Origin: Myxococcota bacterium
GTDB lineage: Bacteria > Myxococcota_A > UBA9160 > UBA6930
DNA: 64,000 nt
NCBI GenBank assembly: GCA_965223415.1
Contig: OZ245002.1
Location: 2,432,001-2,496,000, forward strand
Direction of reading: 5' to 3'
Shown: positions 1 to 64,000 of the stretch, in pieces
Numbering within the stretch: the first letter of the stretch is position 1
How the letters are laid out: the number at the start of each line of letters is the position of its first letter
Notes under the pieces: generated by a model
What the model was told of the DNA's origin: nothing
Databases searched by the model: none
The model's input: the letters and a program-made list of their open reading frames with translations, nothing else
Program-made: the position numbers and the translations under genes

Positions 1-1052
1 ACGTCGAGGACGAGGAGCGTCTGCGGGGGCTGCTGCGTGGGCACGACCTCGTGCTCAACACGGTCGGTCCCTTCTTCCGCTTCGGCCCCCCGATCCTGCG
101 TGCCGCAATCGAGTGCGGCTGCCACTACCTGGACGTGTGCGACGACTGGGAGCCGACCCTCGAGATGCTCGCCTTGACGGCGGCGGCGCGCGACGCCGGC
201 GTCACGGCCGTCGTCGGGCTCGGCGCGAGCCCGGGCGTCTCGAACCTGCTCGCGGTGCAGGCGATCGAGGAGCTGGAGCGCGTCGAGGAGGTCTGGACCG
301 TCTGGTCCCTCGACGGCGCCGGAAGTGAGCCGGGGGAAGGCGGTCGCGAGGGGCCGAGCGCCGCGACCGTGCACGGCGTACACCAGCTGACCGGCCGCAT
401 CCGCAGCTTCGAGGGCGGCGCCCTGATCGATCGCAGGCCGATGGAGCGTCACGAGCTGCGCCTCCCCGGCGTGGACCGCAAGCACCCGGTCTGGACGATC
501 GGCCACCCGGAGTCGATCACGTTGCCGCGCACCTATCGCACCCTGCGGCGCAGCACGAACGCCATGTTCACGGACCCGCGCGCCATTCGGTTGCTGCGTT
601 TCCTCACGGGGCTCGTCGACTGGCGCCTGGCCTCGATCGAGCGGGTCGCCGGGTGGGTGGAGCGTCTCGAGACGGGCGAGGGCGGCGAGTTCGGCGCAGC
701 GGTCGGCCCCGAAACGCCGCTCGAAGGCCTCCCGCCGCTTTTCGCCCTGGCCAAGGGCACGCGCGCCGGCGGGCGCGCGTCCGCGGCGGCGGTGCTCGCC
801 GCCGCTCCGCCCGGAGGAATGGGACCGATCACCGGCATCCCCCTCGGCGTCGGCGCCTCGATGTTGGCCGCCGGCCAGATCGACCGGCCCGGCGTCCATG
901 CACCCGAGGCGGTCGTTCCCCCCGGCCCCTTCTTCGAGCGGCTCTCGGCCTGGTGCGAGCCGGGCCCGCCGGAGGGCCGGGGGCTCGCGGTCCTCACGCG
1001 ATCCTGGGAAGAGCGGAGCCTGGAAGAGGCTTTCGAGGCCTTCTGGAGCTGA
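1..1052 (+). CDS. Saccharopine dehydrogenase-like NAD(P)-dependent oxidoreductase (5' end outside window)
   Basis: Frame is open from base 3: DLVLNTVGPFFRFGPPILRAAIECGCHYLDVCDD and GLGASPGVSNLLA, typical of the Sacchrp_dh_NADP family. Confidence 0.8.
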   Translation, partial: VEDEERLRGLLRGHDLVLNTVGPFFRFGPPILRAAIECGCHYLDVCDDWEPTLEMLALTAAARDAGVTAVVGLGASPGVSNLLAVQAIEELERVEEVWTVWSLDGAGSEPGEGGREGPSAATVHGVHQLTGRIRSFEGGALIDRRPMERHELRLPGVDRKHPVWTIGHPESITLPRTYRTLRRSTNAMFTDPRAIRLLRFLTGLVDWRLASIERVAGWVERLETGEGGEFGAAVGPETPLEGLPPLFALAKGTRAGGRASAAAVLAAAPPGGMGPITGIPLGVGASMLAAGQIDRPGVHAPEAVVPPGPFFERLSAWCEPGPPEGRGLAVLTRSWEERSLEEAFEAFWS

Positions 1053-1159
1053 GCTGCTTCCGGAGCGCCCACGCGCCTCTCCGCCCGAAGCTGCCGCTTC
1101 GCGAGCGGGTCCTAACCTGGGGCGGGCCTTCGGCCGATACGTCTCCCAAGGAGATCGCC

Positions 1160-1393
1160 ATGGCCAAGGCATTCGGAATCCTCTTCATCGTCGGGCTCGT
1201 CTGGGTCGGCCTCGAGGTCTACACCGAGGGCACCCACGGCGCGTTCGGGGGCGTCTTCGCCTCGTTCACCGACGAACCCGCGCCCACGGACGAGGAACGG
1301 GTCTCGACCCCCCAGCGAGCGGGCCGCGCCTGGGAGCGCGCCCAGGACACCGCCAGCGACCGCCTCGAGCGCCAGCTCGGCGAGGGCTACTGA
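1160..1393 (+). CDS. Small single-TM hypothetical protein (77 aa)
   Basis: AAGGAG RBS then ATG at 1160; hydrophobic N-terminus MAKAFGILFIVGLVWVGL. Confidence 0.7.
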   Translation: MAKAFGILFIVGLVWVGLEVYTEGTHGAFGGVFASFTDEPAPTDEERVSTPQRAGRAWERAQDTASDRLERQLGEGY

Positions 1394-1471
1394 AGAAACG
1401 GGGCCAGAGTTAAGAATTCAGTTACGCCCCCAAGGGGCGTAACTGAATTCTTAACTCTGGCCCCGTTTCTT
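1393..1471. repeat. Perfect palindrome with 38-bp arms and a 3-nt loop (REP/STIR-like; possible bidirectional terminator)
   Basis: AAGAAACGGGGCCAGAGTTAAGAATTCAGTTACGCCCC-caa-exact reverse complement; lies between two convergent stop codons. Confidence 0.95.
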
Positions 1472-2480
1472 AGCGGTTCCACGCCACGGGCATGGTCTCC
1501 CAGCCCTGGACGAACTCGGTCTTCAGCCGCTTCAGCTGGTCGGCCTTCACCTCGTACTCCGGGGCGTCCGCCAGCAGCTTCTCGATGCAGAGCTTGCCTT
1601 CCATCTTGGCGAAGTGCTGGCCGATGCAGGCGTGCACGCCGTGGCCGAAGGAGAGGATGCGCGGAGCGTTCCGGTGGACGTCGAAGCTGTCCGGGCTCTC
1701 GAACTCGCGCGGGTCCCGGTTCGCCGAGGGATAGAGGAACGCCATCCTCTGCCCCGGCCGGAGCGTCTTGTCGTGGAAGGTCACCTCGCCCTTCAGCTTG
1801 CGCATCAGGAACTGGGTGGGCATGTCGTAGCGGAGCCCTTCTTGATAGGCGCCCGGGATGAGTGACGGGTCCTTCACGAGCTGCGCGCGCTGGTCCGGGT
1901 GCTCCCACAGGCGGTGGATCACGCTGGCGAAGGTCTTCGGGAAGGTCTCGGCGCCGCCGATCAGGAACATCGAGAGGTGGCTGCCGGCGCTCTCCAGGTC
2001 GAAGGGGCCGTCGCCGTCCAGGTCCATGCCGATGATCAGGTCGACGACGCTGCCGTCGGAGACGCCCGCCGCCCGCCGCTTCGTGATCAGCTCGCCGAAG
2101 TAGGCGAACATCTCGCCCATGGCGGCGACACCGTCCTCGGTCATGCCGTCCACCCCCTCCTCGCGGGCGAAGAAGCGCCACACCAGCGCGTTCAGCATGT
2201 CGCTGTCTTCCATCGGGAAGCCGTTGGCCAGGCAGGCGACCTTCACGGAGACCTGGTTGGCGAAGTCGTTGAAGAGGTCGACCCCGTCCCGATCCCGGAC
2301 CGCTTGGTAGGCCTCGTCGACGATCTTCTGGATCTCGCCCTCGAGCCGGCGGACCTTGCCGGGCGTGAAGTAGGCGGCCACCTGGGTGCGCATCTTCGTG
2401 TGCCGGGGCGGGTTGATGTTGTTCAGCATCGGCGTCACCGGCTGCACCCGGGTGATGAGCTGGGCGACGGTGGTGCCCTC
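1470..2480 (-). pseudogene. Cytochrome P450, 5'-truncated by IS21 insertion
   Basis: Heme motif FGHGVHACIG, ExxR (EGLR), I-helix GGAET; frame continues upstream (EGTTVAQLITRV) and stops at the IS terminus at 2481. Confidence 0.85.
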
Positions 2481-2615
2481 TGTCGAGGGACGTCATCTCT
2501 TGCGCGCTAAGAGGACGGCTAGTTTTGCGCACCCCCCTGGGTTGATGTTCGGTTCTTCCTTCTTCTCTTCCGCTCTCCGAAGGAGAGCACGGCCGTCAGG
2601 CCGCCCTCTGGGGCC

Positions 2616-5194
<2,579 letters not shown>

Positions 5195-5200
5195 GGTTAG

Positions 5201-6470
5201 CAGGCTGCTGAAATTCGGCGCTGAGAGGCGCCAGAACGCCAGAGGGCGCGGGTCCCCGCGGCCCGCTCGGCTCGCTCTTCGATCCCGGAAGCGATCCGGG
5301 GTACCTCGTCTCGATGCAGGTGCGTCATGTGACCTCTACGAGGTTGCGTATGCGGACCAGGTTGTAGACCGCCGCCGTGAAGACGAACATCCACCCGACC
5401 CGATCCGTGCCCCGGTGACGCGTCTTTCGCATTCCCCCGACCGTCTTCATCCAACCGAAGCACTCCTCGATCCGCTTGCGTTTGTGCTGGCTGATCGCGT
5501 AGCCCTCGTGACGGACCGTGCGACCGTCGATCCGGCTGGCCCGATTCGTCGTGTGCTGCGCCACGTGCGGCGTGATGTTGCGCTTCCGGCAGCCCGCCAC
5601 GAACTCCTCGGTGTCGTAGCCCTTGTCCCCGCCCAGCGTGATCCGGCGCCTTCCCGCCACGTCCTCCGCCATCTCCAGCGCTGCCAGCCGCTCGGCGTAG
5701 CCATCGGCCTCCGTCAGCAGCGCCGAGACGATCAGGCCGTTGCGGTTCTCCGTCAGCAGATGGCCCATGTAGGCCAGCTGCGAGGTCTGGCCCTTCTTGC
5801 GCGCCAGCCGCGCCTCGGGATCCGTCGTCGATTCGTGCGTCGCGTTGCTCCGCCGCTCTCCCCGAAAGTTCACCGTCGGGTTGCCCGGATCGTCGTCTCC
5901 GTCGTCCCCCGAGCCGTCCTTCGCCCGGAAGCTCTTCTGGCTCGCCCACGCCTCGATCAGCGTGCCATCCACCGTGAAGTGCTCCGACGACAGAAGGCCG
6001 TGGTCCTTTCCCTGCGCCAGCACCGCCTCAAAGAACGCCTCCGCCACGTCCCCTTCCAGCAGCCGGTCCCGGTTCTTCGTGAAGACCGTCGGGACCCAGA
6101 CCGCATCCTCCATCCCCAGCCCTACGAACCAACGGAACAGCAGGTTGTACTCGAGCTGCTCCATCAGCTGGCGCTCACTCCGGATCGAGTAGAGCACCTG
6201 CAGCAACAGAGCCCGCAGCAGCCGCTCCGGTGGGATCGACGGCCGGCCCGTCGACGCGTAGAGCTCCGAGAACCGCCGAGACAGGCCCCTCAGCGCCTCG
6301 TCCACCATCGCCCGCATGGGGCGAAGCGGATGATCCTCCGGAATCCGCGTCTCCAGCGAGACGTAGCTGAACATCGAACCCTGCTCTCGGTCGCTGCCGC
6401 GCATCCTCTCTCCCCCCGACCCATCTTCTACCATCGAGAACACGGAAACGCAGGGTTTTTCAGCAGCCTG
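5201..6470 (-). mobile_element. IS5/IS1182-like insertion sequence
   Basis: 13-bp perfect TIRs CAGGCTGCTGAAA (5201-5213, 6458-6470) flanked by a TTAG duplication (5197-5200, 6471-6474). Confidence 0.93.
5325..6404 (-). CDS. IS5/IS1182-like DDE transposase
   Basis: GRPSIPPERLLRALLLQVLYSIRSERQL (DUF772-like), VDGT, GDKGYD and RKRIEECFGW. Confidence 0.9.
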   Translation of the reverse strand: MRGSDREQGSMFSYVSLETRIPEDHPLRPMRAMVDEALRGLSRRFSELYASTGRPSIPPERLLRALLLQVLYSIRSERQLMEQLEYNLLFRWFVGLGMEDAVWVPTVFTKNRDRLLEGDVAEAFFEAVLAQGKDHGLLSSEHFTVDGTLIEAWASQKSFRAKDGSGDDGDDDPGNPTVNFRGERRSNATHESTTDPEARLARKKGQTSQLAYMGHLLTENRNGLIVSALLTEADGYAERLAALEMAEDVAGRRRITLGGDKGYDTEEFVAGCRKRNITPHVAQHTTNRASRIDGRTVRHEGYAISQHKRKRIEECFGWMKTVGGMRKTRHRGTDRVGWMFVFTAAVYNLVRIRNLVEVT

Positions 6471-6485
6471 TTAGGGGGCGCCCGT

Positions 6486-6921
6486 TCATTGACCCGGTGG
6501 CTCCACGCCGACCCAGACAACGGAACTCGAGACGGATGGCAGCTGCGTCGAACGCCATGATGTGAAGGCCTCTAGCGAGAGCGGATCCACGGGAATAGGC
6601 CATGAGGCCAGGCGATGATTGGACCAGACGTACTCACGGACAAACCCCGCTTCTACGATTGCTGCTAGGTATTGCAGGTACGGATCTTCCTCTTCCCCGG
6701 GATTCCACTCCGCGTTCCAGGTCCTCGCGAGCATCTCTCGGGCCGCAGTTTCCGTTTCGAACGATGCATTCGTGCGGATGCTGCGGGAGACAGCTTCCTG
6801 ATTGCGTGCGCTGGTCACGATCGGGGGGTGCTTTCGCAGTTCTGCTGGCAACTCCTTCGCGACAACTAGAGCGTACGCCAACCAGGCGGTTAGAACGGCC
6901 TGGTCATGAAATGCTGCGTCG
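6486..6921 (-). pseudogene. Hypothetical protein, 5'-truncated by IS21 #2 (possible integron-type gene cassette)
   Basis: Open frame with visibly lower GC than its neighbours; stop followed by GCCCCCTAAC once IS5 is removed. Confidence 0.5.
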
Positions 6922-7029
6922 CCTCGGTGGACACCCAAAACCGGCCATAGAAGGACGTCTGAAAAGCGGCCATAGGGGCTGACGCCCAGGACGTTGACGA
7001 CGGCGAGGGACCTGCGATCCCCCGCCGCC

Positions 7030-8619
7030 ATGGCGAACCTTCTGGGCAACGAGAAACGCGAGCAGATTCTGGCACTTGGCCGCCTCGGCTGGTCGCTTCG
7101 GCGGATCGAGGAGGCGACGGGCGTGCGCCGGGAGACGGCGAGCCGTTACCTCCGGGCCGCGGGGATCGCGGTGCGATCTCCTGGTCGCTGGGGGCACGGG
7201 GCCCCAAACCCGGCCATAGAGGCGTCCACCGACTCGAAGGCCCCGGCAAAAGCGGCCAAAGAGGCGTCCACCGATCCGGCCTGGCCGCCGATGCCGGGCC
7301 GGAGCCCCCAGGCCAGCGCCTGCGAGCCCTACCGCGAGTGGATCGAGGCGGGCGTGCGCCAGGGCCGGACGGCGATGGCGATCTGGCAGGACCTAGTCGA
7401 TGACCACGGCTTCGCCTTCAGCTATGCGAGTGTGAAGCGCTTCGTGGCGAAGCAGCGAGCCGCGGCGCCGCGCGAGGCGCACCCGGTGATCGAGACGGCA
7501 CCGGGAGAAGAGGGCCAGGTCGACTACGGCGACGGGCCGATGGTGCGGCATCCCGGGTCGGGGAAGTACCGGCGCACGAGGCTGTTCGTCTTCACCCTGG
7601 GCTACAGCCGCAAGTGCGTTCGGCTGCTCGTGTGGAAGTCGAGCAGCCAGGTCTGGTCGGAGCTGCACGAGAAGGCCTTCCGCCGGCTGGGCGGTGCACC
7701 GCGCACCGTCGTCCTCGACAACCTCAAGGAGGGCGTTCTCAAGCCCGACGTCTACGACCCCGCGCTCAACCCCCTCTACCGCGATGTGCTCGCCCACTAC
7801 GGCGTGACGGCGCTTCCGTGCCGGGTGCGCCACCCCGATCGCAAGGGGAAGGTCGAGTCCGGGGTGCGCCACGCGCAGCAGAAGGTCCGCGGGATGCGCT
7901 TCGAGTCGCTCGAGCAGGCCCAGGCCTACCTCGACCGCTGGGAGCGCCGATGGGCCGACACCCGCATCCACGGCACGACCAAGCGCCAGGTGGCGGCGAT
8001 GTACGAAGAGGAGAAGCCGCACCTGCTCGGGCTTCCCATCGAGCCCTTCCGCTACTACCAGCACGGCGAGCGCACGGTGCACCTCGACGGGGCCATCGAG
8101 GTGGAGGGGGCCTACTACCACGCGCCGCCGGGCTGGCTGGGGCGGCGGGTGGCCGTCCAATGGGACGGGCTGCGGGTGCGGATGCTCGATCTGCAGACGG
8201 GGGAGCTGCTGCGCGAGCACGTCCGCCAGAGGCGGGGGCGCCGCAGGATGCGGGAGGAGGACCGCCCGAAGCGGACGCCGGCCACGACCCTCCAGCTGCT
8301 CGCGCGGGCCCGGCGCGCCGGCGTCCACGTGGGCGAGGTGTGTGAGGCGATCCATCGCCTGGACGGCGAGCCCGGGGTGCGTCGCATCCTGGGCGTGCTC
8401 TCCCTGTGCAAGCGCCACGGCATCCCTCGCGTCGACGATGCCTGCGCCACCGCCCTGGCCCTCGAGCTGCCCACCTACGCGTTCGTCAAGCGCTACCTGG
8501 AGCGTCAGCCCGAGCTGCCGCTCTCGCTCAAGCAGGTGGACCCGCTCATCCGCCAGCTCACCCACTACCGCGATCTCATCGATCGCCGCACCGAGGAGAC
8601 CTCTCGTGAATCTGACTGA
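7030..8619 (+). CDS. istA: IS21 transposase IstA
   Basis: ETAPGEEGQVDYG, VVLDNLKEGV and DRKGKVESGV. Confidence 0.92.
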   Translation: MANLLGNEKREQILALGRLGWSLRRIEEATGVRRETASRYLRAAGIAVRSPGRWGHGAPNPAIEASTDSKAPAKAAKEASTDPAWPPMPGRSPQASACEPYREWIEAGVRQGRTAMAIWQDLVDDHGFAFSYASVKRFVAKQRAAAPREAHPVIETAPGEEGQVDYGDGPMVRHPGSGKYRRTRLFVFTLGYSRKCVRLLVWKSSSQVWSELHEKAFRRLGGAPRTVVLDNLKEGVLKPDVYDPALNPLYRDVLAHYGVTALPCRVRHPDRKGKVESGVRHAQQKVRGMRFESLEQAQAYLDRWERRWADTRIHGTTKRQVAAMYEEEKPHLLGLPIEPFRYYQHGERTVHLDGAIEVEGAYYHAPPGWLGRRVAVQWDGLRVRMLDLQTGELLREHVRQRRGRRRMREEDRPKRTPATTLQLLARARRAGVHVGEVCEAIHRLDGEPGVRRILGVLSLCKRHGIPRVDDACATALALELPTYAFVKRYLERQPELPLSLKQVDPLIRQLTHYRDLIDRRTEETSRESD

Positions 8620-9367
8620 ACTCGATCCCGCACTGCGCAAGCTCCGGCTCTCGGGCATGGCCGAGCATCTGGAGATGCGGCTCCTCGAAGCCCAGAAGGG
8701 CGAGTGGGCGGCCATCGACCTGCTCTCGGCGCTCGTCCAGGACGAGCTCGAGCGCCGGCAGGACCGACTGCTGGCCCGGCGCATCAAGCAGGCCCGCTTC
8801 CGCGACGCCAACCGGACCCTCAACGGCTTCGACTTCCGCTTCAATACGAAGATCGATCGCGCCCTGGTCTTCGAGCTCGCCACGGGCCGCTTCCTCGAGC
8901 AAGCCGAGGACGCTGTCTTCCTCGGCCCGCCGGGCACGGGCAAGAGCCATCTCGCCCAGGCGATCGGCCTCGCCGTCATCCACCAGGGCCATCGCGTCGC
9001 CTACCGCGAGGTCCACGTCCTCCTCGAGGAACTCGCTGATGCGACCCTCGACGGCACCCGCAAGGAGTACCTGGCCGAGATGGCGAGCGTGCCGCTGCTC
9101 ATCCTTGACGACCTCGGCATGCGCAAGCTCCCCACCACGGCCGCCGAGGACCTGCTCGAGCTCATCATGCGCCGCTACGAGCGCACCAGCACCCTCGTCA
9201 CCTCGAACCGACCCGTCGACGACTGGGGCCGGCTCCTCGGCGACACGGCAGCCGTCACCGCCATGCTCGACCGCCTCCTCCACCACGGCCACCTGCTCAA
9301 GTGCGGACCCCGCAGCTGGCGCACCAAGAAGACCACGGCCTTGCCGAAGGAGGCTCCGGCGCGGTAG
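8606..9367 (+). CDS. istB: IS21 helper ATPase IstB
   Basis: GTG start after GAGGAG; GPPGTGKS, LLILDDLG, VTSNRP and AMLDRLLHH. Confidence 0.92.
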   Translation: MNLTELDPALRKLRLSGMAEHLEMRLLEAQKGEWAAIDLLSALVQDELERRQDRLLARRIKQARFRDANRTLNGFDFRFNTKIDRALVFELATGRFLEQAEDAVFLGPPGTGKSHLAQAIGLAVIHQGHRVAYREVHVLLEELADATLDGTRKEYLAEMASVPLLILDDLGMRKLPTTAAEDLLELIMRRYERTSTLVTSNRPVDDWGRLLGDTAAVTAMLDRLLHHGHLLKCGPRSWRTKKTTALPKEAPAR

Positions 9368-9446
9368 AACCCCTCTGTCCTGGGCGCGGCCCTTTGGCCG
9401 CCTTTGAGACGTCCACCTTTGGCCGGTTTTCAGACGTCCACCGAGG

Positions 9447-10021
9447 AGGCCGCGGACTACGAGGCCGACGACGTGATCGGCACGCTCGTGGACGGCCTCC
9501 TCAGCGAGGACTGCGGGGTGCAGGTGGTCAGCTCGGACAAGGATCTCTGCCAGCTCGTCACCGAGGACGGGCGCGTCGTCCTCCACGACTTCGCGAAGGA
9601 GACCACCCTCGACGCCGACGGCGTGCGCGAGAAGTTCGGCGTCGACCCGGCACAGATCCCCGACTACCTGGCACTCCTGGGCGACGCCGTGGACGATCTG
9701 CCCGGCGTCCCCGGCTACGGCAAGAAGAGCGCGGCGGCGGCGCTGGGCGCCTTCGGCCGCATCGACGCGATTCCGGACGATCCCGCGGGCTGGGAGGGCG
9801 TCGCCGTGCGCGGCGCCGCACGCCTGGCCCGGGAGATCGCCGCCCACCGCGACCAGGCGCTCCAGGTCCGCGAGCTCGCCACCATCGTGCGCAAGGTGCC
9901 CGGCGTTCGTTGCTCCCTCGCCGATCTCGCGTGGGAAGGCGCGCCCGCCGGCGCTGTCGAGGCCCTGTGCGCCGAGCTGGGCTGGGGCCGCATCGCCGAT
10001 CGGATTCCCGGCCGGGGCTAA
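9447..10021 (+). pseudogene. 5'-3' exonuclease/flap endonuclease, 5'-truncated by IS21 #2
   Basis: YEADDVIGTL, SSDKDLCQL, H3TH motif LALLGDAVDDLPGVPGYGKKSA; N-terminal half absent. Confidence 0.85.
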
Positions 10022-10070
10022 AACGCCACCCGCCTCCTCGGAAAGCCCTCGATTCCCGGAAAATCGGGGA

Positions 10071-10076
10071 TAGAAT
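10071..10076 (+). promoter_or_regulatory. Putative sigma70 -10 box
   Basis: TAGAAT about 40 nt upstream of GGAGG-ATG (10117). Confidence 0.4.
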
Positions 10077-10116
10077 GGCCGGCGCTGCGTTCTGCCTCAT
10101 CCGTTCGGAGGACCAC

Positions 10117-10827
10117 ATGGAGATCATCACCACCAGCGAGGGCTGGGAGTTCCTCTTCCGCTGGATCCACTTCCTCGCCGGCATCACCTGGATCGGCGTC
10201 CTCTACTACTTCAACTTCATCCAGACACCCTTCTTCGGGACCGAGCTCGGCGGCGAAGCCAAGAGCGCGATGACCCGCGGCCTCGTGCCCAACGCCCTGT
10301 GGTGGTTCCGCTGGGGCGCCATGTTCACCTTCCTCACCGGGTGGACACTCGTGCTGATGTACCTCGGCATGGGCGGCATGGATCTCGGCACACCGCTCAT
10401 CACCAAGATCCTGACCGGCGGCATCATGGGCACGATCATGTGGGCGAACGTCTGGTTCGTGATCTGGCCCGCCCAGCAGCAGGTGATCAAGTCGGCCGAG
10501 CAGGTGGCCGCCGGCGGCGATGCGATCCCCGGCACGCCGGATCGCGCGGCCCGCGCCGGCCTGGCCTCACGCACCAACACCATGTTCTCGATCCCCATGC
10601 TCTTCTTCATGGGGTCGGCCCGTCACCTGAGCACCCTCCACAACGGCACGAACGACATGGTCTACTGGATCGTGGCGCTCGTGATCATCGGGCTCCTCGA
10701 GGTGAACTGCCTGGTCGGTACCGGCCAGGGCCGGCAGAAGTACCTGGGCAGCGTGTCCGGCACGATCCACACCGGCCTCCTCGCGACCCTGGTGCTGTAC
10801 ATCGTCGGCGTCGCCCTCAACAGCTAG
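10117..10827 (+). CDS. PuuD/Urate_ox_N (DUF989)-family membrane protein without a cytochrome c domain
   Basis: FRWIHFLAGITWIGVLYYFNF, WWFRWGAMFT, MWANVWFVIWPAQ and ASRTNTMFSIPMLFFM. Confidence 0.8.
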   Translation: MEIITTSEGWEFLFRWIHFLAGITWIGVLYYFNFIQTPFFGTELGGEAKSAMTRGLVPNALWWFRWGAMFTFLTGWTLVLMYLGMGGMDLGTPLITKILTGGIMGTIMWANVWFVIWPAQQQVIKSAEQVAAGGDAIPGTPDRAARAGLASRTNTMFSIPMLFFMGSARHLSTLHNGTNDMVYWIVALVIIGLLEVNCLVGTGQGRQKYLGSVSGTIHTGLLATLVLYIVGVALNS

Positions 10828-10862
10828 GGCGCCAACGCATCGCTTTCTGGGGAAAGCGCGAC

Positions 10863-10900
10863 AGAGAGGGTCGGGGCCTCGCCCCGGCCCTCTCTTCGTT
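10863..10900 (+). terminator. Putative intrinsic terminator hairpin
   Basis: AGAGAGGGTCGGGGC-ctc-GCCCCGGCCCTCTCT followed by TCGTT. Confidence 0.55.
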
Positions 10901-11447
10901 GGACCGGGCCTGCGGCCCGTGCTCGCTGTGCTGCACCGTGCTCCGGGTCGACGAGCTGCGAAAGCTGGGCGGCACGGCCTGCCCGAAGCTCGGCCCGCCG
11001 GGTGACGGATGCAGCATCCACCCCGATCGTCCGGCCATCTGCCGGCGCTATCGCTGCCTGTGGCTCCAGGGCGGGCTCGAGGACGGCGACCGGCCGGACC
11101 TCCTCGGCGCCGTCCCGGATCTCGTCAGCGAAGGCGGCACCACTCGTCTCACTCTCCGCGAGGCGCAGCCGGGTGCCTTCGATGCCTCGCCTCGGATCCG
11201 GGCGATCGCCGAGCGCTTCCGCGAGACGATGCCGGTGCGCGTGTCCGCGACGGCGGATCCCCACGACGCCGACTCCCCCTACCGGATGATGCTTCCGAAC
11301 GGCGACGTCCATCACGTGGCCGGGGAGTGGACGACCGTCACGCACCCCGACGGATCGACGGAACGCCTGCGCCTGCCCTGGCTCGAGCGTCGCGTGCGCG
11401 GCATCGTGATCGCGCTGCGCCGCCTTCGGCAACGGCGTTCGCGTTAG
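10899..11447 (+). CDS. YkgJ-like CxxCxxCC cysteine-cluster protein (start uncertain)
   Basis: ACGPCSLCC...C...GCSIHPDRPAICRRYRCLW. Confidence 0.65.
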   Translation: MDRACGPCSLCCTVLRVDELRKLGGTACPKLGPPGDGCSIHPDRPAICRRYRCLWLQGGLEDGDRPDLLGAVPDLVSEGGTTRLTLREAQPGAFDASPRIRAIAERFRETMPVRVSATADPHDADSPYRMMLPNGDVHHVAGEWTTVTHPDGSTERLRLPWLERRVRGIVIALRRLRQRRSR

Positions 11448-11782
11448 TCGACGAAGGTGGCGAGATACGCCTGGATCGCCGGAAGCTCCGCCTCGAGGTG
11501 CACGAGGGGCACCATCGCCTGCGTGTCGCGCTTGGGCAGGTAGCCGGGCGGGTACTCGTTGCGGAGCACCTTCGCCTCGAGAAGCTCGAGGGACGCGCCT
11601 GCGACCTCCGGGCCCACCGGCCCGGGCTGGCGCGGATCCCGCGCATGGCAGGCCGTGCACACCGTGTCGTAGGCGACCCGCCCCTTGCGGGCGAGCTCCG
11701 CCTGCGGGTCCTCGCCGCCGCTGCCGCAAGCCGCGAGCCCGATCGCGCAGGACGAGAGGAGGAAGAGGAGGGGCGGCCGCAT
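11444..11782 (-). CDS. Monoheme cytochrome c lipoprotein
   Basis: Lipobox LAAC, CTACH heme motif, distal Met (QAMVP). Confidence 0.85.
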   Translation of the reverse strand: MRPPLLFLLSSCAIGLAACGSGGEDPQAELARKGRVAYDTVCTACHARDPRQPGPVGPEVAGASLELLEAKVLRNEYPPGYLPKRDTQAMVPLVHLEAELPAIQAYLATFVD

Positions 11783-11820
11783 CGAGGGCGGGATCCTAGC
11801 CTCCGCTACCCTGGGTGACG

Positions 11821-12384
11821 ATGGCGAGTCCGGCTCCTCCGGCACCGGCCCGTTGGCTCACCCGCGCCAATGCCCTGACGGCGGCGCGCCTCCTCGCTGC
11901 TCCACTCCTTGCTCTCGCCATCCGGGAGGGCGCGGCGGGTGCGGCCCACGCACTGTTCTGGTTCGCCGTCGCGACGGACCTCCTGGACGGGCGGGTCGCG
12001 CGCCGCTACGGCGAGGCCTCCGCCGTCGGTGGCCTGCTCGACCACGCCACCGACGCCACCTTCGTCTCCATCGGTCTGCTCGCCGTGGCCTGGAGTGGCC
12101 AGACACCGCTCCTGCTACCACCCCTCGTCGCCCTCGCGTTCCTCCAGTACACCCTCGATTCCCGCGCCCTCGCCGGTCGTCCGCTCCGCGCCAGCCGGCT
12201 CGGGCGTTGGAACGGGATCGCCTACTTCGTCTTGCTCGGCATTCCGGTGGTGCGCGACGGCCTCGATCTCGGCTGGCCGCCGAGGTCCTGGACCCTCGCC
12301 ATCGGTTGGGTGCTGGTGCTCACCACGCTCGTGTCCATGGGCGACCGCCTGCTCGCGCTGCGCCGAGCGTCGTCGCCTTCCTAG
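11821..12384 (+). CDS. CDP-alcohol phosphatidyltransferase family protein
   Basis: ANALTAARL and TDLLDGRVARRYGEASAVGGLLDHATD. Confidence 0.88.
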   Translation: MASPAPPAPARWLTRANALTAARLLAAPLLALAIREGAAGAAHALFWFAVATDLLDGRVARRYGEASAVGGLLDHATDATFVSIGLLAVAWSGQTPLLLPPLVALAFLQYTLDSRALAGRPLRASRLGRWNGIAYFVLLGIPVVRDGLDLGWPPRSWTLAIGWVLVLTTLVSMGDRLLALRRASSPS

Positions 12385-12398
12385 TCGCCGGAGAGCCC

Positions 12399-14093
12399 AT
12401 GTCCGCACTTCCCTTCTCCGCCATGTCCGCCCCCGAGCCGGATCCGGACGCGCTCGCTGCCTCCTACGCCGAGCTCGAGCGGGCCTGGGCGGCCGCCGTC
12501 GACGCGCCAGCGCGTCGCAGCGTGATCGAGCGATGGGACGCGCTGCGCTCCTCCTTCTCGACCTGGTACGAGCTGGCCCAGGTGCGCTTCACCCAGGACA
12601 CCGGCGACGAGGCGGCCCGGGCCGATCGGGAGCGCGCCGACGAGCTGGAGCCCCGGGTCACGAGCCTCGAAGTCGGCTTTCTGCGCGGGCTGCTGGCGGA
12701 GCCCCACCGCGCCGAGCTCGGGGCCCTCCTGGGGCCGCAGGCGGTCGCACTCTACGACCTGAAGGTCCGTGCCTACGACCCGGCCATCGAGGACGCGCGG
12801 GTGCAGGAGGCGAAGCTCGCCGCCGAGTACACGGACCTCGTCGCCCAGGCCAGGATTCCGTTCCGGGGGGAAACCTTCAATCACGCTGGCATCGCGAAGT
12901 TCGCCCAGGATCCGGATCGCGCCGCCCGTCGCGAGGCCGCCGCCGCGCGATGGCAGTGGTTCGAGGAGCACGGCGACGAGCTCGATCGCGTCTACGGCGA
13001 GCTGGTCCGGCTCCGGGACGGAATGGCCCGCTCGCTCGGCCACCCGGACTTCGTCGAGCTCGGCTACGAGCGCATGAAGCGCGTCGACTACGACCGGAAC
13101 GACGTCGAGCGCTTCCGCGCCGAGGTGTGCCGGCACGTGGTTCCACTCTGCGAGCGACTGATCGAGCGACGCACGCGCGAGCTCGGGCTCGATCGCATGA
13201 TGTTCTGGGACGAAACCCTCGCCGACCCGGGCGGCAACCCGAAGCCCCAGGGTGACGAAGCCTGGACCGAGGCCCAGGCGGGGCGCGTCTTCGCCGAGAC
13301 GCACCCGGAGCTGGGGCGGTTCTACGAGATGATGGGCGAGCGCGGCCTCCTCGATCTCGTCACCCGCGAGGGCAAGGCGGCCGGCGGCTACACGACCTTC
13401 TTCGAGGACCACGGCGTGCCCTTCGTGTTCGCCAACTTCAACGGCACCCTCGGCGACGTGGACGTCCTCACCCACGAGGTGGGCCACGCCTTCCAGGTGT
13501 GGTCGAGCCGCGACCTCTTCCCGATGGAGTACCGCTGGCCCACCCTCGAGGCTTGCGAGATCCATTCGATGGGCCTCGAGCACCTGACCTGGCCCGGCGC
13601 CGGGCACTTCTTCGGCGAAGACGCCGAGCGCTACCGTCGCATCCATCTCGAGGGCGGCCTGCTGTTCCTCCCCTACGGCGTGGCGGTGGACGACTTCCAG
13701 CACCAGGTCTACGAGCGACCCGGCGCGAGCCCGGCCGAGCGCCACGCAATGTGGGCGGAGGTGGAGCGCCGCTACCTGCCCTGGCGCGAGAACGGCGGCA
13801 TCGCCCGGCTCGAGCAGGGCGGGCGTTGGCAGGCCCAGCTCCACATCTACGGCGCCCCGTTCTACTACATCGACTACACCCTCGCGCTCACCTGCGCGCT
13901 CCAGCTCTGGGAGTGGGCCGACCGCGACCGGCCGGCGGCGGTCGACGCCTACGTCGGCCTGTGTCGCCGAGGGGGAAGCGCTCCGTTCCAGGATCTGGTG
14001 CGCGACGCCGGCCTCACCAGCCCCTTCGACGCCGGCTGTCTCGAGCGGGTCGTGGGCCACGCGGCGGAGCACCTGGGCCTCGCGGACCGGTAG
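12399..14093 (+). CDS. M3-family oligoendopeptidase
   Basis: HEVGH zinc motif, EACEIHS, HIYGAPFYYIDY. Confidence 0.9.
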   Translation: MSALPFSAMSAPEPDPDALAASYAELERAWAAAVDAPARRSVIERWDALRSSFSTWYELAQVRFTQDTGDEAARADRERADELEPRVTSLEVGFLRGLLAEPHRAELGALLGPQAVALYDLKVRAYDPAIEDARVQEAKLAAEYTDLVAQARIPFRGETFNHAGIAKFAQDPDRAARREAAAARWQWFEEHGDELDRVYGELVRLRDGMARSLGHPDFVELGYERMKRVDYDRNDVERFRAEVCRHVVPLCERLIERRTRELGLDRMMFWDETLADPGGNPKPQGDEAWTEAQAGRVFAETHPELGRFYEMMGERGLLDLVTREGKAAGGYTTFFEDHGVPFVFANFNGTLGDVDVLTHEVGHAFQVWSSRDLFPMEYRWPTLEACEIHSMGLEHLTWPGAGHFFGEDAERYRRIHLEGGLLFLPYGVAVDDFQHQVYERPGASPAERHAMWAEVERRYLPWRENGGIARLEQGGRWQAQLHIYGAPFYYIDYTLALTCALQLWEWADRDRPAAVDAYVGLCRRGGSAPFQDLVRDAGLTSPFDAGCLERVVGHAAEHLGLADR

Positions 14094-14102
14094 ACTCGCG
14101 GG

Positions 14103-14507
14103 ATGAGTGAACGCAGCGATACCCACCGGAAGTCGATCGGCTACCTCCTCTGGATCTTCGGCTTCCTGGGGGCCCACCGCTTCTACTACGGGAAGCCGAT
14201 CTCGGGGACGATCTGGTTCCTCACCCTGGGCCTGCTCGGCATCGGCTGGATCGTCGATCTGTTCCTGATTCCCGGAATGGACCGCGAGGCCGATCTCCGC
14301 TTCGCGGCGGGCGGCGTCGACTACAACCTCTCCTGGGTCCTCCTCACCTTCGTCGGCGTGTTCGGCGTCCACCGGATGTACATGGGGAAGTGGCTCACCG
14401 GCGTCCTTTACCTGCTGACCCTGGGCGTCTGCGGCCTCGGTGTTCTCTTCGACTACTGGACCCTGAACGACCAGATCACCGTCATCAACGCGAAGAGGCA
14501 CGCGTGA
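14103..14507 (+). CDS. TM2/NINE-domain membrane protein
   Basis: Two repeats FGFLGAHRFYYGK and VGVFGVHRMYMGK. Confidence 0.85.
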   Translation: MSERSDTHRKSIGYLLWIFGFLGAHRFYYGKPISGTIWFLTLGLLGIGWIVDLFLIPGMDREADLRFAAGGVDYNLSWVLLTFVGVFGVHRMYMGKWLTGVLYLLTLGVCGLGVLFDYWTLNDQITVINAKRHA

Positions 14508-15472
14508 GGCAGCTCGCGCTTGCTCTCGCCTGCCTGCTCCTGCAGGGGTGTCTCGTCGGTCCGCACCTGTCCCGCTACGCCGAGCGCTACGGCGAAGCCG
14601 TTCCCGCCGAGGGCGTGACCGCGACCTTCCTCGGCTGCGCCTCCCTGGCGTTCCGCGACGGAGAGCACGCGGTGATGACCGACGGCTTCTTCACGCGCCC
14701 CGGCAAGCTCGCGGTCCTGCTGGATCGTCCGGTCGAGCCCGATCCCGAGATCATCCACGGCGGCTTCGCCCGCGTCGGCCTGGAGCGGGTGAGCGCGGTG
14801 GTACCGATCCACTCCCACTACGACCACGCGCTCGATTCGGCCCCGGCGGCCGCCTTGGGTGGCGGGGTCGTGCTGGGGTCTCCGACGACGCGGGCCATCG
14901 CCCGCGGCCAGGGCTACGACAACGCCGAGGTCGCCGTGCTCGGCCAGCCCTATTCCTACCCCCCGTTCACGATCACGCTCTACGGCTCGCGGCACGCGCC
15001 GATCGCCGACGGGGGTCCTCCCTTCCCCGGCGTCCTCGATGCGCCGCTGGCGATGCCGGCGAAGGTCTCGGCCTACCTCGAAGGGGGGAGCTTCGCCGTC
15101 CACGTCGCCCACGAGACGGAAGGTTCCGTCCTCGTGAACGGCAGCGCCGGCTTCGAGCCCGGTGCCTTCGCCGGCGTCGCCGCCGACGTCGTCTACCTGG
15201 GCGCCGGCGGTCTGGACAGCCTCGAGGAGCGGGAGCCCGGCTACATCGAGCGCTACTGGAACGAGGTCGTGATCGCGACCGGTGCGAAAGTGGTTCGGCC
15301 CGTCCACTACGACGACTTCACGACGCCCTTCGGCAGCGAACGCGCCTTCCCGACCTGGATCCTCGGCGATCCGGAGGTCTCCCTCGACGCCCTGGCGGCG
15401 CTCGCGGAGCGCGACGGAGTGCACTTCGAGACCCTGCCCATGCTCGAGCCGGTTTCCTTCGCGGGACCGTAG
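14504..15472 (+). CDS. MBL-fold metallo-hydrolase (lipoprotein)
   Basis: GTGA overlap; LQGC lipobox; TDGFFTRP, HSHYDH and PVHYDDF. Confidence 0.82.
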   Translation: MRQLALALACLLLQGCLVGPHLSRYAERYGEAVPAEGVTATFLGCASLAFRDGEHAVMTDGFFTRPGKLAVLLDRPVEPDPEIIHGGFARVGLERVSAVVPIHSHYDHALDSAPAAALGGGVVLGSPTTRAIARGQGYDNAEVAVLGQPYSYPPFTITLYGSRHAPIADGGPPFPGVLDAPLAMPAKVSAYLEGGSFAVHVAHETEGSVLVNGSAGFEPGAFAGVAADVVYLGAGGLDSLEEREPGYIERYWNEVVIATGAKVVRPVHYDDFTTPFGSERAFPTWILGDPEVSLDALAALAERDGVHFETLPMLEPVSFAGP

Positions 15473-15480
15473 GAGGGACG

Positions 15481-16527
15481 ATGCTCGACGCATCGGCGAT
15501 CGCCGAAGCCCTGCGCGCCGCGGTGCCCCTCCTGGCGGGCATCATGCTGACCAGCCTCCTCGTCTGGCTCGGCCGCCGCCTGCTCCTGCGGCGCCGACGG
15601 GTGGGGCCCGTGCTCGAGTTCGTGGGGCAGCTGTGGACGCTGGTGGGCATCGCCGTGGTGATGGTGGTGGCAGTGCTCACCGCGCCGGTCGAGGCGCAGA
15701 CCCGCGGCCAGCTACTGAGCCTGCTCGGGCTCACCCTCACCGCCATCCTCACCCTCTCGTCGACCACCTTCGTCGCCAATGCGATGGCAGGTCTCATGCT
15801 GAGGGCGGTGTCGAGCTTCCACCCGGGGGACTTCATTCGCGTGGGCGAGCAGTTCGGCCGCGTCACCGAGGTGGGCCTCTTCCACACGGAGATCCAGACC
15901 CGCGACCGCGATCTCATGACCCTGCCCAACCTCCACCTCGTCACCCAGCCCGTCACCGTGGTGAGCGGCTCCGGCACCATCGTGTCCGCCGACGTCTCCC
16001 TGGGCTTCGACGTGCCCCGGAGCCGCATCGAGCCCCTGCTCGCGGAGGCCGCGCGAGGCGCCGGCCTGGACGAGCCCTTCGTGCACGTGCAGGAGATCGG
16101 CGACTTCTCCGTCATCTACCGGGTCGCGGGCTTCCTGGAGGACACGCGCACGCTCCTCAGCACCCGATCGGACCTGCGCGAACAGATGCTCGACGTGCTG
16201 CACCGGGCCGGGATCGAGATCGTCTCCCCCACGTTCATGAACCAGCGCGTTCTCCCCGCCGACACCCGCTTCGTGCCCCATGACGCACCCCCGCCGCCCC
16301 GCGAAAACGATCGCGCCCCCGAGGAGCGAATCTTCGACAAGGCGGAGGAGGCGGCCCGACAGGAGGCGCTTCGCCGCGAGCGCGAGGAGATCGAGGTGGA
16401 GATCGCCGCCCTCGAGGAGCAGCTCGCGGCGACCGAGGGGGGCGACCGCTACCGGCTGCAGCGGAGCATCGAGCTGCGGCGTCAGAGGCTCGCAGCCATC
16501 GAGGGATCGACTGGCGACGCCGGGTAG
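15481..16527 (+). CDS. MscS-family mechanosensitive channel with C-terminal coiled coil
   Basis: AGGAGG RBS; NAMAGLML, FHPGDFIRVGEQFGRV, IEIVSP. Confidence 0.82.
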   Translation: MLDASAIAEALRAAVPLLAGIMLTSLLVWLGRRLLLRRRRVGPVLEFVGQLWTLVGIAVVMVVAVLTAPVEAQTRGQLLSLLGLTLTAILTLSSTTFVANAMAGLMLRAVSSFHPGDFIRVGEQFGRVTEVGLFHTEIQTRDRDLMTLPNLHLVTQPVTVVSGSGTIVSADVSLGFDVPRSRIEPLLAEAARGAGLDEPFVHVQEIGDFSVIYRVAGFLEDTRTLLSTRSDLREQMLDVLHRAGIEIVSPTFMNQRVLPADTRFVPHDAPPPPRENDRAPEERIFDKAEEAARQEALRREREEIEVEIAALEEQLAATEGGDRYRLQRSIELRRQRLAAIEGSTGDAG

Positions 16528-16547
16528 CGCTCGCCGACCTCCAGGGT

Positions 16548-17345
16548 CTACCCGCGGGTACGGGCCCAGTGGGGTCGCTCCGCGAGCGCCCTCAGGGCTG
16601 CCCGGCGGCCGGCGTCGATGCAGCGGAGGACGCCACGCGTCGTCGAATGCACGCGGCCGACGGGCAGAGGGGCGTCCGGGTGGATCACGACGAGGCGCGA
16701 CCTGCTCGCGGGAGGCACCATGTGGGGTCGGCTGCTCACCAGCCGCTTCCAGATGCGCCCGCGGGAGTCCGGGACCACCACGAGGACGCGCTCGCAGTCC
16801 GCGGCGAGAGCCGCCTCGTAGGGAACGTTGTCGACGAAGCCGCCGTCAGCGTAGTAGCGCCCGTCGATCCGGATCGGCCGGCCGTAGACGCCCGGAAGGT
16901 AGTTCGACGCCATCAGCGTGTCGAAGAACGCGTCTCGGTCGTTCCAGCTCTCGAACCAGTGGAGGCGACGGTCCCGGAGGGACGTGGCTCCGATGCGAAG
17001 TCGAATGCAGGAGCTGGCGATCCGTTCGAAGCGAAGCCTGCGCATCGGGATTCCCCGGACGATCTCAGGGAAGTTCGACGGAGTCCCGTGCCGCCAGACG
17101 TTCCGCCACCGGAACTTGGGCGCGCTCGCGACCTCCAGCCAGAACTCGCGCATCTCGTGGATCTGGTCCGTAGCGACACAGGCGGCGTTCCAAGCTCCGG
17201 ATGACACGCCAACGACGGCAGCGAAGCGGAGCCCACGGGCGTGCAGCTCCTCGATCACCCCCACCTGGAAGGCACCGCGAAGGAACCCTCCCGACAGCAC
17301 GAGCCCCAGCCCGCCCTTCGAGGACGCCGTCCGGTACAGCGTCAG
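16548..17345 (-). CDS. Patatin-like phospholipase (start uncertain, possibly CTG)
   Basis: LVLSGGFLRGAFQVG, GVSSG nucleophile elbow, DGG. Confidence 0.8.
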   Translation of the reverse strand: MTLYRTASSKGGLGLVLSGGFLRGAFQVGVIEELHARGLRFAAVVGVSSGAWNAACVATDQIHEMREFWLEVASAPKFRWRNVWRHGTPSNFPEIVRGIPMRRLRFERIASSCIRLRIGATSLRDRRLHWFESWNDRDAFFDTLMASNYLPGVYGRPIRIDGRYYADGGFVDNVPYEAALAADCERVLVVVPDSRGRIWKRLVSSRPHMVPPASRSRLVVIHPDAPLPVGRVHSTTRGVLRCIDAGRRAALRALAERPHWARTRG

Positions 17346-18067
17346 GAGCCACTCCCTGCGGCTCCTCCCTCCGACTCGGCCACCGGCAGCATCGTGCCGA
17401 GCAGCCAGTCCCAGAGCGGGAAGGACACGTTGAAGTTCCCCTTCTCCATCAACGCGAGCTCGTGATGACGCGTGTGATGAGCGCGAAGCCATCCGACGAT
17501 GGCACGTCGCCCCAACCAGGAGTTCCGGCGCAGGTGGTGCAGGAAGTGGAACCACTCGTAGACGAAGTAGTAGGTCAGCACGCTCAGGAAGAAGAGCCAC
17601 GCGATGTTCGTCGACACGACGCTGCCGAGCAGCAGCGGAATCGGGAGGTTCACCACCAGCAGCATCGGAAGCGCGGGCGGCGGAAAGAGGACGTAGAAGA
17701 GCTCGCGCGGATCACGGAAGGCCATGTCGTCGGCGGGGTAGAAGACGTGGTGCTGGAGCGTGTGTCGCTCGTAGAGGATCCGCAGACCGCGCGTCGGGTG
17801 GTGCATGGGCCCCCGGTGGATCCACCACTCGAAGGCGTTCGCGAACACGAAGAAACCAGGAACGAAGAGCCACTCCCACCACAGCGGGCCCTCGAGCAGA
17901 GCGAGGCACGAGCCGATGCCCAGAACCGTCGTCAGGTTCACGAAGGCCCAATGTGCCCGTCCGGAGTAGCGGGCCGGGACCCGGGCCATCATCTCCCGAC
18001 GCTTCGCTTCCCGGCGCGTCGCTCCCCCGTCGAGACCGTGAGGACCCGCGGATTCTGCAGTTGTCAT
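17342..18067 (-). CDS. Fatty acid hydroxylase/sterol desaturase family protein
   Basis: His boxes HRGPMH, HTLQHH, HFLHH and HHTRHH with TM segments. Confidence 0.85.
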   Translation of the reverse strand: MTTAESAGPHGLDGGATRREAKRREMMARVPARYSGRAHWAFVNLTTVLGIGSCLALLEGPLWWEWLFVPGFFVFANAFEWWIHRGPMHHPTRGLRILYERHTLQHHVFYPADDMAFRDPRELFYVLFPPPALPMLLVVNLPIPLLLGSVVSTNIAWLFFLSVLTYYFVYEWFHFLHHLRRNSWLGRRAIVGWLRAHHTRHHELALMEKGNFNVSFPLWDWLLGTMLPVAESEGGAAGSGS

Positions 18068-18069
18068 GA

Positions 18070-19152
18070 TTACTCCTCGAAGATCACCCGTGGTCGCACG
18101 GCGTGTCCGTTCGCCAGTGAGTCGAAGGCTTCGTTCACCCCCTCGAGGGGATGGTCCGGCCCGGCCATCGGCTCGAGCCGGAGCTCGCCGCGAATCGCAA
18201 GATCGAAGAGTCTGGGGAAATCCCGCGCGGGATCGGCTGATCCGTGGACCGAGCCGTGAAGCGATCTGCCGAGGAGGAGCGACACCATCGGGATCGAGAC
18301 CTCCTCGGTCGAGTTGGTGAGCCCGACGGCGACGGCCCGGCCTCCCGAGGAGATGGCGTCGAAGGCCTGCCGTACGACGTCAGCGCTTCCCGCTGACTCG
18401 ATCGCGAGGTCGACACCGCCCTCGAGCAAGCGATGGATGATCGGGACGGGATCGGCGTCGGCGGGTGATAGGACGTCCGTCGCGCCCAGCTCCTTCGCCA
18501 GCTCGAGACGTTCCCGGTTCGGATCCACGGCGATGATCCGCGTGGCACCGGCAACCCGCGCCCCTTGGACGGCGGCGAGCCCGACACCGCCGCAGCCGAA
18601 GACGGCAACGCTCTCGCCCCAGCGCGCGTCGCCGGTGATCGCTGCGGCGCCGAAGCCCGTGGTGACGCCGCAACCGATGATGCACGCATCGCGGAGGGAA
18701 AGCTCGTCCGGGACGGGAATCGCGGAGCGAGAGCCCACGACGACCCGCTCCGACAAGCCGGAGACGCTCATGTAGCGCCCCAGGCTCGTCGAGCCGAGCC
18801 GTAGGGATCCATCGTCGCCATCCGTCCGCATCGCCGCGCAGAGATGGGTTCGCCCGGCCTGGCATGCGCGACACGTCCCGCAGCGGGGAATCCAGGACAG
18901 AACGACGCGCTGACCCTCCGAGACCTCGCTCACCCCGGGGCCGACGACCTCCACGACACCGGCGGCCTCGTGGCCCAGAACGGCCGGGAAGCCGATCCCT
19001 TCCCCCGTGCGCCACACGTGGAGATCGCTGGCACAGATGCCGCAGGCGGCCACGCGCACGCGTACCTCGCCGGGGCCGGGGTCACGCACCGTGATCTCCT
19101 CGATGCGGAGCGGCTCGCCGCGCTCGAGTGCAACCGCCGCTCGCGCTCGCAT
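18070..19152 (-). CDS. Zn-dependent alcohol dehydrogenase
   Basis: GICASD, GHEAAG, CGTCRAC..C, GCGVTTG and GCGGVG. Confidence 0.9.
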   Translation of the reverse strand: MRARAAVALERGEPLRIEEITVRDPGPGEVRVRVAACGICASDLHVWRTGEGIGFPAVLGHEAAGVVEVVGPGVSEVSEGQRVVLSWIPRCGTCRACQAGRTHLCAAMRTDGDDGSLRLGSTSLGRYMSVSGLSERVVVGSRSAIPVPDELSLRDACIIGCGVTTGFGAAAITGDARWGESVAVFGCGGVGLAAVQGARVAGATRIIAVDPNRERLELAKELGATDVLSPADADPVPIIHRLLEGGVDLAIESAGSADVVRQAFDAISSGGRAVAVGLTNSTEEVSIPMVSLLLGRSLHGSVHGSADPARDFPRLFDLAIRGELRLEPMAGPDHPLEGVNEAFDSLANGHAVRPRVIFEE

Positions 19153-19166
19153 GCCTTCCCCCTTCC

Positions 19167-19793
19167 TCAAGGCCGCTGGGAGCGAGGCTTCCCGATTCCG
19201 CGGGCGAAAACCTCGTGCATGAGCGCCACGATCTCGTCGAAGGGGTAGTCGCCGAGACCTGCCGTCTCGCGCTCGACGAGGACCTGGCCGAGATGGAACA
19301 TCAGGTACGCGACGCGCTCCGTATCGATCGGTCGAAGCGAGCCTTCCTCCACACCCTGCGCGAGCACCCGGCGCAGGAGGTCCACGATGCGCTGCTCTTG
19401 CTCGCGTGTGAACGCGTGCGCGACGGGCTCGAGGCTCATCTCTGCGTCTCCAGCCACCGCGAGGCGCATCACGTGGTTGCGCGCGTAGGTCCGTCGCGTG
19501 ATCTCGACGATGCGGCGGATTTTCTCGCCCGCGCTCTCGCCGGTTTCGAGTACCCCCGACGCCTCGCGGATGAAGGCCTCTGCGTCCTGCGCGAGCAGTC
19601 GTGCATAGAGGTCCTGCTTGTTGCGGAAGTGGGAGTAGAGGGTGGTACGCGAGCACCTGGCTTCGCGGGCGACCTCGTCCATCGTCGTCTTCGGAGCCCC
19701 GAAGCGCAGGAAGCGCCGGCGGGCCGCCTCGAGGATGGCGTCGCGAGTGCTGTCCTGGGGAGGGGCCCGGCGTTCCTCGGGCAGAGTCACCAT
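19167..19793 (-). CDS. TetR/AcrR transcriptional regulator
   Basis: ILEAARRRF..G...TTMDEVAREARCSRTTLYSHFRNK. Confidence 0.9.
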   Translation of the reverse strand: MVTLPEERRAPPQDSTRDAILEAARRRFLRFGAPKTTMDEVAREARCSRTTLYSHFRNKQDLYARLLAQDAEAFIREASGVLETGESAGEKIRRIVEITRRTYARNHVMRLAVAGDAEMSLEPVAHAFTREQEQRIVDLLRRVLAQGVEEGSLRPIDTERVAYLMFHLGQVLVERETAGLGDYPFDEIVALMHEVFARGIGKPRSQRP

Positions 19794-19935
19794 GGGGACA
19801 TCATGAACATTTGATGGCCATTCGTCAACCTGTTAAGATGACTGCGCTCGGCGGAGAAACGAGATCGCCGGTGACGGGCACCGCGGGAGCCATCGGCACC
19901 CGAGATCCCGGGTCACGGGCGAGGAGCGCAAGCCC

Positions 19936-21054
19936 GTGAGAGGATTCGGATTCCTGGATCGCGCACTCCGGGAGCGGGAGCGACGCCGCTGGTTCGAGGA
20001 TCCGCCTCCGGGTCCATTCGACGGACGCGATCCGGTGGCCATTCCCGGCGGCCCGAGCCGGCTGGTCGTCGCGCGCGACGACGATGCCCTGGAGGCCTCC
20101 GGTGTGCCGCGCCGTCGCTTCCTCCGGGAAGCGCTCGCTCGCGGCCTCTCCGCGTTGACCGGGGAGCCCGACGAGCGGAGCGCATGGGCTTCGCTCCTTC
20201 CCGGGTACCGATCCGCTCACGTCGTCGGAATCAAGCTCAACACGGTCGCCCTCCACCTGACGCCTCATCGGGAGGTCGTGGACGCAGTGGTCGGGAGCCT
20301 GGCCGAGGCAGGTGTCCGTCGCCGCGACATCGTCGTCTGGGACAACCTGGGCCGCTTGGGGCCGATGCGCACGCGTTTCTACGGAGATCTCGAAAGACCC
20401 GCAGGCGCCTACTACCAGGGAATGGAGCGCGCCGGCTTCGCGCCGGACCCGGTAGCCGCTCCTCGGGTGCTGTGCACGGTACCGCGGCCGGACGGACTGG
20501 GGTACGACCGGAACGTGCGCGCCGAGATTCCATCCAGAGGGCTGCGGTTGCCCGTCTCGAAGATCCTCACTCGGGTGTGCGACCACGTCATCAACCTCCC
20601 GGTGCCGAAGGATCACCGTGTCACGGGAGTCACTTGCGCGCTCAAGAACTTCTACGGCTGTGTTCCCCTTTGGGACGCGTTTCGGCCTACTCACGCCGAC
20701 CGGATGCACGCGAATCGCGGTGACCCGCAGATCGCCGAGCTCTATGCCAATCCGTGCATCTCGGGGAACGTCCGCCTCCATCTCTGTGACGCCTTGCAGG
20801 CGATCTGCGACGGCGGTCCCTGGGGCGAGCCCCAGCTCGAGCCACGCAGCCTCCTGCTCGCCACGGATCCGGTGGCCCTCGACGCCTACGTGCTCGCGAT
20901 GATCGACAGCGCGCGCGTGGTCCGCGGCATGGAGCGGGTGGCCCGGCGGGCGCGCTACATCGAGTCCGCCGCGCGTCTCGGGCTGGGCACGAACGACCCG
21001 GCTTCGATCGATCTCGTCGATGCCTTCGGGAAGCCGGTTCCGTGGCCGGCCTGA
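19936..21054 (+). CDS. DUF362-domain protein
   Basis: VGIKLN, INLPVPKDH..TGVTCALKNFYG, ATDPVALD. Confidence 0.8.
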   Translation: MRGFGFLDRALRERERRRWFEDPPPGPFDGRDPVAIPGGPSRLVVARDDDALEASGVPRRRFLREALARGLSALTGEPDERSAWASLLPGYRSAHVVGIKLNTVALHLTPHREVVDAVVGSLAEAGVRRRDIVVWDNLGRLGPMRTRFYGDLERPAGAYYQGMERAGFAPDPVAAPRVLCTVPRPDGLGYDRNVRAEIPSRGLRLPVSKILTRVCDHVINLPVPKDHRVTGVTCALKNFYGCVPLWDAFRPTHADRMHANRGDPQIAELYANPCISGNVRLHLCDALQAICDGGPWGEPQLEPRSLLLATDPVALDAYVLAMIDSARVVRGMERVARRARYIESAARLGLGTNDPASIDLVDAFGKPVPWPA

Positions 21055-21069
21055 GGCGCTCCCGATCGG

Positions 21070-22056
21070 CTAGCGCCCGAACAGCTCCCGGTTCGCCCGC
21101 CGCAGGAAGAGCAGCCCGATCGCGGCATTGAACAGCACGAAGAAATTGTGCTGGACGAAGCCGAAAGCGGTCATCTGGGCGGCGTGGTCCGAGAAGAGGG
21201 TGGGCCACAAGGTGACGGCGGCGGCGCGGAAGGGGCCCGGGATGAGGGTGCCGAAGAAGATCACCGGGAGCACGCCCAGCATCTCGACCAGGCCGATCTC
21301 CACGCCGAACAGCCCTGCCGCCTTCGAATACACCCAGACCGCGCCGAGCAGGGCCGGGGAGCGCAGAACGATCACCGTCAGGTACTGCCACCAGTCCGCC
21401 TGGCGGAAGGCGGTGAAGATCTGGCGCTCGCGAAGCGCCACGCCCGAGGTGCGCTCGCTGCGGAACAGGTAGACGACGACGGCGAAGACGGCGAGCGCGA
21501 CCACCGCGACGATCGGAATGGCGTGGAAGATCTCCGGCACCCGGTCCCAGGAGACCGTGCTTCCGACCAGCGCCCAGGTGAGAAGGTAGTAGAACTCACA
21601 GAACATGATGAAGAGCATGCTGCCGCCGACCTGCCAGGCGGGGATGCCCTCGCGTCGGTTCAGGTAGAGGGCGATGGCGCCCTTGCCGACCTGCTCGTTC
21701 AGGATGGAAATGATGTAGGTGCTGGCGCGCACGGGAAAGAGATCGCGGTAGGGGACGCGGCTGTTGAACCAGGCGAGAACGCGCCAGAGGATGAGGGTGT
21801 CGATCAGGAAGTAGAGGAACGAGTAGGGGATCATCAGCGCCAGCCAGGCGCCCCAGTCGACGGAGGCGAAGATCTCCGCGAGGTAGGCGCCGGCGGTCAT
21901 GCCCTTGCGGCCGGCTTCGCCGGAGATTCGCCAGTAGAGGTAGCCGAAGCAGATGACGGTGATCGCCCAGGGAAGAACCCGGCTCGCCCAGCCGTTGCGA
22001 CGCGCTTCGGGCGGGCCGTCTGCGGCGTCGGTGGCCTCGGGCGGGGCGTCGGTCAT
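21070..22056 (-). CDS. Lysylphosphatidylglycerol-synthase-TM/flippase-like membrane protein
   Basis: About 8 hydrophobic segments; RASTY..SILNEQVGKG pattern. Confidence 0.55.
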   Translation of the reverse strand: MTDAPPEATDAADGPPEARRNGWASRVLPWAITVICFGYLYWRISGEAGRKGMTAGAYLAEIFASVDWGAWLALMIPYSFLYFLIDTLILWRVLAWFNSRVPYRDLFPVRASTYIISILNEQVGKGAIALYLNRREGIPAWQVGGSMLFIMFCEFYYLLTWALVGSTVSWDRVPEIFHAIPIVAVVALAVFAVVVYLFRSERTSGVALRERQIFTAFRQADWWQYLTVIVLRSPALLGAVWVYSKAAGLFGVEIGLVEMLGVLPVIFFGTLIPGPFRAAAVTLWPTLFSDHAAQMTAFGFVQHNFFVLFNAAIGLLFLRRANRELFGR

Positions 22057-22976
22057 CTCGTCTCCTCCCCGGTGGCGTGACCGAAGGTGTGGCGGAGGGT
22101 GGCGTCGAGCGGAGTCAGCTCCAGCCCCAGCCGGGCGCAGGCCGATCGAGGGTCGATGTCGTCGTCGTGCTCCAGGACGCCTAGCATATCCCGGGTCAGC
22201 GGCGGCTCGGCCGTGACTCGTTCGAGCAGGGCTGCGAGCCCGCGCAGCAGCGCCACGGGGACGGGAAGGATGCGCGGCGTGCGCCCCAGAAGGCCCGCGA
22301 CGCGCTCCACCAGCGCGCGGTGGGTCAGGGATTCGGGGCCGGCCAGATCGAGCCCGCCCCGCTGCCCGCCTTCTTCCGCGGCCGCCAGCCGGATCGCCGA
22401 GACCAGGTCGCGGGAATCGATCGGCTGCTCCCGGGTCGCGCCGCCCCTCGCCAGGAACGTGACCGGTGCGCTCGCCTGGCCGCGCAGGGCGCTGGCGGCG
22501 AGCTCGTCCGGGCCGAGCACCATCGGAACGCGAAGGGTCGTGGCGGGAGTGGCGCCGGAGGTGAGGATCTCCTCTGCCCTGGCCTTCGAGGCAAGGCAGC
22601 GGTTCGGCGAGGTCGGAACCGCCCCCAGAATGCTCATGTAGACGACGCGCTCCGCCCCCGCCTTCTCGGCGGCGCGGGCCAGCACTTCACAGGTGCGCTC
22701 GTGGGCGTCCTCGTAGCGGGCGTGACGGCCTTCCTTCAGGATGCCGACCAGGTGGACCCACGCCCCGCATCCCTCTCCGGCGGCACGCAGGGCGGCCTCG
22801 TCGGCGTAGTCGAGGATGCGCACGTCGGGGCGCACGGCCTCCGGCAGCTCGGTCAGCACGGCGGCCGCCCGCTCCGAGCGCACGACGGCGCGCACCAGCC
22901 GCGCGTCGCCCACGGCGCGGATCAGGTCGCGGCCGAGGTGGCCGTTGGCGCCGGTGACGAGGAGGGGCGTGGACAC
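22053..22976 (-). CDS. NAD-dependent epimerase/dehydratase (atypical SDR, NDUFA9-like)
   Basis: LVTGANGHLG, VHLVGIL and QPIDSRDL. Confidence 0.82.
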   Translation of the reverse strand: MSTPLLVTGANGHLGRDLIRAVGDARLVRAVVRSERAAAVLTELPEAVRPDVRILDYADEAALRAAGEGCGAWVHLVGILKEGRHARYEDAHERTCEVLARAAEKAGAERVVYMSILGAVPTSPNRCLASKARAEEILTSGATPATTLRVPMVLGPDELAASALRGQASAPVTFLARGGATREQPIDSRDLVSAIRLAAAEEGGQRGGLDLAGPESLTHRALVERVAGLLGRTPRILPVPVALLRGLAALLERVTAEPPLTRDMLGVLEHDDDIDPRSACARLGLELTPLDATLRHTFGHATGEETR

Positions 22977-23011
22977 CCGCGCACGATACCACGCGGTGTA
23001 TGCTCCGCGGG

Positions 23012-23905
23012 ATGTCCCGCATCGCCGCGCTCCTGGCTCTGCTCCTGCTCTCGGCCTGCGCCTCCCACCTCCGCGATCCGGTCGTGCACGACCCGGCGGC
23101 ACTCGACGAGGCGCACCCGCCCGCACTCGTGGAGACCCGCCTCGAGAGCGCCGGCGCGGCCATGAACGCGATCGTCTACGTCGCGCAGGGAGCGGGTCCC
23201 CACCCGACGGTGGTCCTGCTCCACGGCTTCCCGGGCAACGAGCGCAACCTGGACCTCGCCCAGGCGATCCGGCGCGCGGGCTGGAACGTGGTGTTCTTCC
23301 ACTACCGCGGCGCGTGGGGAAGTGAGGGCGTCTTCTCCTTCGGCCATGTGCTGGAGGACGTGGCGAGCGTGGTGGCGAGCGTCCGCTCGCCGGCCTTCGC
23401 CTCCGCGCACCGGGTCGACCCCGATCGCATCGCGCTGGTGGGGCACAGTATGGGCGGCTTCGCCGCGTTGGTGTCCGGCGCCGACCTGGCCGAGGTGGGA
23501 TGCGTCGTATCGCTGGCCGGCGCGAACCTGGGTGCCTTTGCGGCAGCCGCCCCGGAGCAGCGGGCCGGCATGGCCGCTTCCCTCGACGGCTGGGCCGGGC
23601 CGATCCGGGGCCTTCCGGGCAGCGAGCTGGTCGAGGAGCTCGCAGCCTCCCCGGAGCGCTTCGACACCCTCGTGCGCGCCGATCGCCTCGCGCGCAAGCC
23701 CGTGTTGCTCGTCGCCGGGGCGCTCGATCGGGTCACTCCGCCGGCGCAGCACCACCTGCCCCTCGTCGCGGCCCTGCAGGCGGCCGGCGCGGCGCGCCTC
23801 GAGAGCGTGGTGCTCGAGCGCTCGGACCACTCCTTCTCCGCCGACCGCATCCGTCTGGCGCGCGTGGTCGCCGGCTGGCTCGCCGGCAGCTGCTCGTCCT
23901 CCTGA
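23012..23905 (+). CDS. Alpha/beta hydrolase lipoprotein
   Basis: LSAC lipobox; LHGFPG, GHSMGG, Asp in ALDRV and DHSF. Confidence 0.85.
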   Translation: MSRIAALLALLLLSACASHLRDPVVHDPAALDEAHPPALVETRLESAGAAMNAIVYVAQGAGPHPTVVLLHGFPGNERNLDLAQAIRRAGWNVVFFHYRGAWGSEGVFSFGHVLEDVASVVASVRSPAFASAHRVDPDRIALVGHSMGGFAALVSGADLAEVGCVVSLAGANLGAFAAAAPEQRAGMAASLDGWAGPIRGLPGSELVEELAASPERFDTLVRADRLARKPVLLVAGALDRVTPPAQHHLPLVAALQAAGAARLESVVLERSDHSFSADRIRLARVVAGWLAGSCSSS

Positions 23906-23935
23906 GCTGCGGCCAGTCGCTACGCTTCCCGAGCC

Positions 23936-24685
23936 GTGTTCCCCCTCCGCGACGACAACCCTACGCTCGGGACCTCCGCGTCGACGCTGGCGCTGATCGG
24001 CGCGAACGTCGCGGCCTGGGCCCTCGTGCAGGGGCTCGGCACCGAGCCCGCCCTCGTGCGCTCGGTCTGCGAGCTCGGCGCGATCCCGGGCGAGCTGCTC
24101 GGCAACGTCCCGCCCGGCACGGAAGTTCCCCTCGGTCCGGGTGTCGCCTGCCGCATCGACGCCGAGCCCGCCTGGACGACCGTCGTCACCTCGATGTTCC
24201 TGCACGGTGGGTGGTTCCACCTGCTCGGCAACATGTGGTTCCTCTGGGTCTTCGGAGACAACGTCGAGGACGCCATGGGCCGTGCCCGCTTCGTCCTCTT
24301 CTATCTGCTTTGCGGCCTGGCGGCGGTGGCGGCACAGATGGCCAGCAACCCGGACAGCGCGATCCCGATGGTCGGCGCCTCCGGCGCGATCGGCGGCGTG
24401 ATGGGGGCGTACGCCGTCCTCTACCCGAAGGTCGGCGTCCACATGCTGCTCGTGCTCGGCTTCTACGTGGACCGTATCGTCGTGCCCGCCTGGCTGATGC
24501 TCGGCTACTGGTTCCTGCTCCAGATCGTGGGCGGCATCCCCGCCCTGGCCAGCGAGGGTGGGGGCGTGGCGTTCTGGGCACACGCCGGCGGCTTCCTCGC
24601 CGGCGTCCTGCTCGTCTTCCCGTTCCGGAGCCAGCAGCGTCTCGCCGCGCACCGGGCGATGCTCGCACGACAGGCCTGGCGGTAG
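23936..24685 (+). CDS. Rhomboid intramembrane serine protease
   Basis: MFLHGGWFHLLGNM, GASG and AHAGG. Confidence 0.92.
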   Translation: MFPLRDDNPTLGTSASTLALIGANVAAWALVQGLGTEPALVRSVCELGAIPGELLGNVPPGTEVPLGPGVACRIDAEPAWTTVVTSMFLHGGWFHLLGNMWFLWVFGDNVEDAMGRARFVLFYLLCGLAAVAAQMASNPDSAIPMVGASGAIGGVMGAYAVLYPKVGVHMLLVLGFYVDRIVVPAWLMLGYWFLLQIVGGIPALASEGGGVAFWAHAGGFLAGVLLVFPFRSQQRLAAHRAMLARQAWR

Positions 24686-24726
24686 CGGCCTCCGGTCCCC
24701 GCCTCGCCTGCAAGAAGGAGGGAACC

Positions 24727-25536
24727 GTGAACGAGCTGCTCGAAACCGTCCGCGAGGCCGCCGTGGCCTGGGCTCCGGATCTCGTCGCCGCCGCCGTCAT
24801 CCTCGTGCTCGGGTGGTTGGGCGCGAAGGTCGCGCGCGCGCTCCTGCGCCGCGCGATGCGCCGCGCTGGCGTGGAGCCGACCCTGGTGCGCTTCGCCGGA
24901 AGCCTCGCCTACATGGCGCTGATGGCGATGGTCGTGATCGCCGTCCTCGGCCGACTCGGCGTGAACACCACCTCCTTCGCCGCGGTGATCGCCGCCGCCG
25001 GTCTGGCCGTGGGCCTCGCCTTCCAGGATTCTCTCTCCAACTTCGCATCCGGCGTCCTGCTAATCGTGTTCCGGCCCTTCGAGGTGGGCGACTACGTGGA
25101 GACCGCCGACGTGAGCGGCACGATCGAGGAGGTCCAGGTCTTCACCACCGTGCTGAAGACGCCGGACAACAAGAAGGTGATCGTGGGCAACGCCGCCGTC
25201 ACGTCCGCGAGCATCACGAACTACTCCGCCTACCCCACCCGCCGCGTCGACATGGTGTTCGGGATCGGCTACGCGGACGACATCCCCCGGGCCCGCCAGG
25301 TGGTCGAAGAGGTGCTCGCGGCCGACGATCGGGTGCTCGAGGATCCGCCGCCGGAAGTGGTCGTCGCGGAGCTGGCGGACTCGAGTGTCAACTTCGTGGT
25401 GCGCCCGTGGGTGGCTACGAGCGACTACTGGGACGTACGCGGTGATGTCCACGAGAGGATCAAGCTCGCCTTCGACGCCCAGGGCATCTCGATTCCCTTC
25501 CCCCAGACCGACGTGCATCTGCATACGGCCGCGTGA
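24727..25536 (+). CDS. mscS: Small-conductance mechanosensitive channel
   Basis: AAGGAG RBS; GLAVGLAFQDSLSNFASG, RPFEVGD and ISIPFPQ. Confidence 0.9.
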   Translation: MNELLETVREAAVAWAPDLVAAAVILVLGWLGAKVARALLRRAMRRAGVEPTLVRFAGSLAYMALMAMVVIAVLGRLGVNTTSFAAVIAAAGLAVGLAFQDSLSNFASGVLLIVFRPFEVGDYVETADVSGTIEEVQVFTTVLKTPDNKKVIVGNAAVTSASITNYSAYPTRRVDMVFGIGYADDIPRARQVVEEVLAADDRVLEDPPPEVVVAELADSSVNFVVRPWVATSDYWDVRGDVHERIKLAFDAQGISIPFPQTDVHLHTAA

Positions 25537-25551
25537 AGAGGTGCGATCCGC

Positions 25552-27783
25552 TCACGGGGCTGCGGACGGGCGGAGTGTGATCACGACCGACTTGTAGGCT
25601 GGGGTGAAGCTCTTCTCCGCGTACTGCTCGACCGGAACGAGCGGGTTCGCCTCGGGGAAGTAGGTGACCGCGCATCCGCGAGGCACCTCGTAGGCCAGGG
25701 CGCGGAACCCCCGCACGGTGCGCATCTCCGCCCGCTCGCCCTCGCCGAAGTGGCTGGTGACGTCCACCGCCTGGCCTTCGACGAGGACCCTTTCGGCGAG
25801 GTCCTCGGGATGCAGGAAGATCACCCGCCGGTCGCCCGCCGTGCCGCGATAGCGATCGTCGTTCGTGTAGACCGTGGTGTTGTACTGGTCGTGGCTGCGC
25901 ACGGTCATCATCAGGAGCTGCCCGGGAGCGAGCGCCAGGTCCGGCAGCGGAAGCTCGGCGAATTGGGCGCGGCCGGAAGCGGTGTCGAAGCGTCGCTCCC
26001 GTGGCGGCCGCGGCAGGACGAAGCCGCCCGGCTCCCGGACGCGCCGGTTCATGTCCTCGAAGCCGGGAACGACCCGGGCGATGCGATCGCGGATCCGATC
26101 GTAGTCCCGCGCCAGCTCGTCCCAGCGCACCCGGCTCTTCCCGCCGAGCGCCGCGTTGGCGACGCCGGCCACGATCGCGGGCTCGCTGCGGAGCTCGTGG
26201 CTCGCCGGCGGAAGCCGGCCCTGGGAGCGGTGCACGCAGGCCATCGAGTCCTCGACGGTCACGAACTGGAGCTCACCCTCCTGGTGATCGAGCTCGGTCC
26301 GACCCAGGCAGGGCAGCAGGATCGATTCCCGTCCTGCGACCAGGTGCGTGCGGTTGAGCTTCGTCGCCACGTGCACGGCGAGCTCCGGCCCCGCCAGGGC
26401 CCGCTCCACGTGCTCGGTGTCCGGCGTCGCCCGCGCGAAGTTGCCGCCCATCGACATGAAGAAGCGCGCCTCGCCGTTCGCCAGGGCGCGGATGGTCTCG
26501 ATCGTGTTCCAGCCCGGCTCGCGCGGGGCGGTGATGCCGAACTCCGCTTCGAGGGCGTCCAGAAAGGCGGGCTTCGGGCTCTCCCAGATGCCCATGGTGC
26601 GGTCGCCCTGCACGTTGCTGTGGCCGCGCACGGGGCAGGGCCCCGCACCGGGTCGCCCGATGTGTCCACCCAGGAGGAGCAGGTTCATCACCTCCTGCAC
26701 GTTGTGGACGCCGAAGCGGTGCTGGGTGAGACCCATCGCCCAACAGGCGATCATCCGCTCGGAGTCCGCGATGATCTCGGCGAGCGTGCGCATCTCGGCC
26801 CGCTGCACGCCCGAGCCCCGCACCAGGTCGTCCGGGTCGGTCTTCTCGAGTGCGGCACGGAAGGCCTCGAAGCCCGACGTGTGCTCGGCGATGAAGGCGT
26901 GGTCGATCGCGTCCCGCGCCAGGAGCTCCTTCATCACGCCCTTCAGCAGCGCGATGTCCCCACCGACGCGGATCTGCACGAAGCGTTCGGCCAGGGCGGT
27001 ACCCCGGCCAAGAAGCCCGCGCGCCGTCTGGGGATGCTTGAAGCGCACGAGTCCGCGCTCGCGCAGCGGGTTGATGCTGACGATGCGGCAGCCCCGGCGC
27101 GCGGCCTTCTCGAGGGTCGTCAGCATGCGAGGGTGGTTGCTGCCCGGGTTCTGGCCGAGCACCAGGATCAGGTCGGCGGCTTCGAAGTCCTCGAGGCCCA
27201 CGGTTCCCTTGCCGATGCCGATCGATTCGCCGAGCCCGGCGCCGCTCGACTCGTGACACATGTTCGAGCAGTCCGGCAGGTTGTTCGTGCCCAGCTCGCG
27301 GGCGAAGAGCTGGTAGAGGAAGGCGGCTTCGTTGCTGGTCCGGCCCGAGGTGTAGAAGACCGCATGGTTCGGCGACGGCAGCCCGCGCAGGGCGGAGCCG
27401 ATACGCTCGAAGGCCCGGTCCCAGGAGACGGGCGCGTAGTGGGCGCCGTCCACGCGCCGCCAGAGGGGCTCGGCGAGCCGGCCCTGGGCCTCGAGCCAGC
27501 GGTCGCTCTGCTCGAGGAGCCGGGCGAGGGGCCACGAGCGGAAGAAGTCCCCGCCGATGGTGGCCCGGGTCGCCTCGTGGCTCACCGCCTTGGCGCCGTT
27601 CTCGCAGAACTCGAGCGGGCCGGGCTGGTCCTCCTCGGGCCAGGCGCAGCCCGGACAGTCGAAGCCCCCGGGCTGGTTGACGCGCAGGAGCGCGGGGACG
27701 CTCCGGGTCAGACCGGCGCTCGCGGCGCAGCGCGCCGTGTGCACCACGGAGGGAAGTCCGCCGGCGGCTTCGTCCTTGGCCAT
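25552..27783 (-). CDS. FdhF/YdeP-family molybdopterin oxidoreductase
   Basis: GFDCPGCAW, EFCENGAKA, NNLPDCSNMCHE, RGHSNVQG and RSHDQYNT. Confidence 0.92.
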   Translation of the reverse strand: MAKDEAAGGLPSVVHTARCAASAGLTRSVPALLRVNQPGGFDCPGCAWPEEDQPGPLEFCENGAKAVSHEATRATIGGDFFRSWPLARLLEQSDRWLEAQGRLAEPLWRRVDGAHYAPVSWDRAFERIGSALRGLPSPNHAVFYTSGRTSNEAAFLYQLFARELGTNNLPDCSNMCHESSGAGLGESIGIGKGTVGLEDFEAADLILVLGQNPGSNHPRMLTTLEKAARRGCRIVSINPLRERGLVRFKHPQTARGLLGRGTALAERFVQIRVGGDIALLKGVMKELLARDAIDHAFIAEHTSGFEAFRAALEKTDPDDLVRGSGVQRAEMRTLAEIIADSERMIACWAMGLTQHRFGVHNVQEVMNLLLLGGHIGRPGAGPCPVRGHSNVQGDRTMGIWESPKPAFLDALEAEFGITAPREPGWNTIETIRALANGEARFFMSMGGNFARATPDTEHVERALAGPELAVHVATKLNRTHLVAGRESILLPCLGRTELDHQEGELQFVTVEDSMACVHRSQGRLPPASHELRSEPAIVAGVANAALGGKSRVRWDELARDYDRIRDRIARVVPGFEDMNRRVREPGGFVLPRPPRERRFDTASGRAQFAELPLPDLALAPGQLLMMTVRSHDQYNTTVYTNDDRYRGTAGDRRVIFLHPEDLAERVLVEGQAVDVTSHFGEGERAEMRTVRGFRALAYEVPRGCAVTYFPEANPLVPVEQYAEKSFTPAYKSVVITLRPSAAP

Positions 27784-27836
27784 CGCCAGCGGAGCCTACA
27801 CGATCTCGTCCGGGTCCCGGGAACCTCCCCGACTGC

Positions 27837-28652
27837 CTAGCCCGCAGCGAGCCGTTCCCGCGCCCCGTAGGCGTTCAGGCCACTGCTGCGCAGGAAGCCC
27901 ACGAGCAGGACCCTACCTTCGGCGGCGAGATCGACCGCCAGCGACGTGGGCGCCGAGACCGCGGCGATCGCCGGGATGCGTGCAGCCAGGGCCTTCTGCA
28001 CGATCTCGAACGAGATCCGGCCCGACACCATCAGTACGTGGCCGGCGAGAGGCAGTGCGCCCGCGCGCGCTGCCCAGCCGACGACCTTGTCGACCGCGTT
28101 GTGTCGGCCGACGTCCTCCCGGGCGACGCGCAGCCCGCCGCCGGGATCGAAGAGGCCCGCGGCGTGCAGCCCGCCGGTCTCCTCGAAGACCACCTGGGCC
28201 GCGCGAAGGCGATCCGGCAGCGAGCGCAGCAGACCGGTCGTGAAGCGCGTGTCGTCGTCCAGGGGCGGCGCGACCCGCATCGCGCTCTCCAGGCTGGCCT
28301 TTCCGCACACGCCGCAGCTCGAGCTGGCGAACAGGTTGCGGCGCAGCGCTTCCAGGTCGACGCGGGCTTCGTCGGCGAGGGAGACGCGCACGACGTTCTC
28401 GTCGCCGCTGTGGTGGTGCACCGAGAGCAGCTCCTTCGGATCCGAGACGATGCCCTCGCCGTGCAGGAAGCCGGTGACCAGCTCGAGATCGTGCCCCGGC
28501 GTCCGCATCACGACGGCCAGGGAGGCGCCCCCGATCTGGATCTCGAGCGGCTCCTCGTGGGCCACGCGGTCCCCGGCGCTCTCCAGGCCGTCGCCACGGA
28601 GACGGCTCACGGCTACGGCGCGACTACCCTCCAGGATCTCGTCGCGACTCAC
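27837..28652 (-). CDS. fdhD: Formate dehydrogenase accessory sulfurtransferase
   Basis: EEPLEI, MRTPG, SSSCGVCG, TGGLHAA and EDVGRHNAVDK. Confidence 0.93.
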   Translation of the reverse strand: MSRDEILEGSRAVAVSRLRGDGLESAGDRVAHEEPLEIQIGGASLAVVMRTPGHDLELVTGFLHGEGIVSDPKELLSVHHHSGDENVVRVSLADEARVDLEALRRNLFASSSCGVCGKASLESAMRVAPPLDDDTRFTTGLLRSLPDRLRAAQVVFEETGGLHAAGLFDPGGGLRVAREDVGRHNAVDKVVGWAARAGALPLAGHVLMVSGRISFEIVQKALAARIPAIAAVSAPTSLAVDLAAEGRVLLVGFLRSSGLNAYGARERLAAG

Positions 28653-29461
28653 GGGGCCGGCGCCACTTCGGCGAGGAAGCGCGCCAGGCGCTCCAGGTAG
28701 GGCCGGCCGCCGATCGCCACGACGTCGTTGTGGCCGGCGCCCGCGACGGTCTCGAAGGCCTTCGGCTCCGGCGCCGCCTCGAAGAGCCGGCGGCCGAGGG
28801 ATGGTCGGATCAACCGATCGCGGTCGCCGTGGAAGAAGATCACGGGACAGCGGAGCTCGCCGACCTTGTCCACCGCGTTGAGCTTGCCTCCGAGCCAGAA
28901 GCGCAGCGGCACGCCCCAGAGCGATTTCGAGATGTCGGCCACGGAGGTGAAGGTGCTCTCCAGGACGACGCCGGCAAGCGGGCGGCCGCGGGCCACCTCG
29001 ACGGCGATGGCACCGCCCAGGGAGCGGCCGAAGACGACGATCTCCTCCTCGGCGATGCCGCGCTCCCCGGTGAGCCAGGCGAGGCCGGCCCGGGCGTCGG
29101 CGTAGACGCCCTCCTCGCTGGGGTGTACCGGGTCGGAGAGGCCGTAGCCGCGATAGTCGAGCAGCAGCACGTCCGCGCCCATGCGGGCCAGGAGCGCCGC
29201 GTTCGGAAGGCGGTGGGAGGCGTTGCCGGCGTTGCCGTGCAGGAAGAGCAGGCTCAGCCTGCGCTCGGTGGCAGGCAGGAAGAAGGCGTGGATGCGCACG
29301 CCGTCCTCGGCGTGAAGGAAGAGGGACTCGGCTTCGAGGCCCACCTCCTTCGGGTCCAGGTCGACGCCGGGGCTCGGCTGGAAGATCAGGCGGTCGAGGC
29401 AACCCATCCAGAAGAGAGGCAGGGCGAGAAGGAGAGCCGAGCCCGCGGGCCGGCGCTTCAT
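28649..29461 (-). CDS. Alpha/beta hydrolase (ABHD13/17-like)
   Basis: HGNAGN, DYRGYG, GRSLG, HGDRD and AGHND. Confidence 0.88.
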   Translation of the reverse strand: MKRRPAGSALLLALPLFWMGCLDRLIFQPSPGVDLDPKEVGLEAESLFLHAEDGVRIHAFFLPATERRLSLLFLHGNAGNASHRLPNAALLARMGADVLLLDYRGYGLSDPVHPSEEGVYADARAGLAWLTGERGIAEEEIVVFGRSLGGAIAVEVARGRPLAGVVLESTFTSVADISKSLWGVPLRFWLGGKLNAVDKVGELRCPVIFFHGDRDRLIRPSLGRRLFEAAPEPKAFETVAGAGHNDVVAIGGRPYLERLARFLAEVAPAP

Positions 29462-29772
29462 TCCATGCCGAGCTCGAGCCGGGCCGCGTCCGACATCATG
29501 GTCGGGCTCCAGGGTGGCTCCCAAACGAGATCGAGGGCGACGTCGGTCACGCCTTCGACGGTGCGTGCCTTGGCTTCGACCTCTGGTGGCAGCGTCTCCG
29601 CCACCGGGCACATCGGAGATGTGAGGGTCATGACGATCTTCACGTCGCCGGTGTCGTCTGCCTCCACTTCGTAGATGAGGCCCAGCTCGTAGATGTCGAC
29701 CGGGATCTCGGGGTCGTAGACCGTGCGCAGCACGTCGACCACGGCCTGCTTGATCGTCTGGGCGTCGGCCAC
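29458..29772 (-). CDS. sufT: SUF Fe-S assembly protein (DUF59/SufT-like)
   Basis: VYDPEIPVDIYELGLIY, MTLTSPMCP and WEPPW. Confidence 0.88.
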   Translation of the reverse strand: MADAQTIKQAVVDVLRTVYDPEIPVDIYELGLIYEVEADDTGDVKIVMTLTSPMCPVAETLPPEVEAKARTVEGVTDVALDLVWEPPWSPTMMSDAARLELGME

Positions 29773-29783
29773 CGTCTCTCTCC

Positions 29784-30236
29784 TCACTCGGTCTTGGCGG
29801 TCTCGCCGGTCTGCTCGATGGCGGACTTGAGCGTGTGCCATGCGAGCGTCGCGCACTTCACGCGCATGGGGAACTCGCGCACGCCGGCGAAGACCGCGAG
29901 CTTGCCCACGCCGTCGGTGTCCGGCGTCTCCGTCGGCGAGCTCGTCACCAGCGCGTGGAAGGACTCGAAGAGGGCCAGGGCCTCGTCCACCGGCGTGCCC
30001 TTCACGGCCTCGGTCATCATCGAGGCGGAGGCGGTCGAGATGGCGCAGCCGGAGCCCTGGAAGCCCGCGTCGCTGACCACGCCGTCTTCGACCTGCAGGA
30101 AGATCTTCACCTTGTCCCCGCACAGCGGGTTGAAGCCGTCCGCCGCGCGGTTGGCAGCGTCGGGAACGCGGAAGTTCCTCGGCCGCTTGTTGTGGTCGAG
30201 GATGGTGGTCTGGTAGAGCTCGCGCAGGTCGTCCAT
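29784..30236 (-). CDS. sufU: SUF NifU-family scaffold/sulfurtransferase
   Basis: LYQTTILDH, NPLCGD, GCAIS and RVKCATL. Confidence 0.93.
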   Translation of the reverse strand: MDDLRELYQTTILDHNKRPRNFRVPDAANRAADGFNPLCGDKVKIFLQVEDGVVSDAGFQGSGCAISTASASMMTEAVKGTPVDEALALFESFHALVTSSPTETPDTDGVGKLAVFAGVREFPMRVKCATLAWHTLKSAIEQTGETAKTE

Positions 30237-30270
30237 CAGCGGATCCGGATCGAAGCGATGGATCGGTCCA

Positions 30271-31490
<1,220 letters not shown>

Positions 31491-31494
<4 letters not shown>

Positions 31495-32758
31495 GCCGGC
31501 GCTCCGCTGGACTCGAGTCGCTCCACGAACAGCGCGCTCAGGGCCTCTGCCAGGGAGGGCTCGGGAAGCGCGGTCAGCACCTCGGCCGCGAAGCCTCGGG
31601 TGAGCAGGGCTCGGGCCTCGGCCTGGCCGATGCCGCGGCTGCGCAGGTAGAAGAGGGCCTCCGGGTCGAGCCGTCCGATCGCGGCGCCGTGGCTGCACTT
31701 GACGTCGTCGGCGTAGATCTCGAGCTGGGGCTTGGTGTCGATCTCGGCGCCGTCCGAGAGCAGCAGGTTCGGGTTCGACTGCTGAGCGTCGCTCTTCTGG
31801 GCGTCCGGCCGCACGACGACGCGACCCCGGAAGACGCCGCGGGAGCGCTCCGCCAGTACGCCTTTGTAGAGCTCGGCGCTCGTGCCGTGGGGCACGGCGT
31901 GGTCCACCCAGGTGTGGTTGTCGACGAGGGCTTCGCCGCGGCCCAGGTAGAGGCCGTTCATCGCGCACTCGGCGCCCTCGCCGGCGAGCACCACCCGGAG
32001 GTCGTTGCGCACGAAGCGGCCGCCCAGGGTGACGGTGTGGGTCCGCAGGCGTGCGTCGCGCTCGACCCGTGCCGTCACGTTGCCGACGTGGAAGCTCGCG
32101 TCGTTCGGCCGCTGGAGGATCACGAGGTCGAGGGACGCGTTCGCCGCGAGCTCCACCTCGACCACCGAGTTCGCGAAGTGGCGCGCGCCTGCGAGGGACA
32201 CGTGGTCCACGATGATCGTGCCGCGGCCTCCGGCCTCGACCTCGACGACCACGCGGGGGTGACTGGCCGCATCTTCGGAGCCCTGGGCGAAGACCAGGTG
32301 CACCGCGCGGGGATTCTCGCCCTGGACCTGCACCCGCGCGCCGTCACAGGCGAGGGCACCGTTCAGGGCGACGAAGGGGTGGGTCTTGGCGTCGGCCAGG
32401 CGCCCGAGGAGGGCCGGCGCGGCATCGGCGCTTCCGAGGGGCATCACCTCGGTGGCGCCGGGCGATCCGTGCAGCTCTGGATGGTGATGGCCGTCGACGA
32501 ACACCTCGAGGCCGCAGGCGAAGATCGGCGTGGCGATCGCCTCGATGGCACTGCGCGAAGGGGAGAGCGGCTCGTGGAGGGCCGTCCATTCGATGCCGGC
32601 CAGGGGAGCGACGTTGGTGTAGCGCCATTCCTCCTGCTTCGTGGTCGGAAGGCCCTGGGCCATGAAGGCCGCCGCTCCCTCTCGGCGCAGCTCCGCGAAG
32701 GCCGGCGGCGCCGGCTGCTCCGCAGACTGGGCGAGGAATCGGTCGCGGGCCTCCTCCA

Positions 32759-32759
<1 letters not shown>
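31491..32759 (-). CDS. sufD: Fe-S assembly protein SufD
   Basis: EEWRYT, KPQLEIYADDVKCSHG and FYLRSRGI. Confidence 0.95.
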
Positions 32760-33508
<749 letters not shown>

Positions 33509-33513
33509 CGTCA

Positions 33514-34971
33514 CTAGCCCACGCTCCCTTCCAGCGAGATCCCGAGCAGCTTCTGGGCCTCGACGGCGAACTCCATCGGCAGCTCCCGCAGCACCTCCTT
33601 GCAGAAGCCGTTCACGATCATCGAGATCGCGTCCTCCTCCGAGATGCCCCGCTGGCGGCAGTAGAAGAGCTGATCCTCGCCGATCTTCGAGGTGGTGGCC
33701 TCGTGCTCGAGCGTGGACGAGGCGTTCTTCACCTCGAGGTAGGGGAAGGTGTGGGCGCCGCACTGGTCGCCGAGCAGGAGCGAATCGCACTGGCTGTAGT
33801 TGCGGGCGCCGTGTGCCTTCGGGCCGATCCGCACGAGCCCGCGGTAGCTCTGCTGGCCGCGGCCGGCGGAGATGCCCTTCGAGATGATCGTGCTCTTCGT
33901 GTTCTTGCCGATGTGGATCATCTTCGTGCCGGTGTCGGCCTGCTGGAGGTTGTTCGTGAGCGCGACCGAGTAGAACTCGCCCACCGAGTCGTCGCCCTGG
34001 AGCAGGCAGCTCGGGTACTTCCAGGTGATCGCGGAGCCGGTCTCGACCTGGGTCCAGGAGATCTTCGAGCGCTTGCCCCGGCAGGCGCCGCGCTTGGTCA
34101 CGAAATTGTAGATGCCGCCCACGCCGTTCTTGTCGCCCGGGTACCAGTTCTGGACGGTGGAGTACTTGATCTCGGCGTCGTCGAGGGCGACGAGCTCCAC
34201 CACCGCGGCGTGCAGCTGGTTCTCGTCCCGCATCGGCGCCGTGCAACCCTCGAGGTAGGACACGTAGGAGCCCTCCTCGGCGACGATCAGGGTGCGCTCG
34301 AACTGGCCGGTCTCCTGGGCGTTGATGCGGAAGTAGGTCGAGAGCTCCATCGGGCAGCGCACGCCCTTCGGGATGTAGGCGAAGGAGCCGTCGCTGAAGA
34401 CGGCGGAGTTGAGCGCCGCGAAGAAGTTGTCGGAGTAGGGCACGACCGAGCCCAGGTACTTGCGAACGAGATCCGGGTGCTCCTTCACCGCGTCGGAGAA
34501 GGGGCCGAAGATGATGCCCTGCTTCCCCAGCTCTTCCTTGTAGGTGGTGGCGACGGAGACGCTGTCGAAGACCGCGTCCACCGCGACGCCCGCCAAGCGC
34601 TTCTGCTCCTCGAGCGGGATGCCGAGCTTGTCGTAGGTCTCGAGCAGCTCCGGGTCGACCTCGTCGAGGCTCTCGAGCTGCTTCTTCGGCTTCGGCGCCG
34701 CGTAGTAGTACATGTCCTGGTAGTCGATCTCCGGGTAGGAGACCTTCGCCCAGTCCGGGCGGTGGCCAAGGTCGAGCAGCTGCTGGAAGCGCTTCAGGGC
34801 CTTGAGTCGCCACTCGAGCAGCCACTCGGGCTCGTCCTTCTTGGCCGAGATGATGCGGACGATCTCCTCGGAGAGACCCTTCGGGATCCGCTCCTCTTCG
34901 ATGTCCGTGACGAAGCCGTACTCGTACTCGCGGTCGGCGAGCTGCTCGAGGGCGTCCTGTGATTCCGACAT
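33514..34971 (-). CDS. sufB: Fe-S assembly protein SufB
   Basis: [23 protein letters not shown] and [10 protein letters not shown]. Confidence 0.96.
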
Positions 34972-34986
34972 GGGAATGGGTGGGTC

Positions 34987-35430
34987 CTAGGCGATGGCGA
35001 GGGTGGTGGGCTTCTGGCGGGGCGGAAGGTCGGCGGCCAGCTCGGCGAGGCTCACCCGGGTGAGCGTGCTCTGGATCGCCCGGTTGATCCGCAGCCACGG
35101 CGTCGAGAGGCCGCACTGGGATTCCTGGTCGCAGTGGCCGGGCCCGGCGGCGCACTCCATGAGGGCGATCGGCCCCTCGAGGGCCTCGATCACCTCGGCC
35201 ACGCTCACCGCCTCGGGCTGCCGGGCGAGCTGGTACCCGCCGCGCGACCCCCGCTGGGAATCGAGCAGGCTCGCGCTGGCCAGGGACTTCAGCATCTTGC
35301 TCACCGCCGGCAGTGGCAGCCCCGTGGCCTCCGCCATCTCCCGCGCCGTGAGCGTGGTGCCGTCCGCCTCCCGCGCGAAGTGCACGAGCAGCACGATCCC
35401 GTAGTCGGTGAGCTTGCTGATCCTGAGCAT
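34987..35430 (-). CDS. Rrf2-family SUF regulator
   Basis: MLRISKLTDYG, SQRGSRGGY, and three Cys in ALMEC..C....C. Confidence 0.92.
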   Translation of the reverse strand: MLRISKLTDYGIVLLVHFAREADGTTLTAREMAEATGLPLPAVSKMLKSLASASLLDSQRGSRGGYQLARQPEAVSVAEVIEALEGPIALMECAAGPGHCDQESQCGLSTPWLRINRAIQSTLTRVSLAELAADLPPRQKPTTLAIA

Positions 35431-35444
35431 GGAGGCCGCCGAAG

Positions 35445-35487
35445 ATATCGGACCAATTCAGTCCCGTAAATATCGGACCAACTCAGT
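35445..35487. promoter_or_regulatory. Tandem candidate Rrf2 operator overlapping the suf -10 box
   Basis: ATATCGGACCAATTCAGT (35445-35462) and ATATCGGACCAACTCAGT (35470-35487), 25-bp period; first copy is dyad GGAC-N7-GTCC. Confidence 0.7.
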
Positions 35488-35560
35488 ACAAATTGAGCTG
35501 TTGCGTAGGGGGCCGGTTCCGTCTGCTGCGTTCATCCCCGAGGGGCCCCGTAGGGGGCGG

Positions 35561-37621
35561 CTACATGTAGCCGAGGGCCTCGAGCTGGCGGCGGGTCTCG
35601 GCGTCGAGGGCGTCGGGGGCCGTGGGGTTGGCGTGGCCAGGCCCTGGGGAGGGAGTCGGGCCCGGGTGCCGCTCGAGCCAGGCGTCGAGCTCGCGACGCA
35701 GGGCGGCGGCGCGCTCCGGGTCGTCGCCGCTGCGGTCGTGGGCCTCGTCCGGGTCGGCGCGCAGATCGTAGAGGGCGGACGCCCCCCGGCGGACGACCAG
35801 CTTGTGGTCGCCGCGTCGCACGGCCCAGACCGGCGTGTCGAAGTCTCGGGGCCGCATGCCGCCGCCCGGGTCGATGCGGCTCAGCATCGAGAAGTCCGGG
35901 TAGACCTCGGCGAAGGTGGCCTCCCGCGCACGGCGCCGATCCGGCAGCAGGCTCCGGGAGGGACCGTCGCCGGGCTCGAGGCCGGCCCAATCGAGAAGAG
36001 TCGCGTGCAGGTCGAGGGTCTGGTGCGCCCCTGCCACCCGCGACCCGGCCTCGAACACACCGGGTGCCCGCACCAGGAACGGCACCCGGATCAGCGCATC
36101 GTTCAGGTCGAACTGGTGCCCCCAGCGCTCCGCCTCGCCCAGGTTGTCGCCGTGATCCGAGGTGACCACGAGCAGCACGTCGTCGAGGGCGACCCGCCGG
36201 CGGATCACCTCGAGGATGCGCCCCACCCGGCGGTCCTGATACCGCACACCGCTCCGATACAGCCCGCGCGTCGCCTCCACCCGCCACGGCTCCCGCGGCG
36301 GGTTCGAGTGCCAACGCACCGGATGGAAGCGGCGGATCGCGCGGATGCCCCGCAGCCATCCTCCCCAACCCTCCTCGGCGCGATCCCGCAGCGGTGCGAG
36401 GTAGGGGTTGTGCGCTTCGAACAGGTTCACGAACAGGAAGAAGGGGCGCTCCGGGTCCAGCCCGGCCATCCAGCTCGCGACCGCGGTCTCCGCCTCGGCC
36501 GCGCCCTGGTCGATCCACTGCTCCCAGCCGATCCCCGTGTAGCGCATCAGCCGCGACAGGATCAGCTTGTCCCGGCGCAGGTGGTTCACCTCCTCGAAGT
36601 GCTCGAAGCCCTGCACGATGTCGGTGACCCGCAGCCAGCTGTTCGAGGACACGACGGCGGTCTGGTAGCCCGCGGCTGCGAGACGCTCGGCGGTCGTCTC
36701 GAAGCCCGGCTCGAGGCGGCGCGCAGTTCCGTGCCGCACGCCGTGGGTTCGCGGATAGAGCCCGGTGAACATCGAAGCGTGCGACGGGGCGGTCCAGGGC
36801 GACGGGCTCACCATCTCCTCGAAGACCGCACCTTCCCCCGCCAGCGCGTCGAGCACCGGCGTCGTCCCCGGTGCGGCGCCGTAGGCACCCAGTGCGCCGG
36901 TGCGCGTGGTGTCGAGGAGCAGCACGACCACCGAGCCCGGCGCCGGATGCGGACTCGAGGGGGGCGGGGCCGCCGGCGCCGGCCAGGTCGCGAGCAGGGC
37001 CAGCACCAGGCCGATCAGCCCGTCCGGGGGCGCGTGGCCGGGGCGCCAACGGAGCAGGGCGGCGAGGAGCCCGAGGCCGACGGCCAGGATGGCGAAGGCC
37101 GGGCCGAAGTGGTCGTCACGCAGCCCGTGGGTGCCGGCGAGGAGCAGGCACGCCAGCACGCCGGCCCAGAGCCACGCCCCCGTCCGCGCCAGGGGCAGCG
37201 CCGCGAGCCGCCGCGGCCGCAGCTGGCGCGCGGCGGCGGCGACGATCACGAACACCAGCGGCGGTGCGACGACGCCCAGCCCGGTGACGGCGCCCAGGTA
37301 GCGGAGGTGCAGCGCCCCGCCCAGGAAGAACAGCACCCCAGCGGACAGGGTCGCCGCACACAGGGCGCTCGCCGCGGCGACGAGCCCCGTGCTCGTCGGC
37401 CGCGGGAGCACGTCCGTCCGCAGCCAGAGGAGACCGAGCACACCGCCGAGGAGGGCGCCGGCGAGGCCCATCAGCGCGACGGCCGCGATCGCCTCGTCCG
37501 GCGCCGGCGCGAAGCGCACGTGCGCCACGTCCGCGAGCTCGGCGAGTGCGAGCCCGAAGGCGCCGGCGCCGGCCGCGCCGATCGCCGCGTCTCGCGGATC
37601 GTCCTGGGTTCGCTCGCTCAC
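35561..37621 (-). CDS. Membrane-anchored sulfatase/alkaline-phosphatase-superfamily hydrolase or transferase
   Basis: Multi-TM N-terminus; LLDTTR, PWTAPSHASMFTG (Thr at the nucleophile position), HNPY, TSDHG and LYDLRADPDE. Confidence 0.85.
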   Translation of the reverse strand: MSERTQDDPRDAAIGAAGAGAFGLALAELADVAHVRFAPAPDEAIAAVALMGLAGALLGGVLGLLWLRTDVLPRPTSTGLVAAASALCAATLSAGVLFFLGGALHLRYLGAVTGLGVVAPPLVFVIVAAAARQLRPRRLAALPLARTGAWLWAGVLACLLLAGTHGLRDDHFGPAFAILAVGLGLLAALLRWRPGHAPPDGLIGLVLALLATWPAPAAPPPSSPHPAPGSVVVLLLDTTRTGALGAYGAAPGTTPVLDALAGEGAVFEEMVSPSPWTAPSHASMFTGLYPRTHGVRHGTARRLEPGFETTAERLAAAGYQTAVVSSNSWLRVTDIVQGFEHFEEVNHLRRDKLILSRLMRYTGIGWEQWIDQGAAEAETAVASWMAGLDPERPFFLFVNLFEAHNPYLAPLRDRAEEGWGGWLRGIRAIRRFHPVRWHSNPPREPWRVEATRGLYRSGVRYQDRRVGRILEVIRRRVALDDVLLVVTSDHGDNLGEAERWGHQFDLNDALIRVPFLVRAPGVFEAGSRVAGAHQTLDLHATLLDWAGLEPGDGPSRSLLPDRRRAREATFAEVYPDFSMLSRIDPGGGMRPRDFDTPVWAVRRGDHKLVVRRGASALYDLRADPDEAHDRSGDDPERAAALRRELDAWLERHPGPTPSPGPGHANPTAPDALDAETRRQLEALGYM

Positions 37622-38862
37622 GGCATCTCGATATCGGTGAAACGAGCCAGCGGCCACAGCGCGCCCTGCCCGTCGTGGTGCCAGCCCAGGGGCGGCGCCT
37701 GCATGCGGCCCAGGGGGGCGATGCGGGAAGGCGCCAGGGCGACGAGGGCCTCGACGAGCGCCGGCCCCTCGTCGGGGCCCGCCCCAAGCCCGACCGCCGC
37801 CAGGCGCGGCGCCAGGGGCCGGAGGGAGGCCACGAGCTTCACCGCGTCGCGCACCGGGTGCACGCGCAGGAAGCGGTGAAGGGGTGCGGGGCGGTGCTCC
37901 GCGTCGGCCTCGAGCACCAGGGCCCATCCCTCGCCTTCGCGGACGCGAACCTCACCGGCTGCGGCGGCCCGCAGCTCCGCGCCCTCCCATTCCTGGGAGA
38001 GATCGGCGGCGGCCCCGGGCGAGATCGCGCCCCGCGGCAGGCGGCCCGCGACCTCGGCGAAGGCCCGCGCGAGCTCGGCCTCTACCGCGTCGGGGATCCG
38101 CCCGTCCGGCGTCAGCACGAAGGCCGCGATCGGAGACAGGCAGCCGAGCTGGTCCCAGAGCGCGACGTCGAGGGCGAGCGCGTCGGCCGCGCGGGCCGTG
38201 TTCGCACCGGCACCGATCACGGCGACCGAGCAGCGGTGGCCGAAGCGCACGAAGCGCGTCGGTGCGGCGACCCGGAGGCCGATCTCGTCGAGGGCCGCGT
38301 CGGAGCCCGTGGCCGCGACGCACCCGGCCTCGAGGAAGGCGCTCCAGGCCTCCTCGTCGTTGCGGGGGAAGTCGGCGACGGCGAGGCACGCGCCCAGCTC
38401 CTCGTCGATCCCCGCCAGGGCTTCCCGGATGCAGGGCGCCGTCACCGGATCGTGTCGCCCGCTGCGGGCCAGCACCGGGGACTGCAGCGCGAGCGGTGCG
38501 ACCAGGGAGAGCACGCTCGGCATCGGCAGTGCGCCTCCGAGCACCACGGCGGTGGACCCGAAGCCCGTGGCGCGAACGGCGCCGCGCCCCGGAACCTCGT
38601 CCGCAACGAGCGAACGCAGCGCGTCCCCGCTCCAGGCGCCGAAGGCCAGCTCCAGGCCGGCCCGGGTGGTGGCCGGATGGAACCCGGTGGCGCCGGGCAG
38701 CCGCTCGCACAGCTCCTTGCGCAGCGGGGAGTCCGGGAGGGCCAGCTCGTCGATCAGCATCCCGAGCGGCTCGAGCACTCCCTCGCGGGGCCGCGCGGAG
38801 AGGCGCCCGCCGGCGTCGCGCAGCCTGCTCCAGGTGGCGCGCAGCTCAGTCGCCCGCGGCAC
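37618..38862 (-). CDS. LuxC-like acyl-CoA/acyl-protein reductase
   Basis: ALDH-like fold: VAATGSDAA, RFGHRCS, DVALWDQLGCLSP (catalytic Cys), LGRMQAPPLGWHHDG. Confidence 0.85.
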   Translation of the reverse strand: MPRATELRATWSRLRDAGGRLSARPREGVLEPLGMLIDELALPDSPLRKELCERLPGATGFHPATTRAGLELAFGAWSGDALRSLVADEVPGRGAVRATGFGSTAVVLGGALPMPSVLSLVAPLALQSPVLARSGRHDPVTAPCIREALAGIDEELGACLAVADFPRNDEEAWSAFLEAGCVAATGSDAALDEIGLRVAAPTRFVRFGHRCSVAVIGAGANTARAADALALDVALWDQLGCLSPIAAFVLTPDGRIPDAVEAELARAFAEVAGRLPRGAISPGAAADLSQEWEGAELRAAAAGEVRVREGEGWALVLEADAEHRPAPLHRFLRVHPVRDAVKLVASLRPLAPRLAAVGLGAGPDEGPALVEALVALAPSRIAPLGRMQAPPLGWHHDGQGALWPLARFTDIEMP

Positions 38863-39939
38863 CGAGCATCTCGTCCGCTGCGATGGAGCAGCCCCGCGCC
38901 TCGGCGCCCTCGGCGCGCCCGAGCACCTCGAAGCCGGCGCCCCGCGCCACCCCGAGGTCGGCGGTCTGGATCGCCAGGATGCTGCCCGTGTTCGCCAGAT
39001 CGACGATGCGGATGCGCCGACCTGGCCCGGCGGCAGCGCGGCGCCGCTCTCCGGATCGACGATCTGCACCCGCACCCAGGGCGGCACGCGCTTGCGGCGC
39101 GGCTCTTCGGGCCTCGCCAGCACCGTGTCGTAGAACTGGCTGGCGAGTTCGGTCATTCCGTACTGGTTGACGATCCGCTCGGAGGGGATGCCCAGGCGTG
39201 CCGCGATCCAGGCGTGGAGCGCGTCGCGATCCATGGCGCGGGCGCGTCCCTTGAAGCCGCCGGTCTCCATCACTCGTGTCCCCGCCGGCAGCTCGAGGAG
39301 GTGGCCGCGGGACTCCATCGCTTCGAGCAGGTGCACGAAGGCGAAGGCGGTGCCGCACAGGGCGACGGGGGCCGCCTCCTCCTCGCAAGCCGCGAGTGCG
39401 GACAGCAGCGCGTCGAGCTGCAGCTCGCCCTCGTGGACGAAGAACCCGCTGTCCGCGTCGCCGCGCCGATCCCGCATCACGCCGAACATATGGGAGAGGG
39501 ACGAGTCCGGCGCCTCCTCCGGCGAAGGCGCCAGCACGAGCATGCGCACGGCCGTATCCACGGGCAGGTCGGGGAGCACGCCCCGCTCGAAGCTCGGCAC
39601 GAGCGACGCCTCGTAGAGATCGAGCCGCTCCAGGTGGAGCTCGCCCCGCCGGGCGGTGGCGGTGCCGCTGGTGCGAAAGACCTTCCGGGTGCGCGTTTCC
39701 GGGAAGCAGGCCAGGCGCAGCTCCTTGAAGGCGCCGGTCGGCACCGCGGGGATCTCCGTCCAGTGCCGGACGGTCTCGGGCGTCCGCGTGCGTCCCTCGC
39801 AGAAGCGGCGATAGGGCTCGCAGCTCCGGAACTGGCGGGCGAAGAGCATCAGTGCCAGACGGGCGAAGCGGTCGTCGTCGCGCTCGCCGGGCGCCTCACG
39901 CATCCACGCCAGCAGCTCCTCTTCGGCCCGGCAGCTCAT
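38846..39939 (-). pseudogene. LuxE-like acyl-protein synthetase, frameshifted near 39015 as sequenced
   Basis: FRTSGT, METGGFKGR and NQYGMTELASQ in one frame; IVDLANTGS.AIQTADLG, GRAEGAEARGCS in the next frame. Confidence 0.85.
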
Positions 39940-41210
39940 GCCAGGAGCTCGACCAGAGCGTCGAGGCCCGCGGTCAGTGCCGCGCGGCCGATCGTGAGGG
40001 GCGGGGTGATCGAGAGCACTTCGCCGCGATCGCCGGAGGGCAGCAGGATGAACCCTCGCTCCAGCGCTTCGGCGCACACCTTCGCCGCCCGCGCCGGCTC
40101 GCTGCACTCGACGCCGATCATCAGGCCGAGACCGCGGCACTCGTGCACCGCGGGGAGCCCGGCGCAGCCGGCCCGCAGGCGGGCGAGGGCGAAGGCGCCG
40201 AGCTCGGCGGAGCGCTCGGCCAGCTTCTCCTCCTCGAGCACGGCGATCGAGGCCAGCGCCGCGGCGCATCCCGGAGGATGCCCCAGGAAGGTCTGGGTGT
40301 GGAGCGCCTCACCGCGGGAGACGGGCCAGTGGTCCATCACCTCCGCTCGCCCGACGCAGGCGGAGATCGGCATGCCGGAAGCCAGGCCCTTGGCCACGCA
40401 CAGCAGGTCCGGCACCACCCCCTCGTGGTCGCAGGCGAAGGTCCGCCCGGTGCGGCCGAAGCCGGTGTAGACCTCGTCGGCGATCAGGAGCCAGCCGCGC
40501 TCGTCGCAGAGCCGGCGCAGCCCGGCGAGGAAGCCGGCGGGCGGCACGCGCTCGCCGCCGCGTCCCTGGACCGGCTCCACCAGCACGGCGCCGACCTCGT
40601 GCTCGGCGGCGTCGGCGCAGCGCAGGGCGTCCGCGGCGTCGCCGTAGCGGGCGAAGGCGACGCGCCCGGGCAGGAGCGGCGCGAAGGGCTGGCGGAAGTC
40701 CTCGCGCCAGGTGGCGTCGAGGGAGCCCAGGGCGAGGCCGTGGTAGCCGCCTCGGAAGGCCACCACGCCGGGCCGGCCGGTGGCGAGCAGCGCGGTCTCG
40801 AGGGCGATCTCCACCACGTCCGAGCCGGACGTGCCGAGCACCGCCTTGGCGGGGCCGCCGCCGGGAAAGCGCGCGGCGAGGGCTTCCAGGAGCTCGACCT
40901 TCACCGCGGCCGGCTGGACGTCGCCCATGGCGTGCATCAGCTGCTCGGCCTGGCCGGCCACGGCACTCGCCACGCGCGGATGGGCGTGGCCGGCGTTCGC
41001 GACGCCGAAGCCGCCGCCGAGATCGACGAAGCGGTTTCCGTCCACGTCCCAGACGCTCGCCCCCCGGGCCCGCTCCCAGAAGATCGGCGCGCTGGGCTCG
41101 AGACAGGTCACGTTGCGGCTCTCGACCCGCGCCAGGCGCTCCGCCAGGGCCCGGGAGCGCGGCCCGGGAACCTCCGTGCGCAGGGCCGGCAGCGGGGTCT
41201 CGTCCAGCAT
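39936..41210 (-). CDS. Class III PLP aminotransferase (GABA-T/ornithine-AT-like)
   Basis: WDVDGNRFVD, GGYHG, EPVQGRGG, LIADEVYTGFGRTG and AKGL. Confidence 0.92.
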   Translation of the reverse strand: MLDETPLPALRTEVPGPRSRALAERLARVESRNVTCLEPSAPIFWERARGASVWDVDGNRFVDLGGGFGVANAGHAHPRVASAVAGQAEQLMHAMGDVQPAAVKVELLEALAARFPGGGPAKAVLGTSGSDVVEIALETALLATGRPGVVAFRGGYHGLALGSLDATWREDFRQPFAPLLPGRVAFARYGDAADALRCADAAEHEVGAVLVEPVQGRGGERVPPAGFLAGLRRLCDERGWLLIADEVYTGFGRTGRTFACDHEGVVPDLLCVAKGLASGMPISACVGRAEVMDHWPVSRGEALHTQTFLGHPPGCAAALASIAVLEEEKLAERSAELGAFALARLRAGCAGLPAVHECRGLGLMIGVECSEPARAAKVCAEALERGFILLPSGDRGEVLSITPPLTIGRAALTAGLDALVELLA

Positions 41211-41233
41211 GGGCGGATACTCTAGGAGCCCTC

Positions 41234-41749
41234 GTGGCGCGCGTCTTCATCGGCATGGGTTCGAACCTCGGCGATCGGGAGGCCCGGCTCGCCCAGGCCC
41301 TGGTGGCGCTTCGCGGCCTTCCCGAGACCACGGTCGCGGCCGTCTCGTCGCTCTACGAGACGGCCCCGGTGGGCGGGCCGCCCCAGGGCCCCTATCTGAA
41401 TGCCGTCGCGGAGCTCGAGTGCGCGCTGGCTCCCCTCGCGCTGCTCGAGGCGCTGCTGGCCATCGAGGCGGCGGCGGGGCGGGTGCGGGACGGGGAGCGG
41501 GACGGCCCCCGCACCCTGGACCTGGACCTGCTCCTGGTCGACGCACGGGTGATCGAGAGCGAGGTGCTGACGGTTCCCCATCCGCGTCTCCATCTCCGTG
41601 CCTTCGTGCTCGAGCCCCTGGCCGAGCTGGCGCCGGACCTCCTGCACCCGCGCCTCGGCGCTACCCTGGGAGAGCTGGCGCGGCGCGTGCGCGATTCCGA
41701 CGCGGTCCGCGCGATCCATGGGGGAGCGGCATGGCCATCGTCGCGGTGA
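41234..41749 (+). CDS. folK: 2-amino-4-hydroxy-6-hydroxymethyldihydropteridine diphosphokinase
   Basis: GMGSNLGDR, YLNAV, GPRTLDLDLL and PHPR..RAFVL.PL. Confidence 0.95.
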   Translation: MARVFIGMGSNLGDREARLAQALVALRGLPETTVAAVSSLYETAPVGGPPQGPYLNAVAELECALAPLALLEALLAIEAAAGRVRDGERDGPRTLDLDLLLVDARVIESEVLTVPHPRLHLRAFVLEPLAELAPDLLHPRLGATLGELARRVRDSDAVRAIHGGAAWPSSR

Positions 41750-42033
41750 GCATCGCGCCCACGGGCGAGGGCACGAGCGTCGGCGCCCACGTCGCCGAAG
41801 CCCTGGGCGTCCTCGAGGCGCAAGACGAAGTGAAGTGGGAGCTCGGTCCCATGTTCACCACCCTCGAAGGCGACCTCGACGCGATCCTCGCCCTCGTCCG
41901 TCGGATGCAGGAAGCCGTCTTCGCCCGCGGTGCCGTTCGCGTGGGCACCGTCCTCAAGATCGACGACCGCCGCGACAAGCCCGCCACCATGCAATCCAAG
42001 CTGGACTCGGCGCAACAGCGGGGACGTTCCTGA
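41731..42033 (+). CDS. MTH1187/thiamine-binding family protein
   Basis: SIAP.G..TSV, GPMFTTLEG and LKIDDRRDK. Confidence 0.88.
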   Translation: MAIVAVSIAPTGEGTSVGAHVAEALGVLEAQDEVKWELGPMFTTLEGDLDAILALVRRMQEAVFARGAVRVGTVLKIDDRRDKPATMQSKLDSAQQRGRS

Positions 42034-42053
42034 ACGCAGCACCCGTGCTGCGT

Positions 42054-43106
42054 TCAGAGCCATTCGACCCAGGTGCCGTGGAAGTGGACGCGGGCGAGGA
42101 GCCGCTCGCTGGCACCGGGCCAGGTGCGCAGGCGGAGCTCGCAGAACTCGGTGCCGGGGGGCTCCATGCGCAGCCAGCCGAAAGGAGCGCGGGTGGTGGC
42201 GCGGGAGCCTGCGGCCTCGATGCAGGCCGTGACGGCCGATCGCTCGGCTTCGGGCAGGTACCACCACATCACGCTGTGGAAGAGCAAGGTGGCCCGATCC
42301 GGCGCCGGCTTCGCGAGCTGCTCCGCGAGCCAGGCCTCGGCACGGGCCTGCTCGACCCGGGGCGGATCCGGCGCGACCGCTTCGAGGCCGCGACGCAGGC
42401 GCTCCAGCCGCTCGTCCTGGTCCGGCCAGACGAAGGAGAGCAGGCGCAGGCGCCGGTCCGGGTCGCGTAGGTCGATCGGCGCGAGGTCGCAGCCCACCCG
42501 CTCCGCGATCCGATATCCCGGGGACGGCGGCGCGGGCTCACCCCGCCACTCGGGCGCGAGGCGGAGCGGTGATTCCTCCGGCCCCATGGCGGTGCCACCC
42601 AGCTCGATGCGGTAGCGATCCATGCACAGGTTGAGCCCGGCACTCGAGCCGATCTCGAGCAGACGCAGGGGCTGGGCGTGCGCCGCAGCGAAGACGAGCA
42701 GGCCGGGAAGCAGGCCGCAGCGGCGCTGGACCTCGTTCGTCTGGATGCACTCCGTGAGGAGCGGCCGGATCTCCCCAGCGCGCTCCTCTGCCAGGCGCTG
42801 CGCCACCGCCCAGGCCGCTTCCGCATCGAAGCGGCCCCCCGTCGAGGGCAGCAGCTCCGCCAGCTCCGGCGCCCGCCCCGCGAGGGCCAGGTAGTGCAGG
42901 GCCCCGGCCCAACGCAGCGGGAGGTTGTCCAGGAAGGGCTGCCCCTCCCAACCCTCCACGAGGCGCGCGACCGGCCCGCCGGCGAGCAGGTTCCGCCACG
43001 AGCGCTCCAGGAGCTCCCCGTAGAGAGGCGAGCCCAGCTCGCGACAGATGGCCGCCTGCCCCTGGAAGACCTCCGCGATCTCCGCGGTCCGCCTGTCCTC
43101 TGCCAC
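42054..43106 (-). CDS. DUF2332-family protein
   Basis: CRELGSPLY, QTNEV.R, EIGSSAGLNL, VWPDQ.ER and HFHGTW. Confidence 0.85.
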   Translation of the reverse strand: MAEDRRTAEIAEVFQGQAAICRELGSPLYGELLERSWRNLLAGGPVARLVEGWEGQPFLDNLPLRWAGALHYLALAGRAPELAELLPSTGGRFDAEAAWAVAQRLAEERAGEIRPLLTECIQTNEVQRRCGLLPGLLVFAAAHAQPLRLLEIGSSAGLNLCMDRYRIELGGTAMGPEESPLRLAPEWRGEPAPPSPGYRIAERVGCDLAPIDLRDPDRRLRLLSFVWPDQDERLERLRRGLEAVAPDPPRVEQARAEAWLAEQLAKPAPDRATLLFHSVMWWYLPEAERSAVTACIEAAGSRATTRAPFGWLRMEPPGTEFCELRLRTWPGASERLLARVHFHGTWVEWL

Positions 43107-43124
43107 GGCGGTACACTACCCCGG

Positions 43125-43508
43125 ATGAGCAACCACACCGACGTGATCCGCCGCTTCGTCGAGAGCTGGGCCCAGTGCGACGTCTCCGCACTGATGGTCT
43201 TCTTCGCCGACGACTGCGTGTATCACAACATCCCGGTCGAGCCGGTGACCGGCACCGAGGCCGTCCGCAAGACCATCGAGGGCTTCGCCGGCATGGCCGA
43301 GGAGATCGACTGGCAGCTGCACGCGATCGCCGAGGACGCATCCGGCACCGTGCTCACCGAACGCCTCGACCGCTTCAAGATCGCCGGGAGCTGGGTCGAG
43401 CTCCCGGTCATGGGCACCTTCGAGCTGCGCGACGGCAAGATCACCGCCTGGCGGGACTACTTCGACATGAGCCAGTTTACGTCGCAGCTGCCCGGCGCCG
43501 GCTCCTAG
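43125..43508 (+). CDS. Limonene-1,2-epoxide hydrolase family protein
   Basis: YHNIP, VLTERLD, LPVMGTFE and WRDYFD. Confidence 0.88.
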   Translation: MSNHTDVIRRFVESWAQCDVSALMVFFADDCVYHNIPVEPVTGTEAVRKTIEGFAGMAEEIDWQLHAIAEDASGTVLTERLDRFKIAGSWVELPVMGTFELRDGKITAWRDYFDMSQFTSQLPGAGS

Positions 43509-43514
43509 CGCGGG

Positions 43515-44213
43515 TCAGCTTGCCAACGGCAGGCGGACGATCAGCGCCCAGCTCTGGGGGTCGGTGCGCGCTACGTGCCAGCTTCCGCCCCGGGCCGCGA
43601 CCTGCTCGCGCAGTGCACCGACCAGGGCCGCGTCCCGTGCCGTCTCGGTGTGCCGCGGATCCTCGAGAGTGGCCACCGCCTCGTCGGACATCTCGTCCGC
43701 CGTGGCGACGAGCCGAAGCGCGGGGAGTTCGGCGGGCCCGCCCGCCTCCACGTTCAGGCAGAGCGAGCCGGCCCCGCGGCCTTGATCGGCGGCGAAGACC
43801 ACCAGGCCCGTCACCAGCAGCTCCAGCTCCTGCTCCGGCACCGCGACCAGCACGAGATCGTCCGGCGCCTCCACCGCCAGGTGGTTTCGGCTGCCGATGG
43901 CCTCCCGCAGCCAGCGCTCGCGATCGCGGACGGCGCGAACCAGGTCGGCTTCGGCTCGGGTGTCCACCCGGGTCTCGCCGTAGGTCAGCAGCGCCTGACT
44001 CAGGCGCGCACACCGGTCGAGCGCCACCAGGATGGCCTGGCTCGCCTCGGCGATCGCCGGATCCTCCTTGTGGTCGTCGTAGAGGAAGCCCGCCTCGCCG
44101 ATGGCCGCGGTCAGCGCGTTGTTCATCGCATGGGCCGTGCCCGCGGCCAGCCGCCGACCGACGGCCAGCCGCGCGATCTCGGCGCTCGTCATGCGGGAAG
44201 CCTCGTCTGCCAT
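43515..44213 (-). CDS. Histidine-kinase-like protein with H-box but degenerate ATPase domain (start uncertain)
   Basis: GRRLAAGTAHAMNNAL H-box; N, G1 and G2 boxes not recognisable; ends GGSWHV..LIVRLP. Confidence 0.65.
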   Translation of the reverse strand: MADEASRMTSAEIARLAVGRRLAAGTAHAMNNALTAAIGEAGFLYDDHKEDPAIAEASQAILVALDRCARLSQALLTYGETRVDTRAEADLVRAVRDRERWLREAIGSRNHLAVEAPDDLVLVAVPEQELELLVTGLVVFAADQGRGAGSLCLNVEAGGPAELPALRLVATADEMSDEAVATLEDPRHTETARDAALVGALREQVAARGGSWHVARTDPQSWALIVRLPLAS

Positions 44214-44400
44214 GCCCCGAGCCATCGGCAGGACGCTCCCCGGGCCGTATCGGTCTGACACCCCACAGCGAATTCTGCACGATTGTGCTAAGGAATAAGC
44301 CTACGCGCCCCCATCCTGCAGCCCGAGGAGCGCAAGCCCCATGTCCTCCACCGCCCCTGCGATTCTGGACGGATTGGAAAAGCCTTTGAATTCCGGGGTT

Positions 44401-45120
44401 ATGAGCGATATCCACAGTGGTCGCCTGGAGGCCCTCGGCCCGCAGGAAATTCTTAGTTGGGCAATCAAGAATTTTCATCCTCGGCTTGCGCTCTCCTGCT
44501 CCTTCGGCAACCCGGAGGGCCTGGTGCTGCTCGACATGATGCACCGCCTCGAGCCCACCTCCCGGGTGTACGTGCTGGACACGGGGCGAATGCACCAGGC
44601 CACCTACGACCTGATCGACCGGGTGCGGGACCGCTACGACAAGGACGTCGAGGTCGTGTTCCCGGAGGCCGCCGCCGTCCAGGAGATGGTGCACGAGCAC
44701 GGCATGAACCTGTTCTACGAGTCCCTCGAGAAGCGTCAGCTCTGCTGCCGGCTGCGCAAGGTCGAGCCGAACCGGCACTTCCTCGCTGGCCTCGACGCCT
44801 ACGTCACCGGCCTCCGGCGCCAGCAGAACGTGACGCGTACGGACGTGCCCAAGCTCGAGCTCGACACGGATGGTCGGCTCGTGAAGATCAACCCGCTCGC
44901 GGACTGGTCCCACGACGACGTCTGGCGGTACGTGCGCACCCACTCGGTGCCGGTGAACCGGCTCCACGGGGAGGGCTTCCCCACCGTCGGCTGCGGTCCC
45001 TGCACCCGCGCCGTCCAGCCCGGCGACGATCCGCGAGCCGGCCGCTGGTGGTGGGAGAGCCCGGACACCAAGGAATGTGGCCTTCACGTCGACGAAGAGG
45101 CCGACGGGTCCGGCATCTGA
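44401..45120 (+). CDS. cysH: Adenylyl-sulfate (APS)/PAPS reductase, Fe-S type
   Basis: LDTG, CCRLRK, TGLRR, GCGPCT, RAGRW and ECGLH; alternative ATG at 44341. Confidence 0.92.
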   Translation: MSDIHSGRLEALGPQEILSWAIKNFHPRLALSCSFGNPEGLVLLDMMHRLEPTSRVYVLDTGRMHQATYDLIDRVRDRYDKDVEVVFPEAAAVQEMVHEHGMNLFYESLEKRQLCCRLRKVEPNRHFLAGLDAYVTGLRRQQNVTRTDVPKLELDTDGRLVKINPLADWSHDDVWRYVRTHSVPVNRLHGEGFPTVGCGPCTRAVQPGDDPRAGRWWWESPDTKECGLHVDEEADGSGI

Positions 45121-45211
45121 CCCTCTTCCCTGCGCAGCTCGTGCGCAGCTTCCGCCTCTTCTTCGCTCCACGGGTCAAGCCCGCGGCGGGGGCTGCCGAT
45201 ACGCAGCACTG

Positions 45212-45589
45212 ATGGCTCTCCTCCGTCCCGGACGAATCCCCTGGCAGAGCGGCGTCGGCGGCCTGTGCCTCGCCGCGATGCTCGTGCTCTGGTCTCCCGG
45301 CGTGCAGATCGCGCGCGCCGAAGGTGCGGCTCCGCCCCTCTTGCAGGGTGGTCTGCCCCTGGGCAGCGCCGGCGGCTCCTGTGAGGTCGGCGCCGAGAAG
45401 GGACCGGACGTGGCCGCGCAGATGGCGCAGGTCCTCGAAGCCCTGGAGGCCCAGGCGGCGGCGGACGGCGAGGACGTGACGGTCTTCAACGGCACCGGTT
45501 CCAACTACCGCCGCGACGACGACGCTCTGGCCGAGCTCCACCGGATTCGCGCCGAGGTGAAGCGCGAGCAGCAGGCGGCCAAGCCCTAG
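45212..45589 (+). CDS. Hypothetical exported protein
   Basis: Signal-peptide-like segment ending ARA; codon pattern fits the host. Confidence 0.55.
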   Translation: MALLRPGRIPWQSGVGGLCLAAMLVLWSPGVQIARAEGAAPPLLQGGLPLGSAGGSCEVGAEKGPDVAAQMAQVLEALEAQAAADGEDVTVFNGTGSNYRRDDDALAELHRIRAEVKREQQAAKP

Positions 45590-45700
45590 CTCCGCCGCGC
45601 GAGCAGCAGGCGGCCAAGCCCTAGCTCCGCCGCGCGAGCAGCAGGCGGCCAAGCCCTAGCTCCGCCGCGCGAGCAGCAGGCGGCCAAGCCCTAGCTCCGC
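45562..45700 (+). repeat. 35-bp tandem repeat, about 4 copies (VNTR)
   Basis: Unit GCGCGAGCAGCAGGCGGCCAAGCCCTAGCTCCGCC, identical copies, no spacers. Confidence 0.95.
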
Positions 45701-45769
45701 TCCTTCCGGCCCGACGCCTGGGAGGCGGCCCGTGAGCTAGGCTCCTCCCGGCGTGCCCGAGAAGGTGAT

Positions 45770-48340
45770 ATGAGCCCGGGCTCGACGGCTCGATTCCGTC
45801 GCATCACGGCTGCCCTCGCCCTTGGCTGGGCACTCCTGGCCCTGTTCGCGGGGGTGCGCGCCCAGCTCAGGCTGCAGGAGCTGCCCCAGACCCCCTTCTC
45901 CTCGTCGAGCACCGCGGGCGTGCACGTCATCCACGCGCTCTCGCCGGAGGCAGAGGCGGCCGGGCTCCGCACCCGTGACCGCTGGCTCGCCATCGACGGC
46001 CTGTCCGTCGACGAGTGGCTCTCGGGGGGTGGGCTCGAGCTGGTTCCCGATGTCCCCAACCGTTACGACGTGCGCCACCCGGACGGGACCCTGCACTCGG
46101 CGTATCTCGCGCCCCGGCCCGCCGGCGCCAAGCCCTTTCCGAGCCAACGACTGGTCGGTGTGGCGGTGCCGGCGGTGGGCCTCGTCTATCTGGCGATCGG
46201 GGCGGTCGTTTTCCAGCTGAAGAGCGCACGTCAGGAGGCGTGGGCGCTGCTCGTCTTCTGCAGCGCGACGGCATCCCTGCTCTTCCTGGCGAGCTCGATC
46301 GATCCCGCGAATTGGCCCCTGGTCGCGCTCACCGTTCCCCTGATGGGGGCGTCGTCCTTTCACCTCTTCACGATCTATCCGACCGAGCCACGCTGGATCG
46401 CGGCCCGCCCGGAGATCCGTCCCGCGCTCTACACGATCGGCCTGGTCCTGGGCGTGGCGGGCGTCGCCGCGCCTCACGTCTCCGGGCTGATGGCCCTCGC
46501 GAACCCCGCCCTCACCTTCTTCACGGTGGTCCTCGGTGTCGTGAGCCTGGGGGTCCTGGTGGCCGAGCGCGCCCGCCTGGGCCGCGGGGTGGTAGCCGAT
46601 CGCTCCACCGTGATGCTCGTGGGCGCCGTGATGAGCTTCGTTCCGGTGCTGACCGCCATCTTCCTCCACACCACCGTGGGAACGGCGCTGCCCTGGTCGA
46701 CTGCCCTGCTGGGCTTCTTCGTCTTCCCACTCGCCGTGGGCTACGGGATCCTGCGCGCCGAGCTCTTCGATATGCGCCTCGTGGCGCGGAGCTCCGCCGC
46801 CTACGGCGTGGCCACTCTCGGCATCACCGGCACGTTCGCCCTCTTCATCACGTTCGCAGACGCGCTGGTCGGCCGCTTCGACGTGGACGCGCGCTCGCCG
46901 CTGATCTCGGTGGTGTTCCTGTTCTTCGCGATCCTGGTCTTCAATCCGCTCCGCAATCGCCTGCAGAGCTGGGTCGACCGATTCTTCGACCGCGATCGCG
47001 TCGCCTATCGCGACGCGGTGCGAGAGATTTCGGAGGCGATGGTTTCCATGCTCTCGGTGCGAGAGATCGTCGAGCGCATCCTCATCGCCGTCACCGACAC
47101 GATGGGCGTCGAGCGCGCGCTGGTCCTCCTGACGGACGACGCCGGCCAGACCTTCCGGGCCGAGGCCGCACGCGGAGACTGGGACGAGGACGAGGGGCCC
47201 TTCGAGATCGGCGCAGAGCACCCCATCTGTCGAAATCTCTGGATGCGACGCACCGAGCTGGCCCGGGTCGATTTCGACGAGGAGCCCGACCCGGACGTGC
47301 GCGAGCAGTGCCGTGACGTCTTCGACAGCCTGGAAGTCGAGCTGCTGGTGCCGATCCTCTTCGGGGTCGACCTGCTCGGCGTGATCGGCGTCAGCCGGCA
47401 GCTCGCTGCCGAGCGCCTCGGCCCGGACGAGCGGCAGCTCCTGCGGACCCTGGCGAATCAGAGCGCCATCGCCATCGAGAACGCCCAGGCCTTCGACGAG
47501 ATCGCCAAGCTCAACGAGACGCTCGAGGCGCGGGTGGAGGAGCGCACCCGCGAGCTGCGCGAGACCCAGGCCCAGCTGGTCCAGAGCGAGAAGATGCGCA
47601 GCCTGGGTCAGCTCGTGGCCGGTGTGGCCCACGAGCTGAACAACCCCATCGGCTTCGTGCACGCGAACCTCCAGCTCCTCGACGGCTATGTGGAGCGGCT
47701 CGTATCCAGCAGCTCCACCGAGGAGCGGCGCGGCCGCTCCCGTGAGGCCATCGACAAGCTGCTCTCGCGCAGCCGCGAAGGGACGGAGCGGGTCAAGCAG
47801 ATCGTCCAGGATCTGCGCACCTTCTCGCGCACGGACCACGCCGACCTGCAGCAGGTCTCCCTCGGCGAGGAGATCGATCGCACGCTCACCCTGATGGAGC
47901 CGCGCCTGAAGGGCGGCGTGGAGGTGGTGCGCGACTACGGAGAGCTGCCCCCGGTGCGCTGCTTCGCGGGCCAGCTGAACCAGGTGTTCATGAACCTGCT
48001 GATGAACGCCTGCGACGCGATGGAAGGCCGCGGTCGTATCACGATTCGCACTCGGCCCGAGGGTGAGGACGGCGTGCGCCTCGAGTTCAGCGACGACGGC
48101 CCGGGCATGCCGGAAGACGTGCGGCGGCGCATCTTCGATCCGTTCTTCACGACCAAGCCGGTGGGCCAGGGCACGGGTCTCGGGCTCTCCCTCTCCCACG
48201 GCATCGTCGAGCGTCACGGTGGCTCGATGGAGGTGGATTCCCGGGTCGGCGTCGGCACGACCTTCACGCTCCACCTGCCGGTCGAGCCTCCGGCGGAGGC
48301 GCTCGAGGAGCCGGACGAAGCGATCGAGGGCGCCGCATGA
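45770..48340 (+). CDS. Sensor histidine kinase 1 (PDZ-like, multi-TM, GAF, HisKA, HATPase)
   Basis: AEAAGLRTRDRWLAIDG; GAF ending LANQSAIAIENA; HELNNP, NLLMNA, DDGPG, PFFTTK and GTGLGL. Confidence 0.92.
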   Translation: MSPGSTARFRRITAALALGWALLALFAGVRAQLRLQELPQTPFSSSSTAGVHVIHALSPEAEAAGLRTRDRWLAIDGLSVDEWLSGGGLELVPDVPNRYDVRHPDGTLHSAYLAPRPAGAKPFPSQRLVGVAVPAVGLVYLAIGAVVFQLKSARQEAWALLVFCSATASLLFLASSIDPANWPLVALTVPLMGASSFHLFTIYPTEPRWIAARPEIRPALYTIGLVLGVAGVAAPHVSGLMALANPALTFFTVVLGVVSLGVLVAERARLGRGVVADRSTVMLVGAVMSFVPVLTAIFLHTTVGTALPWSTALLGFFVFPLAVGYGILRAELFDMRLVARSSAAYGVATLGITGTFALFITFADALVGRFDVDARSPLISVVFLFFAILVFNPLRNRLQSWVDRFFDRDRVAYRDAVREISEAMVSMLSVREIVERILIAVTDTMGVERALVLLTDDAGQTFRAEAARGDWDEDEGPFEIGAEHPICRNLWMRRTELARVDFDEEPDPDVREQCRDVFDSLEVELLVPILFGVDLLGVIGVSRQLAAERLGPDERQLLRTLANQSAIAIENAQAFDEIAKLNETLEARVEERTRELRETQAQLVQSEKMRSLGQLVAGVAHELNNPIGFVHANLQLLDGYVERLVSSSSTEERRGRSREAIDKLLSRSREGTERVKQIVQDLRTFSRTDHADLQQVSLGEEIDRTLTLMEPRLKGGVEVVRDYGELPPVRCFAGQLNQVFMNLLMNACDAMEGRGRITIRTRPEGEDGVRLEFSDDGPGMPEDVRRRIFDPFFTTKPVGQGTGLGLSLSHGIVERHGGSMEVDSRVGVGTTFTLHLPVEPPAEALEEPDEAIEGAA

Positions 48341-50892
48341 GCCCCGACGCGACGCGGCGCTTCCGGCGCGGGACCTCCGCCCTCGCCGTGGTGTGGGCCG
48401 TAGCGGCCCTGGCGCTCGCGATCTGGGGCCAGCTCGCGTCGCCGCGCACGGTGGAGCTGCCCCTGCACACGAGCGGCCTGGCCGGGGTGGTCGTCGTGAA
48501 TGAGGCGTCCGAGGAGGCGCTTCGAGCCGGCGTGACCCCCGGCGACCGCGTCCTCGAGGTGGACGGCATTGCCGTGCAGCAGTGGTATCGGGAGCGCGGC
48601 TGGGACCAGGTCGTTTCCGGGCGCGCCGTCCGCTACCGCATCGAGACCGACGAGCAGGTGATCGACGTCGCCCTGCAGCCGCGCGAGCGCCGTTCCGCCT
48701 ACCAGTGGCTCACGATCCCGATCTTCGCGGCCCTGGCTGTGGCGGGCTCGGCCTACCTGCTGCTCGGGCTCTTCGTGTGGCGGGCGCGGCCCGACCACGC
48801 CGAGTCCTGGGCCTTCCTGCTCTTCTCCTGCGCCATGGCGACGGCGCTCTACACCGGCGTCAATACCTACGACGCGCCGTTCGGTTACCAGCGCATGGTG
48901 ATGAACCTGCCGCTGATCGGTGCCTCCATGTTCCATCTCTTCACGATCTTCCCGCTCGAGCCCCAGTGGGTCTCGCGCCGGCACCGCCTGCGGCTGGTGC
49001 CCTACCTGCTGGCCGCGGTCATCGCGCTGGCGGCGATCTTCGAGCGCAGTCTGGCGCTCCCGCCCGGCCTGCTCGCGACCGTCGGCTACGCCGTCGGCAC
49101 CCTCGGCTGCTTGCTGGCCTTCCTGATCCTGGTGCACGAGCGCATCAAGCTGCGCGGCTCCGACCGCACCGCCGCAGCGGATCTCGTCCTGACCGCGTCG
49201 ATCGTGAGCTTCGTTCCGGTGATGCTGGCGTTGATCGTCGCCACGGTGACCTCCCTCCCCTTCCCGATGTCCGCCGCGATGATCTGGTTCGCGGTGTTCC
49301 CCGGGGCGATCGCCTACGGCATCGTGCGCCGGCGTCTGTTCGACATGCGCGGGCTCGCCCGCTCTTCCGCGGCCTACGGCATGGCTACCCTCGCCATCAC
49401 CGGCGTGTTCGCCGGCCTCATCACATCCGCCGACGTCGCCTTCCGGGAGTTCAACGTCAACGCGGACTCCCCGCTGTTCTCGGTCACCTTCCTCTTCTTC
49501 GCGATCCTCGCCTTCAACCCCCTCCGCGATCGCCTCCAGGCGCTGGTCGACCGCGTCTTCGACCGCGATCGCGCGGCCTACCGGAGTGCGGTGCGGGAGA
49601 TCTCCGAGGCGATGGTCTCGATGCTCTCCCTCGAGGAGGTGAGCGATCGCCTGCTGCTGGCCGTGACCGACACGATGGGCGTCGAGCGGGCGATGGTGCT
49701 CCTGCTGGCGGACGACGAGCGGGCACTCGTTCCCTCGGCCTGGCGCGGCGATTTCGACGAGGAAGCCGCCGCCGTCCAGCTCGCCATCGACCACCCGGTC
49801 GGAAGGCACCTTTGGATGCGCCGCCAGGAGCTGGCACGCACGGATTTCGACGACATGGCCGATCCCGAGAGCCGGGAGGTGTGCTGGGACGTCTTCGACC
49901 TCCTCCACGTGAAGCTCCTCGTGCCGATCCTGTTCGGCGTGGACCTGCTCGGTGTGATCGCGGTAGGCGAGAAGCTCTCGGGCGAGCACCTGGGCCCGGA
50001 CGATCGGCAGCTCCTTCGCACGTTGGCGAACCAGAGCGCCATCGCCATCGAGAACGCCCAGGCCTTCGACGAGATCGCCAAGCTGAACGAGACCCTCGAG
50101 GCCCGCGTCGAGGAGCGGACCCATGAGCTCCAGGAGACCCAGGCCCAGCTCATGCAGAGCGAGAAGATGCGCAGCCTGGGACAGCTGGTCGCCGGCGTCG
50201 CCCACGAGCTGAACAACCCGATCGGCTTCGTGCACGCGAACTTGCAGCTCCTCGAGGACTTCATGGGCAAACTGGTCCGCGCCCAGAAGGCAGGAGCGGA
50301 CATCGACAAGCCCCGCGAGGCGATCCGAAAGCTGCTCTCGCGAAGCCGCGAGGGCACCGAGCGCGTGAAGAAGATCGTGCTCGACCTGCGCACCTTCTCG
50401 CGCATGGACCAGGCGGAGCTCGCCGACGCGGACCTCAACGAGGAGATCGACCGCACCCTGGGGCTGATGGAGCCGCGCTTCAAGGGCGGCATCACCCTCG
50501 AGCGGGAGTTCGGCGCCCTTCCCAAGGTCCGTTGCTATCCGGCGCAGCTCAACCAGGTGTTCATGAACCTGGTGATGAACGCCTGCGACGCGCTGGAGGG
50601 CGAGGGCACCGTGCGCATCACCACCCGCTCCTCGCCCGGCGGAGTGACCCTCGAGTTCGCCGACGACGGCCCGGGCATCCCGGCCGAGACCCAGGGACGC
50701 ATCTTCGAGCCCTTCTTCACGACCAAGCCCGTGGGGCAGGGGACGGGTCTGGGCCTGTCCATCTCCCACGGCATCGTCGAGCGGCACGGCGGGCACATGG
50801 AGCTCGAGAGCTCTCCCGCAGGAACCACCTTCCGCGTCGAGCTGCCACTGGTGGCGGAGCCGCCCGAGGACGTGGAGAGCGAGGAGGCTTGA
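48337..50892 (+). CDS. Sensor histidine kinase 2, paralog of kinase 1
   Basis: ATGA overlap; ALRAGVTPGDRVLEVDG PDZ signature; same GAF and H/N/G boxes. Confidence 0.92.
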   Translation: MSPDATRRFRRGTSALAVVWAVAALALAIWGQLASPRTVELPLHTSGLAGVVVVNEASEEALRAGVTPGDRVLEVDGIAVQQWYRERGWDQVVSGRAVRYRIETDEQVIDVALQPRERRSAYQWLTIPIFAALAVAGSAYLLLGLFVWRARPDHAESWAFLLFSCAMATALYTGVNTYDAPFGYQRMVMNLPLIGASMFHLFTIFPLEPQWVSRRHRLRLVPYLLAAVIALAAIFERSLALPPGLLATVGYAVGTLGCLLAFLILVHERIKLRGSDRTAAADLVLTASIVSFVPVMLALIVATVTSLPFPMSAAMIWFAVFPGAIAYGIVRRRLFDMRGLARSSAAYGMATLAITGVFAGLITSADVAFREFNVNADSPLFSVTFLFFAILAFNPLRDRLQALVDRVFDRDRAAYRSAVREISEAMVSMLSLEEVSDRLLLAVTDTMGVERAMVLLLADDERALVPSAWRGDFDEEAAAVQLAIDHPVGRHLWMRRQELARTDFDDMADPESREVCWDVFDLLHVKLLVPILFGVDLLGVIAVGEKLSGEHLGPDDRQLLRTLANQSAIAIENAQAFDEIAKLNETLEARVEERTHELQETQAQLMQSEKMRSLGQLVAGVAHELNNPIGFVHANLQLLEDFMGKLVRAQKAGADIDKPREAIRKLLSRSREGTERVKKIVLDLRTFSRMDQAELADADLNEEIDRTLGLMEPRFKGGITLEREFGALPKVRCYPAQLNQVFMNLVMNACDALEGEGTVRITTRSSPGGVTLEFADDGPGIPAETQGRIFEPFFTTKPVGQGTGLGLSISHGIVERHGGHMELESSPAGTTFRVELPLVAEPPEDVESEEA

Positions 50893-50896
50893 ACCG

Positions 50897-51292
50897 ATGA
50901 AGCAATGTGCACTCGCGATCCTGGGGGCGCTCTTCGTGAGCGGCTGCGGCGGGCCCTTCCTCGTGTTCCCCGGCGGCGCATTGCGCGGCGAAGTCGCGGG
51001 CGAGCCCGTGTCCGACTGGTCCTTCGCCGACGACGCCTTCATCGACCTGGAGACCCGCCCGGGAGATCCCTACTCGGTGGAGCTGAACTACGTCGTGAAG
51101 GACGGCCGGCTCTACATCGACCCGGCGGAAGGGCGGACGTGGCTCGAGCACATCCGCGCCGACCCGCGGGTGCGGGTGCGACTGGGCGACCGGGTGTACC
51201 CGGCCACCGCGGTGCTCGTGGGTCGGCCCGGCGAGCTCGAGGGCTTCGACCCGGAGCGCTTCATCTACCGGCTCGATTCCCGGAGCGACTAG
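50897..51292 (+). CDS. Lipoprotein, split-barrel/DUF2255-like
   Basis: VSGC lipobox; LETRP.DPYSV, W..HI.ADPRVRVR. Confidence 0.6.
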   Translation: MKQCALAILGALFVSGCGGPFLVFPGGALRGEVAGEPVSDWSFADDAFIDLETRPGDPYSVELNYVVKDGRLYIDPAEGRTWLEHIRADPRVRVRLGDRVYPATAVLVGRPGELEGFDPERFIYRLDSRSD

Positions 51293-52215
51293 CGAGCCGG
51301 TCGGCTCCGCGGCTTCTGCAGGCCGATGCGGGTGTAGAAGCGCTCGGGAATGTCGGCCGGGTCCTTGTACAGGTAGGTCTTGCAGGGCTCTTCGCCGAGC
51401 GCGTCCGACGGGTCGACGAGGAACAGGGGGACGCCGCCCTTCCGGGCCGACGCGCGCTCCATGACCGGCTCGTGGCAGCAGTAGACGGGCAGCGCGTCCC
51501 GCCCCCAGGTGAGCCAGCGGGGGCCGGCGACGCGGAGCAGGTCGTCGCCGCCTTCGCGCAGCAGCCGCCCGCCGCTCGGGCACACGGGGCAGAGGAAGGT
51601 CAGCTTCTCCGCGTCCTCCTCCAGGGCGAAGGGCTGCAGGTGGACGCGCGTGAAGTGCATCAGCGCGAGGGCGCGCTCCCGGAAGCTCGCGTCTCCCAGG
51701 AGGTCCGCGGCCAAGGCTTCCTCGTAGGCCTCCTCGAGCAGGTCCGTGTCGTAGCGCCGGCCGATCCAGGACAGCAGCGCGGCCACCCGCGCCATGCCGC
51801 GGTCGTGGTAGCGGAGCGCTTCGTCATGGAGGCCCTGGGCAGTGGCCAGCGTCTCCGCATCGCGGCCCTCCTCCAGGGCGGAGTCGATGCGGCGCCCGAG
51901 CTCCCGCCAGCGCTCCGCGAAGTCGATCGGGCCCTCCTCGTCCGGGACCTCGGGCAACGGCCCTCCGCGCTCCCGGATCGCCGCCAGGGCGTCCGCTTCG
52001 GCCGCCGCTCCGTCACGCCGTCGCACCCATGCGGCGAGCGTCGTCTCCCACGCATCGTAGTTCCCCTTCATGGAGAGGGCTTCGCGTACGAGCCGCCGGC
52101 CGAAGCCGCGGGCCGTCTCGGGATCACCCGCAGCGACGGCCTCGGCCAGGGCGTCCACGGAGCGCAGGGTCGCGATGCGGAGCTCCTCGTCGCTGAAGAT
52201 CCGGTCCTGGCTCAC
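51289..52215 (-). CDS. Hypothetical protein with a Cys-rich C-terminal domain
   Basis: 308-aa ORF with an internal helical repeat and CPVCPSGGR...YCCH...C. Confidence 0.7.
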   Translation of the reverse strand: MSQDRIFSDEELRIATLRSVDALAEAVAAGDPETARGFGRRLVREALSMKGNYDAWETTLAAWVRRRDGAAAEADALAAIRERGGPLPEVPDEEGPIDFAERWRELGRRIDSALEEGRDAETLATAQGLHDEALRYHDRGMARVAALLSWIGRRYDTDLLEEAYEEALAADLLGDASFRERALALMHFTRVHLQPFALEEDAEKLTFLCPVCPSGGRLLREGGDDLLRVAGPRWLTWGRDALPVYCCHEPVMERASARKGGVPLFLVDPSDALGEEPCKTYLYKDPADIPERFYTRIGLQKPRSRPAR

Positions 52216-52259
52216 GGGTCCACCTCAGCTGGAGACAGGGTGAGTGATAGCGTAGGGAG

Positions 52260-53003
52260 ATGTTCGATCTCACCGGAAGAGTGGCCCTGGTCACGGGCGC
52301 GGGCCGCGGTATCGGCCGGGGCATCGCCCGGGCGATCGCGGAGCAGGGGGGCTCCGTGGCCGTGAACGACCTCCTGGAGGACACGGCGGAGGAGACCGCC
52401 GGCGCCATCCGGGCCCAGGGGGGCGCGGCTTCCGCCGTGCCCTTCGACGTGACCGACTACGACGCCTGCGTCGCTGGGGTTCGCTCGGCCGAGGAGGCCC
52501 TGGGTCCGGTCGACATCCTCGTGAACAACGCCGGCGGATCGCCGGGCAACCGCTGGCCGACGGCCTTCCTCGAGACGCCACGCGAGGTGTGGCCCGCCTT
52601 CATCGACATGAACCTCTACGGCACCCTGAACTGCACGCGCGCCGTCGCCCCCGGGATGGTCGAGCGCCGCCATGGCCGCGTGGTCTCGATCTCCTCGGAC
52701 GCGGCCCGAGCGGGAAGCTGGGGTTCGTCGGTGTACGGAGCCGCCAAGGCCGGCGTCGAGGGGCTGATGCGCACGCTCGCGAAGGAGCTGGGCCCGAAGG
52801 GCGTCACCGCGAACTCGATCGTGTTGGGCTTGATCGACACGGTGCCCGAGGAGTTCCTGGAGCAGGCGAACGCGGCGTCGATGTATCCCATGCGCCGGGT
52901 GGGTACCGCGGGGGACGTGGCCGCCGGGGTGGTCTACCTGGTGTCCGACGAAGCGGGCTGGGTCACCGGCCACTCCCTCGTGATCAACGGCGGCGGCACG
53001 TAG
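52260..53003 (+). CDS. SDR family oxidoreductase
   Basis: TGAGRGIG, NNAG and YGAAK. Confidence 0.93.
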   Translation: MFDLTGRVALVTGAGRGIGRGIARAIAEQGGSVAVNDLLEDTAEETAGAIRAQGGAASAVPFDVTDYDACVAGVRSAEEALGPVDILVNNAGGSPGNRWPTAFLETPREVWPAFIDMNLYGTLNCTRAVAPGMVERRHGRVVSISSDAARAGSWGSSVYGAAKAGVEGLMRTLAKELGPKGVTANSIVLGLIDTVPEEFLEQANAASMYPMRRVGTAGDVAAGVVYLVSDEAGWVTGHSLVINGGGT

Positions 53004-53075
53004 GCCCCGGGTCCAGCTGACACCCGTCGACAGTGGCGTCCGAGCGACGCGCGGGCTCGCGCTACCCTCTCGCCG

Positions 53076-53699
53076 ATGTCCATGGAGACCTGGCTCGCCT
53101 TCTGCGTCACCGAGGCGGTGCTCTGCTTCACGCCAGGGCCCGCGGTGTTGCTCGTGGCCTCGGTGGCGCTCGCCCGGGGGGCGGGCAGTGGAATCGGTGC
53201 AGGGCTCGGGGTGCTCGCCGCGAACACTCTCTACTTCGTCCTCTCCGCCCTTGGCATCGGGGCGGCCATCGTCGCCTCCCACGCGCTCTTCACCGCGATC
53301 CAGTGGGCCGGTGCCGCCTACCTGGTCTGTCTCGGTCTGCGCATGATCTGGGCCGGGGCGAAGGGCGGAGACGGACCGGTGTCGCCCCGCTCGCTGGCCC
53401 ACGGCTTCCGGCGCGGCTTCGTCGTGCAGAGCGCGAACCCGAAGACGCTGATCTTCTTCACCGCGCTCCTCCCCCAGTTCCTGGATCCGGCGGGCGGCAT
53501 CGGGCTTCAGGTGGCAGTGCTCGGCGTGAGCTCGGTGGCGATCGAGCTCTTCGCACTGGCCGTCTATGCCCTCGCCGCGTCTCGCGCCCGCGTGCTCGCC
53601 GCGGGCAGCTGGGCGGGAACCCTCGAGCGCCTCGGGGGCGGCTTCCTGGTGGCGGCAGGGCTGCGGCTCGCGTCGGTCGCCCCATCTCCTTCCGACTGA
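53076..53699 (+). CDS. LysE/RhtB family translocator
   Basis: TPGPAV, GAAYL and NPK. Confidence 0.9.
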   Translation: MSMETWLAFCVTEAVLCFTPGPAVLLVASVALARGAGSGIGAGLGVLAANTLYFVLSALGIGAAIVASHALFTAIQWAGAAYLVCLGLRMIWAGAKGGDGPVSPRSLAHGFRRGFVVQSANPKTLIFFTALLPQFLDPAGGIGLQVAVLGVSSVAIELFALAVYALAASRARVLAAGSWAGTLERLGGGFLVAAGLRLASVAPSPSD

Positions 53700-53707
53700 G
53701 GAGCGTT

Positions 53708-54037
53708 ATGGCCTACGACGAGCGTCTCGCAGAGCGCGTGCGCGTCGCCCTGGAGCGACGCCGGGGCGTCACCGAGAAGAAGATGTTCGGCGGAATCGCC
53801 TTCCTGGTGAACGGCAACATGAGCTGCGGCGTCAACGGTGACGACCTGATGGTGCGCGTGGGCCCCGAGACCTACGAGCAGGCCCTGGACCGCGCCCACG
53901 CGCGGCCGATGGACTTCACTGGCCGGCCCCTGAAGGGCATGGTCTACGTGGGCCCGAAGGGCGTCCGGACGGCGAAGCAGCTCGGACGCTGGGTCGACGA
54001 CGCCGTCGCCTTCGCGCGCTCGCTACCGGCCAAGTAG
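53708..54037 (+). CDS. TfoX/Sxy N-terminal family protein
   Basis: MAYDERLAERVR, EKKMFGG and MDFTGRP. Confidence 0.88.
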   Translation: MAYDERLAERVRVALERRRGVTEKKMFGGIAFLVNGNMSCGVNGDDLMVRVGPETYEQALDRAHARPMDFTGRPLKGMVYVGPKGVRTAKQLGRWVDDAVAFARSLPAK

Positions 54038-54544
54038 ATGGAGCGCATTCGCCCCCGGAAGCTCCCGGACGCCTCGAGGCCGGGCCCGCCGCCGAACATC
54101 CTCGGCACGATCGCCCACCATCCGAACCTGCTGGAGCCCTTCCTGCGCTTCTCGGCGGTGCTCGCCGCCGGCGAGCTGCCCCGCCGGGCCTCGGAGCTGC
54201 TCGCGCTGAGGGCCGCCTGGAACTGTCGCTCGGCCTTCGAGTGGGGCCACCACGTCCGGTACGCCCTCGACGCCGGGCTCAGCGAGGAGGAGATCGCGCG
54301 CATTCCGGCCGGCACGGAGGCGCCGGAATGGAGCACCTCGGATCGGGTCCTGCTGCGCGCCGCCGACGAGCTGCACGGCCGTCAGGCGATCTGCGACGAG
54401 ACCTGGGGTGCTCTCGCGGCGAGCTTCGACGAGGCGCAGCTCGTCGAGATCCCGTTCGTCGTCGGCCAGTACACGATGCTCTCGATGGTGGCCAACGCGA
54501 CCGGTGTGCCTCTCGAAGAAGGCCTGCCCGGACTTCCCGGCTGA
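54038..54544 (+). CDS. Carboxymuconolactone decarboxylase/AhpD-like protein
   Basis: ELLALRAAWNCRSAFEWGHH and RAADELH. Confidence 0.85.
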   Translation: MERIRPRKLPDASRPGPPPNILGTIAHHPNLLEPFLRFSAVLAAGELPRRASELLALRAAWNCRSAFEWGHHVRYALDAGLSEEEIARIPAGTEAPEWSTSDRVLLRAADELHGRQAICDETWGALAASFDEAQLVEIPFVVGQYTMLSMVANATGVPLEEGLPGLPG

Positions 54545-54550
54545 CGAGGC

Positions 54551-55045
54551 CTACCAGAAGCGGGGGATCCCGCCCTCGTCGTCGTCCACCGGGACCCGCG
54601 GGTCGATCCGGTAGCCGAGTGGGAAGATCGAGTCGGCGCCTTCGCCGAGGGCGGCAGCCAGCCGCATCGCCTCGCGCTCCGAAAACGCGGGAAGGTTCCG
54701 GTTGAAGGAGTACTCCTCGCCGTCGTGGAAGATGCCGAAGGCGTGGGGCTCGAGCAGGTAGCCGTCGAGTCGTGTCCCCCCGGCCAATTCGAAGCTCGCG
54801 GCGACCACCAGGTCCTTGCGGTCGCCGAGGCTGGCCACGTCGAGCACCGGGTAGAGCGGAACGGGCCCGCACACCTCGAAGAGCTCGGTTCGGCGGTCCA
54901 CGGCTTCCGCCGTCACGCCCCAGGACAGGACCCGCTCGCGGTCGACTTCCGGATCCCAATGGCTCCAAACGGGACAGCGCTCGAGGGCCTCCGCGGACAT
55001 GCACTCGATCAGCTCGAAGTCTTCTGCCGTTCCGATGGGCTTCAC
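54551..55045 (-). CDS. Hypothetical protein
   Basis: 164-aa ORF with normal composition filling the gap between genes. Confidence 0.65.
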   Translation of the reverse strand: MKPIGTAEDFELIECMSAEALERCPVWSHWDPEVDRERVLSWGVTAEAVDRRTELFEVCGPVPLYPVLDVASLGDRKDLVVAASFELAGGTRLDGYLLEPHAFGIFHDGEEYSFNRNLPAFSEREAMRLAAALGEGADSIFPLGYRIDPRVPVDDDEGGIPRFW

Positions 55046-55130
55046 CTGTGGGGCGAATCGGAGCGTCGGCCTCCGGGCTTTAGCGGTGGGATGCTAGTGT
55101 GTCCCCTCTCGCGTACTCAGGAGCGGCGAC

Positions 55131-56159
55131 ATGCGGATCGGTCTCAACATCGGCTACTCGGGCCCTCGGCTCTCCATCGACATCGAGCGGGTCAAGCTCG
55201 CGGAATCGCTGGGCTTCGACTCGGTCTGGACGGCCGAGGCCTACGGCTCGGACGCCGTGACCTCCCTGGCCTGGATCGCGGCGCAGACCACGAAGATCAA
55301 GCTCGGGACGGCCATTCTGCAGATGCCCGCGCGCACGCCGGCGATGACCGCGATGACGGCCATGAGCCTCGACCAGCTCTCCGGAGGCCGCTTCCTGCTG
55401 GGCCTCGGCCCGTCGGGCCCCCAGGTGGTCGAGGGCTGGCACGGCGTGCCCTACGGCAAGCCCCTCACGCGGACGCGGGAGTACGTGAAGATCCTGCGCG
55501 ACATCTTCGCGCGGGAGGCGCCCCTCGAGCACAAGGGCGAGCACTACCAGATCCCGTTCCAGGGTGAGGGTGCATCCGGCCTCGGCAAGCCGCTGAAGAG
55601 CATCCTCCACGGGCGCGCGGACATCCCGATCTTCACCGCGTCGATCGGGCCGGCGGGCATCGCCTGCAGTGGCGAGGTTGCCGACGGCCTGATCCCCGTC
55701 TGGATGAACCCGGAGCGCATGGATCTGATCGAGCCGCATCTCGAGAAGGGCTTCGCCAAGGCCGGCGGCGGCAAGGGCATGGCCGATTTCCGGATCGCTC
55801 CCTTCGTGGGCGGCGTCCTGGGAGACGACCTCGAGCAGTGCCGCATGCCCATGCGGGGCATGCTGGCGCTCTACATCGGCGGCATGGGCGCACGCGGCAA
55901 GAACTTCTACAACGACTACGCCAACCGCCTCGGCTACGGCGAGCAGGCGAAGCAGGTCCAGGATCTCTACCTGGACGGCAAGAAGGCCGAGGCGATGGCG
56001 GCGGTTCCCGACGAGCTGATCGACGAGGTGGCGCTGGTCGGGCCGAAGGCGCGCATCGCCGAGCGCCTCGAGGCGTGGAAGGCCTCGCCGGTGACTGACA
56101 TGCTGGTGAGCGCCGGGCAGCCGGAGCTGCTCGAGGTGCTGGCGGAGAACCTGCTCTAG
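55131..56159 (+). CDS. LLM-class (probably F420-dependent) oxidoreductase
   Basis: [34 protein letters not shown] and YIGGMG. Confidence 0.9.
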
Positions 56160-56161
56160 CC

Positions 56162-57457
56162 ATGAGCCGCGAACGCATCGTCGCACTCGACAAGGCACGG
56201 GTGTGGCACCCCTACACGCCGATGGACCGCTATCGGACGGAGGTCGACCCGATCGTGGTGGATCGGGCGGAGGGGCCCTGGCTCTGGGACGTGGACGGGA
56301 GCCGGCTGATCGACGCGAACTCGTCCTGGTGGGTGGCGTCCCTCGGCCACAACCACCCGCGGCTCGTGGCGGCTCTGAAGGCCCAGGCGGATCGGAACTG
56401 TCACTCGGCCCTGGCGGGCATGACCCACGAGCCCGCGGCCGAGCTGGCGGAGCGCCTGTGCGCCGTGGCGCCGAACGGGCTCGAGCACGTCTTCTACAGC
56501 GACGACGGCTCCACGGCGGTCGAGGTCGGCCTGAAGGTGGCGCTCCAGTACTGGGCCCAGAACGGGAGCCCCGAGCGGAAGCACTTCGTGGCGCTGCAGG
56601 GCGCCTTCCACGGCGAGACGCTGGGGGTCACCTCGATCGGTGGCGTCGAGGTGTTCCGGGCGCCCTTCCAGGGCGCGGTGCTCCAGAACTTCTTCGTGCC
56701 GACGCCTAGCCAGGCCGGCGGTCTCGAACCGGCCGTGAACGCCCTGCGCGGCGTGCTCGACGCCCACGGCCACGAGATCGCGGCGATGGTGGTGGAGCCC
56801 GTGGTGCAGGGCGCCTCCGGCATGCAGATGTACGACCCGGCCTACCTGCGCGAGGCGCGGGCGCTGTGCGATCGCCACGAGGTCTTCCTGGTCGCCGACG
56901 AGGTGTTCACCGGCTACGGGCGCACTGGTCCGATGTGGGCCGTCGAGCACGCTGGCGTCCTCCCGGACGTGCTGTGCACCGCCAAGGGATTCAGCGGCGG
57001 CATGCTGCCCATGGCCGCCACCCTGGTAACGCCGCGGCTCTTCGACGGCTTCCTGGGCGAGGCCGATCGGGCCTTCTACTACGGCCATTCCTTCTGCGGC
57101 AACCCGCTGGGCTCGGCCGTGGCCCTCGAGGTGCTGAGCGTCTACGAAGAAGAGCGCATCCTCGAGCGGGCCAAGCCCAAGGCCGAGCGCATCGCCCAGG
57201 CATTCGCGGAGATGGAGGCGCTTCCCAGCGTCGCGCGAACCCGCTGCCGCGGCATGATCGGCGTGCTGGATCTCGGCGGAGACGAGGGCTACCTGGCCCG
57301 GGCGGGCTGGCGGGTCTACGACGAGGCGCGACAGCGGGGCGCCTACCTGCGTCCGATGGGCAACTGCGTCTACGTGGCGCCGCCGCTGAATATCCCGGAC
57401 GCCGTGCTGGACGAGCTCCTCGGCATCGTGCGGTCCTCGGTCGAGGCGGTCTCGTGA
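56162..57457 (+). CDS. bioA: Adenosylmethionine-8-amino-7-oxononanoate transaminase
   Basis: VWHPYT, SSWW, GSTAVEVGLK, FHGET, ADEVFTG.GRTG and LRPMGN. Confidence 0.92.
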   Translation: MSRERIVALDKARVWHPYTPMDRYRTEVDPIVVDRAEGPWLWDVDGSRLIDANSSWWVASLGHNHPRLVAALKAQADRNCHSALAGMTHEPAAELAERLCAVAPNGLEHVFYSDDGSTAVEVGLKVALQYWAQNGSPERKHFVALQGAFHGETLGVTSIGGVEVFRAPFQGAVLQNFFVPTPSQAGGLEPAVNALRGVLDAHGHEIAAMVVEPVVQGASGMQMYDPAYLREARALCDRHEVFLVADEVFTGYGRTGPMWAVEHAGVLPDVLCTAKGFSGGMLPMAATLVTPRLFDGFLGEADRAFYYGHSFCGNPLGSAVALEVLSVYEEERILERAKPKAERIAQAFAEMEALPSVARTRCRGMIGVLDLGGDEGYLARAGWRVYDEARQRGAYLRPMGNCVYVAPPLNIPDAVLDELLGIVRSSVEAVS

Positions 57458-58572
57458 GACGTGTGCTCGCGGCCTGGGCGGCGGTGCTGTTCGCCGCCGG
57501 GCCGGGCTTCGCCGAGCCGAAGCCCGCGACCAACGGGTTCGACCTGTCGGCGGCCAGCGTGCCGAAGGAGGAGATCCTCGGCGGCGGGCCGAAGAGGGAC
57601 GGCATCGTCGCCGTCGACGAGCCGGCCTTTGCGCTGCCTTCCGAGGCGCCCTGGGTCAAGGCGGAGAACCCGGTGCTCGCCGTGACGGTCGGCGACGCCA
57701 CCCACGTCTACCCGGTGCACCTGATGGAATACCACCAGATCGTGAACGATCGCATCGGCGAGACGCCGGTGGTCGTCACCTACGATCCGCTGGCCGGCGT
57801 GCCGCGGGCGTTCCGCGCCGTCGTCGCGGGCGGGGCGACCCGCTTCGGCGTTTCCGGGCTGATCCACAACCACGGCTTCCTGCTCTACGACCGGAAGAGC
57901 GGGAGCCTCTGGCAGCAGTTCACGGGCCGGTCGCTCAGCGGGCCGCAAGTCGGGAAGACGCTCGACGCCCTGCGGATCCGCCAGGAGACGCTGGGCGGCA
58001 TCCTCGCACGGCACCCCCGCGCGCGCATCCTGAAGCCCCCCTTCCCGGACCGTCACGACTACTCCATGAGCCCCTTTCTGCGCTACTGGGATCTCGACAA
58101 GGCGCTCTTCCCGATCGCTGCCGAGGACCGTCGCTTTCACTTCAAGGATCTCGTGCTCGGTGTCATCGCCGGTGATACCCAGCGCGCCTACCTGGGCTCC
58201 CTCGCCACGGCCGCCGGCGGCCGGGTCGAAGACGAGATCGCCGGCCACCGCATCCGCATCGCCTACGATTCCGACAGCGGCACCTTCAGCTACGAAGCCC
58301 CGGAAGCCGTCGAAGTCATCGAAGCCTACTGGCTCGCCTGGAAGGCCTTCGTCCCCGACACAGAAGTCTGGACCCCCCCCCCCCCCCCGAGTAGCCCAAG
58401 AACGCAAGACCGGGGACGTTCCTTGCATCTTGCGTTGTCTGAACAACGCAAGATGCAAGGAACGTCCCCGGTCTTGCGTTTCAGGGGTGGAGGAGCTGGG
58501 AGGCGGGGACGGACTCGGGGCCGGTGTGGTGGCGGTCGGCGTGGAGGAGGGCACCGAGGACGCGCTGGTTGA
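57454..58572 (+). CDS. DUF3179-domain protein (as sequenced; true stop probably 58394, see C16 tract)
   Basis: GGPKRDGI.AVDEP, HQIVND, TYDPLAG, FGVSG, LYDRKSGSLWQQ and YWLAWKAF.PDT. Confidence 0.85.
   Translation: MRRVLAAWAAVLFAAGPGFAEPKPATNGFDLSAASVPKEEILGGGPKRDGIVAVDEPAFALPSEAPWVKAENPVLAVTVGDATHVYPVHLMEYHQIVNDRIGETPVVVTYDPLAGVPRAFRAVVAGGATRFGVSGLIHNHGFLLYDRKSGSLWQQFTGRSLSGPQVGKTLDALRIRQETLGGILARHPRARILKPPFPDRHDYSMSPFLRYWDLDKALFPIAAEDRRFHFKDLVLGVIAGDTQRAYLGSLATAAGGRVEDEIAGHRIRIAYDSDSGTFSYEAPEAVEVIEAYWLAWKAFVPDTEVWTPPPPPSSPRTQDRGRSLHLALSEQRKMQGTSPVLRFRGGGAGRRGRTRGRCGGGRRGGGHRGRAG
58373..58388 (+). repeat. C16 homopolymer
   Basis: 16 consecutive C at the end of the DUF3179 gene. Confidence 0.9.
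58401..58480. repeat. Perfect palindrome with 38-bp arms and a 4-nt loop (REP/STIR-like)
   Basis: AACGCAAGACCGGGGACGTTCCTTGCATCTTGCGTTGT-ctga-exact reverse complement; between convergent genes. Confidence 0.95.
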
Positions 58573-59467
58573 GGGGCGTCGGGATACCGTGCTCCTCGCC
58601 GAGGGTGCAGACGCGGCGGTGGTAGGCGTCGGCCTCGGTGGCGATGCGGCGGGTGAGGGCGGACCACACCTGGTTGTAGAGGGGGATGGGCCGGGCGCTC
58701 GTGCCCTTCTCCAGGGACGCCCGCTGGTGGGCGATCTCCTCGTCGAGGGAGCGGTCGCGCCCGTCGCAGGAGCCGGCCTCGATGCCGCCCGCCGCGAGCA
58801 CGGCCCGAGCCTCCTCGAGGAGCCCGGCCTTCAGCTCGACGAAGGCGGTCGTGGTGTGGTCTTCGCGGCGGACGAGCGCGTTCGGCGCGCTCATCAGGTT
58901 GACGCAGAGCTTGAGCCACTTGTCCCGGGCGATCCGATCGGACACGCCCGTGCAGATGTCGCCGCGCTCCAGCAGGGCTGCGAGCTCACGGACGGCGTCG
59001 CTCGTCCCCGCCGGATGCAGGCCAAGGATGGCCCTCGACGGCCGATCGAAGAGGAACCGCACCCGCGCGTCTCCGGTGCGTGTGCACGTCTCGCGCCACA
59101 CGCCGCCGACGACCGGCGCCGTGAAGCGACCGGCGGCCGCCTCGTGGACGACGTCGTTCTGGAAGGTGACGAGGGGTATCCCGGGAGCGCGTTTGCCGAC
59201 GAACCGAGCCGCGGCCTCCACTTCGGCGCCGCGGGTGCAGAGCAGGATCGGCTGCGAGGGCCACCAGCCTTCCTGCTCGAGGCAACGCGCCTCGACGGAG
59301 ACCCGAAAGGTCTCTCCGCTCGCCGGGTGCTCGGCGATCAGGCCCTGGCCGAGTGCCCGCGCCGCCGCCTCCCGGCGGGTCACGAGCAGGACGCCGACGC
59401 CCGCCCGCGCCAGCCGCGCGGCAAGGGTAAGCCCGACCGAGCCCGCGCCCAGGACGGTGACGCTCAT
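58481..59467 (-). CDS. Ketopantoate reductase family protein
   Basis: VLGAGSVG, FQND, KWLKLCVN and HGIPTPLN. Confidence 0.82.
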   Translation of the reverse strand: MSVTVLGAGSVGLTLAARLARAGVGVLLVTRREAAARALGQGLIAEHPASGETFRVSVEARCLEQEGWWPSQPILLCTRGAEVEAAARFVGKRAPGIPLVTFQNDVVHEAAAGRFTAPVVGGVWRETCTRTGDARVRFLFDRPSRAILGLHPAGTSDAVRELAALLERGDICTGVSDRIARDKWLKLCVNLMSAPNALVRREDHTTTAFVELKAGLLEEARAVLAAGGIEAGSCDGRDRSLDEEIAHQRASLEKGTSARPIPLYNQVWSALTRRIATEADAYHRRVCTLGEEHGIPTPLNQRVLGALLHADRHHTGPESVPASQLLHP

Positions 59468-59495
59468 CGTTCGCGCTCCCGGGCGCACTCGCTGC

Positions 59496-61268
59496 TCACC
59501 GGCGCGCGCCCAGGATCGCCTTCGTCTCGATGCGTTGCTGGCCTCGCAGGACGACGAGATCGACCTCTCGCCCGGCCCGCTCGGCGAACAGCAGGGCAGC
59601 GAACTCGGCCAGGTCGCGCACGGTGACGCCGGCGAAGGAGACCAGCACGTCGCCGCCGCGCAGGCCCGCCCTCTCCGCGGGGCTCCCGGGCCGCACGCCG
59701 GCGAGGCGCACACCCACCACCGGCTCGCCGCCGAAGGCGGGAATCGTCCCCAGGTCCGGGCCATAGCCGGGTCCGCCGCCGGGGCCGGCGTGGGCCTTCG
59801 CCGGCTGGCCGCGGAAGGCGAAGGCCTCTTCCGCATTCGCCGCGGCACCGGCGACCCGGGCCACGAGGTCGCACACCCGGGCCAGCCCCCGAGCGTCGAC
59901 GGCCGACGCCACGTCGTCGGGCGTGTGATAGGCGGAGTGGACGCCGGTGAAGAAGTGCAGCACCGGAACGCTCTTCACGTAGAAGCTGGTCTGATCGGAA
60001 GGCCCCGTGCCGTGGCCCTCGAGGGCGAGGTCGAGCCCCAGCGCCGTCGCGGACGCGTCGAGCAGGGGGCGCCACTCGTCGGCGCTCTCGCTGCCGAAGA
60101 CCACGATGCGGCCCTCGCGCAGGCGCCCCACCATGTCCATGTTGAGCATCGCGACCGGCGCCGGAAGCCCTTCCGGCCGCCGGTCGACGAAGTGGGCCGA
60201 GCCGAGCAGGCCGACTTCCTCGGCCGTGAAGGCAACGAAGGTCAGCGTGCGCCGCAGCGGGGGACCGGCAGCGAGGCGCCTCGCGATCTCGAGCAACGCG
60301 GCGGTTCCCGAGGCGTTGTCGTCGGCGCCCGGATGCACCTCGCCCTGGCGCGACGGCGCGAGGGATCCGAAGCCGCCGCGCCCCAGGTGGTCGTAGTGGG
60401 CGCCGATCACGATCGCCTCGTCGGAGAGCGAGGGATCGCGGCCCGGCAGCACGCCGACGACGTTGGCCACCGGGCCCCGGGTCCGCTCGATCCGGACCTC
60501 GCCGCTCGCCTCGAGATCGAGCGTCAGGGACACAGGCTCGCCGCTGCTCGCCCGCGCCGCGAGGGACTCGAGATCCCGCCCGGCGAGGTGCAGCAGCTCC
60601 GCCGCCGCCGGACGGGACAGACGCAGGCCGAAGAGCCCCGCCGGCTGCACGTTGGGGTCCGCGGCGTGAGGGATCGCGCCGAGCTCTCTCTCGCGGGTCT
60701 CCGGGACGAAGAGCACGCCCGCGGCGCCGCGACGACGGGCCGCCATGATCTTGGCGCGGCGTCGCAGGAAGGCCACGCCCTCGGGCCCCTCGAGCGCCCC
60801 CGCCTCGGGTCGCCCCTCGAGCACGACGACCACGCGTCCGTCCACGTCGAGGTCCTGGTAGTCGTCGTGGCCGCGGTCCGGCGCCGAGATGCCGTAGCCC
60901 GCGAAGGCGAGGGGGCCCGCGAAGTGCCCGGACTCGCTGACCATCAGGGGCGCGACGGCGGCATCGCCCTCGAGCTGCAGCGCGCCCACGCGCAGCCGCG
61001 CTCCCGCGTTGCGGATGGCCACGACCGTTTCGAAGGGCTGGAGGAACCCTCCGTCGCTGCCGCCCGGCCTGAGGCCGGCTTCGGCGAAGCGACCGGCGAT
61101 GTAGCGCGCGGCGGCCTCGAGCCCCTGTGTGCCGAGTCCCCGGCCCTCTCGCTCTGGGGCCGAAAGCCAGGCGACGTCGGCTTCGAGGCGCGTCGCGCTC
61201 GGACCCGGGTGAACGCACGCCCCGGCGAGTGCGAGAAGGGACGACGCCACGACGAGCCGGAAGCTCAT
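59496..61268 (-). CDS. M28 peptidase lipoprotein with PA and PDZ domains
   Basis: AGAC lipobox; GAHYDHLG, GADDNASG, AEEVGLLGS, NMDMVG, YHTPDD and SPAERAGL..GD. Confidence 0.92.
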   Translation of the reverse strand: MSFRLVVASSLLALAGACVHPGPSATRLEADVAWLSAPEREGRGLGTQGLEAAARYIAGRFAEAGLRPGGSDGGFLQPFETVVAIRNAGARLRVGALQLEGDAAVAPLMVSESGHFAGPLAFAGYGISAPDRGHDDYQDLDVDGRVVVVLEGRPEAGALEGPEGVAFLRRRAKIMAARRRGAAGVLFVPETRERELGAIPHAADPNVQPAGLFGLRLSRPAAAELLHLAGRDLESLAARASSGEPVSLTLDLEASGEVRIERTRGPVANVVGVLPGRDPSLSDEAIVIGAHYDHLGRGGFGSLAPSRQGEVHPGADDNASGTAALLEIARRLAAGPPLRRTLTFVAFTAEEVGLLGSAHFVDRRPEGLPAPVAMLNMDMVGRLREGRIVVFGSESADEWRPLLDASATALGLDLALEGHGTGPSDQTSFYVKSVPVLHFFTGVHSAYHTPDDVASAVDARGLARVCDLVARVAGAAANAEEAFAFRGQPAKAHAGPGGGPGYGPDLGTIPAFGGEPVVGVRLAGVRPGSPAERAGLRGGDVLVSFAGVTVRDLAEFAALLFAERAGREVDLVVLRGQQRIETKAILGARR

Positions 61269-61318
61269 GGCCGAGCACGATAGCAGTGGAAAGCGGGGGA
61301 ACGTCCCCTCCTCCCATC

Positions 61319-61831
61319 CTAGGTGGGTGCTCCCCAGGCTGCGCTTCGCGGGAGCGCCGGCAGCGCGTGCGGCCTCCCCTCGCCGCGCTCGCACCAATCG
61401 CGAATCGCCTGGAGATGGGTCGCTGCCAGACCTGTCGCGAAACGCCGGACGGCGAACCGGTCGAGGCAGCCGCCGACCAGCGGCATCTCGTTGTCGGTCG
61501 CGATCTGCAGGACAAGCTTCGTCCCGCCGGAGCGGTCGGCGGAATCGGAGAGGCCGACGGTCTGGGAGAAGTGGAACAAGCCGAGCGAGACGGCGGACTC
61601 GAGGCGGCAGGGCGGCTGCACGTGGATCGGCGTCTCGACCAGCTCCATCGGCAGATCGTGCAGCCGGCAGGACCAGCGGAAGCGTCGCCCCGCCGTTGGA
61701 TAGGAGGCTTCGGGGGTCCGCGCGGCCACGATGCCCGGGCGCCACCGGGCGACCTGGGCGGGATCGGCGAGCGCGTTCCACACGAGCGTGCGCTCGGCCT
61801 GGATCTCCGCGCCCATCACCAGCTTGATCAC
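61319..61831 (-). CDS. SRPBCC/polyketide cyclase-like protein
   Basis: EIQAERTLVWNALADP..VARW and C-terminal helix L.AIRDWCE. Confidence 0.7.
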   Translation of the reverse strand: MIKLVMGAEIQAERTLVWNALADPAQVARWRPGIVAARTPEASYPTAGRRFRWSCRLHDLPMELVETPIHVQPPCRLESAVSLGLFHFSQTVGLSDSADRSGGTKLVLQIATDNEMPLVGGCLDRFAVRRFATGLAATHLQAIRDWCERGEGRPHALPALPRSAAWGAPT

Positions 61832-61959
61832 GCGTTTCCGACCAACCCTTTGGAACGTCCGGATCCGTCCGGATCTCTCGTTCGGTGCAACGCGAGGCCT
61901 CCGCGTGGAGGGGGGTTGGCCGCGTGTCACCACAAAGCGTAACCGGGGAAGTGCTCGGA

Positions 61960-62970
<1,011 letters not shown>

Positions 62971-63065
62971 CGCCGCGAGGGTACACCGCCCGCGCGATGG
63001 CCGATCGGCGCCGACACCCGCCCCCGCCAAGGCAACGAGCGGAACCCGCCCCCAAGAGCAACGAC

Positions 63066-63887
63066 TCAGTAGCCGAGGAAGTGGGTGGTGGCATCCAGGA
63101 CGGCGGTGGGGGCGTCGATGTGGACGTGGTGGCCGGCGCCGGGGACCTCGTGGAGCCGGCAGTCGGGGATAGCGGCGGCCATCTCGGCGGCGCCCTCGGC
63201 GGGGAGCAGCTTGCTGTCGGCGCCGCGCAGAAGCAGGGTCGGGCACTGGATGCGGGCCAGGTCCGGGCGGCGACGGGGCGGCACGCTGAACCAGTAGGGA
63301 TCGAACTTGAAGCCGAAGCGACCGTCGGGCTCGACGCGGATCGAGTGGCCGGCGATGGCGCGTCGCAGCTCCGGCGCGGCGTGGGCGGCACCCGGCAGGA
63401 AGCGGAACTTCTCGACGGCCTGCTGGCGGCTGGCGTAGGTGCGACGCAGGGTCAGGGCCAGGCGCGTCGCGCGCCGGCGGCTCGGGCTGGCTCCGCGGCT
63501 CGGATCGACGAGCACGAGGGCCGGGGTGTCGTCGGCCTCGGCGGCGTGGCCCATCGCCACGTGGGCCCCGAGCGAGTGTCCCATCAAGGTCGCCTCGGGT
63601 GCTCCGAGGTGCTCGAGCAGCGCCTCCAGGTCGTCGCCGAAGGCGCCGGCGATGCGTTCTTCCGGATGGTCCGAATCGCCGTGGCCGCGGAAGTCGAGGG
63701 CGACGACGTGGAAGCGGCGCGCGAGGGCGGGCGCCAGATGGTCCCACCAGTGAGCGTTCGCACCGGCGCCGTGCAGCAGGACGAGGCACGGCGCCCCCTC
63801 GTCACCCCAGTGGATCGCGTGGAGCTGGACGCCGCCCAACCCGGCGGTGCTGAACCGCTCCTCCCTCCCACCGCATTCGCTCTCCAT
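63066..63887 (-). CDS. Alpha/beta hydrolase
   Basis: LHGAG, DFRGHGDS, GHSLG and GAGHH. Confidence 0.9.
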   Translation of the reverse strand: MESECGGREERFSTAGLGGVQLHAIHWGDEGAPCLVLLHGAGANAHWWDHLAPALARRFHVVALDFRGHGDSDHPEERIAGAFGDDLEALLEHLGAPEATLMGHSLGAHVAMGHAAEADDTPALVLVDPSRGASPSRRRATRLALTLRRTYASRQQAVEKFRFLPGAAHAAPELRRAIAGHSIRVEPDGRFGFKFDPYWFSVPPRRRPDLARIQCPTLLLRGADSKLLPAEGAAEMAAAIPDCRLHEVPGAGHHVHIDAPTAVLDATTHFLGY

Positions 63888-63960
63888 GGCGGGGCGCAAC
63901 GTATCGCAGCGGGCGCCGATCGAAAGACCCCCCGAATCAGCCCTCAGAGGGCCGATTTCG

Positions 63961-64000
63961 GCATTTTTTCCTTTGACTCCGTCGGAGGAACGCTTACCAT
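63961..64000 (+). promoter_or_regulatory. Near-consensus sigma70 promoter for a gene beyond the window
   Basis: TTGACT (63973-63978), 16-bp spacer, TACCAT (63995-64000), T-tract upstream. Confidence 0.6.

Follow-up and report, generated by a model that had tools for sequence, protein, structure and literature searches.

The class III aminotransferase, LuxE and LuxC genes of this Myxococcota locus form a three-gene functional module (hereafter, the trio), and we consider it somewhat probable that this module is a QueC- and QueF-independent route from 7-carboxy-7-deazaguanine (CDG) to 7-aminomethyl-7-deazaguanine (preQ1), with a substrate, cofactors and direction that we infer from sequence. 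In the proposed scheme, LuxE would adenylate CDG, the product of QueE, and load it as a thioester on its own C-terminal cysteine; the acyl group would pass to the LuxC cysteine and be reduced with NAD(P)H to 7-formyl-7-deazaguanine, which the aminotransferase would convert to preQ1, probably taking the amino group from glutamate. Tgt would then put preQ1 into tRNA for further processing by QueA. The trio would thereby take over from QueC, which turns the acid into a nitrile, and QueF, which turns the nitrile into an amine; both are missing from the genome and from its whole order. We favour this reading because the step from CDG to preQ1 is exactly an acid-to-aldehyde-to-amine conversion, because LuxE is complementary to QueC/QueF across genomes that retain QueE and QueA, and because the hydrophobic-cleft element that serves C14 chains is missing from the LuxC of the trio. 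The mechanism of LuxE and LuxC is known (PMC9157457 and PMC12041015, both in excerpt), and a search of PMC open-access papers and bioRxiv found no paper on the trio or on a QueC/QueF-independent preQ1 route.

Within the window (the whole 64,000-nucleotide stretch analysed), Pfam profiles and a reading of the sequence confirmed the four minus-strand genes with coupled junctions that had been noted in the preliminary description, and all four proteins matched the families proposed for them (Table 1). The aminotransferase stop and the luxE start overlap as ATGA at 39936-39939, luxE and luxC overlap by 17 nt at 38846-38862 (GTG first, TGA last), and the luxC stop is overlapped by the co-oriented sulfatase-like gene as GTGA at 37618-37621. 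The flanking ORFs encode FolK, DUF2332, SnoaL/LEH, PAPS reductase, Rrf2 and SufB proteins. Among the ORFs scanned from 32.7 to 45.2 kb, none matched luxA, luxB or luxD, which bears out the absence of these genes for that interval, and neither luxA/luxB luciferase nor luxD thioesterase genes were found among the scanned neighbours in 72 related loci. No Rfam family reached its gathering score within the window, and no preQ1 riboswitch was detected there or in nine loci, in which a tRNA-Phe close to the trio (loci L061 and L064) was the sole Rfam match; tRNA-Phe carries no Q.

Table 1. Features of the locus, with positions in the window
Feature	Position	Strand	Evidence
Class III (GABA-AT-like) PLP aminotransferase; trio gene 1	39936..41210	-	Pfam Aminotran_3, 324 bits, E 1.3e-96
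LuxE-type carboxylate-adenylating acyl-protein synthetase; frame broken as deposited	38846..39939	-	PF04443, 49.6 bits
Probable one-base gap in the assembly, frameshifting luxE	39013..39014		Read-derived contigs and relatives carry an extra base
LuxC-type acyl-thioester reductase (ALDH superfamily); trio gene 3	37618..38862	-	PF05893, 148 bits
Membrane-anchored Thr-type sulfatase-superfamily protein	35561..37621	-	Sulfatase PF00884, E 2.2e-35

The luxE frame shifts near 39013-39015, where relatives carry a full codon against 2 nt in the window, and wherever a related locus contains the two halves of LuxE (48 loci), they share a single frame. In contigs of three public runs of one sample, possibly the genome's own source (X1, X2 and X4), a C inserted behind 39013 is the only difference over 38400-39600 (0 other letters), and it restores the luxE frame; run X3 yielded short pieces only, and for run X5 the share of words was 0.22. 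Since the contigs of three public runs carry one extra base there, the break is probably an assembly error, and the public gene call at the locus (a 773-aa 'LuxE-LuxC fusion') is probably an artefact of this single base. The earlier hint that the operon required frame repair was therefore right, luxE being broken in the window and intact in the X1, X2 and X4 contigs.

The only solved relatives of LuxE and LuxC in the trio are their counterparts in Photobacterium phosphoreum (PDB 7XC6; PMC9157457, in excerpt), which belong to the same two families and are very distant, with E-values of 7.8e-07 for LuxC (7XC6_A) and 7.6e-13 for the single LuxE sequence (9.2e-38 for profile A1, built from 17 orthologues, against 7XC6_E). 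The Pfam score of LuxE comes from its in-frame N-terminal part (PF04443 cut-off, 24.9 bits), and that of LuxC compares with a PF05893 cut-off of 21 bits. LuxE reached 54 bits on the NCBIfam LuxE equivalog against a cut-off of 550 and is thus not an equivalog of the lux-operon LuxE. The LuxE and LuxC catalytic residues named in the preliminary description could be placed on these structures. The cysteine of the LuxE RGCS motif aligns to Cys364, the lysine of GGFKGR to Lys238 and the arginine of LGR to Arg355 of 7XC6_E, all three invariant across the 17 orthologue sequences and with roles described in the excerpted PMC9157457. The DQLGC cysteine of LuxC aligns with the DQQAC cysteine of 7XC6_A (catalytic Cys296), and its HHDG with AHDG (His442/Asp443). 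The end of LuxC aligns to chain residue 447 of 477, so that it lacks P460-P488, the C-terminal oligomerisation element that closes a >40 A hydrophobic cleft for C14 chains (PMC9157457, in excerpt). LuxC has about 414 aa here and 387-453 aa in its orthologues.

As in luminous bacteria, luxE and luxC are closely coupled, and in L049, L058, P0242 and P0243 they are fused into a single ORF. Among longer LuxC proteins searched for fusions, only LuxE-LuxC was found and no aminotransferase fusion, and an ESM Atlas search gave nothing but generic LuxE clusters, drawn from several phyla. Unlike the luminous-bacteria system, the trio has no luciferase context, is always or often joined to an aminotransferase, and would act on a deazapurine acid rather than on myristate.

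The aminotransferase is assigned by its Pfam score to class III and belongs to no named subfamily. Its translation shows DEV..GFGRTG and AKGL, the lysine of the latter having been read in translation only. It fell below every NCBIfam equivalog cut-off, the best being PRK05769 (307.6 against 552), with 299.9 against 506.65 for GabT (TIGR00700) and 281.2 against 410.05 for ArgD (TIGR00707); it gave a moderate match to the PigE aminotransferase domain (250.7 bits), and among solved structures GabT/PuuE come closest to it (E about 1e-74). Luciferase-free LuxE and LuxC that hold both thioester cysteines and are translationally coupled to a class III aminotransferase are most naturally read as converting a carboxylic acid to an aldehyde and then to an amine, a logic that the preliminary description had put forward and that these features support. 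The reverse, catabolic direction, in which transamination of an amine would give an aldehyde that LuxC oxidises to an acyl-enzyme and LuxE releases as acid, would follow a GabT/GabD-like logic and suit both the GabT-like aminotransferase and the place of LuxC in the aldehyde dehydrogenase superfamily (PMC12041015, in excerpt). We consider it very improbable, as the known LuxE/LuxC enzymes work reductively and consume ATP, the surroundings of the trio contain no conserved amine transporter or regulator, and neither single-copy conservation in reduced genomes nor the queuosine-gene pattern described below would be expected.

We compared 72 Myxococcota loci, 32 of the same order and 40 more distant. 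The aminotransferase-LuxE-LuxC unit was present in 29 of the 32 same-order loci, with aminotransferase orthologues 61-80% identical beside LuxE, and in many distant Myxococcota. In 4 of 19 distant loci and in 11 of 20 further ones, the aminotransferase does not adjoin LuxE. All 80 related loci kept from a search of genome contigs were from uncultured Myxococcota. Genomes carry the trio in one copy and almost universally; even a 1.8-Mb genome of one contig (G125) retains it contiguously, together with QueE and QueA. A conserved fourth partner gene was sought and rejected, the neighbours in distant lineages being unrelated (S15/PNPase, PrmA, RecR, metallophosphoesterases and hydrolases). The four-gene order proposed earlier therefore holds for the trio and fails for the sulfatase-like gene, which lies downstream of LuxC in 3 of the 32 same-order loci, all from one genus (of which one member lacks it), and adjoins LuxC in none of the 40 more distant loci; for this gene, the outcome is the one that the preliminary description had named as refuting. 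In other lineages, its position is taken by B12-radical-SAM, amidohydrolase, FecR-like or enoyl-CoA hydratase genes. Sulfatase-like genes near LuxC in G038 and G025 (29-32% identity) were rejected as operon members; in G038, an oppositely oriented response regulator separates the gene from LuxC and places it outside the operon. The source genome has 24 PF00884 matches and about 20 paralogues of this gene family, and full-length relatives of the protein occur among close kin only. The sulfatase-like gene is a genus-level insertion, a lineage-specific passenger outside the conserved unit.

The sulfatase-like protein has about 6-7 hydrophobic segments in residues 12-219, followed by DTTR at 237 and WTAPSH at 276. 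Formylglycine sulfatases carry the consensus Cys/Ser-x-Pro-x-Arg; this motif is absent and T-A-P-S-H stands in its place, with Thr277 invariant and His281 nearly so in 18 relatives, among which D237, T238, D489 and H490 are also invariant. The hydrophobic segments, the invariant Thr277 and the PF00884 match together justify the earlier label of a membrane, Thr-type member of the sulfatase superfamily. The LtaS, EptA and OpgB types are Thr-nucleophile enzymes of the alkaline-phosphatase/sulfatase superfamily with N-terminal membrane anchors. The protein resembles them in its N-terminal segments, its PF00884 match and the Thr where sulfatases carry Cys/Ser, but it has no significant NCBIfam match to these families and possesses its own conserved C-terminal L-x-x-LGY motif; its best partial NCBIfam matches (choline-sulfatase, arylsulfatase and PehA) are far below cut-off. 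The gene is probably co-transcribed with the trio, and its product probably acts on a phosphoester or sulfoester in a role unrelated to it.

These observations bear on the pathway first proposed for the locus, in which LuxE and LuxC would reduce a long-chain fatty acid, the aminotransferase would make a fatty amine, and the sulfatase-like enzyme would use or modify it in an envelope-lipid pathway. Luminous-bacteria LuxE/LuxC do act on myristate (PMC9157457, in excerpt), the LuxC-like reductase TabE and the transaminase TabA make the alkylamine of tambjamine BE-18591 (bioRxiv 10.1101/2025.08.11.669332, in excerpt), and the overlap of the luxC stop by the sulfatase-like gene in the source genus would fit such a pathway. 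Nevertheless, we regard this proposal as improbable and poorly supported. The rarity of the sulfatase-like gene beside LuxC speaks against the membrane enzyme using or modifying the amine of the trio, and a long-chain alkylamine product is at odds with the lack of conserved ACP, thioesterase, acyltransferase or lipid genes near the trio, with the missing cleft-forming element of LuxC and with a distribution that follows queuosine genes; moreover, a near-universal single-copy module fits housekeeping and not a specialised lipid. TabE/TabA, and TamH and PigE as cited in the same source, share with the trio a two-step logic in which a thioester is reduced to an aldehyde and a class III/omega transaminase then acts, but they work on ACP- or CoA-bound fatty or polyketide chains and are encoded in biosynthetic gene clusters, whereas the acid of the trio would be activated by a LuxE-type adenylating enzyme encoded in single copy among housekeeping genes phylum-wide.

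For the preQ1 route, we looked at the queuosine genes themselves. The source genome (one contig, 97% complete) had no match to QueC (PF06508), and its only match to QueF (PF14489), at 29 bits, was FolE. It encodes two Tgt proteins, with QueA beside one of them, a QueE-like radical-SAM protein for which every top-ranking family is QueE (below curated cut-offs), and a PTPS/QueD-like protein, also scoring below curated cut-offs, which appears to lack the cysteine before its LHGH motif. A YhhQ/COG1738-family transporter (166 bits) makes preQ1 salvage possible, and QueT gave no match.

We then used the same 301 Myxococcota genomes for every profile. QueE-like and QueA proteins were each found in 291 genomes, the QueE-like match being validated by its position next to QueC in QueC-bearing genomes. 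Full-length QueC was present in 55 genomes, classical QueF in 44 (all inside the QueC set) and LuxE in 245. Cross-tabulation gave 243 genomes with LuxE only, 42 with QueF only, two with both and 14 with neither, so that LuxE or QueF covered 287 of the 301; as the genomes are related, this table overstates independence, and clean within-family switches number only two. The two overlapping genomes (G177 and G314) have weak LuxE matches (E 2.9e-27 and 7e-22), and 13 genomes, mostly of family f33, have LuxE plus a weaker QueF-like protein. LuxE occurred in 238 of the 246 QueC-less genomes and in 7 of the 55 QueC genomes, and five genomes that combine LuxE with QueC speak against the route. All 48 genomes of the source order carry LuxE and QueE, 45 carry QueA, and none has QueF or full QueC. 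In family f13, nine of ten genomes have LuxE, and the tenth (G161) has adjacent QueC (228 bits) and QueF instead; in family f45, LuxE is found in G148 and QueC/QueF in G309. These results suggest that the trio distribution tracks the queuosine pathway, and most Myxococcota (the LuxE-bearing 245 of 301 sampled), the source organism among them, may well make preQ1 without a nitrile intermediate, via LuxE/LuxC and a dedicated class III aminotransferase.

In none of the 72 Myxococcota loci was the trio accompanied in its operon by a que gene, which counts against the preQ1 route. So do the undetected preQ1 riboswitch, the possible preQ1 salvage, the genomes with LuxE plus a weaker QueF-like protein, the loci whose aminotransferase does not adjoin LuxE, and the low scores of the QueE and QueD candidates. 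QueE lies about 3 kb upstream of the trio in G087, with an oppositely oriented transporter between them; we rejected this proximity as linkage, one of 72 loci being compatible with chance. The missing operon link favours a different use of the same chemistry, namely that the trio makes another small amine from a polar carboxylate (an omega-amino acid or polyamine precursor, for example, formed through a semialdehyde), with the QueC/QueF complementarity as a by-product of shared ancestry. The closeness of the aminotransferase to GABA/PuuE and acetylornithine/LysJ transaminases, the varied housekeeping genes that flank the trio, and the salvage transporter family in the source genome are all consistent with this explanation. 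We find it possible though rather unlikely, because it leaves unexplained both the within-family switches in f13 and f45 and the retention of QueE and QueA while the absence of QueC and QueF coincides almost exactly with the presence of LuxE. Furthermore, the genome already encodes its own ArgD (417 against a cut-off of 410), BioA, HemL and PanD elsewhere, so that we rejected the trio as a replacement of ArgB/C/D, HemA/L, BioA or PanD.

Compared with the canonical QueC/QueF pathway, the proposed preQ1 route would share its start (CDG) and end (preQ1) compounds, and upstream QueE as well as downstream Tgt and QueA are all present in the source genome. It differs in using unrelated enzyme families, in passing through a proposed aldehyde rather than a nitrile, and in ending with a transamination instead of the four-electron nitrile reduction of QueF. 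A 2026 review (PMC13740343, in excerpt) presents QueF as unique and without analogue in primary metabolism, and mentions 7-formyl-7-deazaguanine solely as a by-product that QueF mutants form by hydrolysis. The biosynthesis of queuosine is regarded as solved. If true, the route would stand in for both QueC and QueF as a non-orthologous replacement, within a primary pathway regarded as completely known, and 7-formyl-7-deazaguanine would become a true metabolite. Genomes without QueC/QueF that are now scored as Q-precursor auxotrophs would be prototrophs, which here would apply to the 238 LuxE-bearing QueC-less Myxococcota. LuxE/LuxC enzymes would gain a non-lipid housekeeping role, and biocatalysis would gain a new ATP-, NADPH- and glutamate-dependent conversion of heteroaromatic acids to aminomethyl groups.

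Profile matches confirmed the four minus-strand ORFs and the domains that the preliminary description had named for them. The three overlapping junctions also match the window sequence, with ATGA joining the aminotransferase gene and luxE (39936-39939), a 17-nt overlap between luxE and luxC (38846-38862), and GTGA joining luxC and the sulfatase-like gene (37618-37621). A divergent folK lies upstream and a suf operon directly downstream. The window averages about 70% G+C; the four genes and folK (positions 36000-42000) reach 73-77%, and the adjacent suf genes about 65-72%. The named relatives retrieved were all metagenome-assembled genomes of uncultured Myxococcota or 'Deltaproteobacteria'. The second class III aminotransferase of the window, BioA, has no relation to the trio of aminotransferase, LuxE and LuxC.

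Features of the luxEC locus and its surroundings in the window
Feature	Position	Strand	Match or remark
Aminotran_3 gene	39936-41210	-	Pfam, 324 bits
LuxE gene	38846-39939	-	PF04443, 49.6 bits
LuxC gene	37618-38862	-	PF05893, 148 bits
Sulfatase-like gene	35561-37621	-	PF00884, E 2.2e-35
P0241, 773-aa public protein 'LuxE-LuxC'	37618-40269	-	database gene call from the contig
Rrf2-family regulator, SufB and ABC ATPase-containing ORF (suf operon)	32759-35457	-	directly downstream of the four-gene locus
BioA	56243-57430	+	TIGR00508, 469 bits (cut-off 405)

As deposited, luxE is broken: its N-terminal 308 codons share the luxC frame, while the C-terminal 55 codons, including the RGCS motif, lie in another, and the two parts are separated by 2 nt where relatives have one codon. 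Forty-eight related loci hold both halves, and each has them in a single frame. Contigs from three public sequencing runs (X1, X2 and X4) carried no substitutions over 38400-39600 and differed solely by a C inserted behind 39013, which restores the frame; these runs stem from one sample, possibly the source of the genome, and are thus not independent of its assembly. We conclude that the break is probably an error in the deposited consensus. As a consequence of this probable one-base assembly gap, the apparent 'fusion' P0241 would be an artefact.

The trio is widely conserved. Of 41 genomes searched across the genus, family and order, 39 gave a LuxC match; the two others were 93% and 88% complete. 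When the window proteins were aligned onto 32 fetched loci of the same order, the three genes were contiguous on one strand in 29; two loci ended at contig edges (L035, L038) and one (L026) held LuxC alone. Of the 32 loci, 25 have folK close by and 26 have Rrf2-sufB. L026 belongs to G025 (CP070734.1, one contig; L026, L138), where LuxC lies at ~2.894 Mb with Rrf2-sufB and a LuxE match covering only residues 5-304 lies at ~2.318 Mb, so that the trio appears split or rearranged. A set of 20 loci, sampled in the sister family and in more distant Myxococcota, comprised 15 full trios, four LuxE-LuxC pairs without an adjacent aminotransferase, and one 1.6-kb contig; in 20 further loci the aminotransferase adjoined in nine and not in 11. 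Single-ORF LuxE-LuxC fusions occurred in two loci (L049, L058) and two database proteins. The trio remained contiguous in a 1.8-Mb, one-contig genome (G125), and in distant lineages it was flanked by unrelated housekeeping genes.

The proposed four-gene order did not hold up, as just three of the 32 same-order loci, all from one genus (G002, G003, G004), have the sulfatase-like gene (63-73% identity) after LuxC. A further member of this genus, G005, lacks it and has Rrf2 directly after LuxC. Other lineages carry different genes between LuxC and Rrf2, namely for a B12-binding radical-SAM/DUF4070 protein (three loci), an amidohydrolase, a FecR-like protein or an enoyl-CoA hydratase. The three radical-SAM genes, from genomes of other families, are co-oriented with LuxC and lie directly 3' of it (L027:6353-7930, L037:6368-8176, L031:6336-7985). 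Full-length relatives of the window protein were confined to close kin, and its genome, G000, contains 24 PF00884 matches. This distribution points to insertion of the gene, a putative local passenger, at genus level into a pre-existing operon. Its description as a membrane, Thr-type member of the sulfatase superfamily was borne out by six to seven N-terminal hydrophobic segments and an invariant Thr277, which, with a nearly invariant His281, occupies the sulfatase Cys and Arg positions in the family alignment. The Thr-type family also shares an invariant C-terminal L-x-x-LGY motif, found in soluble, TPR-added and multi-TM forms in Planctomycetota, Acidobacteriota and Actinomycetota.

We further considered what the conserved enzymes may do. 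The sole solved relatives of the LuxE/LuxC pair are the two chains of the Photobacterium phosphoreum LuxC-LuxE complex (7XC6). The RGCS cysteine of LuxE aligns with Cys364 of this structure, and its Lys238 and Arg355 correspond to an invariant Lys and Arg; the roles of these residues are treated in PMC9157457 and PMC12041015. In LuxC, the catalytic cysteine has an aligned counterpart, and His442/Asp443 are retained. With these catalytic residues conserved, an acid-to-aldehyde mechanism is well supported by the alignments. In luminous-bacteria LuxC, as described in PMC9157457, the P460-P488 element closes the hydrophobic cleft, >40 A long, that accommodates myristoyl chains. In contrast to the P. 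phosphoreum protein, the window LuxC stops just short of this element, and a long-chain substrate is therefore not supported. The earlier proposal that luxEC and the aminotransferase make a fatty or other amine for the membrane enzyme is thus supported only in part: the acid-to-aldehyde step has support, the long-chain acid and the sulfatase-like partner do not. The aminotransferase is of class III, nearest to the GabT/PuuE and LysJ/ArgD types and below every equivalog cut-off. ArgD, BioA and HemL are among the 11 class III aminotransferases that G000 (97% complete, one contig) encodes, and PanD is present as well; we therefore rejected the trio as a substitute for the known semialdehyde and amine pathways that these enzymes serve.

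Profile searches of G000 found no QueC, and the single QueF match (29 bits) was the GTP cyclohydrolase FolE. The genome nevertheless has two Tgt genes, one beside QueA, a PTPS/QueD-like protein, and a radical-SAM protein whose top NCBIfam matches are all QueE (N-terminal pattern QGEG...C-x3-C-x-W-C). It also encodes a YhhQ-family transporter, through which preQ1 could be salvaged.

We then compared LuxE with the que genes in one set of 301 Myxococcota genomes. QueE-like proteins and QueA were each found in 291; no QueE-like match exceeded the B. subtilis-type cut-off, and their adjacency to QueC in QueC-bearing genomes (e.g., G056, G088, G104, G136) indicates genuine QueE. Full-length QueC (E <= 8e-25) was present in 55 genomes, and a further 170 had weak, mostly partial matches at E <= 0.001 (2.9e-19 to ~1e-3), which we read as probable other PP-loop proteins. 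Classical QueF occurred in 44 genomes, every one within the QueC set, and LuxE (orthologue profile A1) in 245. In a cross-table that ignores kinship among these related genomes, LuxE without QueF was found in 243, QueF without LuxE in 42, neither in 14, and both in two (G177, G314; weak LuxE matches). LuxE was present in 238 of the 246 genomes without QueC and co-occurred with QueC in five. Of 30 listed coded families, 19 had LuxE without QueF and six the reverse. One family (f13) was mixed, with LuxE in nine members and adjacent QueC (228 bits) and QueF instead of LuxE or LuxC in G161; another (f45) was split between LuxE in G148 and QueC/QueF in G309. All 48 sampled genomes of the window's order had LuxE and QueE, 45 had QueA, and none had QueF or full QueC. 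A trio-bearing member, G175, carries a 196-aa QueC-like ORF (L164:2255-2845; 87 bits, cut-off 150) that lacks model positions 55-92 and may represent QueC in decay or put to another use. Weaker QueF-like proteins accompanied LuxE in 13 genomes, mostly of family f33 (56-70 bits, ORFs of ~200-270 aa, without QueC; e.g., G296:C2:952635-952862), and the LuxE of these genomes is always divergent (E 1e-56 to 1e-109); this QueF-like class could be a different deazapurine enzyme.

The best-supported reading, in which we place moderate confidence, is that the trio forms a conserved, nitrile-free route from 7-carboxy-7-deazaguanine (CDG), the QueE product, to the tRNA queuosine precursor preQ1, the sulfatase-like gene being a local passenger. 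These three enzymes would convert CDG to preQ1, bypassing QueC and QueF. No que gene lay in the trio operon across 72 Myxococcota loci, and Rfam scans of the window and nine loci detected no preQ1 riboswitch. The nearest case was G087, where a co-oriented QueE gene (TIGR04349, 265 bits; L178:12412-13152) precedes the trio by ~3 kb, separated from it by an unassigned 219-aa ORF and by a sodium/solute symporter gene of opposite orientation; this proximity may be due to chance. Searches of open-access PMC and bioRxiv returned no literature on the trio or on a QueC/QueF-independent preQ1 route. The consulted passages of a November 2026 review (PMC13740343) still give QueC/QueF as the route, with QueF as unique, and mention 7-formyl-7-deazaguanine solely as a side product formed by QueF mutants. 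The closest published logic, from a preprint, is the LuxC-like TabE with the transaminase TabA, which yield a fatty amine (bioRxiv 10.1101/2025.08.11.669332). The distribution of LuxE relative to QueC and QueF across Myxococcota constitutes new evidence bearing on a CDG-to-preQ1 function of the trio.
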